62,316 nt of DNA from Gemmatimonadota bacterium (GCA_003697105.1 RFFQ01000075.1:1-62316), one strand, 5' to 3'. Shown: positions 1 to 62,316, counted from the stretch's first letter. The notes: a model not told the origin generated them from the letters alone. Numbers and translations are program-made.

Positions 1-160
1 GCGTAACATATTATAAATAAATAGGTTACTATTCACAAAGCCGCGTCCCGTAAAATTGGGTCTGAAGCCTACTGGGTATATTTGATCTCACAAAATGGAT
101 CCGTTTGTGTGTTGGTTTAAGCACAATACCGCATAGCATTGATGATAACTCACTTTTCTG

Positions 161-189
161 TTGACAAATATGGGCAATCCTGAGATAAT
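161..189 (+). promoter_or_regulatory. Putative sigma70-type promoter for the 241..4446 operon
   Basis: TTGACA(161-166)-17 bp-GATAAT(184-189) with TG extension. Confidence 0.55.
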
Positions 190-240
190 ACAAAATCAAG
201 TGAGATATATCTTAATTATATTGTTCGTGGAGAAGGGCTT

Positions 241-1551
241 ATGAAACACATACGGAACGCGATGATAATTTGGGGATGTATTTGGGGATTCTTTGTGAGT
301 GCGAGTCTGGCTCAGCCGGTAAACACACCGAAAACCGGAACGCTTTTCCAGAAAACCGCCAGTATTCTGGAAACTATCCAGACCATGCAAGATTCGACAC
401 TCACCGGAGACATACCGATTGAGGTGGTTTCCAGTATAGAGATGTACCCCGCCAAAGCCCGATTTGTCCTTTCTCACGTCCTACCGGAAGGCTTGCCGGA
501 AGAAGGCCGTCTCTTGAAAAAGCTTGGCGCTATTCCTCAAGAGTATAACTACGAACAAGGCATGGTTGAACTGTATTTAGAACCTTTGGAAGCCTATTAC
601 CATTACCAGCAAGGTGTCCTCTATGTCCCGAACTGGAAAACCCCGATTGAACAAGAATTTGCCATCTCCCGCAGTGCAGGTGTCGCCGTCCAAGATCAGG
701 TCATCCAGCTGGAAAACTATCTGAAGCCCAGTACGACGCCAAATGCGGATTTGGGTCTCGCACGAAGCGCGGTCATCAATGGTAAAGCAATGGGGTTTGC
801 CATTAGCTACCAGATGGGTGGCGAAGGGCGGACATTTGTGGATATACCTAGCGTGTTTAATACCGCCCGCGAAATGTTGCTAGAACCTCGCCTAGAAACC
901 CTTGAATTCCAAAATGCACCTCCTTTTGTTCAGGAGGTCTATTTGTTCCCTTACACGTATGGCACGGTATTTCTCAGCCACATTGCCAACCGGATCGGTT
1001 GGGAAAATCTGGACATCGTCTATGTGGAACCCCCCGCATCGACGGAACACATTCTTCACCCGAATACCTACTTAGATTTGACAAATTTGGCGTACCGGGA
1101 TGAACCGGATTCCATCTTTATACCAAACCTCACCGCTGATTTATTGCGTTCTTGGTCACTTGTTCATTCCATGGTGATGGGTGAATTTCGCACATTCCTG
1201 CTATTAAATCAATATGATCGAGCAAAAGCCCGCGCCGCCGCCGAAGGTTGGGAAGGCGACCGGGTGATGCTCTATCAAAATCCTTACAATGACGAATTGC
1301 TGATTTATCTTTCCAAATGGGAAAGTCATCTGGATACCCGCCAATTTTACTATGCCTACCGCAACGTGATCGAAGCAAAATACCCTGATGCCGAATTGGT
1401 GGAATCCACGGCGACCTCGCTCACATGGCAAAAAGAGGGTCTATACATCTATTTAATGCGATATAAATTTTACGTGCTAATTCTGGAAGGTGTACCGGAA
1501 AACTTATTGAAGCCAGTGTCTTCGGAAGTCATGCCGGTTAAATTTCGATAA
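241..1551 (+). CDS. Secreted protein of the DUF6782/Hvo_1808-like putative zincin family; Zn site appears degenerate
   Basis: Signal peptide. Family motifs FPYxxG, PPASTEHILHP and AAEGWEGDR. SRSAGVAVQDQ sits where HExxHALQDQ is expected. Confidence 0.6.
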   Translation: MKHIRNAMIIWGCIWGFFVSASLAQPVNTPKTGTLFQKTASILETIQTMQDSTLTGDIPIEVVSSIEMYPAKARFVLSHVLPEGLPEEGRLLKKLGAIPQEYNYEQGMVELYLEPLEAYYHYQQGVLYVPNWKTPIEQEFAISRSAGVAVQDQVIQLENYLKPSTTPNADLGLARSAVINGKAMGFAISYQMGGEGRTFVDIPSVFNTAREMLLEPRLETLEFQNAPPFVQEVYLFPYTYGTVFLSHIANRIGWENLDIVYVEPPASTEHILHPNTYLDLTNLAYRDEPDSIFIPNLTADLLRSWSLVHSMVMGEFRTFLLLNQYDRAKARAAAEGWEGDRVMLYQNPYNDELLIYLSKWESHLDTRQFYYAYRNVIEAKYPDAELVESTATSLTWQKEGLYIYLMRYKFYVLILEGVPENLLKPVSSEVMPVKFR

Positions 1552-1554
1552 ACG

Positions 1555-4446
1555 ATGGAGGTTTTCATGCGTATGTTCTTATATGTGTCGGTTTTGATGA
1601 TGTTGGCCACTGTTACCGTGCCCCTATGGGGGGGTGAACTGGAAGATACCCTGCAACAGGTGTTGCAAAAGACGGCGCCGGATGAAACCGTCCCTGTCTT
1701 GGTTAAAATGAGCCAACAACTGGATGTGGAAGCCCTCAAAGCAGAAATGGACGCGGCGCGCATCTATTCCCGCCGGGATCGCCATCAGATTGTGGTCGAA
1801 GCGGCACAGTCATTAGCACAGCAAACTCAACCGCAAATCCTTGATCAGCTTAACCGGCTCCAACAAACCGGGCAGGTGACCGCATATCATGCCTTCTGGA
1901 TTAGTAACATGATTTATGTGCAAGCAAAACCCAGCGCCATTCAGGAACTCGCCCAACGTGCGGATGTGGGAATCATTTATATGAATCGCCGGGCAGAACT
2001 CCGTACGGGATCGCCCGGCAACGTAATCAACAAACGAAAACCCGTTGGAAGCTTGCGCGACCTCCGCGATGGCTTGGTGGTCATCAATGCACCCCAAGTC
2101 TGGGAGATGGGCTACACCGGACAAAACCGCTTAGTGTGCACCTTTGATGGTGGCTGTGATGGTAATCATGAAGCTTTTACCGACCGGTGGCGTGGCAATC
2201 GCCCTGAAGTACAGTGGTGGGAAGCCTGGCGCGACCCCTATGGCGATTCGCAATTCCCCTACGAAGCGGCAAATACGGTGAGTCATGGTACTCATGTGAT
2301 GGGAATCTTAACCGGTAATCCACCAGATGCGGACCCGATTGGGGTTGCATACGAAGCCGAATGGATCGCCGCCGGTGTCCAATTGGGACAGCAATATAAC
2401 GCCAACCTGATTATCGACTGCTATGAATGGGCGGCAGACCCAGATGGTGACCCCACCACCATCGATGATGTCCCAGATGTCATTAATAACAGTTGGGGCA
2501 CCTCCGAAGATTGTGCGGACACATTTTGGGAGGCGATTGATGTGGTCGAAGCAGCCGGCATCGTCAACATTATTGCAGTTGATAATGCCGGACCCAGTCC
2601 CGGCAGTGTCAATTCCCCAGAAAGTCGGGCGGAAACCCCCACCAAAAATTTTGCCGTCGGGAATGTGAATCCCCATAATCCCGAACTGCCTATTGCCAGT
2701 AATAGTGGACGGGGTCCCAGCCCCTGCGATGGCACGTCCATTAAACCCGAAGTCACTGCCCCCGGCCAACAAATTTATTCCTGCCTAACCGGAAACCGGT
2801 ACGGTACAAAGTCCGGCGCATCAATGGCGGCACCGCATGTGTCGGGAGTCGTCGCCCTACTACGACAGGTCAATCCCGATCTAACCCCGGATCAAATCAA
2901 AGAAATTTTGATGACCACGGCCTATGACCGGGGTGATGCCGGTGAAGATAACACTTACGGCTGGGGAGTAATTGACGCCCAAGCCGCAGTCAATTATGTG
3001 CTGGCTTATTTTGCCTCAATTCATGGTCAAGTGGTGGATAGCGAAACCACAGAAGGGATTCCGCAAGCACAAATTGAAGTGGCGGGGTCTAATCAACTCG
3101 AATTTGCTGATAATGAAGGTTATTATAGCCTTAGCCTGCCCGCCGGCAACTGGACTCTAACCGCCACGGCTTACGGTTATCATCCCAGTGACACCGTCGC
3201 CTTTCAACTGGACGCAGCAGAAATCGTGGAATTCGATTTCCTTCTCACTCCGATGGGCGAAGGTGGCTTGCAAGGTCAGGTTACCAATCGAGACGCGATG
3301 CCTATCCGTGACGTTCGCCTCCAATTCCCCGGCACCCCCTTACCGGACGTGTTCACCGACTCCTTAGGGATGTTTGAAGTGGACGGGATTCAGGAAGGTC
3401 TGATCACGGTGGACTTTTTTCATCCATTTTACCAATCCCAGCAGGTACAAACTGAAATTGAAGCAGGAGCGGTCACCGAACTAAACGTCACCTTGAATGA
3501 CCTTCCGCAAGTGCTCATCTGGGAACCCGACGGCGATCCGGGTAGTGGCGCCGAAATTCAAGCGGCACTTGCCGCAAACGGTATCTCCAGCACGCATCTA
3601 CAGGATGAAGATTTGCTCTATTACCCTGACCTGAACTATTTCCGGGCGATCTTTGTCTGTTTGGGTATGTACGATGACAACTTTGTCATCGCCAATAACA
3701 GCCCAATCGGGCTGGCTCTGGCAAATTATATCGAAGCGGGGGGGATGGTTTACTTGGAAGGCGGTGATTGTTGGTATTGGGACCCCGGTCATGGTGGGTA
3801 TGACTTTAACAGCTTATTCGGAATTTCATCCAACTCCGATGGCTCCGGTACGGATGAAATTCGGACTCAAATTGGTAGCAACGGCGAATTTGCCGAGGGA
3901 TTCCGTTTTGAGTACAACGGTGCGTTTGAGTGGGTCGACCACCTCCAGCCAACCGGTAGCGGCTTTGGGGTCATCTACAATGAAAATCCATTTTTTTATA
4001 CGATGGTCGGTAACCAGACCTTCCAGTACCGCACCGTAGGCGCTTCACTCGAATTTGGAGGGTTGATCGATAGCGGCGAAAATACCAAAGCGGCATTGAT
4101 GGACTCCATCATCACCTTTTTACTGCTTGAGGATTTGACCGATGTAGAAACCCCGGATACCCAACTCCTGACACCTAAATCCTACGTCTTGTATCCAAAC
4201 TATCCCAACCCGTTCAATCCCAAGACGACGATCCGGTTCGATCTGCCCCATGCGGACAACCTCAGCCTGAATATCTACGATCTCAATGGCAAATTGGTAC
4301 AGCGCCTCATCACGAATCAACCCTATCCCGCGGGATCGCACACGGTGGAGTGGGACGCCGCAGGTGTACCCTCGGGAGTGTATCTCTACCAACTGGAAAC
4401 CCCCAAGTTTAAATCCAAAATCCAACGTGCCGTGGTGCTGAAATAG
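1555..4446 (+). CDS. Secreted S8 subtilase (bacillopeptidase F-like) with carboxypeptidase-regulatory-like domains and C-terminal FlgD/T9SS-like domain
   Basis: Triad TFDGG / HGTHVMG / GASMAAPHVSG, INNSWG, propeptide, C-terminal YPNYPNPFNP. Confidence 0.9.
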   Translation: MEVFMRMFLYVSVLMMLATVTVPLWGGELEDTLQQVLQKTAPDETVPVLVKMSQQLDVEALKAEMDAARIYSRRDRHQIVVEAAQSLAQQTQPQILDQLNRLQQTGQVTAYHAFWISNMIYVQAKPSAIQELAQRADVGIIYMNRRAELRTGSPGNVINKRKPVGSLRDLRDGLVVINAPQVWEMGYTGQNRLVCTFDGGCDGNHEAFTDRWRGNRPEVQWWEAWRDPYGDSQFPYEAANTVSHGTHVMGILTGNPPDADPIGVAYEAEWIAAGVQLGQQYNANLIIDCYEWAADPDGDPTTIDDVPDVINNSWGTSEDCADTFWEAIDVVEAAGIVNIIAVDNAGPSPGSVNSPESRAETPTKNFAVGNVNPHNPELPIASNSGRGPSPCDGTSIKPEVTAPGQQIYSCLTGNRYGTKSGASMAAPHVSGVVALLRQVNPDLTPDQIKEILMTTAYDRGDAGEDNTYGWGVIDAQAAVNYVLAYFASIHGQVVDSETTEGIPQAQIEVAGSNQLEFADNEGYYSLSLPAGNWTLTATAYGYHPSDTVAFQLDAAEIVEFDFLLTPMGEGGLQGQVTNRDAMPIRDVRLQFPGTPLPDVFTDSLGMFEVDGIQEGLITVDFFHPFYQSQQVQTEIEAGAVTELNVTLNDLPQVLIWEPDGDPGSGAEIQAALAANGISSTHLQDEDLLYYPDLNYFRAIFVCLGMYDDNFVIANNSPIGLALANYIEAGGMVYLEGGDCWYWDPGHGGYDFNSLFGISSNSDGSGTDEIRTQIGSNGEFAEGFRFEYNGAFEWVDHLQPTGSGFGVIYNENPFFYTMVGNQTFQYRTVGASLEFGGLIDSGENTKAALMDSIITFLLLEDLTDVETPDTQLLTPKSYVLYPNYPNPFNPKTTIRFDLPHADNLSLNIYDLNGKLVQRLITNQPYPAGSHTVEWDAAGVPSGVYLYQLETPKFKSKIQRAVVLK

Positions 4447-4474
4447 TCCCTGAGAAAAAGCAAGCCGCTGATGC

Positions 4475-6217
4475 TTAAATCCCCGCAATAATTTTGGCGA
4501 CTTCTTCCACAGTCGTCACCCCGTCAAGCAATTTACGCAGGGCATTCTGTCGCATAGACACCATGCCCTCTTTTATTGCCTGTTTGCGGATGTGCACGGT
4601 AGAGGCATTCTCTTTGGTCAAATTCCGTAAGGATTCAGACATTGCCATAACTTCGTAAATTCCGCTTCGTCCAAAATAGCCTGTCTCCCGGCAATCGAGG
4701 CACGGGTACCCTTTCTCCTTTACACCTTTGCCGTAATACAAAGTCACAATCCGGTTGCTCTGGATTTCCAGATTCAGCGGCTTCAAATCTTCGGATGTGG
4801 CACGATAGGACGTTTTACAGTGATCACAGATTTTCCGCACCAACCGCTGTGCCACCGAACCCCGCATGGTGGATGCGATCAAAAACGGCGGCACGCCCAT
4901 ATCGATTAAACGGGTGATGGCGGAGGGAGCATCATTGGTGTGCAGGGTACTCAGCACAAGGTGACCGGTCAGGGCGGCTTGGATGGCATAGGTCGCGGTC
5001 TCTTTGTCCCGAATTTCCCCCACCATAATCACATCTGGGTCTTGCCGTAACATCGTGCGGAGTACGTTGGCAAAGGTGACATCAATCTCTGGGCGAACCG
5101 CCACCTGATTGAGCGGCTCATAGACCAGTTCAATGGGGTCTTCGATGGTACAGATATTGATCTCTGGAGTGTAGATTTCCCGCAAGGCAGAATAGAGCGT
5201 TGTGGTTTTGCCGCTACCGGTTGGACCCGTGACCAAAACCATGCCATTGGTGGCGTGGATAAACTCATTGAACATCTTCAGGTCTCGTGAACCAAAACCG
5301 AGACTCCCCAAATCTTGCAGCAAAATATCGGGGTCAAAAATACGAAGCACCAGTTTTTCACCAAATGCCGTTGCCACCGTTGAGACCCGCAGTTCTACCT
5401 CCTGCCCCTTATAGACGATCTTAATGCGTCCATCCTGAGGACGGCGTTTTTCGGCAATATTCATCCCCGCCATCACTTTGATCCGGGAAACAATCGCCCG
5501 GTACACCAGCCGGTTGATATAGTAAACCGAATGCAACACACCATCGATCCGGAAACGAACAATACATTCTTCCCGCTTGGGTTCCAGATGAATATCACTG
5601 GCACGCTGTTCAAAAGCGTAAAACAGCAAATGATTCACGGCTGTGATAATCGGCTGGCTATTCGGGTCTTTGCCCTGTTCGACCTCCTTACCAAACAGGT
5701 TTTCCAAACTGTCATAATCGCGGGTACTAATGTTCCGTTTTTTAAGATTTTTCTCTGCCGCCGTAATAGAGGATCCCAAACCGTAAGACATGTTGATAAT
5801 CTGGTCGATGAAGCGGCGGGAGCTCAGCACTAAATCCACTTCTGCACCGGTTGCATTTTCAATATCTGCGAGAGGGTAATCTTCAAAAGGGCTGGGTACG
5901 GCAATGGTAACGTTGCGACCCGAATGATCGACCACAACCACATGGTGCATCCGGGCAAATTTAGCGGAGAGATATTTCGCCGTCAGGGAGGTATCCAACT
6001 CCATCGGGTTGAGTTGGACATAGGGGATATTGAGGTACTCACCGAGGACGCGTAACAGGTCATCTTCGGAAAGAATATCGAGGGAGGTTAGCGCTTCTTC
6101 CACATTGAGCGCCGTGGCGTACCGGTGCTGTTCCACATCGATCACTTGCTCTTCCGTAATCAATCGCTGTTCGCGCAAAATATCGTAAATTTGATCGCGG
6201 CTGATTTTGTTATACAT
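4475..6217 (-). CDS. pilB: Type IV pilus / T2SS assembly ATPase (PilB/GspE family)
   Basis: ASDIHLEP, RFRIDG, GPTGSGKTTT, TIEDPIE, LRQDPDVIMVGEIRD, AQRLVRKIC, tetracysteine motif. Confidence 0.88.
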   Translation of the reverse strand: MYNKISRDQIYDILREQRLITEEQVIDVEQHRYATALNVEEALTSLDILSEDDLLRVLGEYLNIPYVQLNPMELDTSLTAKYLSAKFARMHHVVVVDHSGRNVTIAVPSPFEDYPLADIENATGAEVDLVLSSRRFIDQIINMSYGLGSSITAAEKNLKKRNISTRDYDSLENLFGKEVEQGKDPNSQPIITAVNHLLFYAFEQRASDIHLEPKREECIVRFRIDGVLHSVYYINRLVYRAIVSRIKVMAGMNIAEKRRPQDGRIKIVYKGQEVELRVSTVATAFGEKLVLRIFDPDILLQDLGSLGFGSRDLKMFNEFIHATNGMVLVTGPTGSGKTTTLYSALREIYTPEINICTIEDPIELVYEPLNQVAVRPEIDVTFANVLRTMLRQDPDVIMVGEIRDKETATYAIQAALTGHLVLSTLHTNDAPSAITRLIDMGVPPFLIASTMRGSVAQRLVRKICDHCKTSYRATSEDLKPLNLEIQSNRIVTLYYGKGVKEKGYPCLDCRETGYFGRSGIYEVMAMSESLRNLTKENASTVHIRKQAIKEGMVSMRQNALRKLLDGVTTVEEVAKIIAGI

Positions 6218-6237
6218 GCGACTTCATTAGCAGAAGC

Positions 6238-7425
6238 TCATGAGGTTCGATCCCGGACACACTTGATCAATGCCGCCCGGTCACTGGGATCAATTCGAGT
6301 GAACGAAATACCAATCTCATATGGGTTCGTCCCCTTTTCGTCATATTGAACCACTCGAACCACTTTTGCTTCCGCCTGAATAACGCGTTCTTGTGGTGTT
6401 AGATCAATTTGTAATCGTAGATTTTGATCCAACTCTAGCGGTTGATCGGTGTAAAATAGAATCCCCCCGCCGCTAATATTTTTGGAATGGGTGCGCCGGT
6501 CATGGGAGTTATCCATCAACTGGTAGCTGACCGGATATATCGCGTCCACCCGGACAAAAATGCGCCGTTCTTGAAAGAAAAGGCAAACCCGGTTCTTACC
6601 ATCTTTTTTAGCACGATACATGGCTAAATCCGCCTTTTCCACCAGTTCTCCGGGGAATTGAGCGTCAATGGGGAAAGAGGCAATACCAATACTGACTGTG
6701 ACTTGCTCGAGCCACGCTGGATTATCACCGTTACATTCTTCGTAATGCTGGGCAATCGCCCGGCGAATACGTTCTGCCACATAGACAGCTTCTTGACCGC
6801 TAGTTTCCGGCAAGATCACCGCGAATTCTTCTCCCCCGTAACGCACGGGAATGTCCGCTTCCCGCAGACTTTTACGGATCAATTCCCCGACATCGGTCAA
6901 GAGTTGGTCACCCACGCTGTGCCCGTAGGTGTCATTGTATTTTTTGAAGTTATCCACATCCAGAAAGAGCAAGCTGGTATTGAGGTCGTACCGTTTGGCG
7001 CGGTGAATCTCCCGAAACAAAACTTCTTCAAAATAGCGCCGGTTGTAAAGTCCGGTCAGAGCATCGGTCAGAGCAGACCGTTGGGTTTCTTCAAAAATGG
7101 CGATTTCAATTATTTTAGGGTTTTCTATTTTTTTATTTATATTTATAAAATAATCGAGCATCGCCACGCGCAACCCCACATTCCGTTGCAAGGTTTGGGT
7201 AATCTCTTGGTGATGCTGCAGGATGGTGTTCCAGTGCATTTCGGCTTCTTCCGGTTCAAATTCCAGATGGGTCAAAAATTTGAGTACATCACTGTAAACC
7301 TCGCGCGGGTCCCGGTGTTGGAGGTCTCTACTGGCACGGATCAACTCAATGATTTTACTCACATTTTTGTCGTCTTCACCCAGTGTATCAACAACGGTTT
7401 GAATCAATTTATCATGTAGTAACAT
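6238..7425 (-). CDS. Diguanylate cyclase (GGEEF) with C-terminal PilZ domain
   Basis: DALTGLYNRR, DVDNFK, RxxD I-site (READ) before RYGGEEF. PilZ motifs ERRIFVR and NISGGG. Confidence 0.92.
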   Translation of the reverse strand: MLLHDKLIQTVVDTLGEDDKNVSKIIELIRASRDLQHRDPREVYSDVLKFLTHLEFEPEEAEMHWNTILQHHQEITQTLQRNVGLRVAMLDYFININKKIENPKIIEIAIFEETQRSALTDALTGLYNRRYFEEVLFREIHRAKRYDLNTSLLFLDVDNFKKYNDTYGHSVGDQLLTDVGELIRKSLREADIPVRYGGEEFAVILPETSGQEAVYVAERIRRAIAQHYEECNGDNPAWLEQVTVSIGIASFPIDAQFPGELVEKADLAMYRAKKDGKNRVCLFFQERRIFVRVDAIYPVSYQLMDNSHDRRTHSKNISGGGILFYTDQPLELDQNLRLQIDLTPQERVIQAEAKVVRVVQYDEKGTNPYEIGISFTRIDPSDRAALIKCVRDRTS

Positions 7426-7445
7426 AGCGTCCTCAGCTTATCTCT

Positions 7446-8519
7446 TTATTGAAACATTAATGCGCGTTGAAAATCTGCCGGACTGGCGGCAGCGGCCACA
7501 GCGGTTTCCAATGTAATATCGTTATTACGGTACAGTTCGGTCAAATGTTGATCGAAGGATTGCATGCCGTATTGCATCTTCCCATTTTCGATGGCATCTT
7601 TGATTTTCATCGTTTTATCGGGGTCAATAATATACTCTTTGATGAGTTCGGTACAAACCATCACTTCGACCGCAGCGATACGACCGCGCCCATCACTCCG
7701 GGGCAACAGCCGTTGGGAAATCACACCTTTCAGCGTGGATGCCAACTGATAACGAATTTGCCCTTGCTGGTGCGGTGGGAAGGAATCAATAATCCGGTTC
7801 ACGGTTTCGGTCGCGTCCAAGGTGTGCAACGTACTAAAAACGAGGTGACCCGTTTCTGCCGCTTTAATCGCGATGGAAATGGTCTCCACATCTCGCATTT
7901 CCCCTACCAGAATCACATCGGGGTCTTGGCGCAATGCTGCCCGAAGTGAAGTTGCAAAGGATTCGGTATCCAGCCCTACTTCCCGTTGGTTGATCGCCGC
8001 CATATTATCTGAATAGAGAAATTCAATGGGGTCTTCAATGGTTAAAATATGGACGCGTTTGTGCTGATTGATATGGTTGATCATTCCGGCAAGTGTTGAG
8101 GATTTCCCACTCCCCGTGACCCCGGTAACCAAAACCATGCCACGTTCTTCCATGGCTAATTTTTTGATGGTCTCTGGCATACCCAGCTTATCGAGTGTGG
8201 GAACTTCTAAGGGGATTTTACGCAGAACGACACCCAAAGTACCCCGTTGCCGGAAAAGATTTACCCGAAACCGCGCCACACCGGGTACGCTGTATGCGGT
8301 ATCAAAGTCGCGCAATTCATCAAATTTTTCGCGTACATTTTCATTGACTAAACTCAGCGCAATATCACGCGTATTTTGGGGGGTCAGTTTTTGGAACTTC
8401 GCCGGACGCAACTCTCCGTTGATGCGTAACAGTGGCGGACTTCCCACTTTAAAGTGGAGGTCGGATACCCCATCGATTCGTACTAATTGTGCCAAAAAGT
8501 CATTAATATTCATAGGCAT
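7446..8519 (-). CDS. pilT: PilT/PilU-family pilus retraction ATPase
   Basis: SDLHF, RFRVNLF, GVTGSGKSST, TIEDPIE, AALRQDPDVILVGEMRD, AAETGHLVFSTLH, GMQSFDQ. Confidence 0.88.
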   Translation of the reverse strand: MPMNINDFLAQLVRIDGVSDLHFKVGSPPLLRINGELRPAKFQKLTPQNTRDIALSLVNENVREKFDELRDFDTAYSVPGVARFRVNLFRQRGTLGVVLRKIPLEVPTLDKLGMPETIKKLAMEERGMVLVTGVTGSGKSSTLAGMINHINQHKRVHILTIEDPIEFLYSDNMAAINQREVGLDTESFATSLRAALRQDPDVILVGEMRDVETISIAIKAAETGHLVFSTLHTLDATETVNRIIDSFPPHQQGQIRYQLASTLKGVISQRLLPRSDGRGRIAAVEVMVCTELIKEYIIDPDKTMKIKDAIENGKMQYGMQSFDQHLTELYRNNDITLETAVAAAASPADFQRALMFQ

Positions 8520-8531
8520 TGGTTATTCTCC

Positions 8532-10256
8532 TTACCATTGAAACGTCAAGCCGGCAGTGATTTGAGCCGTCGGTTCTTCATAATTTAACCAGTGCTGGTA
8601 GGTTTCATCAAGCAAATTTATCACATTCAGATGGGCTTCCAAATGGGGTATAATCTGTTTTTGTGCCTGCAAATTAACCAACCAGTAATCCCCCAGCGTC
8701 GTCTCCCCGGTAATATCCGCATATTGTTGACCGGCATACTGCGCACTCAGTTCCAAGTTATATTCATTTGGAATCGTCCAGCGCAATTTGCCGATCAACT
8801 CCAGTTGGGGATGGTACGGTACTTTGCTATCCCCAACCACCAATGCACCCCACTGTTTGCTATCCCGAAATCCAATGGTTTTGCTCTTGACGCCCATCCC
8901 CACGGTCAAGCGGGCGTTCATTTGGTAATCAACACCTCCGGTGAACTGGTGCTCCGTGACATCACCGTTGGCGGGTATCCATCGACCCGGACGGTCACCA
9001 TACCAAAACAGATAATCATCAATTTGAATGTAATGGTATCCCCAATTGAACCGAAATTTTGAGAGGACATAATCACCCCCGACGCGGTAGCTGAACTGCC
9101 GTTTTTGGGGTACAATTCGCGCTTCTGGACTAAGATACGGATTTTCGGCAACCATTTCCGCAAGTGTGCGATAGCTCAAGCCGGGGTCAACGGTCATAAA
9201 GATAGTCCCATCCCCCCACAGCCAATAGGGCTTTGCAATAAAACGCAAATAGGGAGAGAACATCGCCTTAGATGTTCCTTGAGGGTTCATCGTATAGCCA
9301 TCCAATTCAAAGCCAATTTCCAGCCCTAACTGGCTAATATAGTCATTGGGTTCAAATCCAAAATACGTCCGTCCTTGAACCGCATAAAACAGATAATCAA
9401 GGGTCTCTTCCTGTTGGGACGGTTCCAGCGAGATACCGCGCCATTCCCCTCCAAACGAAAATAGTCGCCCATTCCAGATTTTGTTCAAGCCTAAATTAAA
9501 ACGAAATTGATTTTCTGCAAGAGTGTCATCGGTGGTGGTATCCGGGTATGTATGGGATAACGTTGTGCGGGACGCTTGGGCTTCGGAGGTTAAATGAAGC
9601 GTAGTAAATGGAAAGATTTTCAGGAGTGCATCTACATTCAAATGATTGTACAGGGCGTCTGTTCCGGTGATGTCATGCCCCATCAGCCCATAACCGTGGT
9701 TATCCCATGCCCCTTTGAGCGTCACCTGCGAACCTTGCGGGAAAAGATAGATGAGACCACTTTCAATCCCTTGTTGGCGGCGGTCAGAGTTACCCCCTAC
9801 GCGGTCACTGGAGTAATGAACCGCTTCCCCAAAATAACGGAGATTGTTACGGCGGTCACCATAAAATAGATTCCCGGTGAGGGTATTGAGATTACCATAG
9901 CCAAACCCCAAACGAATCACGCGAGACCGCTCCGATCCGGATTGCACCAATAATTGATGTCCTTTATCTGAACGGAACATACCCGATACATCTTTTTGCC
10001 CGATCAAGGTGGGTGCTTGTGGCGAAAAGGTGTCTCCTACGTACTGACTTTCTTTTTTACTGGCGATCCGGACATGCGGGTCACCGTAAATCACCACATC
10101 CGACAAATCCAGTTCATTACCGGAGCTATCCGGCAATGTCACCGTTGGTAATATGGGAGGTAATTCTTTATCATCCTGAGCAGAGACAGAACAGAACGGT
10201 AGTATCACCAGACTGGTACAAATCCCGATCCACAACCATAACCATGTGTATTTCAT
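8532..10256 (-). CDS. Outer-membrane beta-barrel protein (TonB-dependent receptor-like C-terminus)
   Basis: Signal peptide from ATG 10256 (GAGGAAAGG RBS; track start 10340 overlaps the promoter). Alternating beta strands, NLLDETY motif, terminal aromatic FQW. Confidence 0.65.
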   Translation of the reverse strand: MKYTWLWLWIGICTSLVILPFCSVSAQDDKELPPILPTVTLPDSSGNELDLSDVVIYGDPHVRIASKKESQYVGDTFSPQAPTLIGQKDVSGMFRSDKGHQLLVQSGSERSRVIRLGFGYGNLNTLTGNLFYGDRRNNLRYFGEAVHYSSDRVGGNSDRRQQGIESGLIYLFPQGSQVTLKGAWDNHGYGLMGHDITGTDALYNHLNVDALLKIFPFTTLHLTSEAQASRTTLSHTYPDTTTDDTLAENQFRFNLGLNKIWNGRLFSFGGEWRGISLEPSQQEETLDYLFYAVQGRTYFGFEPNDYISQLGLEIGFELDGYTMNPQGTSKAMFSPYLRFIAKPYWLWGDGTIFMTVDPGLSYRTLAEMVAENPYLSPEARIVPQKRQFSYRVGGDYVLSKFRFNWGYHYIQIDDYLFWYGDRPGRWIPANGDVTEHQFTGGVDYQMNARLTVGMGVKSKTIGFRDSKQWGALVVGDSKVPYHPQLELIGKLRWTIPNEYNLELSAQYAGQQYADITGETTLGDYWLVNLQAQKQIIPHLEAHLNVINLLDETYQHWLNYEEPTAQITAGLTFQW

Positions 10257-10330
10257 GCGTAATAAACAGTGCCTTTCCTCTACAGAACACAGACATAAGT
10301 GACTGATTTCATAGTTATCTGATACATCAA

Positions 10331-10359
10331 AGATTATCATAATCCGCCCAGAATGTCAA
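10331..10359 (-). promoter_or_regulatory. Putative sigma70 promoter for the barrel-pilT-DGC-pilB unit
   Basis: TTGACA-17 bp-TAATCT with TG extension on the minus strand. Confidence 0.55.
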
Positions 10360-10403
10360 TAAAAAGAATCTGGCAGGTCACCCACAGGAAACGGAAGGCA
10401 AAC

Positions 10404-10433
10404 AAAAAAGCGGCTTCTATAAAGAAGCCGCTT
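10404..10433 (-). terminator. Intrinsic terminator after the tRNA pair
   Basis: AAGCGGCTTC-TATAAA-GAAGCCGCTT hairpin followed by a U-tract on the minus strand. Confidence 0.8.
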
Positions 10434-10439
10434 GGACGT

Positions 10440-10533
<94 letters not shown>

Positions 10534-10558
10534 TATTCCTATAAAGTTTCTATCGTTT

Positions 10559-10648
10559 TGGCGGTGGGAGTAGGATTCGAACCTACGGTCGGCTCTCACC
10601 GACAACGGTTTTCAAGACCGCCGCAATAAACCACTCTGCCATCCCACC
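10559..10648 (-). tRNA. tRNA-Ser(TGA)
   Basis: Reverse complement GGTGGGATGGCAGAGTGG...CT TGA AA...long variable arm...GGTTCGAATCC...CCCACCGCCA. Confidence 0.96.
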
Positions 10649-10678
10649 AAATTGGGTATGAACGGGTCTGGATTGGGC

Positions 10679-10707
10679 AATATAGCCCCTGAAGTGAATC
10701 TAGTCAA
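10679..10707 (-). promoter_or_regulatory. Putative sigma70 promoter of the tRNA-Ser pair
   Basis: TTGACT-17 bp-TATATT, about 30 bp upstream of tRNA-Ser(TGA). Confidence 0.65.
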
Positions 10708-10760
10708 CAAAAAAATGGAACGGAGTTGACGGCGTATCCCGGCCCAAACGATAGAGAACA

Positions 10761-13313
10761 TTACCGGATCAGGATCATTTTTCGGGTCTGGTAGAAGTCA
10801 CCGGTATGCAACTGGTACACATACATTCCACTTTGTACTGCCTGACCCGCTTGATCCGTACCATCCCAAGGGATGGTGTACGATCCGGAGCTTTGCAACG
10901 GCTGGTACCACTGCCGGATCAACCGCCCCGCCAGATCATAAATGGATAACGTCACGTTTGCCACTCGGGGTAAATCGTACCGGATCGTCGTGTTTGGATT
11001 AAACGGATTGGGCACATTTTGATATAGCTCAAATTGCGACGGGGTCGTAACGGTGGTAAGCTGGGGTTCCACATCCACATACAACTCGCTACCATAAATC
11101 GCAAAATTATCAATGAACCATCCCCATAGCATCCGATTTGTACTAGAGAAGCGAAAGCGGATCATAATGCGCTGAAATGCATAGGGTAGCAGGTCAAAAT
11201 AATCCCGCCGCCAACCGTTACTATCGCCGGTAAATCCGGGACGACCGCCAAGCGCCACCACGGATGCATCCGGATACCCCCCTACCGGATGAAGGATCGT
11301 CCATGTTTCGCCATTATCTACCGAAATTTGCACGTTACCGCCATCCCACCCTTCCACGGTGCTGTACCAGTGGTAAAAAGCAATCCCAAAACGTCCGCTA
11401 CCATCCGAAGTCATATTGTATTCAGGGGTGTAGAGGTAGGAATTCCGGTTTGGATCGTAACGATCATCCAGATCAATACCCCAGCACATGGAACCGGAAT
11501 AGGCGTGAGTGGGACCACCCGAGGGTAACGGTACTCCCCATTCCCATTCTGAACGGGTTTCGGTACCAAAATCACCGTCATCGGCTTCAAAATCAAAGAC
11601 CGGAACCACCCAGTATTCCACGTAGAGCGTTTCACCGGCAGTAATTGTCACCGTATCTTGCACCGAATCAAAACCGGAAGCAAACGCTTCTAACAGATAT
11701 TCCCCCGCAACCATATGTTCGACCTCAAAATAGCCGATTTCAGCATAGAGGGTATCCGGCGTCATTTCGGGATGGTGGAGCACAACCGTCACCGCCTCGA
11801 TAAAGGGAAAGTCACCACCCGCAACATTGAATACCCACCCTTCAAGGGACCCTCGCCCCAGCGGGCGTAAGGGGAGGTCAACGGGTGTAGGCACATCTTC
11901 ATGGATAGTCACGGTGAAGGTGGTATCCGCATAGCCAAAAGCGGAAACGGTTACGGTGTAATCCCCCGGGGAGAGCAACCGGTCATAGCGTCCAAATTGG
12001 GCATCGGTTACGCGGGGGGCAAACGTTTCCGGGAGTTCAATCTCTGCCACCTCAACTTCGGCGACGACCGGATCACCGGTTTCGGCGTCCGTGACATGCA
12101 ATTCCAGTTTCGACCGTAACGCCCGATCCATAAAATAAGTGGTGATCGGAAAACTCTCATCAATCCAACTTTGAATTTCGGAACCCGGCGGGATAAACTG
12201 GTTACACATCTCTACCGTATAGGAGAGCGTCCCCAGTTGGGAATACGCCCAATCCGTAAGATCACCATGTGTCGGATAAAGTTCGTACCCTTGCTGGGGT
12301 TGGTACCCGTTAATCGCCGCCATCGCGTAAGCCAGTTCGGTTAAAACATCTTCATCCGGAGCCGGATATTGCACCGAACTATACGGGTAGAGAATTAATT
12401 CCCCATGAGTATGAAATGTAATCAGTGAAACGGGACGTTGTTCAAGGCACAAATCCCGAATCGCCTGATTTTCCGGCTCAGAGAACGGCGCTTCCCCATG
12501 ATAGACCGGGTCGGCGGGGTCGGTTTCGCCATTTTCCCAACTATAACTATAATTCCGGTTGGGGTCCACCCCATCATAATCATCAATATATTCATTGTTA
12601 TTATTGTCATGGACATTTTTACGCCACCAGACATCAAAATCCGTCACCACCAAATGATGCCCATCGGGATTTAAGATAGGTATGAGCCAAATTTCGCTGT
12701 TATCCACGTATCGTTGAACCGCTTCGTTTTCGGCATACTCATCGGCAAGATACGTCAGGATTTCCATCACCATATTGACGGTGATCGGCTCTCGGGCATG
12801 ATGTAACCCACAAAACAGGACGGCGGGCTCATCTTCCTCGACTTCCACATTGTCAGAAATTTTTACCGCCCAAATATCATGAGGTAGATAATCGTTATCA
12901 TTCGGTCGATTGACCTTCGCCCACGAATCCCCAATATCATAAACCTTGAAAATATCGGGATAGAGGTTTTCGTAAAGTTGGATGGTCTCGACCACTTCGT
13001 CATAGCTGTCGTACTCGGAATCAATGGTAATATCACCCAAAGAGTCAATCAACACGGAATAGGAATACCCGGCACGAGTCAAAGCGGCGGCTTGCTCCGG
13101 TGTTACGATCACTTCCATGTATTCATTGGGACGGAGGGCACCATCTCCGGCTAAATCCAAATTGAAATCCCACAATCGCTGGTATTGTTCCGGGTCGGTG
13201 GTTTCAATTTTGATCAGCATGTGTTCCGGTTCGCTCGCCCAGAGTGTTACCGGATGCAACCCCCCACAGCACAGCATCAAAATTAAGAACATAAATGATA
13301 AATTCATACGCAT
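10761..13313 (-). CDS. Secreted M14 zinc carboxypeptidase (carboxypeptidase T-like) with regulatory, jelly-roll and FlgD/T9SS-like domains
   Basis: HHARE, NPDG, WRKN, GVDPNRNY, FSEPE, FHTHGELILYP, TVEM; C-terminal QNVPNPFNP. Confidence 0.92.
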   Translation of the reverse strand: MRMNLSFMFLILMLCCGGLHPVTLWASEPEHMLIKIETTDPEQYQRLWDFNLDLAGDGALRPNEYMEVIVTPEQAAALTRAGYSYSVLIDSLGDITIDSEYDSYDEVVETIQLYENLYPDIFKVYDIGDSWAKVNRPNDNDYLPHDIWAVKISDNVEVEEDEPAVLFCGLHHAREPITVNMVMEILTYLADEYAENEAVQRYVDNSEIWLIPILNPDGHHLVVTDFDVWWRKNVHDNNNNEYIDDYDGVDPNRNYSYSWENGETDPADPVYHGEAPFSEPENQAIRDLCLEQRPVSLITFHTHGELILYPYSSVQYPAPDEDVLTELAYAMAAINGYQPQQGYELYPTHGDLTDWAYSQLGTLSYTVEMCNQFIPPGSEIQSWIDESFPITTYFMDRALRSKLELHVTDAETGDPVVAEVEVAEIELPETFAPRVTDAQFGRYDRLLSPGDYTVTVSAFGYADTTFTVTIHEDVPTPVDLPLRPLGRGSLEGWVFNVAGGDFPFIEAVTVVLHHPEMTPDTLYAEIGYFEVEHMVAGEYLLEAFASGFDSVQDTVTITAGETLYVEYWVVPVFDFEADDGDFGTETRSEWEWGVPLPSGGPTHAYSGSMCWGIDLDDRYDPNRNSYLYTPEYNMTSDGSGRFGIAFYHWYSTVEGWDGGNVQISVDNGETWTILHPVGGYPDASVVALGGRPGFTGDSNGWRRDYFDLLPYAFQRIMIRFRFSSTNRMLWGWFIDNFAIYGSELYVDVEPQLTTVTTPSQFELYQNVPNPFNPNTTIRYDLPRVANVTLSIYDLAGRLIRQWYQPLQSSGSYTIPWDGTDQAGQAVQSGMYVYQLHTGDFYQTRKMILIR

Positions 13314-13507
13314 GAGTTACCTCCTGCCATATTAACAATAAGATAAAAGGAAGACGATACTACCAAACCGCATGGGGAAAATCGGCGGCGAAAATAATGC
13401 CGATGACCACAAGTAGGAAAGAGAAATGGGAGAAAACTAAATAGAGGCGTGGGGAATCTTGAAGCACGTATAAAATAGTGATTCTACGAAAAAACGCAAG
13501 ACTAAAC

Positions 13508-13542
13508 AAAAACTCCCGACAAGGCACGTGCCGGGAGTTTTT
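13508..13542. terminator. Intrinsic terminator (bidirectional type)
   Basis: AAAAACTCCCG...CGGGAGTTTTT inverted repeat just after the 13570 stop. Confidence 0.75.
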
Positions 13543-13569
13543 CAACCCATTAAAATTCAAATGTTTTGA

Positions 13570-14883
13570 TTATCTGAGTAAGACCATTTGACGGCTCCAT
13601 TGTCCTTGAGGGGTCGTCAAAATATACATGTAGGTGCCACTGGGAACCGCTTGACCGAATTGATCCGTACCCTGCCAATCCAAAGTATAAGTACCGGGGG
13701 CTAACCGTTGGTGAACAAGGTCGGTCAGGTGTTCGCCTTTGATGGTATAGATTGAAAGCGTTACCGGACTCGCCACCGGTAAATCGAATGAGATCGTCGT
13801 ATTCGGGTTGAACGGATTGGGGAAGTTCTGTGCCAAATGTACGTGTGGAGGAATATTGATGGATGCTACCGTGGGTTCAACATTTACATATTCTGTAATC
13901 AGAACCGGATTGGATGGCTCACTTTCCCCTAAGGTGTAGCGAGCAACCACAGTATATTCCCGATCCATAATTTCCATAACCCGGTGCGTATATTCAGTTT
14001 GACCGGCATCCACCCTATCCAACAAATAAGGTTCTGCGCCATTTTCACTCAAATATATGTGGTATTCAACTAAGGTATCCGTTGTGGCGGGTTGGGTCCA
14101 TTCCAAATCGATTTCGTAAATGGGTCCATTTTTGATGGTCAACCGTGCCCTTAAACTTTGGGGTGCCGGCAGGAAATCCCGTACCTGAAAGAACTCTAAA
14201 ATTTCCCCCATGAGTGCTCGCATTGGCGTTTCTTCTTCAGAGGTATTCTGAAAGCCTCCTAGTTCCACACTCAATCCCACCGTCCGGAAATAGTAATCCG
14301 AGCTTATTTTGGCAATTCCCACGGTAAAACGAGGCTCTTCATTCTCAAGAATCGTAAACCCTTCATTTCTGGGATAAAGTTGGTCGATATATTGATTCTC
14401 GCCCTCATACGAGAAGGTCATGCCCGCGGTAAAGGTGTTCTCAATACCTAGAACTCGGTCGATAATTGCCTCCGAATCCCCATCATTCATGGCCCCAATC
14501 CCAAACAAATCCCGTAAGGAAGCCCATTGCGGGTCATAAAACCAAATATCACCACCTTCTAAAAAGATACAGCCCCCTTCCATCAGGTACTGGGCTAATC
14601 GGGTGGATTCTGTAAATGAGAGAACATGATTATAGGGAAATACCCCTAAGGAGACAAAAATAGCGCGGTATTGGCGGAGGTCTTCGTTGGTTGGCAAATC
14701 ACCTGTGCTATATTGATGGTTGACTTGCCATTCTTCACATGTGGATGCCCAAGCAGGACCCGTCAGGGGGGTTGGATCCGGGTCCCAAATGTACACTTCG
14801 GTAATCGCCCAGCTTGTGGACACATTCAAGCTAATCGCGAGTAAAACTGAACACAAAAACAAAGAACGTTTCATCTCCCTCAC
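13570..14883 (-). CDS. Secreted hypothetical protein: uncharacterised alpha/beta domain, FN3-like domain and FlgD/T9SS-like C-terminus
   Basis: Signal peptide. LEGGDIWFYDP domain shared with the 1555 protease. LPAPQSL...LEW...Y...ESEPSN FN3 pattern. QNFPNPFNP. Confidence 0.75.
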   Translation of the reverse strand: MREMKRSLFLCSVLLAISLNVSTSWAITEVYIWDPDPTPLTGPAWASTCEEWQVNHQYSTGDLPTNEDLRQYRAIFVSLGVFPYNHVLSFTESTRLAQYLMEGGCIFLEGGDIWFYDPQWASLRDLFGIGAMNDGDSEAIIDRVLGIENTFTAGMTFSYEGENQYIDQLYPRNEGFTILENEEPRFTVGIAKISSDYYFRTVGLSVELGGFQNTSEEETPMRALMGEILEFFQVRDFLPAPQSLRARLTIKNGPIYEIDLEWTQPATTDTLVEYHIYLSENGAEPYLLDRVDAGQTEYTHRVMEIMDREYTVVARYTLGESEPSNPVLITEYVNVEPTVASINIPPHVHLAQNFPNPFNPNTTISFDLPVASPVTLSIYTIKGEHLTDLVHQRLAPGTYTLDWQGTDQFGQAVPSGTYMYILTTPQGQWSRQMVLLR

Positions 14884-15085
14884 CTTTCTTCCAGCTAGCA
14901 GGATGAGTATAGGTAGCCCTTTTTCTACCTAGTTGGATAAATAATAGAACATGCGTTCCCTGTTTGTCAACGTAAAAATGGAAAATGTCATAAAAAAAGT
15001 GACAGTTCCGCCGGTGCGAATAGGTACAGCGCGTGTTGAAGCGCATTGCACCCGTATTCACCAATAAGGTGCATCATTTTTCTGC

Positions 15086-15114
15086 TTGACACATGCGGGG
15101 TTTTCGCATAGTTT
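15086..15114 (+). promoter_or_regulatory. Putative sigma70 promoter for the small ORF and ppdK
   Basis: TTGACA-17 bp-TAGTTT. Confidence 0.5.
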
Positions 15115-15168
15115 CACAGCCGATAAAAAGAGGTTTTAACCTTTTAACAGGAGTGTGTTACTATCATC

Positions 15169-15381
15169 ATGCGCATCTTTTTTTTAATAGTACGAGTACT
15201 CTTTCGGGCATTACGTATCCAATCGGTACGCTACCTTCGAGAACACGTGGTTCAACCTGTAAAATCAGCCATTACGAGACCATCCGTGGATCAAGGGTAT
15301 CCACCCGTGAATCCCAAACTTGCCGAAGATGCGGATTATGAAATTGTAAACACACCCGGAAAAGAGTCAGGTCACATCTGA
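15169..15381 (+). CDS. Small hypothetical protein (70 aa)
   Basis: AGGAG RBS upstream, lies between the promoter and ppdK, hydrophobic/basic N-terminus and acidic EDADYEIV tail. Confidence 0.5.
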   Translation: MRIFFLIVRVLFRALRIQSVRYLREHVVQPVKSAITRPSVDQGYPPVNPKLAEDADYEIVNTPGKESGHI

Positions 15382-15425
15382 TCCATTTTTTGTATTAATA
15401 ACTTTATCAATTTATGGAGGTTGTT

Positions 15426-18140
15426 ATGAGTCATAAGTGGGTTTATTTCTTCGGAAAAGGAAAATCCGAAGGAAATGCACAAATGGTCAATCTGCTCGGT
15501 GGCAAAGGTGCCAATCTGGCAGAAATGACAAACTTAGGCGTCCCCGTCCCGCCGGGTTTCACCATCACGACGGAGGTTTGTACAGAATTCTACAAAAATA
15601 ACCGGCAATATCCGGCAGATTTAGCCCCTCAGGTGGAAGAAAATCTGAAAAAACTAGAAGACGCCATGGGTAAAACGTTCGGCGACCCCTCAAATCCGTT
15701 GTTGGTTTCCGTGCGTTCTGGGGCACGCAAATCCATGCCGGGGATGATGGACACCGTCTTAAACTTAGGTCTAAATGATGAAACCACCGACGGCATGGCA
15801 AAACTCACCGGGAATCCACGATTTGCTTACGATAGCTATCGCCGGTTTGTCCAAATGTACGGCGATGTGGTGCTCGGTTTACAACCGGAAAATAAGGATG
15901 AAATCGACCCGTTTGAAGCCATCATCGAAAAGAAAAAAGAAGCACGCGGCATTCAACTCGATACCGAATTAACCACAGATGATTTGAAAGAGTTGGTTGC
16001 CGAATTTAAAGCCGCGATTAAAGAGCGCACCGGTCATGACTTCCCCACCGACCCCATGGAGCAACTGTGGGGCGCTATCGGAGCGGTGTTTGGTTCGTGG
16101 AACAATGAACGGGCGATTCAATACCGGAAGATGAACGGTTTCTCCGATGATTGGGGGACAGCGGTCAACGTCCAAGCGATGGTGTTTGGCAATATGGGCG
16201 ATGATTGCGCTACCGGCGTGGCGTTCACCCGAGACCCCGCCACCGGTGAAAAGCATTTTTACGGGGAATTCCTCGTCAATGCCCAGGGTGAAGACGTGGT
16301 TGCCGGAATCCGTACCCCGCAACCCATCGCCCAGATGGCAGAGATGATGCCCGAAATTTACCAGCAATTGGATGACATCCGGGACCGGCTGGAAAAACAC
16401 TACCGCGATATGCAAGACGTGGAATTCACGGTGGAAAAAGGGAAGTTATGGATGCTCCAAACCCGTGTTGGAAAGCGCACCGGTTTCGCCGCCTTCCGGA
16501 TCGCCGTCGATCTGGTGGAAGAAGGGATGATTACCAAAGAAGAAGCCCTGATGCGAGTAGAACCTGACCAACTGAATCAGTTGTTGCAACCGGTGTTCGA
16601 TTTCGACAGCAAGCGTCTGGCTGAAACAGAAGGGCACTTAATCGCCAAGGGGCTACCCGCCGGTCCAGGAGCGGCGTCTGGTAAGATTTATTTCAATGCG
16701 GAAGACGCCGAAGAAGCCGCTCTCAAACGGAATGAAGCTGTCATTCTCGTCCGTCTGGAGACCTCCCCGGAAGATATTCGGGGCATGGCGGCTGCAAAGG
16801 GTATTCTGACCGCACGCGGCGGAATGACCAGCCACGCGGCATTGGTAGGGCGTCAGATGGGCAAGGTCTGTGTGGTCGGTTGCGGCGCCCTGAACATTGA
16901 TTACACCAAACGGCAATTCTCTGTCGGAGATGTCGTGTGTAAAGAAGGCGATTATGTCTCCATTGATGGATTCACCGGAGAAGTGTTTGCGGGGCAAATC
17001 CAAACCAAGGATTCGGAAGTGATCGAAGTGCTGATCCAGAAGAGCCTGAAACCGGAAGATGCGCCGGTTTATCACACCTACGAAAAGATGATGCAATGGG
17101 CAGACGAAGTCCGCAAGTTGGGGGTGCGTACCAATGCCGATCAGCCCGATCAGTGTGAAAATGCAATTGCCTTCGGTGCGGAAGGTATCGGATTAACCCG
17201 TACGGAACACATGTTCTTTGAAGGAGATCGGATTACCGCCGTCCGGGAAATGATCGTCGCGGAAGATGAAGCCGGTCGCCGTAAAGCCTTGAATAAACTT
17301 CTCCCCATGCAAAAAGGTGACTTCAAAGGCATCTTCAAAGTAATGACCGGCAAGCCGTGCACCATCCGGTTGCTAGACCCACCCTTGCATGAGTTCCTGC
17401 CTCATAATGAAGCGGAGATCAAGGAGCTTGCTGCCACACTAGGTGTTGATTTTGAACATCTGAACGCCATCATTACCAGTCTGGAGGAATCCAACCCAAT
17501 GCTGGGTCACCGCGGTTGCCGTCTGGGCAATACCTATCCCGAAATCACGGAAATGCAAGTCCGTGCCATCATGGAAGCCGCTTGTGAAGTGAAAAAGGAA
17601 GGTTTTGATCCCCATCCAGAAATCATGGTACCGTTGATCAGCAGTAAAGAAGAATTAGCCATGCAGCGTCAAATCGCCCAAAAGGTGATTGATGAGGTCT
17701 TGGCAGAAAACGACATGGAAGTACCCTACCTGATCGGGACGATGATCGAAATTCCGCGCGCCGCGCTCACTGCGGATGAAGTCGCGGAAGTCGCGGATTT
17801 CTTCAGCTTTGGCACCAATGACTTGACCCAAACCGGTTTTGGTATTAGCCGCGACGATTCCAATAAATTCATGCCCCATTACCTTGAAAAAGGCTTGTTC
17901 GAGCATGATCCATTTCAGAAACTCGATCAAAAAGGGATTGGCAAATTGGTCGCGTGGGCAACGGAAAACGGCCGTAAAACCCGCCCGGATTTGAAGGTTG
18001 GAATTTGCGGTGAACATGGCGGTGAACCCAGTTCTGTGGAATTTTGCCACCGCATCGGCTTGAATTATGTCAGTTGTAGCCCGTTCCGGGTACCCATTGC
18101 GCGTTTGGCAGCGGCTCAAGCGGCACTGCGCGATAATTAA
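15426..18140 (+). CDS. ppdK: Pyruvate phosphate dikinase
   Basis: [26 protein letters not shown] (phospho-His), [20 protein letters not shown] 15426 follows GGAGG. Confidence 0.98.
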
Positions 18141-18167
18141 CCACGTGTGTTTAATCCTGTAAGAAAC

Positions 18168-18204
18168 AAAAAACCCTGCTGGATGGCGTCTAGCAGGGTT
18201 TTTT
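18168..18204 (+). terminator. Intrinsic terminator after ppdK
   Basis: AAAAAACCCTGCT...AGCAGGGTTTTTT. Confidence 0.85.
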
Positions 18205-18338
18205 ATGGGCGGTGTGCCTAAAAAATTTCGATAGCGATGTCCACTGTTTTTGCCCTTGACAAACGGTGGTTCAGGTCTAAATTGAGAAGCACTTCGCCAT
18301 CCATCTCATTTTTACATTCTGTTTGTCAGGAGTTTTGC

Positions 18339-21300
18339 ATGTTGATGTTGCGTTTGTGTTGTGTTTTAATCGGCATTACTGCCGGAATAAGTTCCGGCGG
18401 GGCAGTCACCATTGATTTGGCTCAAGCGATAGATGCCAGCCAACCCCGTAATACGGTCTCCACCTTAAAATTGAGTGAGGGAGAACGGGATCAACTCATT
18501 GTGGGGCAAGCGGTGACCCTCCAACATTTTCAACTGGACCAAGATCATGCCGTCAATCTCACCTTACGGGTGTTCCAGCCGTGGACGGAAACCAGCCGGT
18601 TTGTGGTCGGCACGCCAGAAGGCGACCAACCCATTTCGCCCCCAACGATCCGGCTATTGCGCGGATCGTTGGAAAACGACCCGCAAGCCCAAGTCTTTTT
18701 AACCGTTGATGGCGCTGGTATTGGGCGAGGATGGGTTTACACCGGTACGAACTATTACCCCATTTTACCCGACGCCGACCGTGTTGCCGCCCAAACCCGT
18801 GCGGTAGAGTCGTTCACCCCGCAAACCTACTGCGCTACCCCCTCACCTGATGAAGACCCCGAAATTCTGCTGAATAACCTCCGCCCGGAAGCCAACTTAC
18901 GCGAACAAATTCTAAATTGTGATGTTGCCCTCGATTGTGATTATGATTACTACCTGCAACACAACGCTTCCGTGGAAGATGCTCAAAATTACGCCGCCAT
19001 GCTGGTGGGTGCCGTCAGCTTGATCTACGAACGGGATGTCCAAACCCATCTTAATATTTCCTATATGCGCGTGTGGGATACCCCCGACGACCCGTATGAT
19101 GAAGGGGATCTGAGCGGGCAGTTAAGCCAATTTCGCTCCTACTGGAATACCTACATGGGGCACGTGGATCGGGATGTGGCGCACTTGTTTACCAGCCGGA
19201 ACATCGGCGGTGGAATCGCTTACTTGCGAAATTTAGGAACATCCAGTGCCTATGCGGTCATCGGGGCAATGGATGGCACCATGCGCATCCCTTTTGAAGA
19301 AGGTCCCAACACGTGGGATGGTAGCACCTTTGCCCATGAACTCGGGCATAACTTTGCCTCCAGCCATACCCACTGCTACAACCCACCCATTGATTCCTGC
19401 TACAATGGTGAAGGCAACTGGGGATGCTACGCCGGGCAAGTCGTTGAAAGCCGGGGAACGATTATGAGCTATTGCCATCTGGTGGGCAGTGGTCAGGCAA
19501 ATGTGGATTTGAATTTTCACCCGCGGGTCCAAACTGTGATGTGGAATTACGCTCGTACCCGCTTGCCCGTCGTCCAGATGGCAAATGCCAATTTTGAGGT
19601 CGATGTGCGAGAAGGAGAACCCCCATTTGAAGCCATTTTTATCGATCATTCCAACGGCAACCCCGACATCACCAGTTGGCAATGGGATTTTAACAATGAT
19701 GGGGTGATCGATTCCGAAGAACCCGAACCCTCACCCCTGCTAGAACCGGGACATTATGATGTTAAATTGGTTGTCTCCAACGGGGTGGATACCGACTCCT
19801 TGATGTACACCAACTATTTGTGGGTCTATCAATTCACAACCTATGAAGGCGGCTCGATTGTGGAAGATGGCGGACGCTCCTTCGGCAGTGCATGGGCAGA
19901 TTACGATCAAGATGGTGATATGGATGCGTTTATCTCCAATATGTCCAATCAAGATAATTTCCTGTACCAAAACAATGGAGATGGTTCTTTTACCAAAATT
20001 ACCGAAGGCGAGATTGTCAACGACGGGGGTGCCTCTATGGGTGCGAGTTGGGGAGACTACAACAATGATGGTTACCCCGATCTGTTTGTGGCAAACACCG
20101 TCAATCAACCCAATTTTTTGTACCGAAATAACGGCGACGGTACATTTACCAAGATTACCGAAGGGGAAATCGTGACCGAAACCTCCAATTCATCCGGTGG
20201 CAGTTGGGGCGATTTTGATAACGATGGTTACCTCGATCTATTTGTCGCTAACAATGGTGTCAATTTTCTCTATCACAATAACGGTGACGAGACGTTCAGC
20301 CGCATCACCGAAGGCGAAATCGTTACAGATACCTTTAATTCCTTTGGGGGGAATTGGGCGGATGTGGATAATGATGGCGACCTCGACCTGTTTGTCGCAA
20401 ATAACGGCAATAATGCCCTGTATCTCAATCAGGGAGACGGTACATTTATCCCGTTAGCAGATGATCCGGTAGTGCAAGACGGTGCGAGTTCCAAAAATGG
20501 GAGTTGGGGCGATTATGATAATGATGGCGACCTCGACTTGTTCGTAACTAATGCTACGGATAATGCACTCTACACCAATAACGGGGATGGCACATTTGAA
20601 TTACAGTCGGAAAGTATCGTCTCTTCCAATGGTGGTATCTCTCAAAGCAGTAACTGGATGGACTTTGATAATGATGGCGACCTCGATCTATTTGTAACCA
20701 ATTCCAGCCAGACCAGCTTTTTCTATGAAAATCAAGGAGATGGTACGTTTATCGCCTTAAATGAACCGGTTATCCGGCTCAATGGTACGGCGATGGTCTG
20801 TAGCTGGATCGATTACAATCAGGATGGTGACCTAGACCTGTTTGTAGGGATGTACGGGCAGAATAATGCGATTGCCAATAACTACGGCAACACCAACCAT
20901 TGGCTGGCCCTCAAACTGACCGGTGTGGAATCCAACACCAGTGCCATTGGCGCTAAAGTGCGCCTCAAAGCGACGGTTGGAGGAGAACCGGTCTGGCAAA
21001 TGCGTGAAATTTCCGGACAGCACGGCTTCAACAGTCAAAATGGGTTTCTGGCACATTTTGGCGTGGGTGATGCCACCCAAATTGATTCTGTGGTGGTGGA
21101 ATGGACAACCGGCGCCGTGCAAGTCTTGACTGAAGTGGCAGTAGATCAAGTGCTAACTATCGTGGAAACGGGACAAACATCAACCGGAGCAATGGTCACC
21201 ACCGTTTACATTCCCACCACCTACCGGTTGTACCAAAATCACCCCAACCCATTTAACCCGCGCACAACAATCCGGTATGATCTGCCTCAAGCGGGGCATG

Positions 21301-21494
21301 TTAGTCTGCGCATTTATGATGTCACCGGGCAGTTGCTCAAAACGTTGGTGAATACAAACCAACCTGCCGGCGTCTATCAGGTAGAGTGGAACGGACGAGA
21401 TGAACACCAACAACCGGTCTCCAGTGGTATTTATTTTTATACCCTTCGCGTAGGCGAACACCGCCAAACCCGGCGGATGGTGGTGCTACAATAA
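18339..21494 (+). CDS. Secreted M12B/reprolysin-like metalloprotease with PKD, FG-GAP/VCBS repeats, ASPIC/UnbV and FlgD/T9SS-like domains
   Basis: HELGHNFASSH Zn motif, Met-turn TIMSYC, WDF PKD motif, about 7 WxDxDNDGxLDLFV repeats, AIGAKV...HFGVG ASPIC, QNHPNPFNP. ATG 18339 follows CAGGAG (track start 18237). Confidence 0.88.
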   Translation: MLMLRLCCVLIGITAGISSGGAVTIDLAQAIDASQPRNTVSTLKLSEGERDQLIVGQAVTLQHFQLDQDHAVNLTLRVFQPWTETSRFVVGTPEGDQPISPPTIRLLRGSLENDPQAQVFLTVDGAGIGRGWVYTGTNYYPILPDADRVAAQTRAVESFTPQTYCATPSPDEDPEILLNNLRPEANLREQILNCDVALDCDYDYYLQHNASVEDAQNYAAMLVGAVSLIYERDVQTHLNISYMRVWDTPDDPYDEGDLSGQLSQFRSYWNTYMGHVDRDVAHLFTSRNIGGGIAYLRNLGTSSAYAVIGAMDGTMRIPFEEGPNTWDGSTFAHELGHNFASSHTHCYNPPIDSCYNGEGNWGCYAGQVVESRGTIMSYCHLVGSGQANVDLNFHPRVQTVMWNYARTRLPVVQMANANFEVDVREGEPPFEAIFIDHSNGNPDITSWQWDFNNDGVIDSEEPEPSPLLEPGHYDVKLVVSNGVDTDSLMYTNYLWVYQFTTYEGGSIVEDGGRSFGSAWADYDQDGDMDAFISNMSNQDNFLYQNNGDGSFTKITEGEIVNDGGASMGASWGDYNNDGYPDLFVANTVNQPNFLYRNNGDGTFTKITEGEIVTETSNSSGGSWGDFDNDGYLDLFVANNGVNFLYHNNGDETFSRITEGEIVTDTFNSFGGNWADVDNDGDLDLFVANNGNNALYLNQGDGTFIPLADDPVVQDGASSKNGSWGDYDNDGDLDLFVTNATDNALYTNNGDGTFELQSESIVSSNGGISQSSNWMDFDNDGDLDLFVTNSSQTSFFYENQGDGTFIALNEPVIRLNGTAMVCSWIDYNQDGDLDLFVGMYGQNNAIANNYGNTNHWLALKLTGVESNTSAIGAKVRLKATVGGEPVWQMREISGQHGFNSQNGFLAHFGVGDATQIDSVVVEWTTGAVQVLTEVAVDQVLTIVETGQTSTGAMVTTVYIPTTYRLYQNHPNPFNPRTTIRYDLPQAGHVSLRIYDVTGQLLKTLVNTNQPAGVYQVEWNGRDEHQQPVSSGIYFYTLRVGEHRQTRRMVVLQ

Positions 21495-21652
21495 CGATCT
21501 CTTTCAAATATGGGAGTACCTATGGGGGTCACCGGGCGACGTGGGTTATAAGTGCGTCGCCGGTGTTACCCCCTGAAACCGGTACAACCCCCTACCCTCT
21601 TTCAATTCACGGAGAATCTGAGATTCTCTGAATTCATTAATTCATTATAGGA

Positions 21653-24409
21653 GTGAGTCCCATGCGACTTTTTACAACGAGTTTAATTGGATTCCTGATG
21701 CTGAGTCTGCTGAGTTCCGTTGCCGTTGCTGGAGTGGTTACCCCACATCTGCGCGAACTGCTGGAATCTACAGATGAAAGTACCTACGTTCCGATCATCA
21801 TCGAATTGGTGGATCAGGTTGACGTAGAAGCCCTCAAAGCCGAGTTAGATGCTGAAGGGGTTTTTACGTTAGATGAGCGGCGGGTTCGGATTGTATCTGC
21901 TTTGCAAGAGATGGCAGAGTCCACCCAACCGGCGTTTATGCCTGCCGTCGCAGCAGAAGAAGCCAATGGCACTGTACGCGGTGTTTACCAAATGTGGTTG
22001 TACAATACCGTTAATATGGAAGCCCAACCCGGCGCGATTGAGCGGCTTTCCACGCACCCTTCTGTTGCCTTTATTTATTACGATGAACCCTTGGAACTCA
22101 TTAAGCCAGTACACGGTGAGCCCGCCCCACCCATTCCCGACGGGACGGAACCCGGTTTGCGGGCAATCAAAGCAGACCGGGTGTGGTATGAACTGGGCAT
22201 TACGGGTGAAGGCACGATTGTCGGTGGGATTGACAGCGGTGTTGATGGCGAACATCCGGCACTTACCGAAAGTTGGTACGGTAATGTGCCCGGCGTACCA
22301 TGGAACCAAGCATGGAACGGTCCCGGCACCTTTCCCCATGAGGAAAATAATGGTGACGGCTACGGTCACGGCACCCACACAATGGGTATCATGTGCGGGG
22401 TCGATCCGGCAACCCATGATACCATCGGAGTTGCCCCCGGCGCCATGTGGATTGCCGGTGATATGGCTCTGAATGGAGACCCAGATGGCCAACCGGGCTA
22501 CCTCATTATGCAATGGATGGCAGGGCTTAATAATCCGCCGGATGTGTGTAATAACTCGTACGGGGGTGGCAGTTGCCAAACCATCTACTATCCGTATATT
22601 GATAACTGTGAAAATGTCGGTATTGTTCATATTACCTCTGCCGGAAACGATGGTCCCAATCCCAGTACCGTGAGTTCTTGGGCAGACCGCACCACCAGCC
22701 CATTAAATGCCTTCTCCGTCGGAGCAACCTCTGCCTTCCCGCCTTATGGAATTGCTGCGTTTAGCTCGCGGGGACCCTCGATGTGCCAGCCAAACCCGAA
22801 CTCGATCAAACCGGAAGTTTCCGCGCCCGGGGTACAGATTCGTTCCGCCTTTCCGGGGGGAAGTTATGTCCGCTATGATGGCACTTCCATGTCCGGTCCC
22901 CATGTTGCCGGTACGGTGGCATTGATGCGCCAAGCAAACCCGAATATGACGGTGACCCAGATTAAGCAAGCGCTGATCAATTCGTGTATTGATTTAGGCG
23001 ATCCGGGTGAAGATAATGATTACGGGCACGGATTTATTGATGCGTTTGTTGCCACTGCCCGGTATGCCATGGGTTTGCCTAACTTGATCTTGTTAGAATA
23101 CACTTTAGACGATTCCGACGGGAATGGCAACGGTCGCCCCGAACCGGGAGAAACCGTTGAATTAGTGGTTTCCGTATTCAATGTATGGGAAGGAGACGCG
23201 ATCAATCCACTTGCCGAACTTATTATCAATGACGAGTTCATCACCATCGATAACGGTCTGGTGGAATATGACGATATTGAAGGCGATAACTTTGGAGATA
23301 ATGCAGCGGATCCCTTCGTATTTACGGTCAGTGAAGATAGCCCCGGTGGAACCATTCCCATTACCATCCATATAACCACTGATGAGAATCCGCTCGATTA
23401 TGATTTAGATTTTGAAATTGTCGTCGGCTACCCGCAAATTCTGCTAGTGGATGATGACGAAGGCGCCGACTATGAAACCTACTATCGTTCCGCAATGGAT
23501 GCCACCGATTTGCGGTACGAGGTGTGGAGCACCATTACCCAAGGGGTACCCGGTGAGGAACAGTTTCAACATGAGATCGTCGTCTGGTTTACCGGTGACG
23601 AAGGCAACTCCCTTGATGCGGATGAACGCCAATTTTTGATGGATTTCATGGATCAAGGCGGCGCGGTCTTTATTACCGGTCAGGATATTGAACTGGTCTT
23701 AGAGGATGGTGGCGAAGATTTCTATCATGATTATCTGAAAGCCAATTTGGTTGAAGCAGACCGTACCGGATTGGTGGTATTGCAACCAACAGATACCGAA
23801 GATTGTTTATCCGGTGAATGGGGCTTTTTAGTGGCGCAAGGTACAGGAGGACCCAACAACCAATCGAGTCCAGCAGTGATTGAACCAGTGAGCAATAGCG
23901 GCGCAATTGACATCCTGAAATATCGCCACCCCTCACTAATCGAAATCGGAGGAATCAAATATTTTGGAGATTACAACCTGATTTACCTCTCCTTCGGGTT
24001 TGAAGCAATCTATGAAACCCCGACTGGAGAACGCCCAGAAGATTTAATGGCACAATTTATTGATTGGTTAGCCGACCCGTGCGATACTACATCGAGTGTC
24101 GCTGTGGAACAAACGAGCGTCAATGTTCCCGCACAACTCTCGCTGGAACAAAATTATCCGAACCCATTTAACCCGATGACTCGTATCCATTTTGATCTGC
24201 CAGTGGACCAGCATATCTCACTCAAGATTTACGATACCTCTGGCCAGTTGGTCAAAACCTTGGTCGATGCGCCTCATCGTGCCGGCCGTTACACCCTGAC
24301 GTGGAATGGTGTCGATGAAATGAACCAACCGGTCAATAGTGGGGTGTACTTCTACACCTTGCAAGCTGGTGAGGAGGTTCAGACCCGCCAGATGGTATTG
24401 CTCAAGTAA
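21653..24409 (+). CDS. Secreted S8 subtilase with FlgD/T9SS-like C-terminus
   Basis: Triad GIDSG / HGTHTMG / GTSMSGPHVAG, SAGN oxyanion motif, ILLVDDD domain, QNYPNPFNP. Confidence 0.92.
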   Translation: MSPMRLFTTSLIGFLMLSLLSSVAVAGVVTPHLRELLESTDESTYVPIIIELVDQVDVEALKAELDAEGVFTLDERRVRIVSALQEMAESTQPAFMPAVAAEEANGTVRGVYQMWLYNTVNMEAQPGAIERLSTHPSVAFIYYDEPLELIKPVHGEPAPPIPDGTEPGLRAIKADRVWYELGITGEGTIVGGIDSGVDGEHPALTESWYGNVPGVPWNQAWNGPGTFPHEENNGDGYGHGTHTMGIMCGVDPATHDTIGVAPGAMWIAGDMALNGDPDGQPGYLIMQWMAGLNNPPDVCNNSYGGGSCQTIYYPYIDNCENVGIVHITSAGNDGPNPSTVSSWADRTTSPLNAFSVGATSAFPPYGIAAFSSRGPSMCQPNPNSIKPEVSAPGVQIRSAFPGGSYVRYDGTSMSGPHVAGTVALMRQANPNMTVTQIKQALINSCIDLGDPGEDNDYGHGFIDAFVATARYAMGLPNLILLEYTLDDSDGNGNGRPEPGETVELVVSVFNVWEGDAINPLAELIINDEFITIDNGLVEYDDIEGDNFGDNAADPFVFTVSEDSPGGTIPITIHITTDENPLDYDLDFEIVVGYPQILLVDDDEGADYETYYRSAMDATDLRYEVWSTITQGVPGEEQFQHEIVVWFTGDEGNSLDADERQFLMDFMDQGGAVFITGQDIELVLEDGGEDFYHDYLKANLVEADRTGLVVLQPTDTEDCLSGEWGFLVAQGTGGPNNQSSPAVIEPVSNSGAIDILKYRHPSLIEIGGIKYFGDYNLIYLSFGFEAIYETPTGERPEDLMAQFIDWLADPCDTTSSVAVEQTSVNVPAQLSLEQNYPNPFNPMTRIHFDLPVDQHISLKIYDTSGQLVKTLVDAPHRAGRYTLTWNGVDEMNQPVNSGVYFYTLQAGEEVQTRQMVLLK

Positions 24410-24429
24410 ACAGCGATGCCATCCGTCTG

Positions 24430-24466
24430 AAAAAAAAGCTCGATCCAAAATGGATCGAGCTTTTTT
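24430..24466. terminator. Bidirectional intrinsic terminator between convergent genes
   Basis: A8-GCTCGATCCA-AAA-TGGATCGAGC-T6. Confidence 0.9.
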
Positions 24467-25163
24467 AGTTGGTATCCACCACCTTTTTCATGATGAATAG
24501 ATAATTAAACCCGCGCAAGTAGTAGTTTCCTTTCACAGCTTCGGAATGCCACCGTTTACGTTTTAGTTTTTGGTTGTATCGCACCACGGAGATAATGTCA
24601 ACGGGCTTAAAATAACGTTCTAAGATGGAAAACAAGCGAAATCCAATCGGCACAAACCCCTTTTTCTTCTGAAATGAATCCGAGACATAGAGTGCCATAT
24701 AGCGCCGGTTACGCATCACACGGAAAATCTCTTGAATCACGGCATCCATGGCACTAAAATATGCCGCACCGGAAGCATCCAATTTGCCAATGCAATTCGG
24801 GTCATCGGAATAATCAATGTGTGTGGAATAGGGGGGGTCAATAAAAACAAAATCGGCTTTTCCATCTTCTAGGGGCAATTGACGGGCATCCGCGCGAAAA
24901 ATATCCGGGCGATAGGGGACAAGGTCGTAACCTAACACTCGCCGGTTCAGGTCACGGCAAACATCAATAGTAGTGCCACTCCCGCACATCGGATCGACAA
25001 CCAAATCCTTTTCACGGGTATAGCGCATCAAAAGATTCCAAATTACGTAGGAGGGCGTAGCACCTTTGTAATTTTGATCCCCTTGTATCTCCTTCCCATA
25101 GTGCTGCGAGGGATATTCCCATAAGGTTGTGGTCTGGATTTCCAATGGAGGCTTTTTGTACAT
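24465..25163 (-). CDS. Orphan amino-methyltransferase (N4-C/N6-A DNA methylase-like)
   Basis: SAM-binding DPMCGSGTT precedes catalytic DPPY; no adjacent endonuclease gene. Confidence 0.8.
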   Translation of the reverse strand: MYKKPPLEIQTTTLWEYPSQHYGKEIQGDQNYKGATPSYVIWNLLMRYTREKDLVVDPMCGSGTTIDVCRDLNRRVLGYDLVPYRPDIFRADARQLPLEDGKADFVFIDPPYSTHIDYSDDPNCIGKLDASGAAYFSAMDAVIQEIFRVMRNRRYMALYVSDSFQKKKGFVPIGFRLFSILERYFKPVDIISVVRYNQKLKRKRWHSEAVKGNYYLRGFNYLFIMKKVVDTN

Positions 25164-25203
25164 AACGATTATCTCTCTTTCTCAATAATGAACAGTGAGC
25201 AAA

Positions 25204-25284
25204 AACTCCCCAACTCCCGAACTCCTAAACTCCCGAACTCGTCAAACTCCCCAACTCCCCAACTCCCGAACTCGTCAAACTCAC
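25204..25284. repeat. Short tandem repeat, 10 copies of an 8-9 bp AACTC(CCC/CCG/CTA/GTCA) unit
   Basis: Read directly: AACTCCCC AACTCCCG AACTCCTA AACTCCCG AACTCGTCA AACTCCCC AACTCCCC AACTCCCG AACTCGTCA AACTCAC. Confidence 0.92.
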
Positions 25285-28200
25285 TTATTCCACAACTTCC
25301 ATTTGTTGAATCAACTGTCCGACGGAAAGACCGGTTACCGGGATGGGATTCGGTAAGTGTAAGCGGAAAAGGGGTGTTCGGAGCCAAAACGGCGGGCGCA
25401 AATAAACGGACACGTTCAAAATACCCAAATTTACCCGCGAGGTAAATCGCTCAATCTTATAACCGGATTTCATCAAAGTACGGACACCCGCCAAGCTGGG
25501 GTCTTTCTGATCCGGGTCGAGAAAGAGCAGCAGGCGGTCTGCCACATGTTCCCCGATTTCTGTAATATCAAACTCACCGGACAAATCAAAATCGTGCTCA
25601 AAATCCAGCCCTTTGCCTTGGAATGCAAAATTAGTGGTCAGTAGCACTTGTTCCTTTTGCAACGAGGTGCGACCCACCAGCGCATCAAAATCCACGTTGG
25701 TGAGTTCGCCATAGGCACGATAGTGCATCTCCGGCAAGATGCCATTGGCGGTATCAAAATACATCGAACCCCATAGCTGCCCCCCATAAAGCGTCAATTC
25801 AATTTCATCCAGATAGATTACGTTATCCTCAAACCGCGCGACGACCTGAACATCATCGGCATGATAACGACCCCAGCGGATGCTGTCAATTGTTACATGG
25901 GAGCGCTCATTTTCCGGTAATTGATCGTAATACGGGGCTAAAAACCAGTAATCTGCTTCCTTCAGCTTTTGCTGGTGTGTTGCTTGCGGATAGGCGACGC
26001 GGGACAGGGGGGATTTTCTCCCTTGTACCACATCGACATCCACCACATAATGAAACGGCACGTAACCCGTTGTTTGGTGGATTGCCAGTGCCGGTGCTTG
26101 CTGAAAATAAACGGCATCCAAGCCCAAACTCCCCTCCACTTGAAACTGATTCGGCAAATTATCCCCCAGCACCTGCGGAAAATACCGGCTAAGCGTTAAT
26201 TGTAGGGCAACATTCCCCCCCAATTGCGAATCCAAAGGTAAATGTAACGGGTCATCCGCACGAGCCAGAGAAAACCGGCATAATACATCAGGATAGACCT
26301 GCTCTAAAAGCTGTTGATTGGCTGCGGAAACCCGTTCCGAGCGAGGTAGGGTCGTATCTGACAACGTCTGTAAATATCGGTCTATATTGACATTATAAAT
26401 GGTGCCCTGTAGGGAGGCATTCACCTGTTCCCGCGGAATCAAAAGTTGCCAATCGCGCAAATCGAGCAGATCACCCGGTTCTAATGCCATTGTGGCACGG
26501 AATTCTACCAGACCGGTATCTTCCAGATCACCTGCCGGCAATAGTCCGTGGATATTTTTTATCTGCGTTTCCCAGCGCAATTGTTTCTGACCCGGTTGCC
26601 AATCGAGATGAATTGAGCCGGAGATGTCTTGACACTCTACGGCGAATGTTGGATCCGCTTGCCGAACGGGTATGTGTTCCAGCTTAGCATACACCGGGTT
26701 CAGACCCAGCGTTGCCTTTAACTGGTGTGGAAGTTCCGTTAGCCCTTTTTCCGGCGTACTGCTATCAAATTGACCCTGAAATATCCATTCGGATTGGAGT
26801 TGTCCCTGAGCTGTTACCCGTAAGCCGGCAGATTCCGGTGTATGGGGCACTAAATAACGCAATTCCATTTGTGGCGTCGTACCCTGTAAGTGTAAATTTA
26901 GGTTGAATCCCGGATCGGTTTTTGAGGGGAAATGAGCGTCCACATCCCCGTATAGCTGGGTCTCCCCGTCAAACGTTTCGTAAACTGCCAACAAAGGCAA
27001 CCGGTCTGCCAGTGATAGATGATGTACCGTTAGGCTATCTATGTATAAATGTGCCTTCTCGTGCCCCCATTGATGGAGGTCTCCGGTCGCCCGCAGTTCA
27101 AGCGGTTCGGAAGCCACATTTAAATATGTTAGGTCAAGGTCGCCCCGCCATAAATTCCCTTTGATGCGGCTATTCAAGGTTACCGGCACATCTGTAAAAT
27201 CTACAACTAACGAATCTTCTTGAACCCAGGTAAAATCTGTTAAATCGGCATTTAGGTCAAGTGTGGTTTGGCGCAACAAACCCGCCAGAGATACGTCTGC
27301 ATTTAGAATACCGGTGCATTGCCGTAACGGTGAATTCAACAGGGCAACATCAAACCCCGACAAGTGAAACGTCCCATTTGCTGCCGCACGTGTGGAGTCG
27401 GCAATGTCGGTTACGGTCAATTTATCAGCGGTAAACCGCAGACCCCGCGCCCGGGCATCAAATAGGCTGAGCGATAGCATTTGCGGTTGGTAATCTGGGG
27501 TTAGGTGGATATCCACAATACCATACGCCGCCGCCGAAAATGGCGGTACTCCGGTGGTGCCCCATGACATATCATGGACCCAGAGCGAATCTAAAAACAC
27601 GGAAATATCCGTTGCATTGTGTTTAATATCGGCAAACAGATCGGCACGATAGCCGCCGATGGTGTGGCGCGTCTCTGGGGAAATAATGGTTACCGGATCA
27701 CCCTTGATCTGGGCAAACAGATCGATGTTTTCACGCGGAGACTGGAACGTCTCCCCCACCATGGTACTGACTTCCAGCGTTAGCGTGCCGGGAGTGATGG
27801 TCTGTTGCGGAGTACGAATTTCGTCGAGAGTTAGCATCGAATAAAACCACCAATTCCGCCCCCGGAACGGAAGCGCCGGGTTGGTAGAATCGACGATAAC
27901 CTGCGCGTTCAATTGCGAATCTAGGGTAATCGTGGAGACGCCGGTTTGGGTGCTCAGATGACGAAATTTCCCTTCCAAAAGCTGGCTATTGAGGGTTATC
28001 TCGAGAGGTTCATCTTCCGTTAATTGCCCTTTCATGCCGGAATCCCACACAATCAGGTCGCCCGCGAGTTCGACTGTGGGTGGAAAAAGTGCTGGGGCAA
28101 GGTGTTTTAGAGACGCCAAATTTAGTTGGCACGTTGTGACGTTCAATTCATAATGAGGAAAAGCACTGTACATCTCGCTCCATTCACCGCTCATCTGCAA

Positions 28201-29157
28201 CTGCAAATCATCCGGCACCGTCACCAATGCGTGTTCCAGCCGGATATACCCCGCGTCAAAATTCATGTGCGTGGTCACGTTGGCGCGAGCGGTCTCCAGA
28301 AAAAGCGGTATCCATGAGAGCGAATCTTGAGCGACCCGGATGCGGGGATGATCGAGATCAAGCGTGGCAGAAATATGATAATCAAGCCAGTGTTCCCGGA
28401 TCGTCACATTCGCTTCCAAAACCGCCCGGCTTTGCAGATCGATCCCGTCTTTTTGATAATAATGTAGATTCGGTGCCGTACTGGTGATGGTCAATGGAAA
28501 CGTTAATTGATCGAAATCCAGCGGAGACCACGCCTCGGAAACGGCAGAAGCACCCGCGATATGCCAGCTCATCAGGGTATCCGGTGGGGTGGGCAACCCT
28601 TGCAGAAAAAGGGTATCAAACAGTGTTTGGGCGTAGTGTAGATTATCAATTTGTACCCGCTCCACTGCCAATTGGATAAACGTTTCTTCGGGAGGAGGTG
28701 ACGGCTCAGGTAACGCTGAATCCGGCGAGATAAAATCACTGAAATTGGTATAGGTAACACCAAATTGTTTAAAATGAAAATATGGGTCGATCAACCTGAC
28801 CTGATGCACCACAATCCGGCGCCGCCACACCGCACGCAGGTTGTAGCTCAGGCGGATTTCCTTACAGGTGAAAAGGGGATCATCACCGTATTGGGGGAGA
28901 TCATCAATGCGAACCCGTTTTAAATGAAGATAACGGAGATTTATCCTTGCCTCATCGATCTGCACGGTACGTCCATTCAACGTTTGAGAGAGGAGTGATT
29001 CCCCGGCGGCAACCAGCTTTTCCTGCGGAAAAAACCAAATGAGGACGATAGAAATGATCAGCAGAAATAAAAAAACACCCAAACCCACGATCAACAGCCA
29101 CTTAGCGGCTACTTTAAGTCGTCGTTTGAGCGTTATTAAAAAGGAGCGTTCAGCCAT
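25285..29157 (-). CDS. AsmA-like (bridge-type lipid transfer) envelope protein
   Basis: Single N-terminal TM helix, chorein-N-like start (IVVHQVRLIDP...NFSDF), long beta-rich body, LYGGQLWG near the C-terminus. ATG 29157 preferred over TTG 29172. Confidence 0.65.
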   Translation of the reverse strand: MAERSFLITLKRRLKVAAKWLLIVGLGVFLFLLIISIVLIWFFPQEKLVAAGESLLSQTLNGRTVQIDEARINLRYLHLKRVRIDDLPQYGDDPLFTCKEIRLSYNLRAVWRRRIVVHQVRLIDPYFHFKQFGVTYTNFSDFISPDSALPEPSPPPEETFIQLAVERVQIDNLHYAQTLFDTLFLQGLPTPPDTLMSWHIAGASAVSEAWSPLDFDQLTFPLTITSTAPNLHYYQKDGIDLQSRAVLEANVTIREHWLDYHISATLDLDHPRIRVAQDSLSWIPLFLETARANVTTHMNFDAGYIRLEHALVTVPDDLQLQMSGEWSEMYSAFPHYELNVTTCQLNLASLKHLAPALFPPTVELAGDLIVWDSGMKGQLTEDEPLEITLNSQLLEGKFRHLSTQTGVSTITLDSQLNAQVIVDSTNPALPFRGRNWWFYSMLTLDEIRTPQQTITPGTLTLEVSTMVGETFQSPRENIDLFAQIKGDPVTIISPETRHTIGGYRADLFADIKHNATDISVFLDSLWVHDMSWGTTGVPPFSAAAYGIVDIHLTPDYQPQMLSLSLFDARARGLRFTADKLTVTDIADSTRAAANGTFHLSGFDVALLNSPLRQCTGILNADVSLAGLLRQTTLDLNADLTDFTWVQEDSLVVDFTDVPVTLNSRIKGNLWRGDLDLTYLNVASEPLELRATGDLHQWGHEKAHLYIDSLTVHHLSLADRLPLLAVYETFDGETQLYGDVDAHFPSKTDPGFNLNLHLQGTTPQMELRYLVPHTPESAGLRVTAQGQLQSEWIFQGQFDSSTPEKGLTELPHQLKATLGLNPVYAKLEHIPVRQADPTFAVECQDISGSIHLDWQPGQKQLRWETQIKNIHGLLPAGDLEDTGLVEFRATMALEPGDLLDLRDWQLLIPREQVNASLQGTIYNVNIDRYLQTLSDTTLPRSERVSAANQQLLEQVYPDVLCRFSLARADDPLHLPLDSQLGGNVALQLTLSRYFPQVLGDNLPNQFQVEGSLGLDAVYFQQAPALAIHQTTGYVPFHYVVDVDVVQGRKSPLSRVAYPQATHQQKLKEADYWFLAPYYDQLPENERSHVTIDSIRWGRYHADDVQVVARFEDNVIYLDEIELTLYGGQLWGSMYFDTANGILPEMHYRAYGELTNVDFDALVGRTSLQKEQVLLTTNFAFQGKGLDFEHDFDLSGEFDITEIGEHVADRLLLFLDPDQKDPSLAGVRTLMKSGYKIERFTSRVNLGILNVSVYLRPPFWLRTPLFRLHLPNPIPVTGLSVGQLIQQMEVVE

Positions 29158-29164
29158 TACATTT

Positions 29165-29977
29165 TTACTCAAATAGGTATTCTGCCTGATACACTACGCG
29201 AGCTTCCCCTTGCAGGAACACATCACGAATCTCTTGATCGTGCAAATGATAATGAATCACCAAAGGAATGCCACTGCGGGTAATAACCGTTGTAGGCGAT
29301 TTCACGTTGCCGAGCATTCCCGCGATAATTGCCGCGGCGGTTGCTCCCGTGCCGCAGGCGAGGGTTTCATCTTCCACTCCGCGTTCGTAGGTGCGTAATT
29401 TCAGCGTGTGAGTATCCATCACCTGAACATAATTTGCATTTGTACCCGCCGGCTGAAACATCTGATGGTAGCGGATCGGACGTCCCACGCCAACCATATC
29501 CACCCGGTCGATATCTTCCGTGAATAAAACCACGTGCGGTACACCCGTGTTCAAAAAATGCGCTATCAGTTGGCGCTGGTTGATGTCAAGTGGGAATTCT
29601 AGCTGCAAACCATGTGGGGGTGTCATTTCTACTTTGACTTCCTCGCCGATGATCTCGGCACGATGCCTGCCTGCCATGCTTTCAAATGTCATGGTTGGCC
29701 CAGCGGCACCGTTCAGGAAGGCAAATCGAGCGATGCAGCGGGCACCATTACCGCACATCTCCACCTCGCCGCCATCCGCATTGTAATAACGCATCCGAAA
29801 ATCGGCGTCTGGGTGATTTTCGAGCAGAAGTACCCCATCTGCCCCGATGGAAATTCGCCGGGTACACGCCGTCTTTACAAATTCGGTGAGGTCACCGTGA
29901 AGCTTGTCGTCCCGGTTGTCAATCACAATAAAATCATTGCCCGCACCGGACATTTTGGTAAAAGGTATTTTGGTCAT
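29165..29977 (-). CDS. dapF: Diaminopimelate epimerase
   Basis: FTKMSGAGNDF, EMCGNGARC, TGVPH, ERGVEDETLACGTG. Confidence 0.97.
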   Translation of the reverse strand: MTKIPFTKMSGAGNDFIVIDNRDDKLHGDLTEFVKTACTRRISIGADGVLLLENHPDADFRMRYYNADGGEVEMCGNGARCIARFAFLNGAAGPTMTFESMAGRHRAEIIGEEVKVEMTPPHGLQLEFPLDINQRQLIAHFLNTGVPHVVLFTEDIDRVDMVGVGRPIRYHQMFQPAGTNANYVQVMDTHTLKLRTYERGVEDETLACGTGATAAAIIAGMLGNVKSPTTVITRSGIPLVIHYHLHDQEIRDVFLQGEARVVYQAEYLFE

Positions 29978-29984
29978 TTTTCGC

Positions 29985-31523
29985 TCATAAACTTAAAAAT
30001 TGATAAGATACGGTGATTCCAAATTGATGTTGTTGAAAGCCGGTCCGATCCCCGGGATGGGGTTGGGCGGCAGACACCCCAATTCCCTTTGTCTGGTGAT
30101 CGGTTTGGTGATAGAACACCTGCCCCGTCGTTCTGGATGTAAGGTTGTAAGTCAATTCTACACGAATACGCGACACCTGATCCGTGCGCCCGTGATGGAG
30201 TACGTCTTTGGCAACATCGCTTTCAAAATCGATTTGTGAAAACTGGTAATCCAGCCGGTAGTGCAAGCGTTGCCATTGCCGTTGCAACCCGACTCCAACA
30301 TCCAAACCACGATGGCTGACATCGGTCTGATCATCCGGCGTCGTTGCCGGAGCAAGTCGGTAACTTCCACCCAGTACCACCTGCCAACCGTGCCAAAGTG
30401 GACCCGTGAAAAATTGAGCGCCTGCCTGATATGCCCGGTAGCTCCGGTTCTGAAAAGGTGCATCATAGCGGGTCCAATGGTTACCCAAATATAACGCCAC
30501 CTGCCCTTGAGAGCGCCACTGCCGCTGATAATTAACGCTCAAATCAGCCATCCAGCGGTGTGCCGTGCGGTACTGAGACACCGCGTCTTCCGTATAGAGT
30601 AAATTTCGCGCCAAGTGGGGAAATTCCGTCTGGCAGGCGATGGAAACCCGACTTTTGCTGCCCCACTGGCGATGATATTGAACCTCCGTGATAAATCGAT
30701 TCAACGAACCATTCGTGGCATACCAAACGCCAGCAAGTCCGGCAATCCAGCGCGGTTTATCCGGCTCCATACCCCACTGGACATGGAGGGACGGCATGGT
30801 AATAACATCATTGAGCGATGTCAAATCATCCCAGCGCGGTGCGGGAGTATTGGCTAAAAACTGGTCTCGTCCAGTGGAATTTAATTGTAAGATATTATCA
30901 TCATAAAAGGTACGCACCCCAACTTTTAATTGAAGCCGCTCCACCAGACGGGTTACTGGTGTCTTCATTAGGGGCATTTGGTGGTGTGGGGTCACAATTT
31001 CTTGGGATCGTTCTGGGCGGGGGGCAAACTCAAAATATCCTTTTGCGGAAAGGTCGTCACCCCCCATCAAACGGACTTCTAGCAGATGCTCTCCCACCGG
31101 AACGGTAATTGTTTTTTCTATCAGTTGGCTTGGCAACAGTCCCAATCCAGTTTTGCCCGCTAATGTGCGGTAATAACTCTGGGGATCGGGTCGTGCTTCG
31201 AGTTCATAGCGGTTTGCCAGCCGCCCATCAACGTAAATACCCAACTGGAAAGGGTAGGCACGAGGGGGCATGTGTTCGGTGTAGTCCAAACACACATATC
31301 CGCGGAAATCGCCGGGACCCTTGACCCGCATCAAGACGGGTTGGTGCCGCGTGAAGGTATAGACCTGCCGCACGCCGCTTGGATGGTGGAGTTGAATCTG
31401 TTCCAGACTATCAAGGGGGGTCAAAATCTGCCATTCGGGCACCACGTTCTGCTGGGCAAAGCTGGGGTGCCCCCAGAGCAGGATCAGCATGACGAGAACT
31501 CGGAAATTAGCCCTCATGTTCAC
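29985..31523 (-). CDS. Hypothetical outer-membrane protein: N-terminal beta domain fused to a beta-barrel
   Basis: Signal peptide. N-domain resembles the 41572 repeats. Barrel begins FYDDNIL, like the 40488 protein. Ends ITVSYQF. Confidence 0.65.
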   Translation of the reverse strand: MNMRANFRVLVMLILLWGHPSFAQQNVVPEWQILTPLDSLEQIQLHHPSGVRQVYTFTRHQPVLMRVKGPGDFRGYVCLDYTEHMPPRAYPFQLGIYVDGRLANRYELEARPDPQSYYRTLAGKTGLGLLPSQLIEKTITVPVGEHLLEVRLMGGDDLSAKGYFEFAPRPERSQEIVTPHHQMPLMKTPVTRLVERLQLKVGVRTFYDDNILQLNSTGRDQFLANTPAPRWDDLTSLNDVITMPSLHVQWGMEPDKPRWIAGLAGVWYATNGSLNRFITEVQYHRQWGSKSRVSIACQTEFPHLARNLLYTEDAVSQYRTAHRWMADLSVNYQRQWRSQGQVALYLGNHWTRYDAPFQNRSYRAYQAGAQFFTGPLWHGWQVVLGGSYRLAPATTPDDQTDVSHRGLDVGVGLQRQWQRLHYRLDYQFSQIDFESDVAKDVLHHGRTDQVSRIRVELTYNLTSRTTGQVFYHQTDHQTKGIGVSAAQPHPGDRTGFQQHQFGITVSYQFLSL

Positions 31524-32433
31524 TCTTTTTAGGCTGGCGTTTCCAGCGATGATGCATCCAAAACCACTGTTCGGGATACTGCCGGATATAGCGTTCGATC
31601 ACTTGGGTAAACTGTTGCGTGATCTGGAACACGTCCTGCTCCCGGTTACCGCTGGGGGTGTATTCAATTTCGGGTTCGACATAAACGATGTGCCGGTTGT
31701 CCGCTTGGCGCACAATCAATACCGGCAAGATGGGCGCCTTCGTTTTCAAGCTCAAGGTTGCCGCGCCGGCTGGAGTTGCCGCCGGCAACCCTAAAAAGTT
31801 GACGAAAACCGTACTTTTACGAGAATCTTGGTCTGAGAGCAAGGCTAAAATTCGTCCGCGGCGCAACGCACGCATAAAATCCCGGATGGATTGGTGAGTT
31901 TGAATCACCTCACAACCATATTTAGTGCGCATCGCCGTAATCAAGGCATCCACTTTGCGGTTGTGCATCCGGTCTGCGACAACGGAAGCAGGTAGCCCAT
32001 GGGCGGCAGCAGAAGCGGCGAGCATTTCCCACGATCCAAAATGCCCGGTGACGACAATGACGCCGTGTCCGGCATTCACAGCGGCTTTCAATCGCTCCAG
32101 ATGGTCCCATTTTACTCGCTGGTGAAGTTCCGTCACGGACATTTCTGAGAGCAACGCAAATTCGATCATCGATTTGCAAAAATTTTGATAGGCACGTAAG
32201 CCGATCCGGTTGAGTTCTGCGGGGGATTTATCGCCCTCAAACACACGATTCAGGCTGAAGAGTACCCATTTCCGGCGGATGCGCAACACTGAGAATCCTA
32301 ACCAACCCAAAAAATCACCCCAACCGAGCGCCCATGTTCGCGGCACCCGGAAGAGTACAAACGAAGCCACGCGCACGGCAAGATATTCCACCTCGTGGCT
32401 GATTTTTTTAAGGTGTGGATTCTGGAACCCCAT
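31507..32433 (-). CDS. lpxL: Lipid A biosynthesis late acyltransferase (LpxL/HtrB family)
   Basis: GHFGSWE, LSDQD, FLG, PEQWFWMHHRWK. Confidence 0.85.
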   Translation of the reverse strand: MGFQNPHLKKISHEVEYLAVRVASFVLFRVPRTWALGWGDFLGWLGFSVLRIRRKWVLFSLNRVFEGDKSPAELNRIGLRAYQNFCKSMIEFALLSEMSVTELHQRVKWDHLERLKAAVNAGHGVIVVTGHFGSWEMLAASAAAHGLPASVVADRMHNRKVDALITAMRTKYGCEVIQTHQSIRDFMRALRRGRILALLSDQDSRKSTVFVNFLGLPAATPAGAATLSLKTKAPILPVLIVRQADNRHIVYVEPEIEYTPSGNREQDVFQITQQFTQVIERYIRQYPEQWFWMHHRWKRQPKKSEHEG

Positions 32434-32434
32434 G

Positions 32435-33436
32435 TTATGCCTGTGCTTGTGAAATCACAGCGGCAACCGCCACCGTGTTGACAATATCTTCGGTACTACA
32501 TCCGCGTGAAAGGTCGTTAAAAGACCGGTTCAAACCTTGTACAAAGGGTCCGATAGCTTCTGCTTTCCCAAATCGCTGGGTGATTTTGTAGGCGATATTT
32601 CCGGCATCCAAGTCTGGGAAGATCAGCACGTTCGCATGTCCGGCAACGGGGCTGCCGGGGGACTTCCGTTCGCCAATTGAGGGGATCACGGCGGCATCAA
32701 ATTGCAATTCACCATCGACATTAAGGTCGGGTCGCCGCGCGTGGATAAGTTGGGTTGCTTCGATCACTTTGTCCACATCCGGGTGCGTTGCACTGCCTTT
32801 GGTAGAGAAAGAGAGCATTGCTACATTGGGGTCTGTCCCGACGAGTGCTTTCCAATTGTCCGCTGTGGCAATGGCAATATCCGCCAATTGACTCGCATCC
32901 GGGTTGGGAACGAGGGCGGCATCCGCAAAAAAGTACGGTACGTGGTGCTCTCCCCTAAATTCCGGTAGAATCATCATAAAAAAGCTAGAAACGGTCTTAA
33001 AACCTTCTGCCACACCGACGCACTGAATGCCGGCACGCATCACATGCGCCGTGGTATTCGCCGCACCGGAAACCGCACCGTGAGCAATGCCGTTGCGCAC
33101 CATCATTGCCGCAAAAAAGACGGTATCTTTCATAACCTCTAATGCCTCTTTTCGGGTCATGCCTTTATGTTGCCGCAGTTGAACATATTCATCAACATAG
33201 GTTTCGTATGCCGCCGAGGTTACCGGTTCGACAATTTCGATACCATCAAGAGTAAATCCTAATGTTTTCGCCTGAGCATTCAGCTTATCTGGTTGGCCCA
33301 GTAAAATGATCTCTGCAATTTGCCCATCGGTGAGAATGCGCGCGGCACGGAGCGTACGCTCATCACTGCCTTCTGGCAGGGCGATCCGCATCCGGCGTGC
33401 TTTCGCTTTAGCTATAATATCGCTCATTAATGACAT
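32435..33436 (-). CDS. pta: Phosphate acetyltransferase
   Basis: IALPEG, SSFFMM, AMLSFSTKGS, DGELQFDAA, FPDLDAGNIAYK, NDLSRGC. ATG 33436 follows GGAGG. Confidence 0.95.
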   Translation of the reverse strand: MSLMSDIIAKAKARRMRIALPEGSDERTLRAARILTDGQIAEIILLGQPDKLNAQAKTLGFTLDGIEIVEPVTSAAYETYVDEYVQLRQHKGMTRKEALEVMKDTVFFAAMMVRNGIAHGAVSGAANTTAHVMRAGIQCVGVAEGFKTVSSFFMMILPEFRGEHHVPYFFADAALVPNPDASQLADIAIATADNWKALVGTDPNVAMLSFSTKGSATHPDVDKVIEATQLIHARRPDLNVDGELQFDAAVIPSIGERKSPGSPVAGHANVLIFPDLDAGNIAYKITQRFGKAEAIGPFVQGLNRSFNDLSRGCSTEDIVNTVAVAAVISQAQA

Positions 33437-33538
33437 TATGATGTGCCTCCATAAAAAAGGTAAAGTATAAATGTGAAACAGGAGCACAGCCCGAATGACT
33501 ATGCCCCTGTTCATACAGTAACGGGTAATGCTATTTTT

Positions 33539-36007
33539 TTAACGAATCAAGTCTGCTTTTTCAAGCTCATCAAGTGGGCTTTTGACCCTAAAGGTAAGGT
33601 GATCATCTTTCCGGTCTACAACAATGGTATCCCCGGCTTCAAAATCTCCTCTGAGCATCTCTTCTGAGAGCGGGTCTTCCAATTCTTTCTGGATAGCCCG
33701 CTTTAAGGGGCGGGCTCCAAAATTGGGGTCATATCCTTTTTCGACCAGCAATTCTTTGGCGGCATCGGTCAGTTCAATGATAATCTGCTTATCTGCAAGG
33801 CGCTCTCGCACTTCGATCATCAGAATATCAATAATTTTAATGATGTCCTGTTTCGAGAGGGCACGGAACACGATCACTTCATCAATACGGTTCAAAAATT
33901 CGGGGTTGAATGCCTTTTTGACCTCTTCTTGGACATTGGCTTTCATTTCGTTGTAGTAGGTTTCTTCATCATCCTGTTGGCGGGTATTAAATCCCATCAC
34001 GGCATCTTTTCCGATACGCCGGGCGCCAAGGTTGGAAGTCATAATCAACACCGTATTACGGAAATCGACCCGGCGACCAAAGTTATCGGTCAAGACCCCT
34101 TCATCGAGTACTTGGAGCAAAATGTTGAAAATATCCGGGTGGGCTTTTTCGATTTCGTCCAGCAGAACCACCGAATACGGTTTTCGTCGGATTTTCTCAG
34201 TCAGTTGTCCCCCTTCCTGATACCCCACATAGCCCGGAGGTGCGCCGATCAGGCGAGAGAGCGAGAATTTTTCCATATATTCGGACATATCGACTCGCAC
34301 GAGTGCATCTTTATCTTCAAACATAAATTCTGCCAGAGTTCGGGCAAGCTCGGTTTTCCCCACGCCCGTGGGACCTAAAAAGATGAAGGTTCCAATTGGG
34401 CGATTCGGGTCTTTTAGTCCGGCGCGTGCCCGGCGTAATGCTTGAGAGACCTTTTTGAGCGCGTCATCCTGACCCACCACCCGGCGTCGAAGTTCGGCTT
34501 CCATTTGGAGGAGTCGTTCGGATTCACTTTTTTCCAAACGATTCAGCGGGATACCGGTCATCATGGAAATCGTACGGCTGATGTCTTCCACGGTGACGGT
34601 GGGAATGTTGGTCAGGGTGGCTTCTCGCCATTTGGTACGTTCTTCTTCCAATTGCTTGCGCAGGGTTTTTTCCTGATCCCGGTAGCGTGCCGCAATTTCA
34701 AACTCCTGATTGGTCACCGCCGCGGCTTTTTCTCTCGAGATCTCTTGCAATTGCTCCTCCAAATGGCGCAAGTCGGGTGGTGTACTGGTATTATCCAGAC
34801 GGACTCGCGCGCCCGCTTCATCGATCACATCGATCGCTTTATCCGGCAAAAACCGGTCATTGATATAGCGGTCTGACATCTTTACGGCAGATTCAATTGA
34901 GTCCGGTGAAAATTGGACGCGGTGATGTTCTTCATATTTTTCTTTCAAACCGGTTAGGATCAAAATCGTCTCTTCTAGGTTGGGTGGATCGACAATAACG
35001 GATTGGAAACGGCGTTCCAAGGCGCCATCTTTTTCGATGTATTTCCGGTATTCATCCAACGTGGTTGCGCCGATACACTGCAATTCCCCGCGTGAAAGCG
35101 CCGGTTTGAGGATATTGGAGGCGTCTAGTGCGCCTTCGGCACCACCTGCACCCACCAAGGTGTGTAGCTCATCAATAAAAATAATAATATCTTTGTTTTG
35201 ACGAATTTCATTCATGATCGCTTTCAGCCGTTCTTCAAACTGGCCGCGATATTTCGTGCCGGCAACAATTCCGGGCAAGTCGATCACTAACAGGCGCTTA
35301 TCCATCAAAATTTCCGGGCAATTCCCACTGGCTATTTTCTGGGCTAAGCCTTCCGCAATGGCGGTCTTTCCGACGCCGGGCTCGCCAATGAGCACTGGAT
35401 TATTTTTTTTACGCCGGCTCAATATTTGGATAATCCGTTCGATCTCGCGTTCCCGACCGATCACAGGGTCAAGCTTGCCTTCCCGTGCCAATTCGGTCAA
35501 ATCTCGCGAAAAATGATCAAGAACCGGGGTTTTGCTTTTTTCACTTTCGGTTTCCGGATCGACGGGTTCCCCGTTCCCCAGTAATTTTAAGGTTTCTTCC
35601 CGAACATCCTCTAGGTCAATCCCCATCGAGATTAAGACCCGGGCGGCGACGCCTTCGCCTTCTCGAATCAAACCCAGTAGCAAATGTTCTGTACCCACAT
35701 AATTGTGCCCGAGATTTCGGGCTTCTTCTACGGCGAGTTGCAGGCTTTTTTTGGCGCGGGGGGTAAATGGAATTTCGCCAATCGTTAATGTACCACCACT
35801 CGAACCCACCATATCTTCAATAGATTGCCGGATAACATCCAAATCTACACCCAGTTGTGAGAGAATGGCGGCGGCAATACCTTTACCTTCCCGGACGAGC
35901 CCCAACAGCAGGTGTTCTGTGCCGATGTAGTCATGCTGAAGACGGGCGGCTTCTTCTCGGGCAAGTTGTAATACGCGCCGGGCGCGCTGGGTAAATCCAT
36001 CATACAT
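33539..36007 (-). CDS. clpC: ATP-dependent Clp protease ATP-binding subunit ClpC
   Basis: Two Clp-N repeats, [11 protein letters not shown] middle domain, GPTGVGKT, downstream of mcsB. Confidence 0.96.
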
Positions 36008-36062
36008 GCGTTATTTCCTCCGTGAGCGGGCCTATCTGAGGCCGGCTTTGAATGTGAAACAT

Positions 36063-37121
36063 CTAATTTTCACGGTCTAAATTTTCTCGAACTAATTTAG
36101 CGCGGATAACATCGCGCTCATCCACATTCAGTGGCTGTCCTTGCAACCGCTGTAGATGTGCCGGTTGGGCAAACACCAGCAATTCATTTAAGCGGGATGT
36201 ATCGGTCTCTTTAATCCAGTTTGAACTAATCCCCAACCGCACGAGGGAACATAGATTCATCATGTTATCCGAGTTAAGGATGTGTGCATACTTGAGCGTT
36301 CCATAAGCCCGCCAGATTTTATCCTCAATTTCATTCTTAGCTTCCTGAAAAACGCGGTCACGAGCGGCTTTTTCTTGTTCGATCAACTCTCGGGTGTATT
36401 TTTCCAACCGTTCTAGGGTTTCCAGTTCAGAAATACCTAGGGTTTGCTGATTCGATATCTGGAAAAAATTCCCTTTCACATCACTACCTTCACCGTACAA
36501 TCCACGCACCACAAATCCTTTTTTCGCAATTTTTTTGATGAGCGTATCGATTTCCCGGGTGATAAACAGCCCCGGTAAATGAATCAATACAGAGGCACGC
36601 ATCCCGGTGCCCACATTGGTTGGGCATGCGGTGAGATAGCCCCATTGGTCATGAAACGCATATTCCAGCCGGGATCCCAATTCATCATCTAATTGATTTA
36701 CTTTTTCGTAAGCTTCGTTCAGATTAAAACCGGAAGTGATGGCTTGGAGACGAAAATGGTCTTCTTCGTTGATCATCACGCTTAACGTTTCCCCGGGAGT
36801 CACCACCAAACCTCGATTGTGGTATAGCTCTACCATCTGGTTACTGATTAAGTGGCGTTCTGCCAGCACCCGCCGGTCTAGGGAATCCAATTCCCCTAAA
36901 TCCAAAATCAGAGCATCCTTCAACAGTTGGGTTTCGTGCGCCGCCTCTTTTGCTTGTAGAAAGACGGTGCGCAGTTCGTCATCATTTGCCCGATGGGAAA
37001 ACGGAATTTTTTTCAGATTTCGAGCCAGCCGAATCCGGCTGCTATAGACAATATCCGAAAATGGACCGGAGGCGTCCAGCCACTGGCTTGGATGTTGAAT
37101 CATTTCGGTAAAGGTCAGCAT
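36063..37121 (-). CDS. mcsB: Protein arginine kinase McsB
   Basis: SSRIRLARN, NEEDH, CPTNVGTGMRAS, VRGLYGEGS, FQISNQ. Confidence 0.95.
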   Translation of the reverse strand: MLTFTEMIQHPSQWLDASGPFSDIVYSSRIRLARNLKKIPFSHRANDDELRTVFLQAKEAAHETQLLKDALILDLGELDSLDRRVLAERHLISNQMVELYHNRGLVVTPGETLSVMINEEDHFRLQAITSGFNLNEAYEKVNQLDDELGSRLEYAFHDQWGYLTACPTNVGTGMRASVLIHLPGLFITREIDTLIKKIAKKGFVVRGLYGEGSDVKGNFFQISNQQTLGISELETLERLEKYTRELIEQEKAARDRVFQEAKNEIEDKIWRAYGTLKYAHILNSDNMMNLCSLVRLGISSNWIKETDTSRLNELLVFAQPAHLQRLQGQPLNVDERDVIRAKLVRENLDREN

Positions 37122-37139
37122 GAAATCACTCCTCTTTCC

Positions 37140-37442
37140 TCAAGCCGCCATTTTGGCTTCAATCTCGGTGATTTCATCACGGAGACGGGCGGCATCTTCA
37201 AACCGTTCTTCTGCCACGGCTCGCTCCAAATCTCGGCGAAGTTGGGCAACCCGCCGCACATTCTGCATCTGCTTGGAGTCTGTATGAGGTGTTTTCCCTT
37301 TGTGCTGTAAACTCCCCTGAATGTTGCTAATCAGGGTTAGAATTTCAGCCGAAAAGGTTTCATAACATTCGGAGCAGCCAAAGCGTCCCCGCTTCCGAAA
37401 ATCTTCGTATGTGCTTTTACATACGGGACATGTTTTTTTCAT
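37140..37442 (-). CDS. mcsA: McsA-like activator, N-terminally shortened (two CxxC plus UVR)
   Basis: CPVC, GCSECY, HKGKTP, ERFEDAARLRD. Likely start ATG 37442 (track start 37493), overlapping the lolD 3' end. Confidence 0.8.
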   Translation of the reverse strand: MKKTCPVCKSTYEDFRKRGRFGCSECYETFSAEILTLISNIQGSLQHKGKTPHTDSKQMQNVRRVAQLRRDLERAVAEERFEDAARLRDEITEIEAKMAA

Positions 37443-38160
37443 GAGTTTTGGTGCTGATTGTATTGTAGGTTTCACGAACAATTTGTCCATCAATGAGTTC
37501 TACGGTGCGATCTGCCCGCTCTGCCAAGCGAGGGTCATGCGTCACAATAATGAACGACCGCAAATCCGTACGACTTAAATCCCACAGCAAATCATGCAAT
37601 GCTTGGCTGGTATGTTGATCCAAATTTCCTGACGGTTCATCTGCCAGTACTAATTGCGGGTCATTAACCAGGGCACGTGCCACGGCGACGCGCTGTTGTT
37701 CACCGCCGGACAGTTCATTGGGACGGTGATCTTCCCGTTGCGACAGCCCTACTCGATTAAGCAAAGCCTTTGCCTGTTTTTTCAAATGGGTCCGTTCTCG
37801 CCGGGCGATCAGCCCTGGCATCATGACGTTTTCTAGGGCGCTGAACTCCGGCAACAAATGGTGGAATTGAAACACAAAACCGATATGCTGATTTCGGATT
37901 TGTGCCAATTGCAGGTCTGACAGTTGGAAGATGGGTTGTCCTGCCAGAATGACACGCCCTCTGTCAGGACGGTCAAGTGCCCCTAAAATATGCAACAAAG
38001 TGCTTTTTCCGGCACCGGACGGTCCAATGACCGCTAAAATTTCGCCTTTGGTAACGGTCAAGTCAATGCCTTTGAGAACATTCAATTGACGAGAACCTAC
38101 CGTATAGCTTTTACAAATATCCGTTGCCTGCAAGGCGTAATTATCTGATATTTCAGCCAC
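37417..38160 (-). CDS. lolD: Lipoprotein-releasing ABC transporter ATP-binding protein
   Basis: GPSGAGKST, GFVFQFHHLL, LSGGEQQR, ADEPSGNLD. Confidence 0.92.
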   Translation of the reverse strand: MAEISDNYALQATDICKSYTVGSRQLNVLKGIDLTVTKGEILAVIGPSGAGKSTLLHILGALDRPDRGRVILAGQPIFQLSDLQLAQIRNQHIGFVFQFHHLLPEFSALENVMMPGLIARRERTHLKKQAKALLNRVGLSQREDHRPNELSGGEQQRVAVARALVNDPQLVLADEPSGNLDQHTSQALHDLLWDLSRTDLRSFIIVTHDPRLAERADRTVELIDGQIVRETYNTISTKTHEKNMSRM

Positions 38161-38163
38161 TAA

Positions 38164-39420
38164 TTATAACCAATCATGTCGAATGGCATCTACCGGAACG
38201 AGCCGCGCCGCTCGCCACGCGGGATATAACGCGGCTAAAAACGTAATCAACACGGCAAATACAATGGTCCACACAACGTCCAACAGCCGCATTTCGATGG
38301 GTAACTGTTGGATAAAATCCAGTGTTTGGGGTACCGGTAAATGCGAGGTTTCAATGTAGAAGCAAACGCTATACCCAATAAGAGTGCCAATGAGGACCCC
38401 TAAGCCACCAATGACAAACCCTTCCAATAGAAAAATGGAGAGGATATTTTTGGCAGTTGCTCCCATCGATTTCAAAACGCCGATCTCTTTGGTTTTTTCC
38501 ATGACCACCATCATGAGGGTACTGACAATATTAAACGCCGCCACGAGAATAATCAATGTCAAAATCAAAAACATGGCGATCTTTTCGATTTTCATTGCGG
38601 CAAACAGATTTTTATTGGATTCCATCCAGGTACGAACCTCAACCCCCGGAAGGTCACTGCGCAAGGTAGCCATCAGTTGCTTTCGGATCATATCGACTTG
38701 ATAAATTTGAGCTGTCCGGCATTCAATTGTCGAAAATTGATTTTTCAGATTGAAAAGACGTTGCGCTTCGGTGCGTGGAATATAAGCATAACTATGATTA
38801 TACTCAAAATAGCCGATGTCAAAAACCCCGACTAACCGAAATTTCATCATTTTGGGGGTAATGATCGCCCGGGACGTGGAAAGTCCTTTCGGTGAAGCCA
38901 GCACAATCACATCCCCTAGAATCACTCCCAGCCGGTTCGCGAGTTCTTTACCCAGAACAATCCCCGGATAGGGTGTGGTTTCGGTGTCAATGTCCGGGTA
39001 AAACTGGGTACTGCCCCGAACAAGGATCGGCGCCAGCGTTTGGGCGAAATAGCCTTGCGGGTCAATACCCTGCACCTGAATTCCATCGATTGCCTGCTGG
39101 TGGATGATCATCGCTTTACCTTTTACAACAGGCTCCGCGGTCTCGATCAAAGGTTGTTGTTTCACATGCTCCAGAAACGCCTCATCCAGAGTCAGCGGAG
39201 CACCCTCTACCGAACGAATGGTTAGATGAGAACTTAATCCTAAAATTTTATCCCGCAGGTCGCTTTCAAAGCCGTTCATCACCGCCAGCACGATGATCAA
39301 CGCCATGACCCCCACGGCGACACCACCAATGGAAATCACGGTGATGATCGAGACAAACTTAGTCTTTCGTTTGGAACGAAGGTATCGTGCCGCAATATGC
39401 CATTCAAAGGAAGTGGTCAT
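38164..39420 (-). CDS. lolE: Lipoprotein-releasing ABC transporter permease (LolC/E)
   Basis: IAARYLR, AVMNGF, AAFNI, KTKEIGVLKSMGA, LYPAWRAA. ATG 39420 overlaps the upstream TGA (ATGA). Confidence 0.9.
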   Translation of the reverse strand: MTTSFEWHIAARYLRSKRKTKFVSIITVISIGGVAVGVMALIIVLAVMNGFESDLRDKILGLSSHLTIRSVEGAPLTLDEAFLEHVKQQPLIETAEPVVKGKAMIIHQQAIDGIQVQGIDPQGYFAQTLAPILVRGSTQFYPDIDTETTPYPGIVLGKELANRLGVILGDVIVLASPKGLSTSRAIITPKMMKFRLVGVFDIGYFEYNHSYAYIPRTEAQRLFNLKNQFSTIECRTAQIYQVDMIRKQLMATLRSDLPGVEVRTWMESNKNLFAAMKIEKIAMFLILTLIILVAAFNIVSTLMMVVMEKTKEIGVLKSMGATAKNILSIFLLEGFVIGGLGVLIGTLIGYSVCFYIETSHLPVPQTLDFIQQLPIEMRLLDVVWTIVFAVLITFLAALYPAWRAARLVPVDAIRHDWL

Positions 39421-40487
39421 TCCGCCCAACGCAAAATAATGAGACCGTAGTACCAATCGGTAATGTAAATGAGATTATTTTCACCGATAGTCACCCCACT
39501 CACAAACCCGCTGGATTGATACTCAAAGGAGGCAATAATCGTCGGTTCGGTTGGATCCGAGACATCAATCGCCCGCAAGCCCGACCCCCCGTCAGCCAAA
39601 TAAACAATATTTTCTTTGACAACCAGAGAACGTGCTGAACCGGAGGTATTAATACTCCCCACGATTTTATTTTGGGTCAGATCAATCACTTGCAAGCCCA
39701 TAGGACCATCTGCCAAATAGGCATAATTTCCTTCCACAACAACATCTTCGCTTTCGCCCGGCGTATCAATATGATGCTGATAAACCCGATTATCAATATC
39801 GGTTATATCAATGAGTTCCAAGCCGGCATGGTCTCCTGCCACATAAACATAATTATTCGCCACATCCACCCCTAAGGCGTAACCCTGCGTCCGGGTAGCA
39901 CTTTCCAATTGATTGCTTGTCAACCATTGCTCTGTGCCAAAAAAGTCAATACGATACAGATACCCAACCCGCACCCCTAATGAGCGGTACGCAAATGCCA
40001 TAAAAACCGAATCATTACTGACACGGGTCATGGAAAAGTCATTGATGGTCACTCCACTACCGGTAAAGGGCTGGAAATACTGAAACGTATCACGAATTGA
40101 ATGGCGATTGGGAATTGGATACGTGTAAAAGGCTTCTGAACCATCATTGATCACAACGAGGTCAAATGTGTCCATCTCAGCAACCGCAACTGCGGTAGAT
40201 TGAAATTTAATGGTGTGATCGGCCGGTCTTTTCAGATTGGCAGGCTGTGGTTGGGTCGGGTCTGTAATGTCCAGAATTTGTAAGCCCAACTGTCCAGAAG
40301 CGATATAAGCCCGGTCGGCGGTGACTTCTACATCATAGGGGCGTCCTTCCACGGCATATTGCCCTACAACTTCAAAATGAGAGGTGGGGACAGGTTCTGT
40401 GCCGGTGACATCATCCCGACGCCCACAACCGGAGATGAGGGCACTAATCATTGTAAACCCTAGTAAAAAAAAAGCGAATTTTTCCAT
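39417..40487 (-). CDS. Lipoprotein with LVIVD beta-propeller repeats
   Basis: Lipobox ISGC; repeated YAYLADGxxGLxVIDV-type units. Confidence 0.85.
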   Translation of the reverse strand: MEKFAFFLLGFTMISALISGCGRRDDVTGTEPVPTSHFEVVGQYAVEGRPYDVEVTADRAYIASGQLGLQILDITDPTQPQPANLKRPADHTIKFQSTAVAVAEMDTFDLVVINDGSEAFYTYPIPNRHSIRDTFQYFQPFTGSGVTINDFSMTRVSNDSVFMAFAYRSLGVRVGYLYRIDFFGTEQWLTSNQLESATRTQGYALGVDVANNYVYVAGDHAGLELIDITDIDNRVYQHHIDTPGESEDVVVEGNYAYLADGPMGLQVIDLTQNKIVGSINTSGSARSLVVKENIVYLADGGSGLRAIDVSDPTEPTIIASFEYQSSGFVSGVTIGENNLIYITDWYYGLIILRWAE

Positions 40488-41579
40488 TTAGTTTTTCCTT
40501 AAAATCGTCGTGTCGTAATCAAAGTTTAGGCTTAAACTGAAGATATGTTTTTGATAATTCTTGACATCGGTGATATCCGATTTAGCGGCAGAATCTACAT
40601 CTCGTTTATCAAATTCATAACCGAACACAACCGTCCAGCGTTTGAAAAAAGTATTTGCGGATTTCACAATAAATTCATGACCGGTATCTTCCCGTTCAAA
40701 ATGGAAGGAATCCCTTTTATTTTCAGTAGTATACTCCCGAAAACGGTAGGAATACTCCGTTGAAAACTGCCACGGGAACTGCCCAATACGAAACCCCTTG
40801 ATCCCTAGACGAAATATATTTTGATCGTATGAAATATCCCCGTCATCAGAAGTTCGATAATCTTCGCCGGGTTCGTCAATCGCATCGGCGATCTGTTGTT
40901 TAAACTCATAACCGGCCATGATACGCGCCTGACGGTTGATCGGTCGTGTCACTTTGAACAGAAACGAATCGGCTTCGTTGTCGTATTCTTCAAAGTAACG
41001 ATTATAATCGGTGATTTCGTATTCATAACCGATTTCAAAATCCGTGCGATTCCAATCCAAATTGAATTTAACAGAAAATAACTGGTTTTCAAAATCACAG
41101 GGTTCATAATTTCCCGTATCGGCGTCGTAAATGTGCCGGATGTGGTACTGCGGTAGATAAAAATAACCCAACTGGATATAGCCTAGAGGGTGGTAATACT
41201 GACGCAGATGAAATGCCGCACTGTAATAACTTTTTTGTGTGTTGATGGCATAATTACGCTGGCGTAGATTGATCCGCAACCGGGAGAGGTTATCGGCATT
41301 CCACCGGTAGTACACATATCCTTTCATGGATTGGGTGTAAATCAAGTCATCATACGTTGTAATTGCCGCAAATTGGCTAGCATTTTGCCGTTTGACAAAG
41401 GCATCCAAATCATCGGGAGAATATAAGAAAACGTTGCTATCATAGGTGATGTTCAATTCCGGCGAAAAGGTAAACCACAGTTCACGCGGTTTTTTCTTCG
41501 CTTCAACATCCGTTACAAACCCCAGCAAAAAGAAGCCTACGATTAAGTTTAATATGAGCACGCGGATATAATTATTCAC
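40488..41579 (-). CDS. Hypothetical outer-membrane beta-barrel protein
   Basis: Signal peptide, YDSNV start, Tyr/Phe-rich amphipathic strands. Confidence 0.7.
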   Translation of the reverse strand: MNNYIRVLILNLIVGFFLLGFVTDVEAKKKPRELWFTFSPELNITYDSNVFLYSPDDLDAFVKRQNASQFAAITTYDDLIYTQSMKGYVYYRWNADNLSRLRINLRQRNYAINTQKSYYSAAFHLRQYYHPLGYIQLGYFYLPQYHIRHIYDADTGNYEPCDFENQLFSVKFNLDWNRTDFEIGYEYEITDYNRYFEEYDNEADSFLFKVTRPINRQARIMAGYEFKQQIADAIDEPGEDYRTSDDGDISYDQNIFRLGIKGFRIGQFPWQFSTEYSYRFREYTTENKRDSFHFEREDTGHEFIVKSANTFFKRWTVVFGYEFDKRDVDSAAKSDITDVKNYQKHIFSLSLNFDYDTTILRKN

Positions 41580-42480
41580 CGTTTCGATCTCCGTTTTTCA
41601 CATCATCTTGAGGAATAAAAAAGCGGAAGAGTACGGAAAAATCGGATTCCATGACCCGAAATTCATAGGTATGCTTCCCTTTGGGCACTTCTAAGAAGAA
41701 GGATTCACCTTTTGCAGGCACTTTATCCGTTTTGTTAGCGTATTTGGTCACCTCCGATTTAGTGGCATTGACCTGTACGGTACGAACAACATCCCCGTTT
41801 TCGACCACTTGCACCCGATACGTTTTGTCACCTTTCATTCGGGGTTCAAATTCTAACCGGGAGAGCACCTTGATTTTGGTTGGACCATACACCTCAAGGG
41901 TTACAGGTTTGCCGGCAGCCGCGCGATAGTAGTTGAGTTCTTTTTCGCGGTAGTGGAGGGGAACCACCGCATCATAGGTCGTGGGTGTGAGCGGAACGCG
42001 CGAAACCTTCTTCTTCTTTTTCACGGGTTTGGTAAAAAAGCGGACGTAAACCGTGTTACCTTCATCAACAGAAAACGTGTAGGTATGCTTGCCAGACGGA
42101 ACCCGGAGTGTCCAATTTCGCCCGATGCCGACTCGCGCCGATTTTTTGCGGCTTAAATGAGCCTCTTTAGAAACGGATGTAGAGAAGGTTTTATCGAGTG
42201 TTTTATCCCCATCTCGCAGCAGATGGACGGTGTATTCATCGTTTTTCGAGCTAACATCAGCCTCAGAGAGGCGGCTCAAAACACGCAGTTGTTTCGGTCC
42301 CGTCACTTCAATGGTCAATGGGTTGCCGGGTGATAGCCGGTAGTAGGTCTTTTTCTTGCCTGAAACCGTAATATGAACCTCCTCAGCATCCGTTTTTGGC
42401 GAGAAGATATTCCACCCTTTTGCTTCGGCAATTTCACCGATCAGCAAAAATGCGCACGCGAAGATCAGAATGTTCTTCAA
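41572..42480 (-). CDS. Secreted basic hypothetical protein with two tandem beta-domains
   Basis: TTG 42480 follows AAGGAG. Internal repeat YYRL..GNPLTIEVTGPKQLRVLSRL...VPSGKHTY versus YYRA..GKPVTLEVYGPTKIKVLSRL...VPKGKHTY. Confidence 0.75.
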   Translation of the reverse strand: MKNILIFACAFLLIGEIAEAKGWNIFSPKTDAEEVHITVSGKKKTYYRLSPGNPLTIEVTGPKQLRVLSRLSEADVSSKNDEYTVHLLRDGDKTLDKTFSTSVSKEAHLSRKKSARVGIGRNWTLRVPSGKHTYTFSVDEGNTVYVRFFTKPVKKKKKVSRVPLTPTTYDAVVPLHYREKELNYYRAAAGKPVTLEVYGPTKIKVLSRLEFEPRMKGDKTYRVQVVENGDVVRTVQVNATKSEVTKYANKTDKVPAKGESFFLEVPKGKHTYEFRVMESDFSVLFRFFIPQDDVKNGDRNGE

Positions 42481-42590
42481 TTTTATACTCCTTAAATTGA
42501 AAAATGGTAAGGTAGGGGTGTGGGGAGGGGACTCTCGCAGCGCAAAAAATCTAATAAAGCCCTGAATTTTTGGCAAGTATAAAATCGGGC

Positions 42591-43850
42591 TTAGGAATTC
42601 ATGGTGCTTAGGAACTCTTCATTGCTTTTGGTACCATCCATGCGTTGCCGGAGAAATTCCATCGCTTCTACCGGACCGAGGTCATCCAAGAACCGGCGTA
42701 AGATTTTCATCCGGTTCATACGCATCTCCGGCACCAAGAGTTCAACTTTCCGGGTACCCGAACGGCTGAGGTCCATGCTGGGGAAGATCCATTTATCACT
42801 TAAGCGACGATCCAGCACCATATCCATGTTACCGGTACCTTTGAATTCCTCAAAAATAACTTCATCCATCCGGCTACCGGTTTCGATCAGTGCCGTTGCC
42901 AAAATGGTCAGACTACCGCCCTCTTCGATGTTTCGAGCGGCACCAAAAAACCGTTTCGGACGGTGAAGGGCATTCGCATCGACCCCACCAGACAGGATTT
43001 TGCCACTGTGCGGTACAACCGTATTGTACGCTCGGGCAAGGCGGGTAATACTGTCCAGCAAGATGACAACGTCATGTTTGTGTTCCACCAGACGCTTCGC
43101 CTTCTCCACCACCATTTCCGCAACTTGGACATGGCGTTGTGCTGGCTCATCAAAAGTGGAACTAATTACCTCCCCATCCACCGACCGTTGCATATCGGTG
43201 ACTTCTTCCGGGCGTTCGTCGATCAACAAGACAATCAATTTGATTTCGGGATGATTCTCCGTGATACTATTCGCAATTTTTTGGATGAGAACCGTTTTAC
43301 CCGCCCGCGGGGGTGCCACGATTAGCCCGCGTTGACCCTTGCCAATGGGTGTCATCAAATCAATAATGCGCGTACTGAGATCATTGGTCTTGCGGGACTC
43401 CAGCATCAATTTTTCGGTGGGATATAACGGGGTGAGGTTATCGAATAAAATTTTTTGTTTGGAATATTCCGGATTCTCAAAATTGACGGCTTCAATTTTC
43501 AACAGCGCAAAGAACCGCTCACCTTCTTTGGGAGGGCGAATCTGCCCGGAAATCGTGTCACCGGTACGGAGTTCAAACCGTTTAATTTGAGAGTTCGAGA
43601 CATAAATATCAGAGGGACCCGGCAAATAGTTGTAATCTGGAGAGCGCAAAAAGCCATACCCATCGGGCAAGATTTCCAGAACGCCCTCACCAAAAATCAA
43701 ACCGCTTTTTTCGGTCTGAGCCTTCAAAATTTCAAAGATAAGTTCCTGTTTGCGCATATTATGGTAACCCGATAGTTCCATTTCTTGCGCAACTTTGTAT
43801 AGATCGGGAATGGTACGCTTTTTAAGTTCAGCGATATCTAACGTGCTCAT
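42591..43850 (-). CDS. rho: Transcription termination factor Rho
   Basis: [45 protein letters not shown]. Confidence 0.98.
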
Positions 43851-44150
43851 AAGTCTCCTTTGTGTAGAGAGTCAGAAGGTTGGTAAGTGGTGTGCACACA
43901 GTGCATAAACGGATAATAAAATAAACGGGCCGGCATGAGGGGAAAGAAGCTAGAATGTTAGGTTTGGACAATATCCATTGAATTAGCGCGAAAAAAGCGC
44001 CCATCAGCAAAATGGCTTACCATAAATGTTCCCAACAGGGATTCACTAACGAAGGATGTGCTTGAGGTATCGTGTTATAAATGCGAAAATCCGATAGGGT
44101 TAGGTCAAGTGGAGTCTATTGAAAGTATGAGGATTAATGCAAGTAGGCTT

Positions 44151-44179
44151 ATACTACTATTTTTGAAGTTTGCTGTCAA
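44151..44179 (-). promoter_or_regulatory. Putative rho promoter defining a roughly 290-nt leader
   Basis: TTGACA-17 bp-TAGTAT. Confidence 0.65.
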
Positions 44180-44195
44180 CCCCTTTTTGATGAAC

Positions 44196-45461
44196 TTAAT
44201 ACCGGTTTGAATCGGCAACCCGCTGAATGGAAGCCCCGACGGCATTTAGTTTGGTCTCAATACTCTCATAGCCGCGATCAATGTGGTAAACTCGGGAAAT
44301 GTGAGTTTCTCCTTCTGCTACCAGTCCGGCGAGTACTAAGGCGGCACTCGCACGTAGGTCACTTGCCATGACCGGCGCACCGCTAAGTTTATCAACCCCA
44401 TACACCACCGCCATGCCTTCATCCACATGAATATTAGCACCTAATCGATTCAATTCCATCGCATGATTAAAGCGGCTCTGAAAAACGGTTTCAGCGATCA
44501 TACTCGTCCCGGGGGTGACGCTCATCAATGCCATAAATTGGGCTTGCATATCGGTGGGAAATCCGGGATACGGCATGGTAGTCACATTGACGGCTTTCGG
44601 TAGGCGCGGGCAAGTGATCCGCACGGTACTTGGGGTTAGTTCCATGTTATAACCCGAACGGCGAAGTTTATTGATGACCGCTTCCGCTTGCATGGGGTCG
44701 CAATGGGTCAGTGTTAAATCGCCTTTGGTAATCGCTCCGGCAATTAAAAAGGTGCCCAGTTCGATGTAATCCGCGTAAATTGAGCATTCACACGGGTGCA
44801 ATTCAGCCACCCCTTCAATTTTGATCGTATCGGTACCCACCCCTTGAATTTTGGCGCCCATCTGCTGCAGCACTTCCCCTAAATTGATAATGTGCGGCTC
44901 CTTCGCACAGTTGTACAGCACGGTTGTACCTTCCGCCAGCACCGCAGACATCATCAAGTTGCACGTTGCCCCCACACTTGGAAAATCCAAATAAATTTCG
45001 GTGCCCTTTAGCCGGGAACACGTGGCGTGGATGTTTCCGTGTTTCAGTTCCACGGTCGCACCCAAGGTTTCCAGCCCCCGCAAATGATAATCAATGGGTC
45101 GAGGTCCAAAAGAACACCCGCCCGGCAAAGATACTTTCGCTTCACCCATTTTCGCCAACAGGGGTCCCAAAACATAAATCGAGGCGCGCATCGTTTTGAC
45201 CAGTTCGTAAGGCACTTCGTTAAAATCGTAGGTGGTGGTATCGATGGTCAACCTGTGATCCTCAAATTGGACTTTTGCCCCTAAAATACGGAGCAGATGC
45301 GCCATCGTCCGCATATCGACCAAATCCGGTACATTGTGAATCACCGTGGTCCCTTTGGTCAATAAGGTTGCCGCCATGACCGGCAGCACCGCATTTTTCG
45401 ACCCGCTGATGGGGAGTTCACCCCGCAAAGGCGAGCCGCCCGTGATGATGAATTTATCCAT
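44196..45461 (-). CDS. murA: UDP-N-acetylglucosamine 1-carboxyvinyltransferase
   Basis: SGSKNA, MRAS, LPGGCSFGPRP (Cys retained), PGFPTDMQ, SDLRA, HIDRGYE. Confidence 0.97.
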   Translation of the reverse strand: MDKFIITGGSPLRGELPISGSKNAVLPVMAATLLTKGTTVIHNVPDLVDMRTMAHLLRILGAKVQFEDHRLTIDTTTYDFNEVPYELVKTMRASIYVLGPLLAKMGEAKVSLPGGCSFGPRPIDYHLRGLETLGATVELKHGNIHATCSRLKGTEIYLDFPSVGATCNLMMSAVLAEGTTVLYNCAKEPHIINLGEVLQQMGAKIQGVGTDTIKIEGVAELHPCECSIYADYIELGTFLIAGAITKGDLTLTHCDPMQAEAVINKLRRSGYNMELTPSTVRITCPRLPKAVNVTTMPYPGFPTDMQAQFMALMSVTPGTSMIAETVFQSRFNHAMELNRLGANIHVDEGMAVVYGVDKLSGAPVMASDLRASAALVLAGLVAEGETHISRVYHIDRGYESIETKLNAVGASIQRVADSNRY

Positions 45462-45616
45462 ATCGCGATCCTATTGCTGAGAAGATGAAGTAATCCTGCT
45501 CCACCAGAGGCGTTTTTTTCAACGGGGAAAATAATACTTCCGCCGTCATTTATCAACCCACATTGGGAGGAAGCAAACCAAAATAGTAGCGTGTTCCAAA
45601 AAACAGGGCGTCCCAC

Positions 45617-45655
45617 AAAAAATCCCTGCCGGTTGGGAAAACTCGGCAGGGATTT
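45617..45655 (-). terminator. Intrinsic terminator after the Gld-type ABC operon
   Basis: AAATCCCTGCCG...CGGCAGGGATTT stem, U-tract on the minus strand. Confidence 0.8.
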
Positions 45656-45680
45656 CGACGATGGTTCATGTTTCAATCGA

Positions 45681-46625
45681 TTAACTTTCCGCTTCGCCTT
45701 CAGCCACCAGGTCTTTTCGGGTTTTCATCAGATTTTCCGTAAAACCCTTAGAGGTCACAAATAGAGGCAGATTGCCATCCTTACGGAGCAAATAACGGCG
45801 AGCATTGTCACCTTGGGGTACAATCTCCACGTTCGTCATCTTTCCATCACGCTGAACAATCTGAATCACTGCCGCCGGGTCATCGAACGCCGCCAGTTGA
45901 GTGCTATCGGGTTCATCGACAAAATCGATGGCATTCAAGCGAGCCAGCGCCCCCGCAAACCCACTGACAATATTCTCCTTGGTGGCATAACGGGTCGTAT
46001 CCCCATCGGGAACATAGAACCAAGCGGTATCGGCATTGACCAACTCGTATGTTTCATTGGGTAGCATTACCAGCGCTTTATCGACCTCTTCTCGTGGAAT
46101 TTTCAGCACCGATTTATCCCGCCAGTCCCGCGGGCTGCGGTTGACCAATGACTTGTAATTCCCTAACACTTGATAGATGTGATCTGAACCCGGCTTGCGG
46201 ATAAAGGTCAAGTTACCTGAAAATTTCCCGACCAAAATATCCAAAACCTGTGTTTCACCTTGATACACTTTGACCTGAATGGCTTCGTCATCCGTGATAC
46301 CAAACACCTCTTTTTTATCGGGATTATCCGAAATCAGGTCATCAAACTGGATGTTGTGAGCGGTATCTCTCAATAATCGTTCCATAAATGTCGGATTCGC
46401 CGGATAATCGACCGGATCGGTCACCCGCCATGTTTTATTTTTGAGTTCCAACACGACACTATCCGTGGGACGGGTGATCTCAAACCGGGTCACTTTGGCA
46501 GAATCCACCTCGACTATCCCCTGTTGGGTGTCCGCCACTTTCTTCACACCCTGATTTTTGCCGGTGAGTAGTACAACCACCAACAACACCACAAACACGC
46601 CCACCAGTACAATTGTCTTTTTCAT
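45681..46625 (-). CDS. DUF4340-domain protein
   Basis: N-terminal TM, two repeated domains, WRDK motif, typical position after a GldG-like gene. Confidence 0.8.
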   Translation of the reverse strand: MKKTIVLVGVFVVLLVVVLLTGKNQGVKKVADTQQGIVEVDSAKVTRFEITRPTDSVVLELKNKTWRVTDPVDYPANPTFMERLLRDTAHNIQFDDLISDNPDKKEVFGITDDEAIQVKVYQGETQVLDILVGKFSGNLTFIRKPGSDHIYQVLGNYKSLVNRSPRDWRDKSVLKIPREEVDKALVMLPNETYELVNADTAWFYVPDGDTTRYATKENIVSGFAGALARLNAIDFVDEPDSTQLAAFDDPAAVIQIVQRDGKMTNVEIVPQGDNARRYLLRKDGNLPLFVTSKGFTENLMKTRKDLVAEGEAES

Positions 46626-46643
46626 CGGTTATCTTCTCCCCTC

Positions 46644-48230
46644 CTAGATTTCGCGTTTACGACGGCGACGTACTTGCCAGTAGAGAATACCTAAAATGAT
46701 TACTACCAACGGCATCCCGAAGAAATTCGCATATTTGATCAGCGGTTTGGTAGCATCATCAACCTCTTTTAGCGGGCGGTCGGTGACCCCTTTGGAACGA
46801 ATCGAAATCAGCCCTTCACCCTGTGTCATCCAGTCGATCATATTCATCAAAAGGACGGTACCGGTCGCATTTTGGGTAAATTCTCCGTCCCCAAAGACAA
46901 CTAACCGGTTCTCACTTTGTGATTCCGGGATAACCTCATTCACCGGTAAATCGGTGGTTGGTTGGGGATTGTCTTCATCCACCTCTGGTGTAGGTGCACC
47001 CTTATCGGCAAAATAACTGTGGAATTTCCCGCTAATCACGGCTCCCACCGGCAGATATTGATCGACATACGATTGGCGGGGGATACGGTTCATCGGGTTA
47101 ATATCAAACCGGCCGGTTTGCGTCCCGCACAACTCAGAAGTGGTCGCCAAGACTTCAATATTCAGTCCCTTTTCAGGAGCGAGGGTTGTATCAATTGTAC
47201 TCAGAAAGGGGAATACAACCGCCTCAATATCCTTGACCATCACATGGTTGTCATTAAAATTACGCACTACCGGAATAAACGGAAACGGCATTTGCGTCCG
47301 CATAATAAAACCCCGTTGTTGTTGCTGGACGGAAACAGGCTGATTTGAGGCATCAAACACCAAATCCGCGTTGACTTTGATGCCGTAGGTCGCCAACCAA
47401 TCGTCCATCTCCAGCGGTAACGCCGTTGCCATACCAGACTGCAAATCCGCCTTAATGGGATCAAGCAAAAATGCTACTTTGCCCCCTTTCATAATGTATT
47501 GATCCACGGCGTACTGCTCCCATTCTGAAAGCGGCGTTTGAGGAGCGATGATCACCAGCGCATCAACATCATCCGGGATCAGGTCACTGCCTTCCAGCGT
47601 TAAATTTTGTACATTGTAGGATTTTTCCATTTCCACCCGCAACGCTTCATTGGAAAGCATATCCGGCTCATCATGACCCTGTAAAAAGGCAACTTTCGGT
47701 TTGGCATCCGATGTAATCCGCTGAATGGCGCTGGTCATATCATATTCAAAGCCATCCAAACGCTGGATGAACGGCATCACTTCCCGTTTGTCCTCATAGG
47801 AGATCACCAACCCCATATAGACCACTTTGGATTCCATCCGATCCTTTTCGAGCACATTGATTTGCACCGGAGAAATGCCCAATTGCTGGGCTTCTTGTTT
47901 GTTCTCCTCATTTTCATCAGGATTGATAAACTCATATTGTAAATTGCCGTTAGAATACGCCCGATATTCGTCCAGTTGATCCCGAATAAAGCGCTCATTG
48001 GCATTGTATGGCGGCGGTAAATCCTTGGAAAAATAGGCTTTAATCAGCACTTTATCATCGAGATTCCGCATGATCTCTTTACTTGCTTTGGAAAGCGAAT
48101 AAACCTGGTCTTCCGTCAGGTCAACCCGCACAAAAAAGCGTTGTGCTAAGATATTCACCAGCACCACAATCCCGATAACAATTAAAATCCCAACGGTCGT
48201 GTGGATAAAGTTGATGTTGCGTTGTTCCAT
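46644..48230 (-). CDS. GldG-like ABC transporter auxiliary component
   Basis: RVDLTEDQVYSLS, FLQGHDE, YIMKGGK, C-terminal TM followed by RRRRK. Confidence 0.85.
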   Translation of the reverse strand: MEQRNINFIHTTVGILIVIGIVVLVNILAQRFFVRVDLTEDQVYSLSKASKEIMRNLDDKVLIKAYFSKDLPPPYNANERFIRDQLDEYRAYSNGNLQYEFINPDENEENKQEAQQLGISPVQINVLEKDRMESKVVYMGLVISYEDKREVMPFIQRLDGFEYDMTSAIQRITSDAKPKVAFLQGHDEPDMLSNEALRVEMEKSYNVQNLTLEGSDLIPDDVDALVIIAPQTPLSEWEQYAVDQYIMKGGKVAFLLDPIKADLQSGMATALPLEMDDWLATYGIKVNADLVFDASNQPVSVQQQQRGFIMRTQMPFPFIPVVRNFNDNHVMVKDIEAVVFPFLSTIDTTLAPEKGLNIEVLATTSELCGTQTGRFDINPMNRIPRQSYVDQYLPVGAVISGKFHSYFADKGAPTPEVDEDNPQPTTDLPVNEVIPESQSENRLVVFGDGEFTQNATGTVLLMNMIDWMTQGEGLISIRSKGVTDRPLKEVDDATKPLIKYANFFGMPLVVIILGILYWQVRRRRKREI

Positions 48231-48305
48231 ATCGTCACACCTTTACGGTTTTAGATTTAACGATTGCAAAGTTAGCAGCCAGCAATAAAGAATAAACATG
48301 ATGGG

Positions 48306-49019
48306 TTAACGCCATTTCCGGCTTTCCAGCATGTAATTCGCCAGATAAAGCGAAAGAAAAATCATCGAAAAGTAGTACACCAAATCCCGTAGATCGATCA
48401 CACCCCGAGCAATATTACTAAAATGGTAATCCGCGCCCAGATATTCGATCAGGTTTGCCATAAAGGTCGGGACAAACACGATGATGTACTTATCCATCAA
48501 AAAGATAATAAACAGAATCGCAAAACTGATAATAAAAGCGACGATTTGGTTTCGGGCTAAGCTTGAGCCAAAAAGACCCACCGCCACAAAGGAGATGCCC
48601 ATCAGAATCAATCCCAAATACAGGCTAAAAATTTGCCCTAAATCCACATCTCCCAGCATCATCAACGTAATGGGATGGATCACGGTCAGCAAAATGGTGA
48701 TCGTGAGCAAGATACTGGCGGCAAAAAACTTACCCAGAATAATCTCATAATCTCGGATCGGCATGGTCACGAGCATCTCCAAAGTGCCGCTTTTGCGTTC
48801 TTCGGAAATCAGCCCCATGGTGATCGCGGGAATAAAAAAGGTAAAAACTAACGGTACCAGCGCCATTGAGGAGCGCATTTCCGCTTGACCATTCAGAAAC
48901 AACCCTGTGGAGAAAAAACCACCCACTAACAATAAAAAAACCACGATCACAATGTAGGCAATCGGTGAACTAAAGTAAGATTTGACCTCACGTTTACAAA
49001 TCGCAATGATATTTCGCAT
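48306..49019 (-). CDS. GldF-like ABC-2 permease
   Basis: REVKSYFSSPIAY, EERKSGTLEMLVT, RGVIDLRD. Confidence 0.88.
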   Translation of the reverse strand: MRNIIAICKREVKSYFSSPIAYIVIVVFLLLVGGFFSTGLFLNGQAEMRSSMALVPLVFTFFIPAITMGLISEERKSGTLEMLVTMPIRDYEIILGKFFAASILLTITILLTVIHPITLMMLGDVDLGQIFSLYLGLILMGISFVAVGLFGSSLARNQIVAFIISFAILFIIFLMDKYIIVFVPTFMANLIEYLGADYHFSNIARGVIDLRDLVYYFSMIFLSLYLANYMLESRKWR

Positions 49020-49033
49020 AGTTCCCTCATTCG

Positions 49034-49987
49034 CTAGTCATCCAGTGCAGGTTCAGACTGCGTTAAATTGTGGAATACACTTTCCAGACTGACTTGATCC
49101 CGGTGCATTTCCAATAAGACCCAGCCTTTGTCAACGGCGAGATGGAAGATCGACTCACGGATGTCGCTGCCTTTTTCGGCTTCGATTTCAAAAGCGGCAA
49201 CCTCAGCATTCGCATCACTAACCCACTTCACCGATTCCACCGCTTCCAGTTCTCGCAGGGCTTCAACCGCATCATCTGGGCTGGAAATTTTGGCTTCGAT
49301 TCGCACGCGTTCGGCACCTTGAGCGGCGGCTTGTAGCTCTTCCGGCGTTCCATCCGCTACTAACTGCCCGCGATTAATGATTAAAACCCGGTCACACGTC
49401 GCCTGAACTTCCGGCAGAATATGGGTGCTGAGGATCACGGTGTGCTCCCGCCCAATTTCACGGATCAAGCTCCGAATTTCAACAATCTGATTCGGGTCAA
49501 GACCAGACGTTGGTTCGTCCAAAATCAGGACATCCGGGTGATGGATCATGGCTTGTGCCAACCCCACCCGCTGGCGATACCCTTTGGAAAGTTGCCCAAT
49601 ATCTTTCTGGATCACCTCTTCCAAACCGCACACCTCAACCATCTCACGAATGCGATCCCGGCGGGCACTCCCATTAATCTGTCGAATTTCTGCCACAAAC
49701 TGAAGATAATCAACCACATTCATGTCCGGGTAAAGCGGGGCACTTTCCGGCAAATAACCCACCTTCCGGCGAGCTTCCAACGATTGTGTTACCACATCGT
49801 AACCGGCAATAGAGGCACTGCCGGAGGTCGGCGCCAAGTAGCCCGTTAAGACGCGCATCGTCGTGGTCTTACCAGCCCCATTGGGTCCTAAAAATCCCAA
49901 AATCTGCCCTTTGGGAACACTAAACGTCACATTATTCACGGCTTTTTGCGTGCCGTATGCCTTTACAAGACTTTCAACTTCAATCAT
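49034..49987 (-). CDS. GldA-like ABC transporter ATP-binding protein
   Basis: GPNGAGKTT, LSKGYRQR, LDEPTSGLDPNQ, STHILPEV. Confidence 0.9.
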   Translation of the reverse strand: MIEVESLVKAYGTQKAVNNVTFSVPKGQILGFLGPNGAGKTTTMRVLTGYLAPTSGSASIAGYDVVTQSLEARRKVGYLPESAPLYPDMNVVDYLQFVAEIRQINGSARRDRIREMVEVCGLEEVIQKDIGQLSKGYRQRVGLAQAMIHHPDVLILDEPTSGLDPNQIVEIRSLIREIGREHTVILSTHILPEVQATCDRVLIINRGQLVADGTPEELQAAAQGAERVRIEAKISSPDDAVEALRELEAVESVKWVSDANAEVAAFEIEAEKGSDIRESIFHLAVDKGWVLLEMHRDQVSLESVFHNLTQSEPALDD

Positions 49988-50271
49988 AATTCACCCAACA
50001 ATTAATTTAAGGAATGGACAATGAAGAATGACGCGTCATCCTGTTTGGAAAATGTTGTGATTTGTTAGCAGAGAAAACATCGCGGTGCAAATTGCAAAAA
50101 CGTTACCAAGCCCATCTGACCCCGACCTACACATATTATATCTACTTATTTTTCAATAGGATGCCGTATATTACCATTTAAAAGAATGGTCTAAATTATC
50201 CGCTCCGGTAGTGTATCTCGGAGAAACAGTGTAGTTATTGGTCTGTATCGGATAGAGACAGGAAGGGTCGG

Positions 50272-50976
50272 TCACGGGAGTTCCCGGAAAAGCGAAAACC
50301 AATGCGCATCCGGGTCGGCGTGGAAGGTCATCTGCTCTTGCCGTGTCGGATGAGTCAGCGTGATAGACCGGGCATGGAGCGCCAGCGCTTTAGGAGTGGA
50401 TAAGCGACGTGTTGCCCCATAACGGAGGTCGCCCACCAGTGGATAGCCCGCGTGCTGAAATTGCACCCGAATTTGATGATGTCGCCCCGTAGCCATCTCA
50501 ATTTCCACCCAAGAGATGCCGGCGGCATACCTCAACCGGCGATAATGAAGCTCGGCAATCTTCCCTCGATTCCCCTGAACCACCTGACTGCGTACCCCGT
50601 ACCGGGCAACCCGATCCCGCAAATGCCCCTCTTCCGGCGTTTTGCCTTCCACCAGTGCCCAATATATTTTGCGGATTTGCCGCTGCCGAAATTGTTCCGA
50701 AAGCCGCGCCGCCGCTTTAGACGTTCGCCCAAATACCACCACACCGGATGTGGGACGATCTAATCGATGCACCAATGCCAAAAACACATTGCCCGGCTTA
50801 TCAAATTGAACTTTTAAAAATTGACGACCCCACTCCAACAGAGAGGGGTCGCCGGTGGAATCCCCTTGTACCAGCATGCCCGCCGGTTTGCGGAGGACCA
50901 GCAAATGATTGTCAAGATAGATAACATCAATATGATGGTGATCGGTCACTCGTAACTCCTTGAATACCCCCAACAT
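50272..50976 (-). CDS. RluA-family pseudouridine synthase
   Basis: KPAG, HRLDRPTSG, TGRHHQIR, GDLRYG, LHA. Confidence 0.9.
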   Translation of the reverse strand: MLGVFKELRVTDHHHIDVIYLDNHLLVLRKPAGMLVQGDSTGDPSLLEWGRQFLKVQFDKPGNVFLALVHRLDRPTSGVVVFGRTSKAAARLSEQFRQRQIRKIYWALVEGKTPEEGHLRDRVARYGVRSQVVQGNRGKIAELHYRRLRYAAGISWVEIEMATGRHHQIRVQFQHAGYPLVGDLRYGATRRLSTPKALALHARSITLTHPTRQEQMTFHADPDAHWFSLFRELP

Positions 50977-51020
50977 GGAATAGCCGGCTCACCCCTACCA
51001 TTAGATGAAGTGAAAAGCCG

Positions 51021-52556
51021 TTAGACCCACAAGTCGCGGTCTAAACTGCGGTATTGAATCGCTTCACTGATATGGACGGGTTCGATTTGCGATGCACCAT
51101 CTAAATCCGCGATGGTACGCCCTACCTTCAAAATCCGGTTGTATGCCCGCGCACTTAACCCCAGATGATCGATGGCGTTTTTGAGCAATTTTTTGCTGGC
51201 TTCATCAATTTGACAATACCGTTCGATCAATTTCGGCGTCATGTGGGCATTGCAAAAGATGCCTTCGATCCCCTCAAACCGTTTCAGTTGGATTTGCCGC
51301 GTGCGATCGACCCGTTCCCGAATCCTAGCAGAGGTTTCGCCGGTCGCTTCTCCGCTGAGTTCCTTGTATTTGACTGCCGGAACTTCAATGTGCAAATCGA
51401 TCCGGTCTAGGAGCGGACCCGACACCCGCGAGATATACCGTTGAATTTGGGGAGGTGTACAACGGCATTTATTCGAGGAATCCCCGTAAAAGCCGCAGGG
51501 ACAGGGGTTCATTGCCGCCACGAGGGTAAATCGACTTGGAAAGGTGAGCGTCACCATTGCGCGGGAGATGGTCACTTGCCCATCTTCCAAAGGCTGGCGC
51601 ATGACCTCCAGCACATTGCGATTGAATTCGGGTAATTCGTCCAAAAACAGGACACCGTGATGAGCTAAACTGACCTCTCCCGGCGAGGGATACCGCCCGC
51701 CGCCGATCAAACCGGCACCTGAAATGGTATGGTGAGGAGACCGGAACGGACGCGTCGCGATGAGTGCCATGCCGCCCGGTAACAACCCGGACACCGAGTG
51801 AATCTTGGTCACTTCCAAAGCTTCATCTAGGCTCAATTGGGGCAAAATGGTCGGCACCCGACGGGCTAACATGGTTTTACCTGACCCCGGCGGTCCAATC
51901 ATAATCACGTTGTGCCCCCCCGCTGCCGCAACTTCCAATGCGCGCTTAACGTGTTGTTGTCCTTTCACATCTTGAAAATCCAGATGGTACACGGCTTTTT
52001 TTTCAAAAACCTCACTCAAATCCACGCGATGCGGTGCGATGCGAATCTCCCGATTGAGCAGTTGGATCGTTTCCAACAAGGTGTCCACCGGATAGACGCC
52101 AATATCGGGGACGAGCGCCGCTTCCGAGGCATTACCGGTGGGGACAATCAGCCCTTTGATGCCTTGCTCGCGAACTGCCACCGCAATGGAAAGGACCCCT
52201 TGTACTGGCTTAATACGCCCATCCAATGAGAGTTCACCAACCATGACGACTTTGTTCAGCGATGCCGTATCGACCTGACCCGTTGCGGCAAGGATGCTGA
52301 TCGCAATTGGCAGATCAAATGCCGCTCCAGATTTCCGTACATCTGCCGGCGCTAAATTGACCGTCACTTTATTGGGCGGAAACCGGTAGCCGCTGTTCTT
52401 GATCGCCGCCATAACACGATCCCGGCTCTCCTTGACCGCGGCATCCGGCAAACCCACCACGTCAAAACGCGGTATCTGGCTGGAAATGTCGGTTTCAACC
52501 TCAACCCCAAACCCATCAATTCCCCGAATTGAGGCGCTGAGTACTTTTGCAATCAT
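51021..52556 (-). CDS. comM: ComM/YifB Mg-chelatase-like AAA+ ATPase
   Basis: VGLPDAAVKES, NLAPAD, GPPGSGKT, RPFRSPHH, LFLDELPEF, NPCPCG, SGPLLDRID. Confidence 0.93.
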   Translation of the reverse strand: MIAKVLSASIRGIDGFGVEVETDISSQIPRFDVVGLPDAAVKESRDRVMAAIKNSGYRFPPNKVTVNLAPADVRKSGAAFDLPIAISILAATGQVDTASLNKVVMVGELSLDGRIKPVQGVLSIAVAVREQGIKGLIVPTGNASEAALVPDIGVYPVDTLLETIQLLNREIRIAPHRVDLSEVFEKKAVYHLDFQDVKGQQHVKRALEVAAAGGHNVIMIGPPGSGKTMLARRVPTILPQLSLDEALEVTKIHSVSGLLPGGMALIATRPFRSPHHTISGAGLIGGGRYPSPGEVSLAHHGVLFLDELPEFNRNVLEVMRQPLEDGQVTISRAMVTLTFPSRFTLVAAMNPCPCGFYGDSSNKCRCTPPQIQRYISRVSGPLLDRIDLHIEVPAVKYKELSGEATGETSARIRERVDRTRQIQLKRFEGIEGIFCNAHMTPKLIERYCQIDEASKKLLKNAIDHLGLSARAYNRILKVGRTIADLDGASQIEPVHISEAIQYRSLDRDLWV

Positions 52557-52563
52557 GTTCGAC

Positions 52564-53475
52564 CTATTTTGTTTCGGATGTCATTTTCTTTTTTAATACC
52601 AAAAGGCTAGCAAAACGCGGGTCAACCGTGGGAGGAATATCATTGAGGTCACCGGAAAATTCAAGCCTTTTTTCGGGACGCTTTTTGTCCGGTGTGTGGT
52701 TTGATTGGGGGGGAGAGGATTTCCGGTCTGACGTGGAATTCATCGTAGCATCATATCGCTCATGGAATTTTTGCACCGGATTCAGGGGTTCTGGGTGAAT
52801 TCGTTCTACCGTGGAATCGCTTTGGGTCGCCATTTGAGGGGAAGGGTGCGCCAATGCCCGAATGGATAAACTCAATTTTTGCCGTTTCGGGTCCACAGCC
52901 AACACCTTCACCGTCACCCGTTCCCCGATACAAACCACCTCTGCCGGATCGTGGACGTAATCTGGGGATAATTCCGAAATGTGAATTAAACCATCCCGTT
53001 TGACGCCCACATCCACAAACACACCGTAAGAGCAGATGTTTTTCACCGTGCCCTCCAACACCATGCCGGGGACGATATTCCGCAGATGGGTCGGCTGGAT
53101 CGGATTGCCCGAGGGCATCACCATAGAACCCAACTGTCCCATCTGTTTGTAAAAGATTTCCGCACTGCCACTGCGATAATAACTGCTTAGATAGGCAACC
53201 CAATACAAGATCGAGATCAGATCATCATCCGGCCGGTGAGCAAAGGCGGTCAAACCGGTGGAGTAAACCTCAAACATCTGTTGGAAATCCCGTCCATTTT
53301 CAGCCAGCGGCTGTTCCGGTTCGCTCATCGCTTGGAGAAAGCGCAAAACAAGTTCCACGTCTGGATGGGTTTCAGCGAAATGTGCCACCTGCAAAGCCGC
53401 TTGGGGGCTGACATGGTGCCGTGCTAGCTCTTCTGCCATTTGATGTGCTTTTTGCCACGTACCGGTCGTAAACAT
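52564..53475 (-). CDS. Type III-D-associated protein: helical Cas11/small-subunit-like domain fused to a Tex-type S1 RNA-binding domain
   Basis: Helical N-terminus ending ISILYWVAYL. S1 motif GMVLEGTVKNI..YGVFVDVG...DGLIHISEL. TAATG coupling to the upstream cas7. Confidence 0.7.
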   Translation of the reverse strand: MFTTGTWQKAHQMAEELARHHVSPQAALQVAHFAETHPDVELVLRFLQAMSEPEQPLAENGRDFQQMFEVYSTGLTAFAHRPDDDLISILYWVAYLSSYYRSGSAEIFYKQMGQLGSMVMPSGNPIQPTHLRNIVPGMVLEGTVKNICSYGVFVDVGVKRDGLIHISELSPDYVHDPAEVVCIGERVTVKVLAVDPKRQKLSLSIRALAHPSPQMATQSDSTVERIHPEPLNPVQKFHERYDATMNSTSDRKSSPPQSNHTPDKKRPEKRLEFSGDLNDIPPTVDPRFASLLVLKKKMTSETK

Positions 53476-54374
53476 TACGTATCCCCCTTGGGTACAAAGT
53501 GCCAGAGCTGTTGTAACTGCTTAAAAGCATCCTCAACAAGGTAAAGTTGCTTGGCGGCAAGCATCAGCGGGCGCGGGTCATTCATGACCCGGCGGGAAGG
53601 CGCCTCGTTCAAAAAATAGCGTTGCGGGTCCACCAACTGAATTTCAGCGGGTTCAAAGGCAATAACACCATATCCCATTGGCGGCGTGAGTTGGAAGGCA
53701 AAAAAAAGTAAGCCCACCTGCCCTTTGGTCAGATTTTCAAAACGGATGGAACACTGAAACCGTGCGCCCGGCAAACAGATTTCCGTGGGGATATTTCCGG
53801 CAGGAGTTGGCGTGTAGCGATAGAATAGCCGTCCATTAATTGCGTTTTGCTGACGTTCTGAAGGTGGTGGGGACGGGTTGGGGGGCAACTTCCGTATTCC
53901 CAGTTCCCCCTCATCCAAATACGCATCGGAAATCTCCAATTGCCCGCGGTAGCCTTTCGTGCCAAACAGTTGCTCCACCAAATCGAGTTGCCACCGGCGC
54001 GCCGGGTCATTGGGATGAAGAGGCAACATCCGGTTAGGGATATGCTGAATCTGGTGACGGGGAAATTGGCTCAACCCACAAGGCGAAATGGTTTCCAAGA
54101 TGGAGCGCAACAGCCCCTTAACCGCCGTACCGGGAAGGGCAACGCGACCATTCGCCCGGAAATGAGCCCGGTACAGGCGGGCAGGATCGTGTGTATCATC
54201 CATGTTCAACCGCCCATCACCTAGATGTATCGGTGCTTTGACGCGGAGATATAGCGTCAGCGAACCGTTCAAATAGCGGACGTTCAGCCGGTGATGACCG
54301 GCGGGTCGGTTCCGTCGCACCCCACCCGGTGGAAACGGAATCACATCATGGGAAGATGGTGTGGGGGGAGTCAT
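53475..54374 (-). CDS. cas7: RAMP Cas7-family protein (type III-D terminal Cas7), degenerate
   Basis: PIHLGDG, LPGTAVKGLLRSILETIS, QLFG, GRLFY, FENLT..QVGLL; G-rich loop shortened to PPMGYG. Confidence 0.8.
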   Translation of the reverse strand: MTPPTPSSHDVIPFPPGGVRRNRPAGHHRLNVRYLNGSLTLYLRVKAPIHLGDGRLNMDDTHDPARLYRAHFRANGRVALPGTAVKGLLRSILETISPCGLSQFPRHQIQHIPNRMLPLHPNDPARRWQLDLVEQLFGTKGYRGQLEISDAYLDEGELGIRKLPPNPSPPPSERQQNAINGRLFYRYTPTPAGNIPTEICLPGARFQCSIRFENLTKGQVGLLFFAFQLTPPMGYGVIAFEPAEIQLVDPQRYFLNEAPSRRVMNDPRPLMLAAKQLYLVEDAFKQLQQLWHFVPKGDT

Positions 54375-54913
54375 GCAATACCTTTCCAGCGTAGAAATTG
54401 GGTTGCCCCCGTGAAGGCATCACAATAACGGATAGCAGTCAGATAAACCTGCTCCGGTGCATCCTCTACCGGGTAGGTCAAAGTGTGGGGGATGCGCTCC
54501 GCCCGCCATCCCTGCCGTTCGGTATCGTAAATTCCCCACAAGGGGTAATTGGCAACCTGTGTACCGGTTTCCGGCAACCGGAAGCGATCCGACTGGTCCA
54601 CCATACCGGGCAGCCTCAATATGGTATCGAGAGTGGTTTTAGATTCAGTCAAAAATCGTAGGTCCAGCCGCTCCGAATCGACCCATCGCCAGTGCATCAG
54701 AACGGTTTCATTGAAGATTTCGCCAGTAGCGGCAGTCGGAATGAGCCGGATCGCATCCGCGGCAATATCCTGTTCCAAGGGACATGCTCCCGGTTGAAAT
54801 CGACAGACAAAAAGCATCGAGTTACCCAAAATGGATTTCAAATTGGCTTGTAAGTCTTGCCATGTTACTCCTGAGCCGGTTGCCACCCCGGCAAAGGTAG
54901 GTTTACTTCTCAT
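54371..54913 (-). CDS. csx19: Csx19-like type III-D subunit
   Basis: GEIFN...HWRW, YPLWG, ERIP..LTYP, RY...FLRW pattern between Cas7 genes. ATG 54913 follows GGAGG. Confidence 0.7.
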   Translation of the reverse strand: MRSKPTFAGVATGSGVTWQDLQANLKSILGNSMLFVCRFQPGACPLEQDIAADAIRLIPTAATGEIFNETVLMHWRWVDSERLDLRFLTESKTTLDTILRLPGMVDQSDRFRLPETGTQVANYPLWGIYDTERQGWRAERIPHTLTYPVEDAPEQVYLTAIRYCDAFTGATQFLRWKGIA

Positions 54914-55862
54914 TTGCGACCTCCATCCGCCAGCGCTCCACACCACATCGCCAGAGCGCCGTTTGATCAATATCATTTTGCAAAATTAGTTCTACCCCGC
55001 GCCATATATCTTCTGTATAATGTAGGTGTTCGGGCAAGGGAGTTCTATCGTCGGGTGATAAAAAATAATCCTTCGCCAAGGGGGAAAGTGCCCCCGCCCC
55101 ATATAATTGATCGGCACAGCCGATTCGCCGCCCGTTGAGCAACTCCAACTGGTCACCGTGAAGACGGCACGCCGGATACCGCAGACTGAAATGGGTGACA
55201 TCTGCCTTAATCTGCCCCAACCCGCGCGAACGCCCCGCACCTAACCGCAATTGTCCGGTTTGCAAATCGCGCAATACAATCGCCAGCAAGCCGAATTGAC
55301 CCAAGGTGAAATTTTTGAGTGTTAGCACGGTTTCAAACGAGCCTGCCATGATCACTTCAAACGCGCTTTTCGATGCTGGGATCGCCTCCCCCAACACCCG
55401 GTCGATGGCAACCGTGTGCCGATTTTCGGTAATTACCTCGGCGTTCGGATACGCATCCGCAATGCTTATCCGGCTGGCCAAATAACGATTGCCAAACAAG
55501 CGACAGGTGGTACAGGACTCGCGATAAATCTCCGTAGCAGGGGGAACCGGCGTTCCTTTGGATTTGAAAAAGGCGTTACAACTGTAGCGAGTCCCATCAC
55601 CGGTATTCCGTTCGGAGCGGTCACCCAGCGGGTTACAACTCCAGACAGCCCCTTCCAGTGTGCGGTTAATTCGTTCCACGTGTTGGCGTAACATCCCCCG
55701 CAAGCTCGTGCCGGGCAAGTAAACCACACCGCCGGTACGGACACATTGAATTTCCGGGCGGGTGGGGTCACTGCCAAATTCATTTTGTCCGCGGATCAAG
55801 AGGGGTTGCACGACCGAGATCGTTAGATCAAGCCGAAGTTCGTTCACCAGTTGGTTATGCAT
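54903..55862 (-). CDS. cas7: RAMP Cas7 (Csm3/Csx7-like)
   Basis: MHN start, YLPGTSLRG, CNPL..CTTCRLFG Zn site, VAIDR thumb, LGAGRSRGLG. Confidence 0.88.
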   Translation of the reverse strand: MHNQLVNELRLDLTISVVQPLLIRGQNEFGSDPTRPEIQCVRTGGVVYLPGTSLRGMLRQHVERINRTLEGAVWSCNPLGDRSERNTGDGTRYSCNAFFKSKGTPVPPATEIYRESCTTCRLFGNRYLASRISIADAYPNAEVITENRHTVAIDRVLGEAIPASKSAFEVIMAGSFETVLTLKNFTLGQFGLLAIVLRDLQTGQLRLGAGRSRGLGQIKADVTHFSLRYPACRLHGDQLELLNGRRIGCADQLYGAGALSPLAKDYFLSPDDRTPLPEHLHYTEDIWRGVELILQNDIDQTALWRCGVERWRMEVANEK

Positions 55863-56574
55863 CGTTTCTTCTTCTCCTTGCCACTCCGGCGATTTCCGTG
55901 TGAAAAGCGGCTAACCAGCGTTGTTCAATTTCGGCGGGAATCTCATCTGCCGGAGACCCATGTTGTAAAAAATGGAGTAGCGTCTGTGGCTGACCATCGT
56001 ATTCAAACCAGCGCCGGTCGGTCACATCCAATTTGACCCGTCCCAGCCCCCGATTTTTGAATCCGCCCAACGTTAGCTCACCTCGTTTTAGGGCATGGAG
56101 TCCCACCAGCAACAGTCCGAACTGTGCATCTTTCAGATTTTCCGCCACCAACCGGAAGCTAAACACCGTTTCCGGGGGTACTATCTCGTATTGATAACGG
56201 CTGTTCGGGATCATCGTTCGCGTATGCCGGTGAACTGAGAGACCTTGTCGCAAATGAATGCCGGCAGTGCCGGTTTCGGTCACCAGCGGCAGGTCATCAA
56301 TTTGAACACGTCCGGCAAGGTGACGGGCGCCAAACACCGGCTCAAGCCATGATGCGGTCTCATCCGTACCAAGTAAGGTCTCCAGAATGGCTGCCAGATG
56401 GGCACGCAAGGCACCTTTGACGGTTGACCCGGGGATGAACGGCTGACCGAGGGCATTGCGCAGGAGTGGCGCACCGTTGTGTAATGCCACCATTTGTGCC
56501 GAACCAATGCGAATCGCGGTCACGGTTCGTAACGTACCTTCCAGCCAGAGTTGGTTTTGCAGGGTGTCGCTCAT
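55855..56574 (-). CDS. cas7: RAMP Cas7 (Csm3/Csx7-like); catalytic Asp and Zn site apparently lost
   Basis: IRIG, PFIPGSTVKGALR, VFG...GRV, thumb LSVHR, LGGFKNRGLG. Confidence 0.88.
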   Translation of the reverse strand: MSDTLQNQLWLEGTLRTVTAIRIGSAQMVALHNGAPLLRNALGQPFIPGSTVKGALRAHLAAILETLLGTDETASWLEPVFGARHLAGRVQIDDLPLVTETGTAGIHLRQGLSVHRHTRTMIPNSRYQYEIVPPETVFSFRLVAENLKDAQFGLLLVGLHALKRGELTLGGFKNRGLGRVKLDVTDRRWFEYDGQPQTLLHFLQHGSPADEIPAEIEQRWLAAFHTEIAGVARRRRNDA

Positions 56575-57104
56575 CTGGGATGACCTTCCGCCGATTTTTT
56601 CCGGTGCCGAGACCGCCGCTTACCAGAGGCAAAGACCAGATTATCCCAATCCTGAGTGGTATGCCCGTACACAAAACAGCGGTAAACATAACCTAGATAG
56701 AGCTGGGTAAGACGCAAATGCAGTTCACGCCGGTAGAGCGACAGATTCGCACCCGCAAGATGTTGGCGGGCATACGCCAGCACGCCCTCTACGGCTTGAA
56801 ATACAGCGCCCTCACGATGTTCCACATCATAAATGATCCACTCGCCAAAACTGTTGTGACGCCACCCACGATGACCCACTGCTTGCCCGATGTAATAACG
56901 CACATTGTTAGTAATCGCCTCGATACTGGAGGTAGTTTGCGCCACGTTCAGCAATTGTTGGAGATGTTCCGGTTGGATAATGTGGTCATCCCGCAACTTT
57001 TTGGCACAGCGCCCTGCCGCCTGAATGATCGCGTCCAATTGAGCATCAATACCGCGCTGAAAAATAAGTTCTCGTCTGAGGCGACGTTCCTGATCCGTTT
57101 GCAT
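56571..57104 (-). CDS. cas11: Cas11/Csm2-like small subunit
   Basis: All-helical; QQLLNVA...ITNNVRYYIG...W...LYLGY pattern. ATG 57104 follows GGAGG (track start 57200). Confidence 0.75.
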   Translation of the reverse strand: MQTDQERRLRRELIFQRGIDAQLDAIIQAAGRCAKKLRDDHIIQPEHLQQLLNVAQTTSSIEAITNNVRYYIGQAVGHRGWRHNSFGEWIIYDVEHREGAVFQAVEGVLAYARQHLAGANLSLYRRELHLRLTQLYLGYVYRCFVYGHTTQDWDNLVFASGKRRSRHRKKSAEGHPR

Positions 57105-58089
57105 GGTTTTCCTCCGGCTCCGCGAATACGTGCATCTCGGAGCAGATTTTAATCTGACCAAACCCTTCTGCAGTGCGTTCCCCCAACCCGTCCCGTTCAA
57201 TAGCCGTTAAGACCGGGATCAGCGTTGCCGGGTCACTGGCGGTACGGCAGAGATAACAACTCCCCATCTGGGCAATCACCGTGGTCGGGCGTGGTAATCC
57301 CCACGCGCCGTTCCATCCACCTTGATAACCGTGCTGTACTTCCGCCCAAACGACCGTTACGCGCCCCTCACCCCAAATTCGATTTAATTCGGTTTGAGGA
57401 TTGAGCGTGGGGCACCGATCGGGGGTTTGAAAAATGGCATTTGATTGCAGATCAAGGGTAAAATAAACATCATGAGAATCCGATTTGAATCGATCCGGTA
57501 AATGCCGGTTGAATTGCTCCAATCGATCCGCAACATCCATTTGGGGAGGGGGATCAACCGCTTCGATAGTTACCTGACCAAAACCGCGTGTTTTCCCCGC
57601 TCCGACTGTGGTGATCTTTTGGAGCCATTCCGAGACCGGCAACTCGGACGAAATCGCGGTAAAAAAGGTTGTGGGCTGGAATTGCTGGTCTTGCCACTGG
57701 ACTTCCGAGATCACCGGCCGGCCGAGATAACGGGTATCCACAAAAACCGGAATCAATTGCTCTTGCTGGAGATACCCATAGCGGGTCAAGGGCGGTGCAT
57801 TTCTCCCGTTCGCAAAAGGAGTTTGCGGATCATAACCCCGCGAGATTCGGGGTCTCACCGGTAATGGAATAACCTCACTCCAGTGCGACCGGTGCGCTAG
57901 ATAGGCATTGCGGAAAATCACCGGCGATTCCGTGCCACACAACGCCTGAAATAGCGGGTCATCGGCAGAGATGCCCTCCTCGTGCAACAAATGATACGCC
58001 AAAGCGCCTCGCAAAACCGCTCCAGGGATATAGTCCGGATCGACCGCTACGGGAGATAACGCCGTAATGCGGTAAAAATGCGTGATCAT
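57046..58089 (-). CDS. csx10: Csx10-like RAMP (Cas5 group, type III-D)
   Basis: ITALSP, DYIPGAVLRGALA, VIFRNA, VGAGKTRGFG, GGWNGAWGLPR, GSC, GLGERTAEGFG. ATG 58089 overlaps the upstream TGA. Confidence 0.85.
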   Translation of the reverse strand: MITHFYRITALSPVAVDPDYIPGAVLRGALAYHLLHEEGISADDPLFQALCGTESPVIFRNAYLAHRSHWSEVIPLPVRPRISRGYDPQTPFANGRNAPPLTRYGYLQQEQLIPVFVDTRYLGRPVISEVQWQDQQFQPTTFFTAISSELPVSEWLQKITTVGAGKTRGFGQVTIEAVDPPPQMDVADRLEQFNRHLPDRFKSDSHDVYFTLDLQSNAIFQTPDRCPTLNPQTELNRIWGEGRVTVVWAEVQHGYQGGWNGAWGLPRPTTVIAQMGSCYLCRTASDPATLIPVLTAIERDGLGERTAEGFGQIKICSEMHVFAEPEENHANGSGTSPQTRTYFSARY

Positions 58090-58628
58090 GGCACCTCCAC
58101 TTGTGGATTGGCAGGCATACCATCCATAAAAGCATGTGCTTGAACCGTTACCCGTCCTACCCCGCGCGAACGGCTTCCGCCGAGATGATGAATGTGGCGC
58201 AAACTCAACAACAACCATGCTAAATCCTGTTCCGCGGATGATGCCGGTAGATACCCTTCAATGGCACGAGGATGCGCCGCCACACCGCCGGGCGCATCCA
58301 GCACCGGGATGGCAAAGAATCCTGACGGCAAAGGAGTGCCCGTCTGCCGGTCTAGCGCCAAACCGAAACGCGGCTGAACCTCCCCTGCATTCACGATCAT
58401 ATCATGATACCGCAAGTGACACGGTGCTTTCGCCGATCCCACGAGCCGGCAAATCACCCCCTGACCGGTACCGGAAATCGTCTGCAAAATACGGGTTAGA
58501 TGGTACCGGACCTGCCGTTTTAAGAGTGCACCGGGCACAATCACTTGTCCCCGTCCATTACGCGCCGTTGGCGGGAGTGCCAGCGCATGCTCAATCTGGA
58601 GCGTCACGTCAATATGAATAGAGCGCAT
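58086..58628 (-). CDS. cas7: RAMP Cas7 (Csm3-like), shortened and degenerate
   Basis: RN..GQVIVPGALLK, ICRLVG, GLALDRQTG thumb, LGGSRSRGVG; AAGGAG RBS. Confidence 0.8.
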   Translation of the reverse strand: MRSIHIDVTLQIEHALALPPTARNGRGQVIVPGALLKRQVRYHLTRILQTISGTGQGVICRLVGSAKAPCHLRYHDMIVNAGEVQPRFGLALDRQTGTPLPSGFFAIPVLDAPGGVAAHPRAIEGYLPASSAEQDLAWLLLSLRHIHHLGGSRSRGVGRVTVQAHAFMDGMPANPQVEVP

Positions 58629-58711
58629 CCGTCTCTCCTTAGTTTCAGATGGATCGGGTTGAACATATTTCTGTCTCCGCTATATTAACATATTCGGATG
58701 CCCTTTTCACA

Positions 58712-60850
58712 TTAACCATACACCGCCACCGCACGGTGGTCTTCCAGAGACAGCAACTCCATGACATCCGCTAAGGGGGTATAGTAATGCTCATCATCGC
58801 TGTTGAGCCACGGGGGCGTCAGAAAATCCCATTGATGCTCAAAAGCGTCTCCCCACACTGCCGGTAGCAAAGGTTGTTCGGCGGATTTTGCGGTACGCCA
58901 GGTTAAATACGCCAGAATTGCCGGCAAAAATCCCTGTTTTAGACTGGCTTGCAACTGGTATATTTCTGGTGCAGAGCATCCAATCTGTTGGAATCCGCGC
59001 AGGGCGTGCAACAGCCCTTCCAGCTCCGCTACGGTGTACGGTGCGCCGGTTAGATGGTACGTGCAGGTATCCGTTTCAGGATGGACGGTACGTTCGATGT
59101 CTCGCCAGTGGGTCAACTGGTGTGTTAGGGGAGTACCCGGTGACCTGAATACACGAAAATCGATCACACTAAGGCAATACCCCCCTTTCCGATACAATGT
59201 TGCCTGATAATTTGCCGCGGAATACGTCAATTGATCCAGTTGGTGGCGGATGATCGGGGGGGGTGTTTTTAACGACGTGAACAGAACGCCGGCATTTAGG
59301 GTAACTGCCGGTAGCGTTCGGTGGTCACAACGCGCCGGTAGATAGCGCTGAACCGGCATACTCACTGGATTTTCCACCTCGTATTGAAAGGCGGCTTCCA
59401 GATGTTCTGTAAAGGCGTGGGTTATACTCAAGGCGTGAACCGCTGGTAACATCAACAGGATTTCATCTTGGTTTAACACCAACACTTCAAACGGATGAAC
59501 CTCCCCCACCGGATGAAGATAACGGACGATACTTTGAAAGACAGCTTCTTGGACAGCAGATTGTACCTGCGCGGCACCGCACGGTATTGCTACCAAGGAT
59601 TCCGCCGGTAGGTCAACCTGAATTTTGGCACGGACAAATCCCACTAGAGATGTGCCCAGTTCTGCCGGTGTCGCTAAAAATCGGAGACTATCGAGAGGCA
59701 CATCGCCCACATACTGTTTTTGCGCCGCCGAATGCGTCTGCAAAAACGTCACAAACTCGGTCTGCCATGACGGGGTAAATGGAGGATGCCAATTGAGCGT
59801 GGGTTGCCATTTTGCCGGGTAGTCCAAATATGCCTGCTGGCGAGCACATACTTCGCACAAGTGCTGGTGCCGGTAGGACACAAGGGAAGGGCGCAAGTTG
59901 CACACCTCACAGCGCTGAACGTAAGGAAAAAGTTCAAAATGCGGCACCGGACGATCCCAAGCATCGGGGCGGTGCCGGAGCCGCTCTAAATGCGTAATCA
60001 CATAAGAAAACCCGCCGGGTATGCGGGTCGAATGCGGTTCTGCTTTGTGCCATACTTCCGTTAATGAGAATGGCGCGGCGGTAATGATGTAAGGCAGGGT
60101 CAGCGTCTCTGCCAAGATCGATGTTTCAATTTGAGAGGGCAAACTGGCCAGTTGGGAGACCGGTAAAAGGGCAATTTGGGTTATTCCACTGGAGATCACA
60201 CATTCTGGACAGGCGGAAAACCGAGCCTGAACGTGTTGGAACGCACTATCCAACATTCGGGACGCCCCGCAAATGGAGGCAACGGACGTACCCTCAAAAC
60301 GGAAATCCTCAGGATATTGAAAACTGCCATACATCACCCCAATTCGGGCATTTATCGCCTGCGGAAATGCGGGGTCCAAAAGCGCCCCGTGTACCGTTAA
60401 TAAAGGTCGGGCAAAGGGCTCTACTTGGGTGAAAAACTCGTCAAGCGACTGCCCCGCCGTTAGAACACCGCTATGTTGCTGTTCTAAAAGGGCATGTACA
60501 TACTGGAGCCGGGTGAATTGCGCAGGGGATAAGACCCGCTCTGAAAGCAAATGGCGAGTGCGGGACGGTAGCCCGTAGCTCAACGCCGCAAACCGCAGCA
60601 ATGGCAATTCTACCGGTTCGAGCAAATCATACCCTAAACAATACGTGAGTGCCGAAAAGCAACAAAGCCGGCTTGCGACAACTTGGGCATGGGAATCGTG
60701 TGAGGGAAGTGTTCGATATAATGAGATAAGACGATGGCAAACATCGGAAAGATGAAAGGGTTGCTCTGGTTCAATCAGACCAACGTGTATTTGGCGCAAT
60801 TCAGATAAAAAATGTAAGCCAGCCCCGCCCGGAAAATGATCCGCTGACAT
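58712..60850 (-). CDS. cas10: Cas10-like large subunit, catalytically degenerate (no HD, GGDD replaced by NQDE)
   Basis: Palm1 ICGASRMLD, Zn finger CEVCNLR...LCEVC, HPFEVLVLNQDEILL, LNAGV, IDF, APYT. ATG 60850 follows GAGGA and lies downstream of the promoter (track start 60916). Confidence 0.8.
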   Translation of the reverse strand: MSADHFPGGAGLHFLSELRQIHVGLIEPEQPFHLSDVCHRLISLYRTLPSHDSHAQVVASRLCCFSALTYCLGYDLLEPVELPLLRFAALSYGLPSRTRHLLSERVLSPAQFTRLQYVHALLEQQHSGVLTAGQSLDEFFTQVEPFARPLLTVHGALLDPAFPQAINARIGVMYGSFQYPEDFRFEGTSVASICGASRMLDSAFQHVQARFSACPECVISSGITQIALLPVSQLASLPSQIETSILAETLTLPYIITAAPFSLTEVWHKAEPHSTRIPGGFSYVITHLERLRHRPDAWDRPVPHFELFPYVQRCEVCNLRPSLVSYRHQHLCEVCARQQAYLDYPAKWQPTLNWHPPFTPSWQTEFVTFLQTHSAAQKQYVGDVPLDSLRFLATPAELGTSLVGFVRAKIQVDLPAESLVAIPCGAAQVQSAVQEAVFQSIVRYLHPVGEVHPFEVLVLNQDEILLMLPAVHALSITHAFTEHLEAAFQYEVENPVSMPVQRYLPARCDHRTLPAVTLNAGVLFTSLKTPPPIIRHQLDQLTYSAANYQATLYRKGGYCLSVIDFRVFRSPGTPLTHQLTHWRDIERTVHPETDTCTYHLTGAPYTVAELEGLLHALRGFQQIGCSAPEIYQLQASLKQGFLPAILAYLTWRTAKSAEQPLLPAVWGDAFEHQWDFLTPPWLNSDDEHYYTPLADVMELLSLEDHRAVAVYG

Positions 60851-60894
60851 CCGCCGTCCTCTTAATGACTTAAGGGTTTGATCGATAGATTTGT

Positions 60895-60923
60895 ACTCTA
60901 TCATAGCCCTCAGCAAAAGTCAA
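60895..60923 (-). promoter_or_regulatory. Putative sigma70 promoter of the cas operon
   Basis: TTGACT(60923-60918)-17 bp-TAGAGT(60900-60895) with TG extension. Confidence 0.65.
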
Positions 60924-61153
60924 TCACTTTTTTCCGGTGCACCGTGGTGCTGAAATACGTCTATTATTATTAAGACAGATGGAGGGTAAAATTGGGTTTA
61001 CACCTCAATAAAAATATGATATAGTTAGGTCTGTCATGGGTGAAGCGTTTGCGTCGAACGGCGACGGGTAGCCAATACTAAAGACGAGGCGGTTTACCGA
61101 TTTAAGCACTATAGACGATGTAATTATGAGAGTACAGCATAGAGTGGGGCAAA

Positions 61154-62316
61154 ATGGACAACCGTAGCATCATAAAGCCTTTAATTGAGGGGTTCAGCTC
61201 AGAGAGATTGAGCAACCTCCTGCGCCGGATCGCCCCTGCTTTCCGGCCGGATACCAAGCTATTAGACGATTTTATCCAGGATGATTGGCCTTTTGATTCC
61301 GCACAAAAGCTAGGCGTCATCGAACTTCCGGGGTCTCAAACTATCCTGGTGGGCGTTGTTCATGTGGCGCGCGAACTGACTTCCCGCTCCAGCAAGAAGA
61401 CGCAGTACGAATTAGGCAAGCGCATCCTCAAGGCTTACAACAGTAACGGCGGCATCTTCGCTTTCTACGATGACAATGGACGCTTCCGTCTTTCCCTCAT
61501 CACCGTCACCTACTCCGGCACCCGCCGACAGTTCAGCACCTTCCGGCGCTACACCTTTTTCGTTGAGCCGGAGCTGCCCAACAAGACGTTTATCAACCAG
61601 ATCGGCCGGGCGGATTTTTCCAGCCTGGAGCAGATTCTGGAAGCCTTCTCCCTGGAAGTGGTCTCCGACGCCTTTTATCAGGAGTTTAAGCCCAAATTCG
61701 ATGCCATTGCCGCGGCAGTACAAGGAGCGAATGACGCAGCTTTGCAACAAGATTTCGCCTTGTTGTTTGCCATCCGGGTCATCTTCCTGGGATTTGTCCA
61801 AAAGAAAGGCTGGCTGGGGGACAACCCGAGCTTTTTACAAGACTTCTGGCAGGAATATCAGAATAGCAACCCGTCCGCAAATACCTTCTACAAGGATTGG
61901 CTGGAGCCGCTCTTCTTTGAAGCCCTCAACTCCCCACCCGGACGCAAGGTGGCTTATGGTAACGCACCCTTCTGCCAGAAGACCCAGACTGCCCTGCAAA
62001 TGGCACCTTATCTCAACGGCGAACTCTTCAAGCACAAGCAAGGCGTCGATGACCAGAGCCTATGGCTTCCCGATGACCTGATCGGCGACTTTTTCGACTT
62101 TCTCTTCCAGTACAACTTCACCGTGGAAGAAAACGAACTCTACGACGAGGAACTGGAACTCAATCCCGAATTCCTGGGCATCATCTTCGAGCGGCTGACC
62201 AATATGGACCAGGGTGCAGTTTACACCCCGCGCGTGGAAGTGGACTTGATGTGCCGTCTGGCTCTGGTGCAGTGGCTGGCGCAAAGCACCGACATTGATA
62301 AGCGCGACCTGTACCA
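61154..62316 (+). CDS. Type IIG / Eco57I-like restriction-modification protein, N-terminal part (runs off the window)
   Basis: Manually translated open frame from ATG 61154: MDNRSII...FRLSLI...RRYTFFV...EAFSLE...FY...RVIFLGFVQKKGWL...PYLNGELF...YNFTVEE...NPEFLGIIFE...GAVYTPR. Absent from the ORF track because it has no stop in the window. Confidence 0.8.
   Translation, partial: MDNRSIIKPLIEGFSSERLSNLLRRIAPAFRPDTKLLDDFIQDDWPFDSAQKLGVIELPGSQTILVGVVHVARELTSRSSKKTQYELGKRILKAYNSNGGIFAFYDDNGRFRLSLITVTYSGTRRQFSTFRRYTFFVEPELPNKTFINQIGRADFSSLEQILEAFSLEVVSDAFYQEFKPKFDAIAAAVQGANDAALQQDFALLFAIRVIFLGFVQKKGWLGDNPSFLQDFWQEYQNSNPSANTFYKDWLEPLFFEALNSPPGRKVAYGNAPFCQKTQTALQMAPYLNGELFKHKQGVDDQSLWLPDDLIGDFFDFLFQYNFTVEENELYDEELELNPEFLGIIFERLTNMDQGAVYTPRVEVDLMCRLALVQWLAQSTDIDKRDLY

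What the first reader, a model, noticed from the sequence alone, without database searches (positions are those of the whole stretch)
52564..60923. Intact but apparently catalytically dead, array-less type III-D-like Cas operon: candidate exapted RNA-binding complex
Seen: nine consecutive frameshift-free ORFs in III-D order (cas10, cas7, csx10, cas11, cas7, cas7, csx19, cas7, Cas11-like/S1), clear RBSs on most genes, overlapping stop/start junctions, and a near-consensus promoter. Seen: no CRISPR array, cas1, cas2, cas6 or CARF/SAVED effector anywhere in 62 kb. Established: type III immunity relies on the Cas10 GGDD cyclase and/or HD nuclease and on Cas7 Asp RNase loops. Here these appear lost across several subunits while structural motifs (IPG, G-rich loops, Cas7 thumbs, Cas10 Zn finger) are kept. 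Inference: this pattern fits selection for a non-cutting ribonucleoprotein scaffold, such as a regulator using trans-encoded guides, a guide-independent RNA binder or a decoy, rather than random decay. Array-less RAMP derivatives (e.g. HRAMP) are a precedent, but I know of no described example with full III-D architecture.
Basis: partly seen in the sequence, partly recalled or inferred. Interest (0 to 1): 0.92.

Follow-up and report, generated by a model that had tools for sequence, protein, structure and literature searches.

The report
Catalytically stripped type III-D CRISPR effector operon
A complete nine-gene type III-D CRISPR effector operon has lost or altered every recognised catalytic residue while its genes stay intact, so it probably binds RNA with CRISPR guides made elsewhere in the genome instead of cutting or signalling.

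Summary
Window 52564-60923 (minus strand) carries cas10-cas7-csx10-cas11-cas7-cas7-csx19-cas7-csx21. This is the order found in 53 of 80 reference III-D loci; most of the other 27 are cut short by contig ends. The ninth gene (S1 domain) is a divergent Csx21, a known III-D accessory.

Alignments confirm the loss of catalytic residues:
- Cas10 palm-2: GGDD is NQDE, and the first metal-binding Asp is Lys. 142 of 150 family representatives keep GGDD.
- Cas10 palm-1 motifs are gone, and the HD-like signature is absent.
- Cas7 Asp: site 1 D->L with deletions, site 2 D->G, site 3 D->E.

The Cas10 fold is intact; the top structural match is the Synechocystis III-Dv Cas10.

"Array-less" holds only for the window. 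The same MAG has cas6-cas4/cas1-cas2 plus an array on contig C156, Csx1 on C13, and Cmr genes on C13, C48 and C153. Lack of a nearby array is also ordinary: 27 of 42 full-length reference loci lack one.

A sister Cas10 (31% identity) shares the palm loss. The ORFs are intact and translationally coupled, and pN/pS is about 0.26 (n=9). This favours retention over decay.

Best reading: a reductively evolved III-D variant that acts as a crRNA-guided RNA binder. It is a new variant of a known kind, akin to III-G/H but without HD.

The parts
60895..60923 (-). Promoter-like site: TTGACT, 17-nt spacer, TAGAGT, with an upstream TG.
   Evidence: One search gives 9 of 12 matches. Such sites are not enriched over shuffles, so this is only consistent with a promoter. 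The sequence was read.
58712..60850 (-). cas10 (712 aa from the ATG at 60850). It has the Cas10 fold with the CxxC...CxxC zinc finger kept. GGDD is NQDE, the first palm-2 Asp is Lys, the palm-1 motifs are lost, and the HD-like signature is R...YG.
   Evidence: PADLOC Cas10, E 5.9e-11. AF2 model with pLDDT 84.9 and pTM 0.88. Top Foldseek match 8s9t_C, E 4.6e-14. Alignments.
58086..58628 (-). cas7 paralog 1 (180 aa), the positional equivalent of the Cas7 domain of III-Dv Cas7-Cas5-Cas11. The site-1 Asp is Leu. An 11-residue G-rich loop and a Cys-rich insertion of about 35 residues are deleted.
   Evidence: PF03787, E 8e-5. Alignment with 60 positional orthologs: Asp in 58 of 60. It keeps only 15 of 47 columns that are at least 90% conserved.
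57046..58089 (-). csx10 (Cas5 of III-D, 347 aa from the ATG at 58089). It has an ATGA overlap with cas7 paralog 1.
   Evidence: TIGR02674, E 1.4e-40, below the curated cut-off. PADLOC Cas5_IIId, E 3.8e-41. It keeps 39 of 63 conserved columns.
56571..57104 (-). cas11 (III-D small subunit, from the ATG at 57104).
   Evidence: PADLOC Csm2/III-D small subunit, E 9.1e-23 and 8.9e-21. It keeps 9 of 12 conserved columns; N51Q, Q72Y and R75Q are lost.
55855..56574 (-). cas7 paralog 2 (Csx7 type, 239 aa), the equivalent of III-Dv Cas7-2x.1. The catalytic Asp is Gly, and the second Asp of the D-LPV-x-K-D motif is Asn.
   Evidence: TIGR02581, E 9.2e-31. HMMER alignment to 8s9t_D. Asp in 58 of 59 positional orthologs.
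54903..55862 (-). cas7 paralog 3 (Csx7 type, 319 aa), the equivalent of III-Dv Cas7-2x.2. The residue at the catalytic position is Glu37, and the neighbouring conserved Glu39 is Gln.
   Evidence: TIGR02581, E 1.4e-25. In orthologs position 37 is D in 48 of 60, N 7, Q 3, A 1, E 1. The nearest relative P0154 (53% identity) keeps Asp.
54371..54976 (-). csx19 (201 aa, or 180 aa from the ATG at 54913).
   Evidence: PADLOC Csx19 PDLC01034, E 2e-9. TIGR03984, E 0.0036.
53475..54374 (-). cas7 paralog 4 (TIGR03986-like, 299 aa), the equivalent of III-Dv Cas7-insertion. In III-Dv this subunit is not one of the three cleavage sites.
   Evidence: TIGR03986, E 1.2e-16. Alignment with 58 orthologs. Passages on the III-Dv sites in PMC11026444.
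52564..53475 (-). csx21 (303 aa). It has a helical N-domain (about residues 1-117), an S1 RNA-binding domain (about 135-210), a disordered tail and a terminal helix.
   Evidence: PF00575, E 2.5e-19. PADLOC Csx21, E 0.0019 and 0.003 for the query; orthologs in L007 and L010 score E 1.9e-32 and 2.6e-25. Family alignment A4. AF2 model. S1 fold, Z 14.8 to Tex.

Best explanation
This is a genuine type III-D effector operon in the canonical order: cas10, cas7, csx10/cas5, cas11, cas7, cas7, csx19, cas7, csx21. It belongs to a divergent sub-lineage that has undergone reductive evolution.

Shown:
- The Cas10 fold and zinc finger are kept.
- The cyclase palm motifs, the HD-like signature and two of the three Cas7 ribonuclease aspartates are replaced. 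The third aspartate is Glu.
- All nine ORFs are intact and translationally coupled.
- The same genome encodes Cas6, Cas4-Cas1, Cas2 and a CRISPR array on another contig. The reverse complement of the array repeat ends in ATTGAAAC, which I recall (not from a call) as the usual 8-nt handle left by Cas6 processing.

Inferred:
- The complex still assembles on crRNAs supplied in trans.
- It binds complementary RNA but cannot make cyclic oligoadenylate or cut DNA.
- It cuts target RNA at most at one site.
- It therefore acts by binding or sequestering transcripts. The S1 domain of Csx21 may help, or a partner not yet recognised.

For: Identity:
- Family hits.
- The Cas10 model's best structural matches are the Synechocystis III-Dv and S. 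solfataricus III-D large subunits.
- Gene order is collinear with all 80 fetched III-D loci, and 53 of the 80 show the whole pattern.
- Csx21 follows cas7 paralog 4 in 51 of the 53 loci that extend far enough.

Catalytic loss:
- Among the query and 34 of its 38 best relatives, 32 of 34 relatives keep GGDD and the IYADGNN motif. The query has NQDE and RAKIQ.
- 142 of 150 representatives keep GGDD.
- Palm-1 GGATKIK / LPEIRG / YANGG are lost.
- Cas7 site 1 is Asp in 58 of 60 orthologs and Leu in the query. Site 2 is Asp in 58 of 59 and Gly in the query. Site 3 is Asp in 48 of 60 and Glu in the query.
- The three sites are those mutated in III-Dv: D26, D33 and D246 (passages read in PMC11026444). 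Their mapping rests on HMMER alignments to 8s9t_D and, for Cas7a (D26), on position only, because the chain that carries D26 was not aligned here; for Cas7c the printed alignments put D246 1-4 residues before Glu37, and Glu37 was chosen by its place just before the beta-strand and by the 8bmw_H alignment.

Retention:
- No stops in 2,757 codons.
- No indels in the operon in the contigs of two runs. There are 5 synonymous and 4 non-synonymous differences, pN/pS 0.26, one-sided binomial p 0.043.
- The sister Cas10 P0003 (31% identity, clade support 0.998) shares the Asp->Lys change and a degenerate GGDD (GYDS).
- 7 of the 10 highly conserved Cas10 columns that the query lost lie in the two palm-2 motifs, while 17 of 27 such columns are kept.

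crRNA supply:
- C156 carries the array, cas2, cas4-cas1 and cas6.
- Its repeat has the same build as repeats beside the III-D loci L086 and L056.
Against: - Only one genome carries the operon. The phylum has 3 species representatives and the other 2 lack it, so no dN/dS across orthologs is possible.
- The query has the longest terminal branch in all six subunit trees. Cas7 paralog 1 keeps only 15 of 47 conserved columns. Both facts would also fit relaxed selection.
- The SNP test has 9 sites, and the two runs may be the source of the assembly, so they are not independent.
- Glu37 in Cas7 paralog 3, and the retained Asp-Glu of NQDE, might still support some catalysis.
- Nothing shows that the complex assembles, loads crRNA or is expressed.
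- The link between the C156 array and this operon is inferred from repeat type only.
- The 80 reference loci were fetched with a GGDD-containing pattern, so they cannot show how common palm loss is.
Confidence: 0.55

Rival explanations
1. A decaying remnant. Selection on this III-D module relaxed because other type III genes in the genome do the work. The ORFs simply have not been broken yet, and the complex has no function.
For: - The query has the longest terminal branch in every subunit tree.
- Cas7 paralog 1 has lost a G-rich loop and a Cys-rich insertion and keeps 32% of conserved columns.
- The genome has further Cmr genes and Csx1.
- Only one genome carries the operon.
Against: - Nine ORFs (2,757 codons) have no stop, and their start/stop overlaps are preserved.
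- No indels appear in two runs, and pN/pS is 0.26 (n=9, weak).
- The palm loss is shared with a sister Cas10 at only 31% identity, and both are full length.
- Losses cluster in catalytic motifs while most other conserved columns are kept.
- The Cas10 model folds with high confidence.
Confidence: 0.2
2. Still an ordinary active type III-D effector that uses non-canonical residues. Glu37 of Cas7 paralog 3 would cleave RNA at one site, and/or the Asp-Glu of NQDE would support nucleotide chemistry.
For: - D->E is conservative. One of 60 orthologs also has Glu at this position, and 11 of 60 have N, Q or A there, so the site varies in loci with intact GGDD.
- The third residue of GGDD is kept as Asp and the fourth is Glu.
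Against: - The first palm-2 metal ligand is Lys, both Gly are replaced, and the palm-1 motifs are gone.
- Sites 1 and 2 of Cas7 have Leu and Gly.
- No CARF gene follows csx21 here, whereas CARF genes follow it in L007 and L010.
Confidence: 0.15
3. An exapted, non-defence ribonucleoprotein that does not use CRISPR RNAs. It would be a guide-independent RNA binder, a regulator using other trans-encoded guides, or a decoy.
For: - No array, cas6 or adaptation gene lies in the 62-kb contig.
- Every recognised catalytic centre is altered; site 3 of Cas7 is a D->E change whose effect is untested.
- Housekeeping genes (yifB, rluA) lie directly downstream, with a 7-nt gap.
Against: - The genome has cas6, cas4-cas1, cas2 and an array whose repeat resembles those beside active III-D loci.
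- Absence of a local array is the majority state in catalytically intact relatives.
- A type IIG restriction-modification gene lies next door, which fits a defence setting.
- No candidate alternative guide was found.
Confidence: 0.1

Closest known systems
Canonical bacterial type III-D effector modules (cyanobacteria, Chloroflexota, Poribacteria), including the fused Synechocystis III-Dv complex (PDB 8s9t)
   Same: Same gene order and subunit set, including csx10, csx19 and csx21. The Cas10 fold is closest to 8s9t_C. The Cas7 paralogs are closest to Cas7-2x.
   Different: Those systems keep GGDD and the three Cas7 aspartates. According to passages of PMC11026444, III-Dv makes cOA that activates Csx1 and cuts RNA at three sites. 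Here the palm motifs and two aspartates are replaced and the third is Glu. No CARF gene is adjacent.
[quoted passage not shown] 2025, PMC12669027, passages read)
   Same: Inactivated Cas10 palm, no conserved Cas7 catalytic aspartates, no adaptation module. III-G loci have no array and are thought to borrow crRNAs in trans. CARF effectors have been lost from these loci.
   Different: III-G and III-H keep an apparently active HD nuclease and are predicted to cut DNA. They also have reduced or different subunit sets (Csx26; a single Cas7 type). This locus keeps the full III-D set and has no HD signature.
III-E (Cas7-11), III-I and type VII, all reductive derivatives of III-D
   Same: Derived from III-D, with loss or degeneration of Cas10 signalling (PMC12669027 and PMC10910872, passages read).
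   Different: Each of those kept or gained an effector activity: Cas7-11 RNase with the Csx29 protease, or the Cas14 beta-CASP nuclease. No replacement nuclease was found in this operon.
Binding-only CRISPR effectors (V-C and V-M, per a passage of PMC12669027; type IV recalled, from no call)
   Same: Nuclease-dead effectors that still interfere by guide-directed binding (passage in PMC12669027).
   Different: Those bind DNA and belong to other types. A binding-only type III complex is inferred here, not shown.

Membership tests
Type III-D effector module | Cas10-family large subunit | tested here: met
   PADLOC Cas10, E 5.9e-11. AF2 model with pTM 0.88. Foldseek top hits 8s9t_C (E 4.6e-14) and 8bmw_K (E 9.9e-11). 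189 HMMER relatives; 32 of the 35 aligned carry PF22335.
Type III-D effector module | csx10 (III-D Cas5) and csx19 signature genes | tested here: met
   Csx10: TIGR02674, E 1.4e-40, but 139.7 bits is under the curated 177.3. PADLOC Cas5_IIId, E 3.8e-41. Csx19: PDLC01034, E 2e-9, and TIGR03984, E 0.0036, under its cut-off.
Type III-D effector module | Several distinct Cas7 paralogs in the order cas10-cas7-csx10-cas11-cas7-cas7-csx19-cas7 | tested here: met
   Collinear with all 80 fetched loci. The complete pattern is seen in 53 of 80; most of the rest are cut by contig ends.
Type III-D effector module | Active Cas10 palm (GGDD). This is typical of the subtype rather than defining. | tested here: not met
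   The query has NQDE, the first palm-2 Asp is Lys, and palm-1 motifs are lost. 142 of 150 representatives have GGDD.
Type III-D effector module | Cas7 catalytic aspartates. These are typical rather than defining. | tested here: not met
   Site 1 is Leu (Asp in 58 of 60 orthologs). Site 2 is Gly (Asp in 58 of 59). Site 3 is Glu (Asp in 48 of 60).
Type III-D effector module | Loading with crRNA from a CRISPR array | not testable with these tools
   There is no array in the window. An array with cas6 lies on contig C156 of the same MAG. Actual loading needs RNA from the purified complex.
Subtype III-G / III-H | Inactive palm plus loss of Cas7 aspartates | tested here: met
   site 3 is D->E.
Subtype III-G / III-H | Apparently active HD nuclease in Cas10 | tested here: not met
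   Where relatives have D-H ... H-[DE], the query has S-R ... Y-G. The sister P0003 keeps both motifs.
Subtype III-G / III-H | Own subunit set (Csx26, or a single Cas7 type with fused or replaced Cas11) | tested here: not met
   The best PADLOC and NCBIfam hits are III-D models. Cas7_IIIg/h and Cas5_IIIh models score far lower.
Csx21 (type III-D associated protein) | Sequence similarity to Csx21 profiles and position after the last cas7 | tested here: met
   The query scores E 0.0019 and 0.003 on two Csx21 profiles. Its phmmer relatives in L007 and L010 score 1.9e-32 and 2.6e-25. Csx21 lies downstream of cas7 paralog 4 in 51 of 53 loci. The family alignment covers both domains.
Cas11 (as the fold of the Csx21 N-domain) | Cas11-like helical bundle | tested here: inconclusive
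   hhalign against this family's Cas11 gives probability 0.5%. The best non-S1 structural match is 8bmw_A: Z 9.5, rmsd 3.6, 100 residues aligned. This is below the tool's caution level for helical bundles. That chain A is Cas11 is my inference from the stoichiometry and chain letters given in PMC9945777.

The most novel reading that the evidence does not exclude
A natural type III CRISPR effector that is both nuclease-dead and signalling-dead, and is kept by selection. It would be a full III-D complex that has given up cOA synthesis, HD DNase and Cas7 RNase activity and now acts purely as a programmable RNA-binding complex, in effect a natural dead Csm. It would silence or sequester transcripts with crRNAs borrowed from another locus, perhaps through the S1 domain of Csx21.
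Probability: 0.35. Interest if true: 0.8.

Novelty: new variant of a known kind. Interest (0 to 1): 0.55.

Why it matters
Type III systems are thought to protect through at least one of three activities: Cas10 signalling, Cas10 HD DNase or Cas7 RNase. The described reductive subtypes (III-C, III-G, III-H, III-E, III-I, VII) each keep or gain one such activity.

A complete III-D complex with none of the three clearly intact would extend binding-only interference, known for other CRISPR types (V-C and V-M in the passage read; type IV by recall), to RNA-targeting class 1 effectors. It would also point to a naturally inert, multi-subunit, programmable RNA binder.

The case is easy to test. The operon is 8.3 kb, and a candidate cas6 and repeat are known from the same genome.

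The claim rests on one MAG and two distant sister proteins, so it is a lead and not a demonstrated class.

Tried and rejected
1. Orthologous loci for dN/dS could not be found.
- The genome search with Cas10 over 61 genomes, the window's own included, matched only the window's own genome.
- The whole phylum holds 3 genomes, and the other 2 have no match to Cas7 paralog 3.
- A metagenome-contig scan with the P0001+P0003 alignment gave 0 relatives among 139 pattern matches.
- The nearest proteins, P0003 (Cas10) and P0154 (Cas7c, on a 1,180-bp contig), could not be placed in context. The look-up tool for encoding contigs is closed and was not called.

2. Word-based protein searches gave little.
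- Cas10 found only itself and one relative at 24% identity.
- The Csx21 N-domain found only itself.
- The atlas search gave no usable hit.

3. Is the S1-protein N-domain a Cas11 by sequence? hhalign gave probability 0.5%, so this was rejected at sequence level.

4. Mapping the lost Cas11 residues (N51Q, Q72Y, R75Q) onto the III-Dv catalytic arginines failed. Neither the Cas11 sequence nor its profile matched any PDB chain.

5. Complex prediction with Cas7 paralog 4 + Cas11 + the Csx21 N-domain (collected) returned the verdict 'no answer'. One control scored nearly as high as the complex. This is no evidence either way.

6. Expression: no RNA holder was listed among the sequencing runs. Run X3 covers only scraps of the operon.

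7. A second 'array' at the end of C85 was rejected. The same 'repeat' together with the same palindromic 'spacer' recurs on C88 and C7, so it is a dispersed element.

8. Other repeat clusters at contig ends are coding or low-complexity tandem repeats.

9. The SAVED search was uninformative because the control rang nowhere.

10. Earlier notes of this scan held nothing relevant.

11. Not in print? Two literature searches were run.
- One search used the terms type III-D, inactivated, Cas10, exaptation and catalytic aspartate, and found 2 papers. Passages of both were read.
- One search used the term Csx21 and found 2 papers. Passages of one were read.
- Neither describes a III-D module with the palm, HD and Cas7 sites all lost.
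- Supplements were not opened. The Cas10 tree of PMC12669027, with its 'inactive PALM' ring and data files, may already contain such members.
Full report
**What is there**

The window is one whole contig (C145) of a 4.18-Mb, 199-contig MAG estimated 96.9% complete. On its minus strand, nine ORFs run from 60850 (ATG) to 52564 without internal stops.

Profile searches name them as follows:
- Cas10: only PADLOC, E 5.9e-11 over residues 450-596. No Pfam hit and no PDB sequence hit.
- A short RAMP.
- Csx10.
- III-D Cas11.
- Two Csx7-type Cas7.
- Csx19.
- A TIGR03986-like Cas7.
- An S1-domain protein.

Neighbouring genes overlap by ATGA, 8 nt or 1 nt. A TTGACT-17-TAGAGT site with an RBS precedes cas10, but promoter-like sites are no more frequent here than in shuffles.

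Downstream, after a 7-nt gap, lie yifB, rluA, gldA/F/G, murA and rho. Upstream and divergent lies a type IIG restriction-modification gene, cut off by the contig end.

**Is it a III-D module?**

A full HMMER scan of 1.84 billion representatives found 189 Cas10 relatives at E <= 0.001. Only one is close: P0003, at 31% identity.

I aligned the query with 34 of its 38 best relatives. P0009, P0019, P0033 and P0037 were left out, the first three as shorter proteins and P0037 (681 aa) for no stated reason. An AF2 model built from this alignment has pLDDT 84.9 and pTM 0.88. Its best structural matches are the Synechocystis III-Dv Cas10 (8s9t_C, E 4.6e-14) and the S. solfataricus III-D Cas10 (8bmw_K).

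A genome-contig scan gave 80 loci from cyanobacteria, Chloroflexota, Poribacteria and others. Their genes are collinear with the window, and 53 of the 80 show the whole pattern.

The ninth gene is Csx21:
- Its phmmer relatives in L007 and L010 hit PADLOC Csx21 at E 1.9e-32 and 2.6e-25.
- jackhmmer finds Csx21 in 55 loci, and within 1.5 kb after the last cas7 in 51 of the 53 loci that extend far enough.
- Csx21 is listed as 'Type III-D associated' in PMC6546367 (passages read).

The operon is therefore the canonical nine-gene III-D layout.

**Catalytic residues in Cas10**

In alignment A1, 32 of 34 relatives have IYADGNN and GGDD. The query has RAKIQ and NQDE, P0003 has HVK and GYDS, and P0039 has DADG.

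Across the query plus 149 representatives, 142 have GGDD and 8 do not. This set was gathered without any motif requirement. The 80 loci were fetched with a GGDD-containing pattern, so they cannot measure the frequency of loss.

Palm-1 GGATKIK, LPEIRG and YANGG are also replaced. The CxxC...CxxC zinc finger is kept.

A minority of the family carries an HD-like D-H ... H-[DE] signature. H is present at the first site in 29 of the 41 sequences that have a residue there, and at the second site in 30 of 76. The query has S-R ... Y-G. P0003 keeps both motifs.

**Catalytic residues in Cas7**

PMC11026444 (passages read) shows that III-Dv cuts RNA through three aspartates: D26 of Cas7-Cas5-Cas11, D33 of Cas7-2x.1 and D246 of Cas7-2x.2. 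By position, and by the HMMER alignments to 8s9t_D, these correspond to Cas7 paralogs 1, 2 and 3 of the window.

| Site | Cas7 paralog | Positional orthologs | Query |
|---|---|---|---|
| 1 | 1 | Asp in 58 of 60 | Leu, plus an 11-residue G-loop deletion and loss of a Cys-rich insertion |
| 2 | 2 | Asp in 58 of 59 | Gly |
| 3 | 3 | Asp in 48 of 60 (N 7, Q 3, A 1, E 1) | Glu |

For site 1 the mapping is positional only: the 8s9t chain that carries D26 was not aligned to Cas7 paralog 1 in any call. For site 3 the two printed stretches place the III-Dv aspartates 1-4 residues before Glu37 (at Pro36 and Pro33). I took Glu37 as the catalytic position because it directly precedes the beta-strand, as the catalytic Asp does in the other paralogs, and because HMMER aligns it with the Asp of the D-S-I-L-K-D motif of 8bmw_H.

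The nearest Cas7 paralog 3 relative, P0154 (53% identity), shares a 4-residue deletion and the E39Q change with the query but keeps the Asp.

**Decay or retention?**

For retention:
- There are 2,757 codons without a stop, and the start/stop overlaps are kept.
- The query and P0003 form a clade with support 0.998, nested among GGDD holders in a tree of 128 sequences. These are the sequences of at least 450 aa among the 150. The two share the Asp->Lys change, so the palm was probably lost before they diverged to 31% identity.
- Of 27 Cas10 columns conserved in at least 90% of 149 representatives, the query keeps 17. Seven of the 10 losses lie in the two palm-2 motifs.
- Contigs of two hot-spring metagenome runs cover the operon with no indel. 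They show 10 single-base differences: 5 synonymous, 4 non-synonymous and 1 upstream of the ATG. This gives pN/pS 0.26 and a one-sided binomial p of 0.043.

For decay:
- The query has the longest terminal branch in all six subunit trees.
- Cas7 paralog 1 keeps 15 of 47 conserved columns.
- The SNP sample is tiny, and the two runs may be the assembly's own source.
- No orthologous locus exists among the 61 genomes searched with Cas10, the window's own included, or in the 3-genome phylum.

**'Array-less'?**

This is true only of the window. Elsewhere in the MAG:
- Contig C156 (3.7 kb, broken at both ends) carries cas6, a cas4-cas1 fusion, cas2 and three repeats of a CRISPR array that runs off the contig edge.
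- The reverse complement of the repeat ends in ATTGAAAC. Its build (GTTTC, hairpin, CTGAC) matches the repeats beside III-D loci L086 and L056.
- C13 carries WYL, Csx1 and a RAMP gene cut off at the contig end.
- C153 starts with Cmr6.
- C48 has Cmr1-Cmr6-Cmr4-Cmr5 with no cas10 or cmr3 beside it.
- No other Cas10 was found in the assembled contigs. One could still lie in the gap between C13 and C153.

Among the 42 reference loci of at least 19 kb, 27 have no array-like repeats. Passages of PMC12669027 say most type III loci use Cas6 supplied in trans. In L007 and L010, CARF genes follow csx21; here yifB does. This fits a loss of signalling.

**Csx21**

The AF2 model (pLDDT 73.6) shows a helical N-domain, an S1 fold (Z 14.8 to Tex), a disordered tail and a terminal helix. 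The only non-S1 entry among the top 50 matches is 8bmw chain A (Z 9.5). I take this chain to be Cas11 from the stoichiometry in PMC9945777. The match is suggestive only.

**Verdict**

This is a real, complete III-D operon of a rare sub-lineage in which the palm, the HD signature and two of three Cas7 sites are gone and the third is altered.

The closest parallels are III-G and III-H (PMC12669027, passages read), but those keep HD. According to that paper about 97% of Cas10 proteins are predicted active.

I rate it a new variant of a known kind and of moderate interest. The reading as a binding-only effector is inferred, not shown.

Noticed in passing
G000 contig C48:16533-20007 (locus L003:6534-10008): Four type III-B/C genes (Cmr1, Cmr6, Cmr4, Cmr5 by PADLOC) stand alone. 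The flanking ORFs are an ATP-grasp-like protein, a deacetylase/glycosyltransferase-like protein and a secreted protein. There is no cas10 or cmr3, so this is a second incomplete type III module in the same genome.
   Followed up: partly
G000 contigs C13:192-3120 and C153:3-959 (loci L005, L004): C13 carries WYL, Csx1 (CARF-HEPN, E 1.1e-103) and a RAMP gene cut by the contig end. C153 begins inside a Cmr6 gene. The two contigs probably flank an unassembled III-B core that could hold an active Cas10.
   Followed up: partly
G000 contig C156:1-3694 (loci L001, L006): cas6 (Cas6d-like), a cas4-cas1 fusion, cas2, a leader of about 200 nt and three 36-nt repeats running off the contig edge. Upstream is a truncated 150-aa ORF with no PADLOC or NCBIfam hit.
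   Followed up: partly
G000 C85:3930-4111, C88:100-180, C7:16767-16850: A dispersed element: a 32-nt unit ending in ATTGAAAC joined to a perfect palindrome. It mimics a CRISPR repeat but recurs with the same neighbouring sequence at three places. It is not an array.
   Followed up: yes
window 61154-62314 (+): The N-terminal part of a type IIG restriction enzyme-methyltransferase (PADLOC, E 9.1e-17), divergent from cas10 and cut by the contig end.
   Followed up: partly
L007:16022-17185 and L010:17974-19092: In the two Chloroflexota loci nearest to the window, an extra gene of 388/373 aa with no PADLOC hit lies between the last cas7 and csx21. CARF proteins follow csx21. The window has neither.
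   Followed up: no
proteins P0039, P0054, P0056, P0088, P0126, P0138: Six further Cas10 representatives of this family have degenerate GGDD (DADG, RGDG, GGDH, GSDD twice, NNDG). Five of them are far from the query in the tree; P0138, a 347-aa fragment, was not in the tree. Palm loss therefore seems to have happened several times.
   Followed up: partly
whole genome G000: The genome's phylum has only 3 species representatives in the collection. The two runs that hold the operon are hot-spring metagenomes of one study.
   Followed up: partly
window 25204-25297 and 10445-10648: A short tandem repeat (8-, 16- and 33-nt periods, AACTCCCC-like) lies next to the start of a 1,295-aa ORF. Two tRNA genes lie at 10445-10648.
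   Followed up: no
window 52000-60000: The operon's G+C content (0.52-0.54) is somewhat above most of the contig (0.44-0.53). This is compatible with acquisition by transfer.
   Followed up: no
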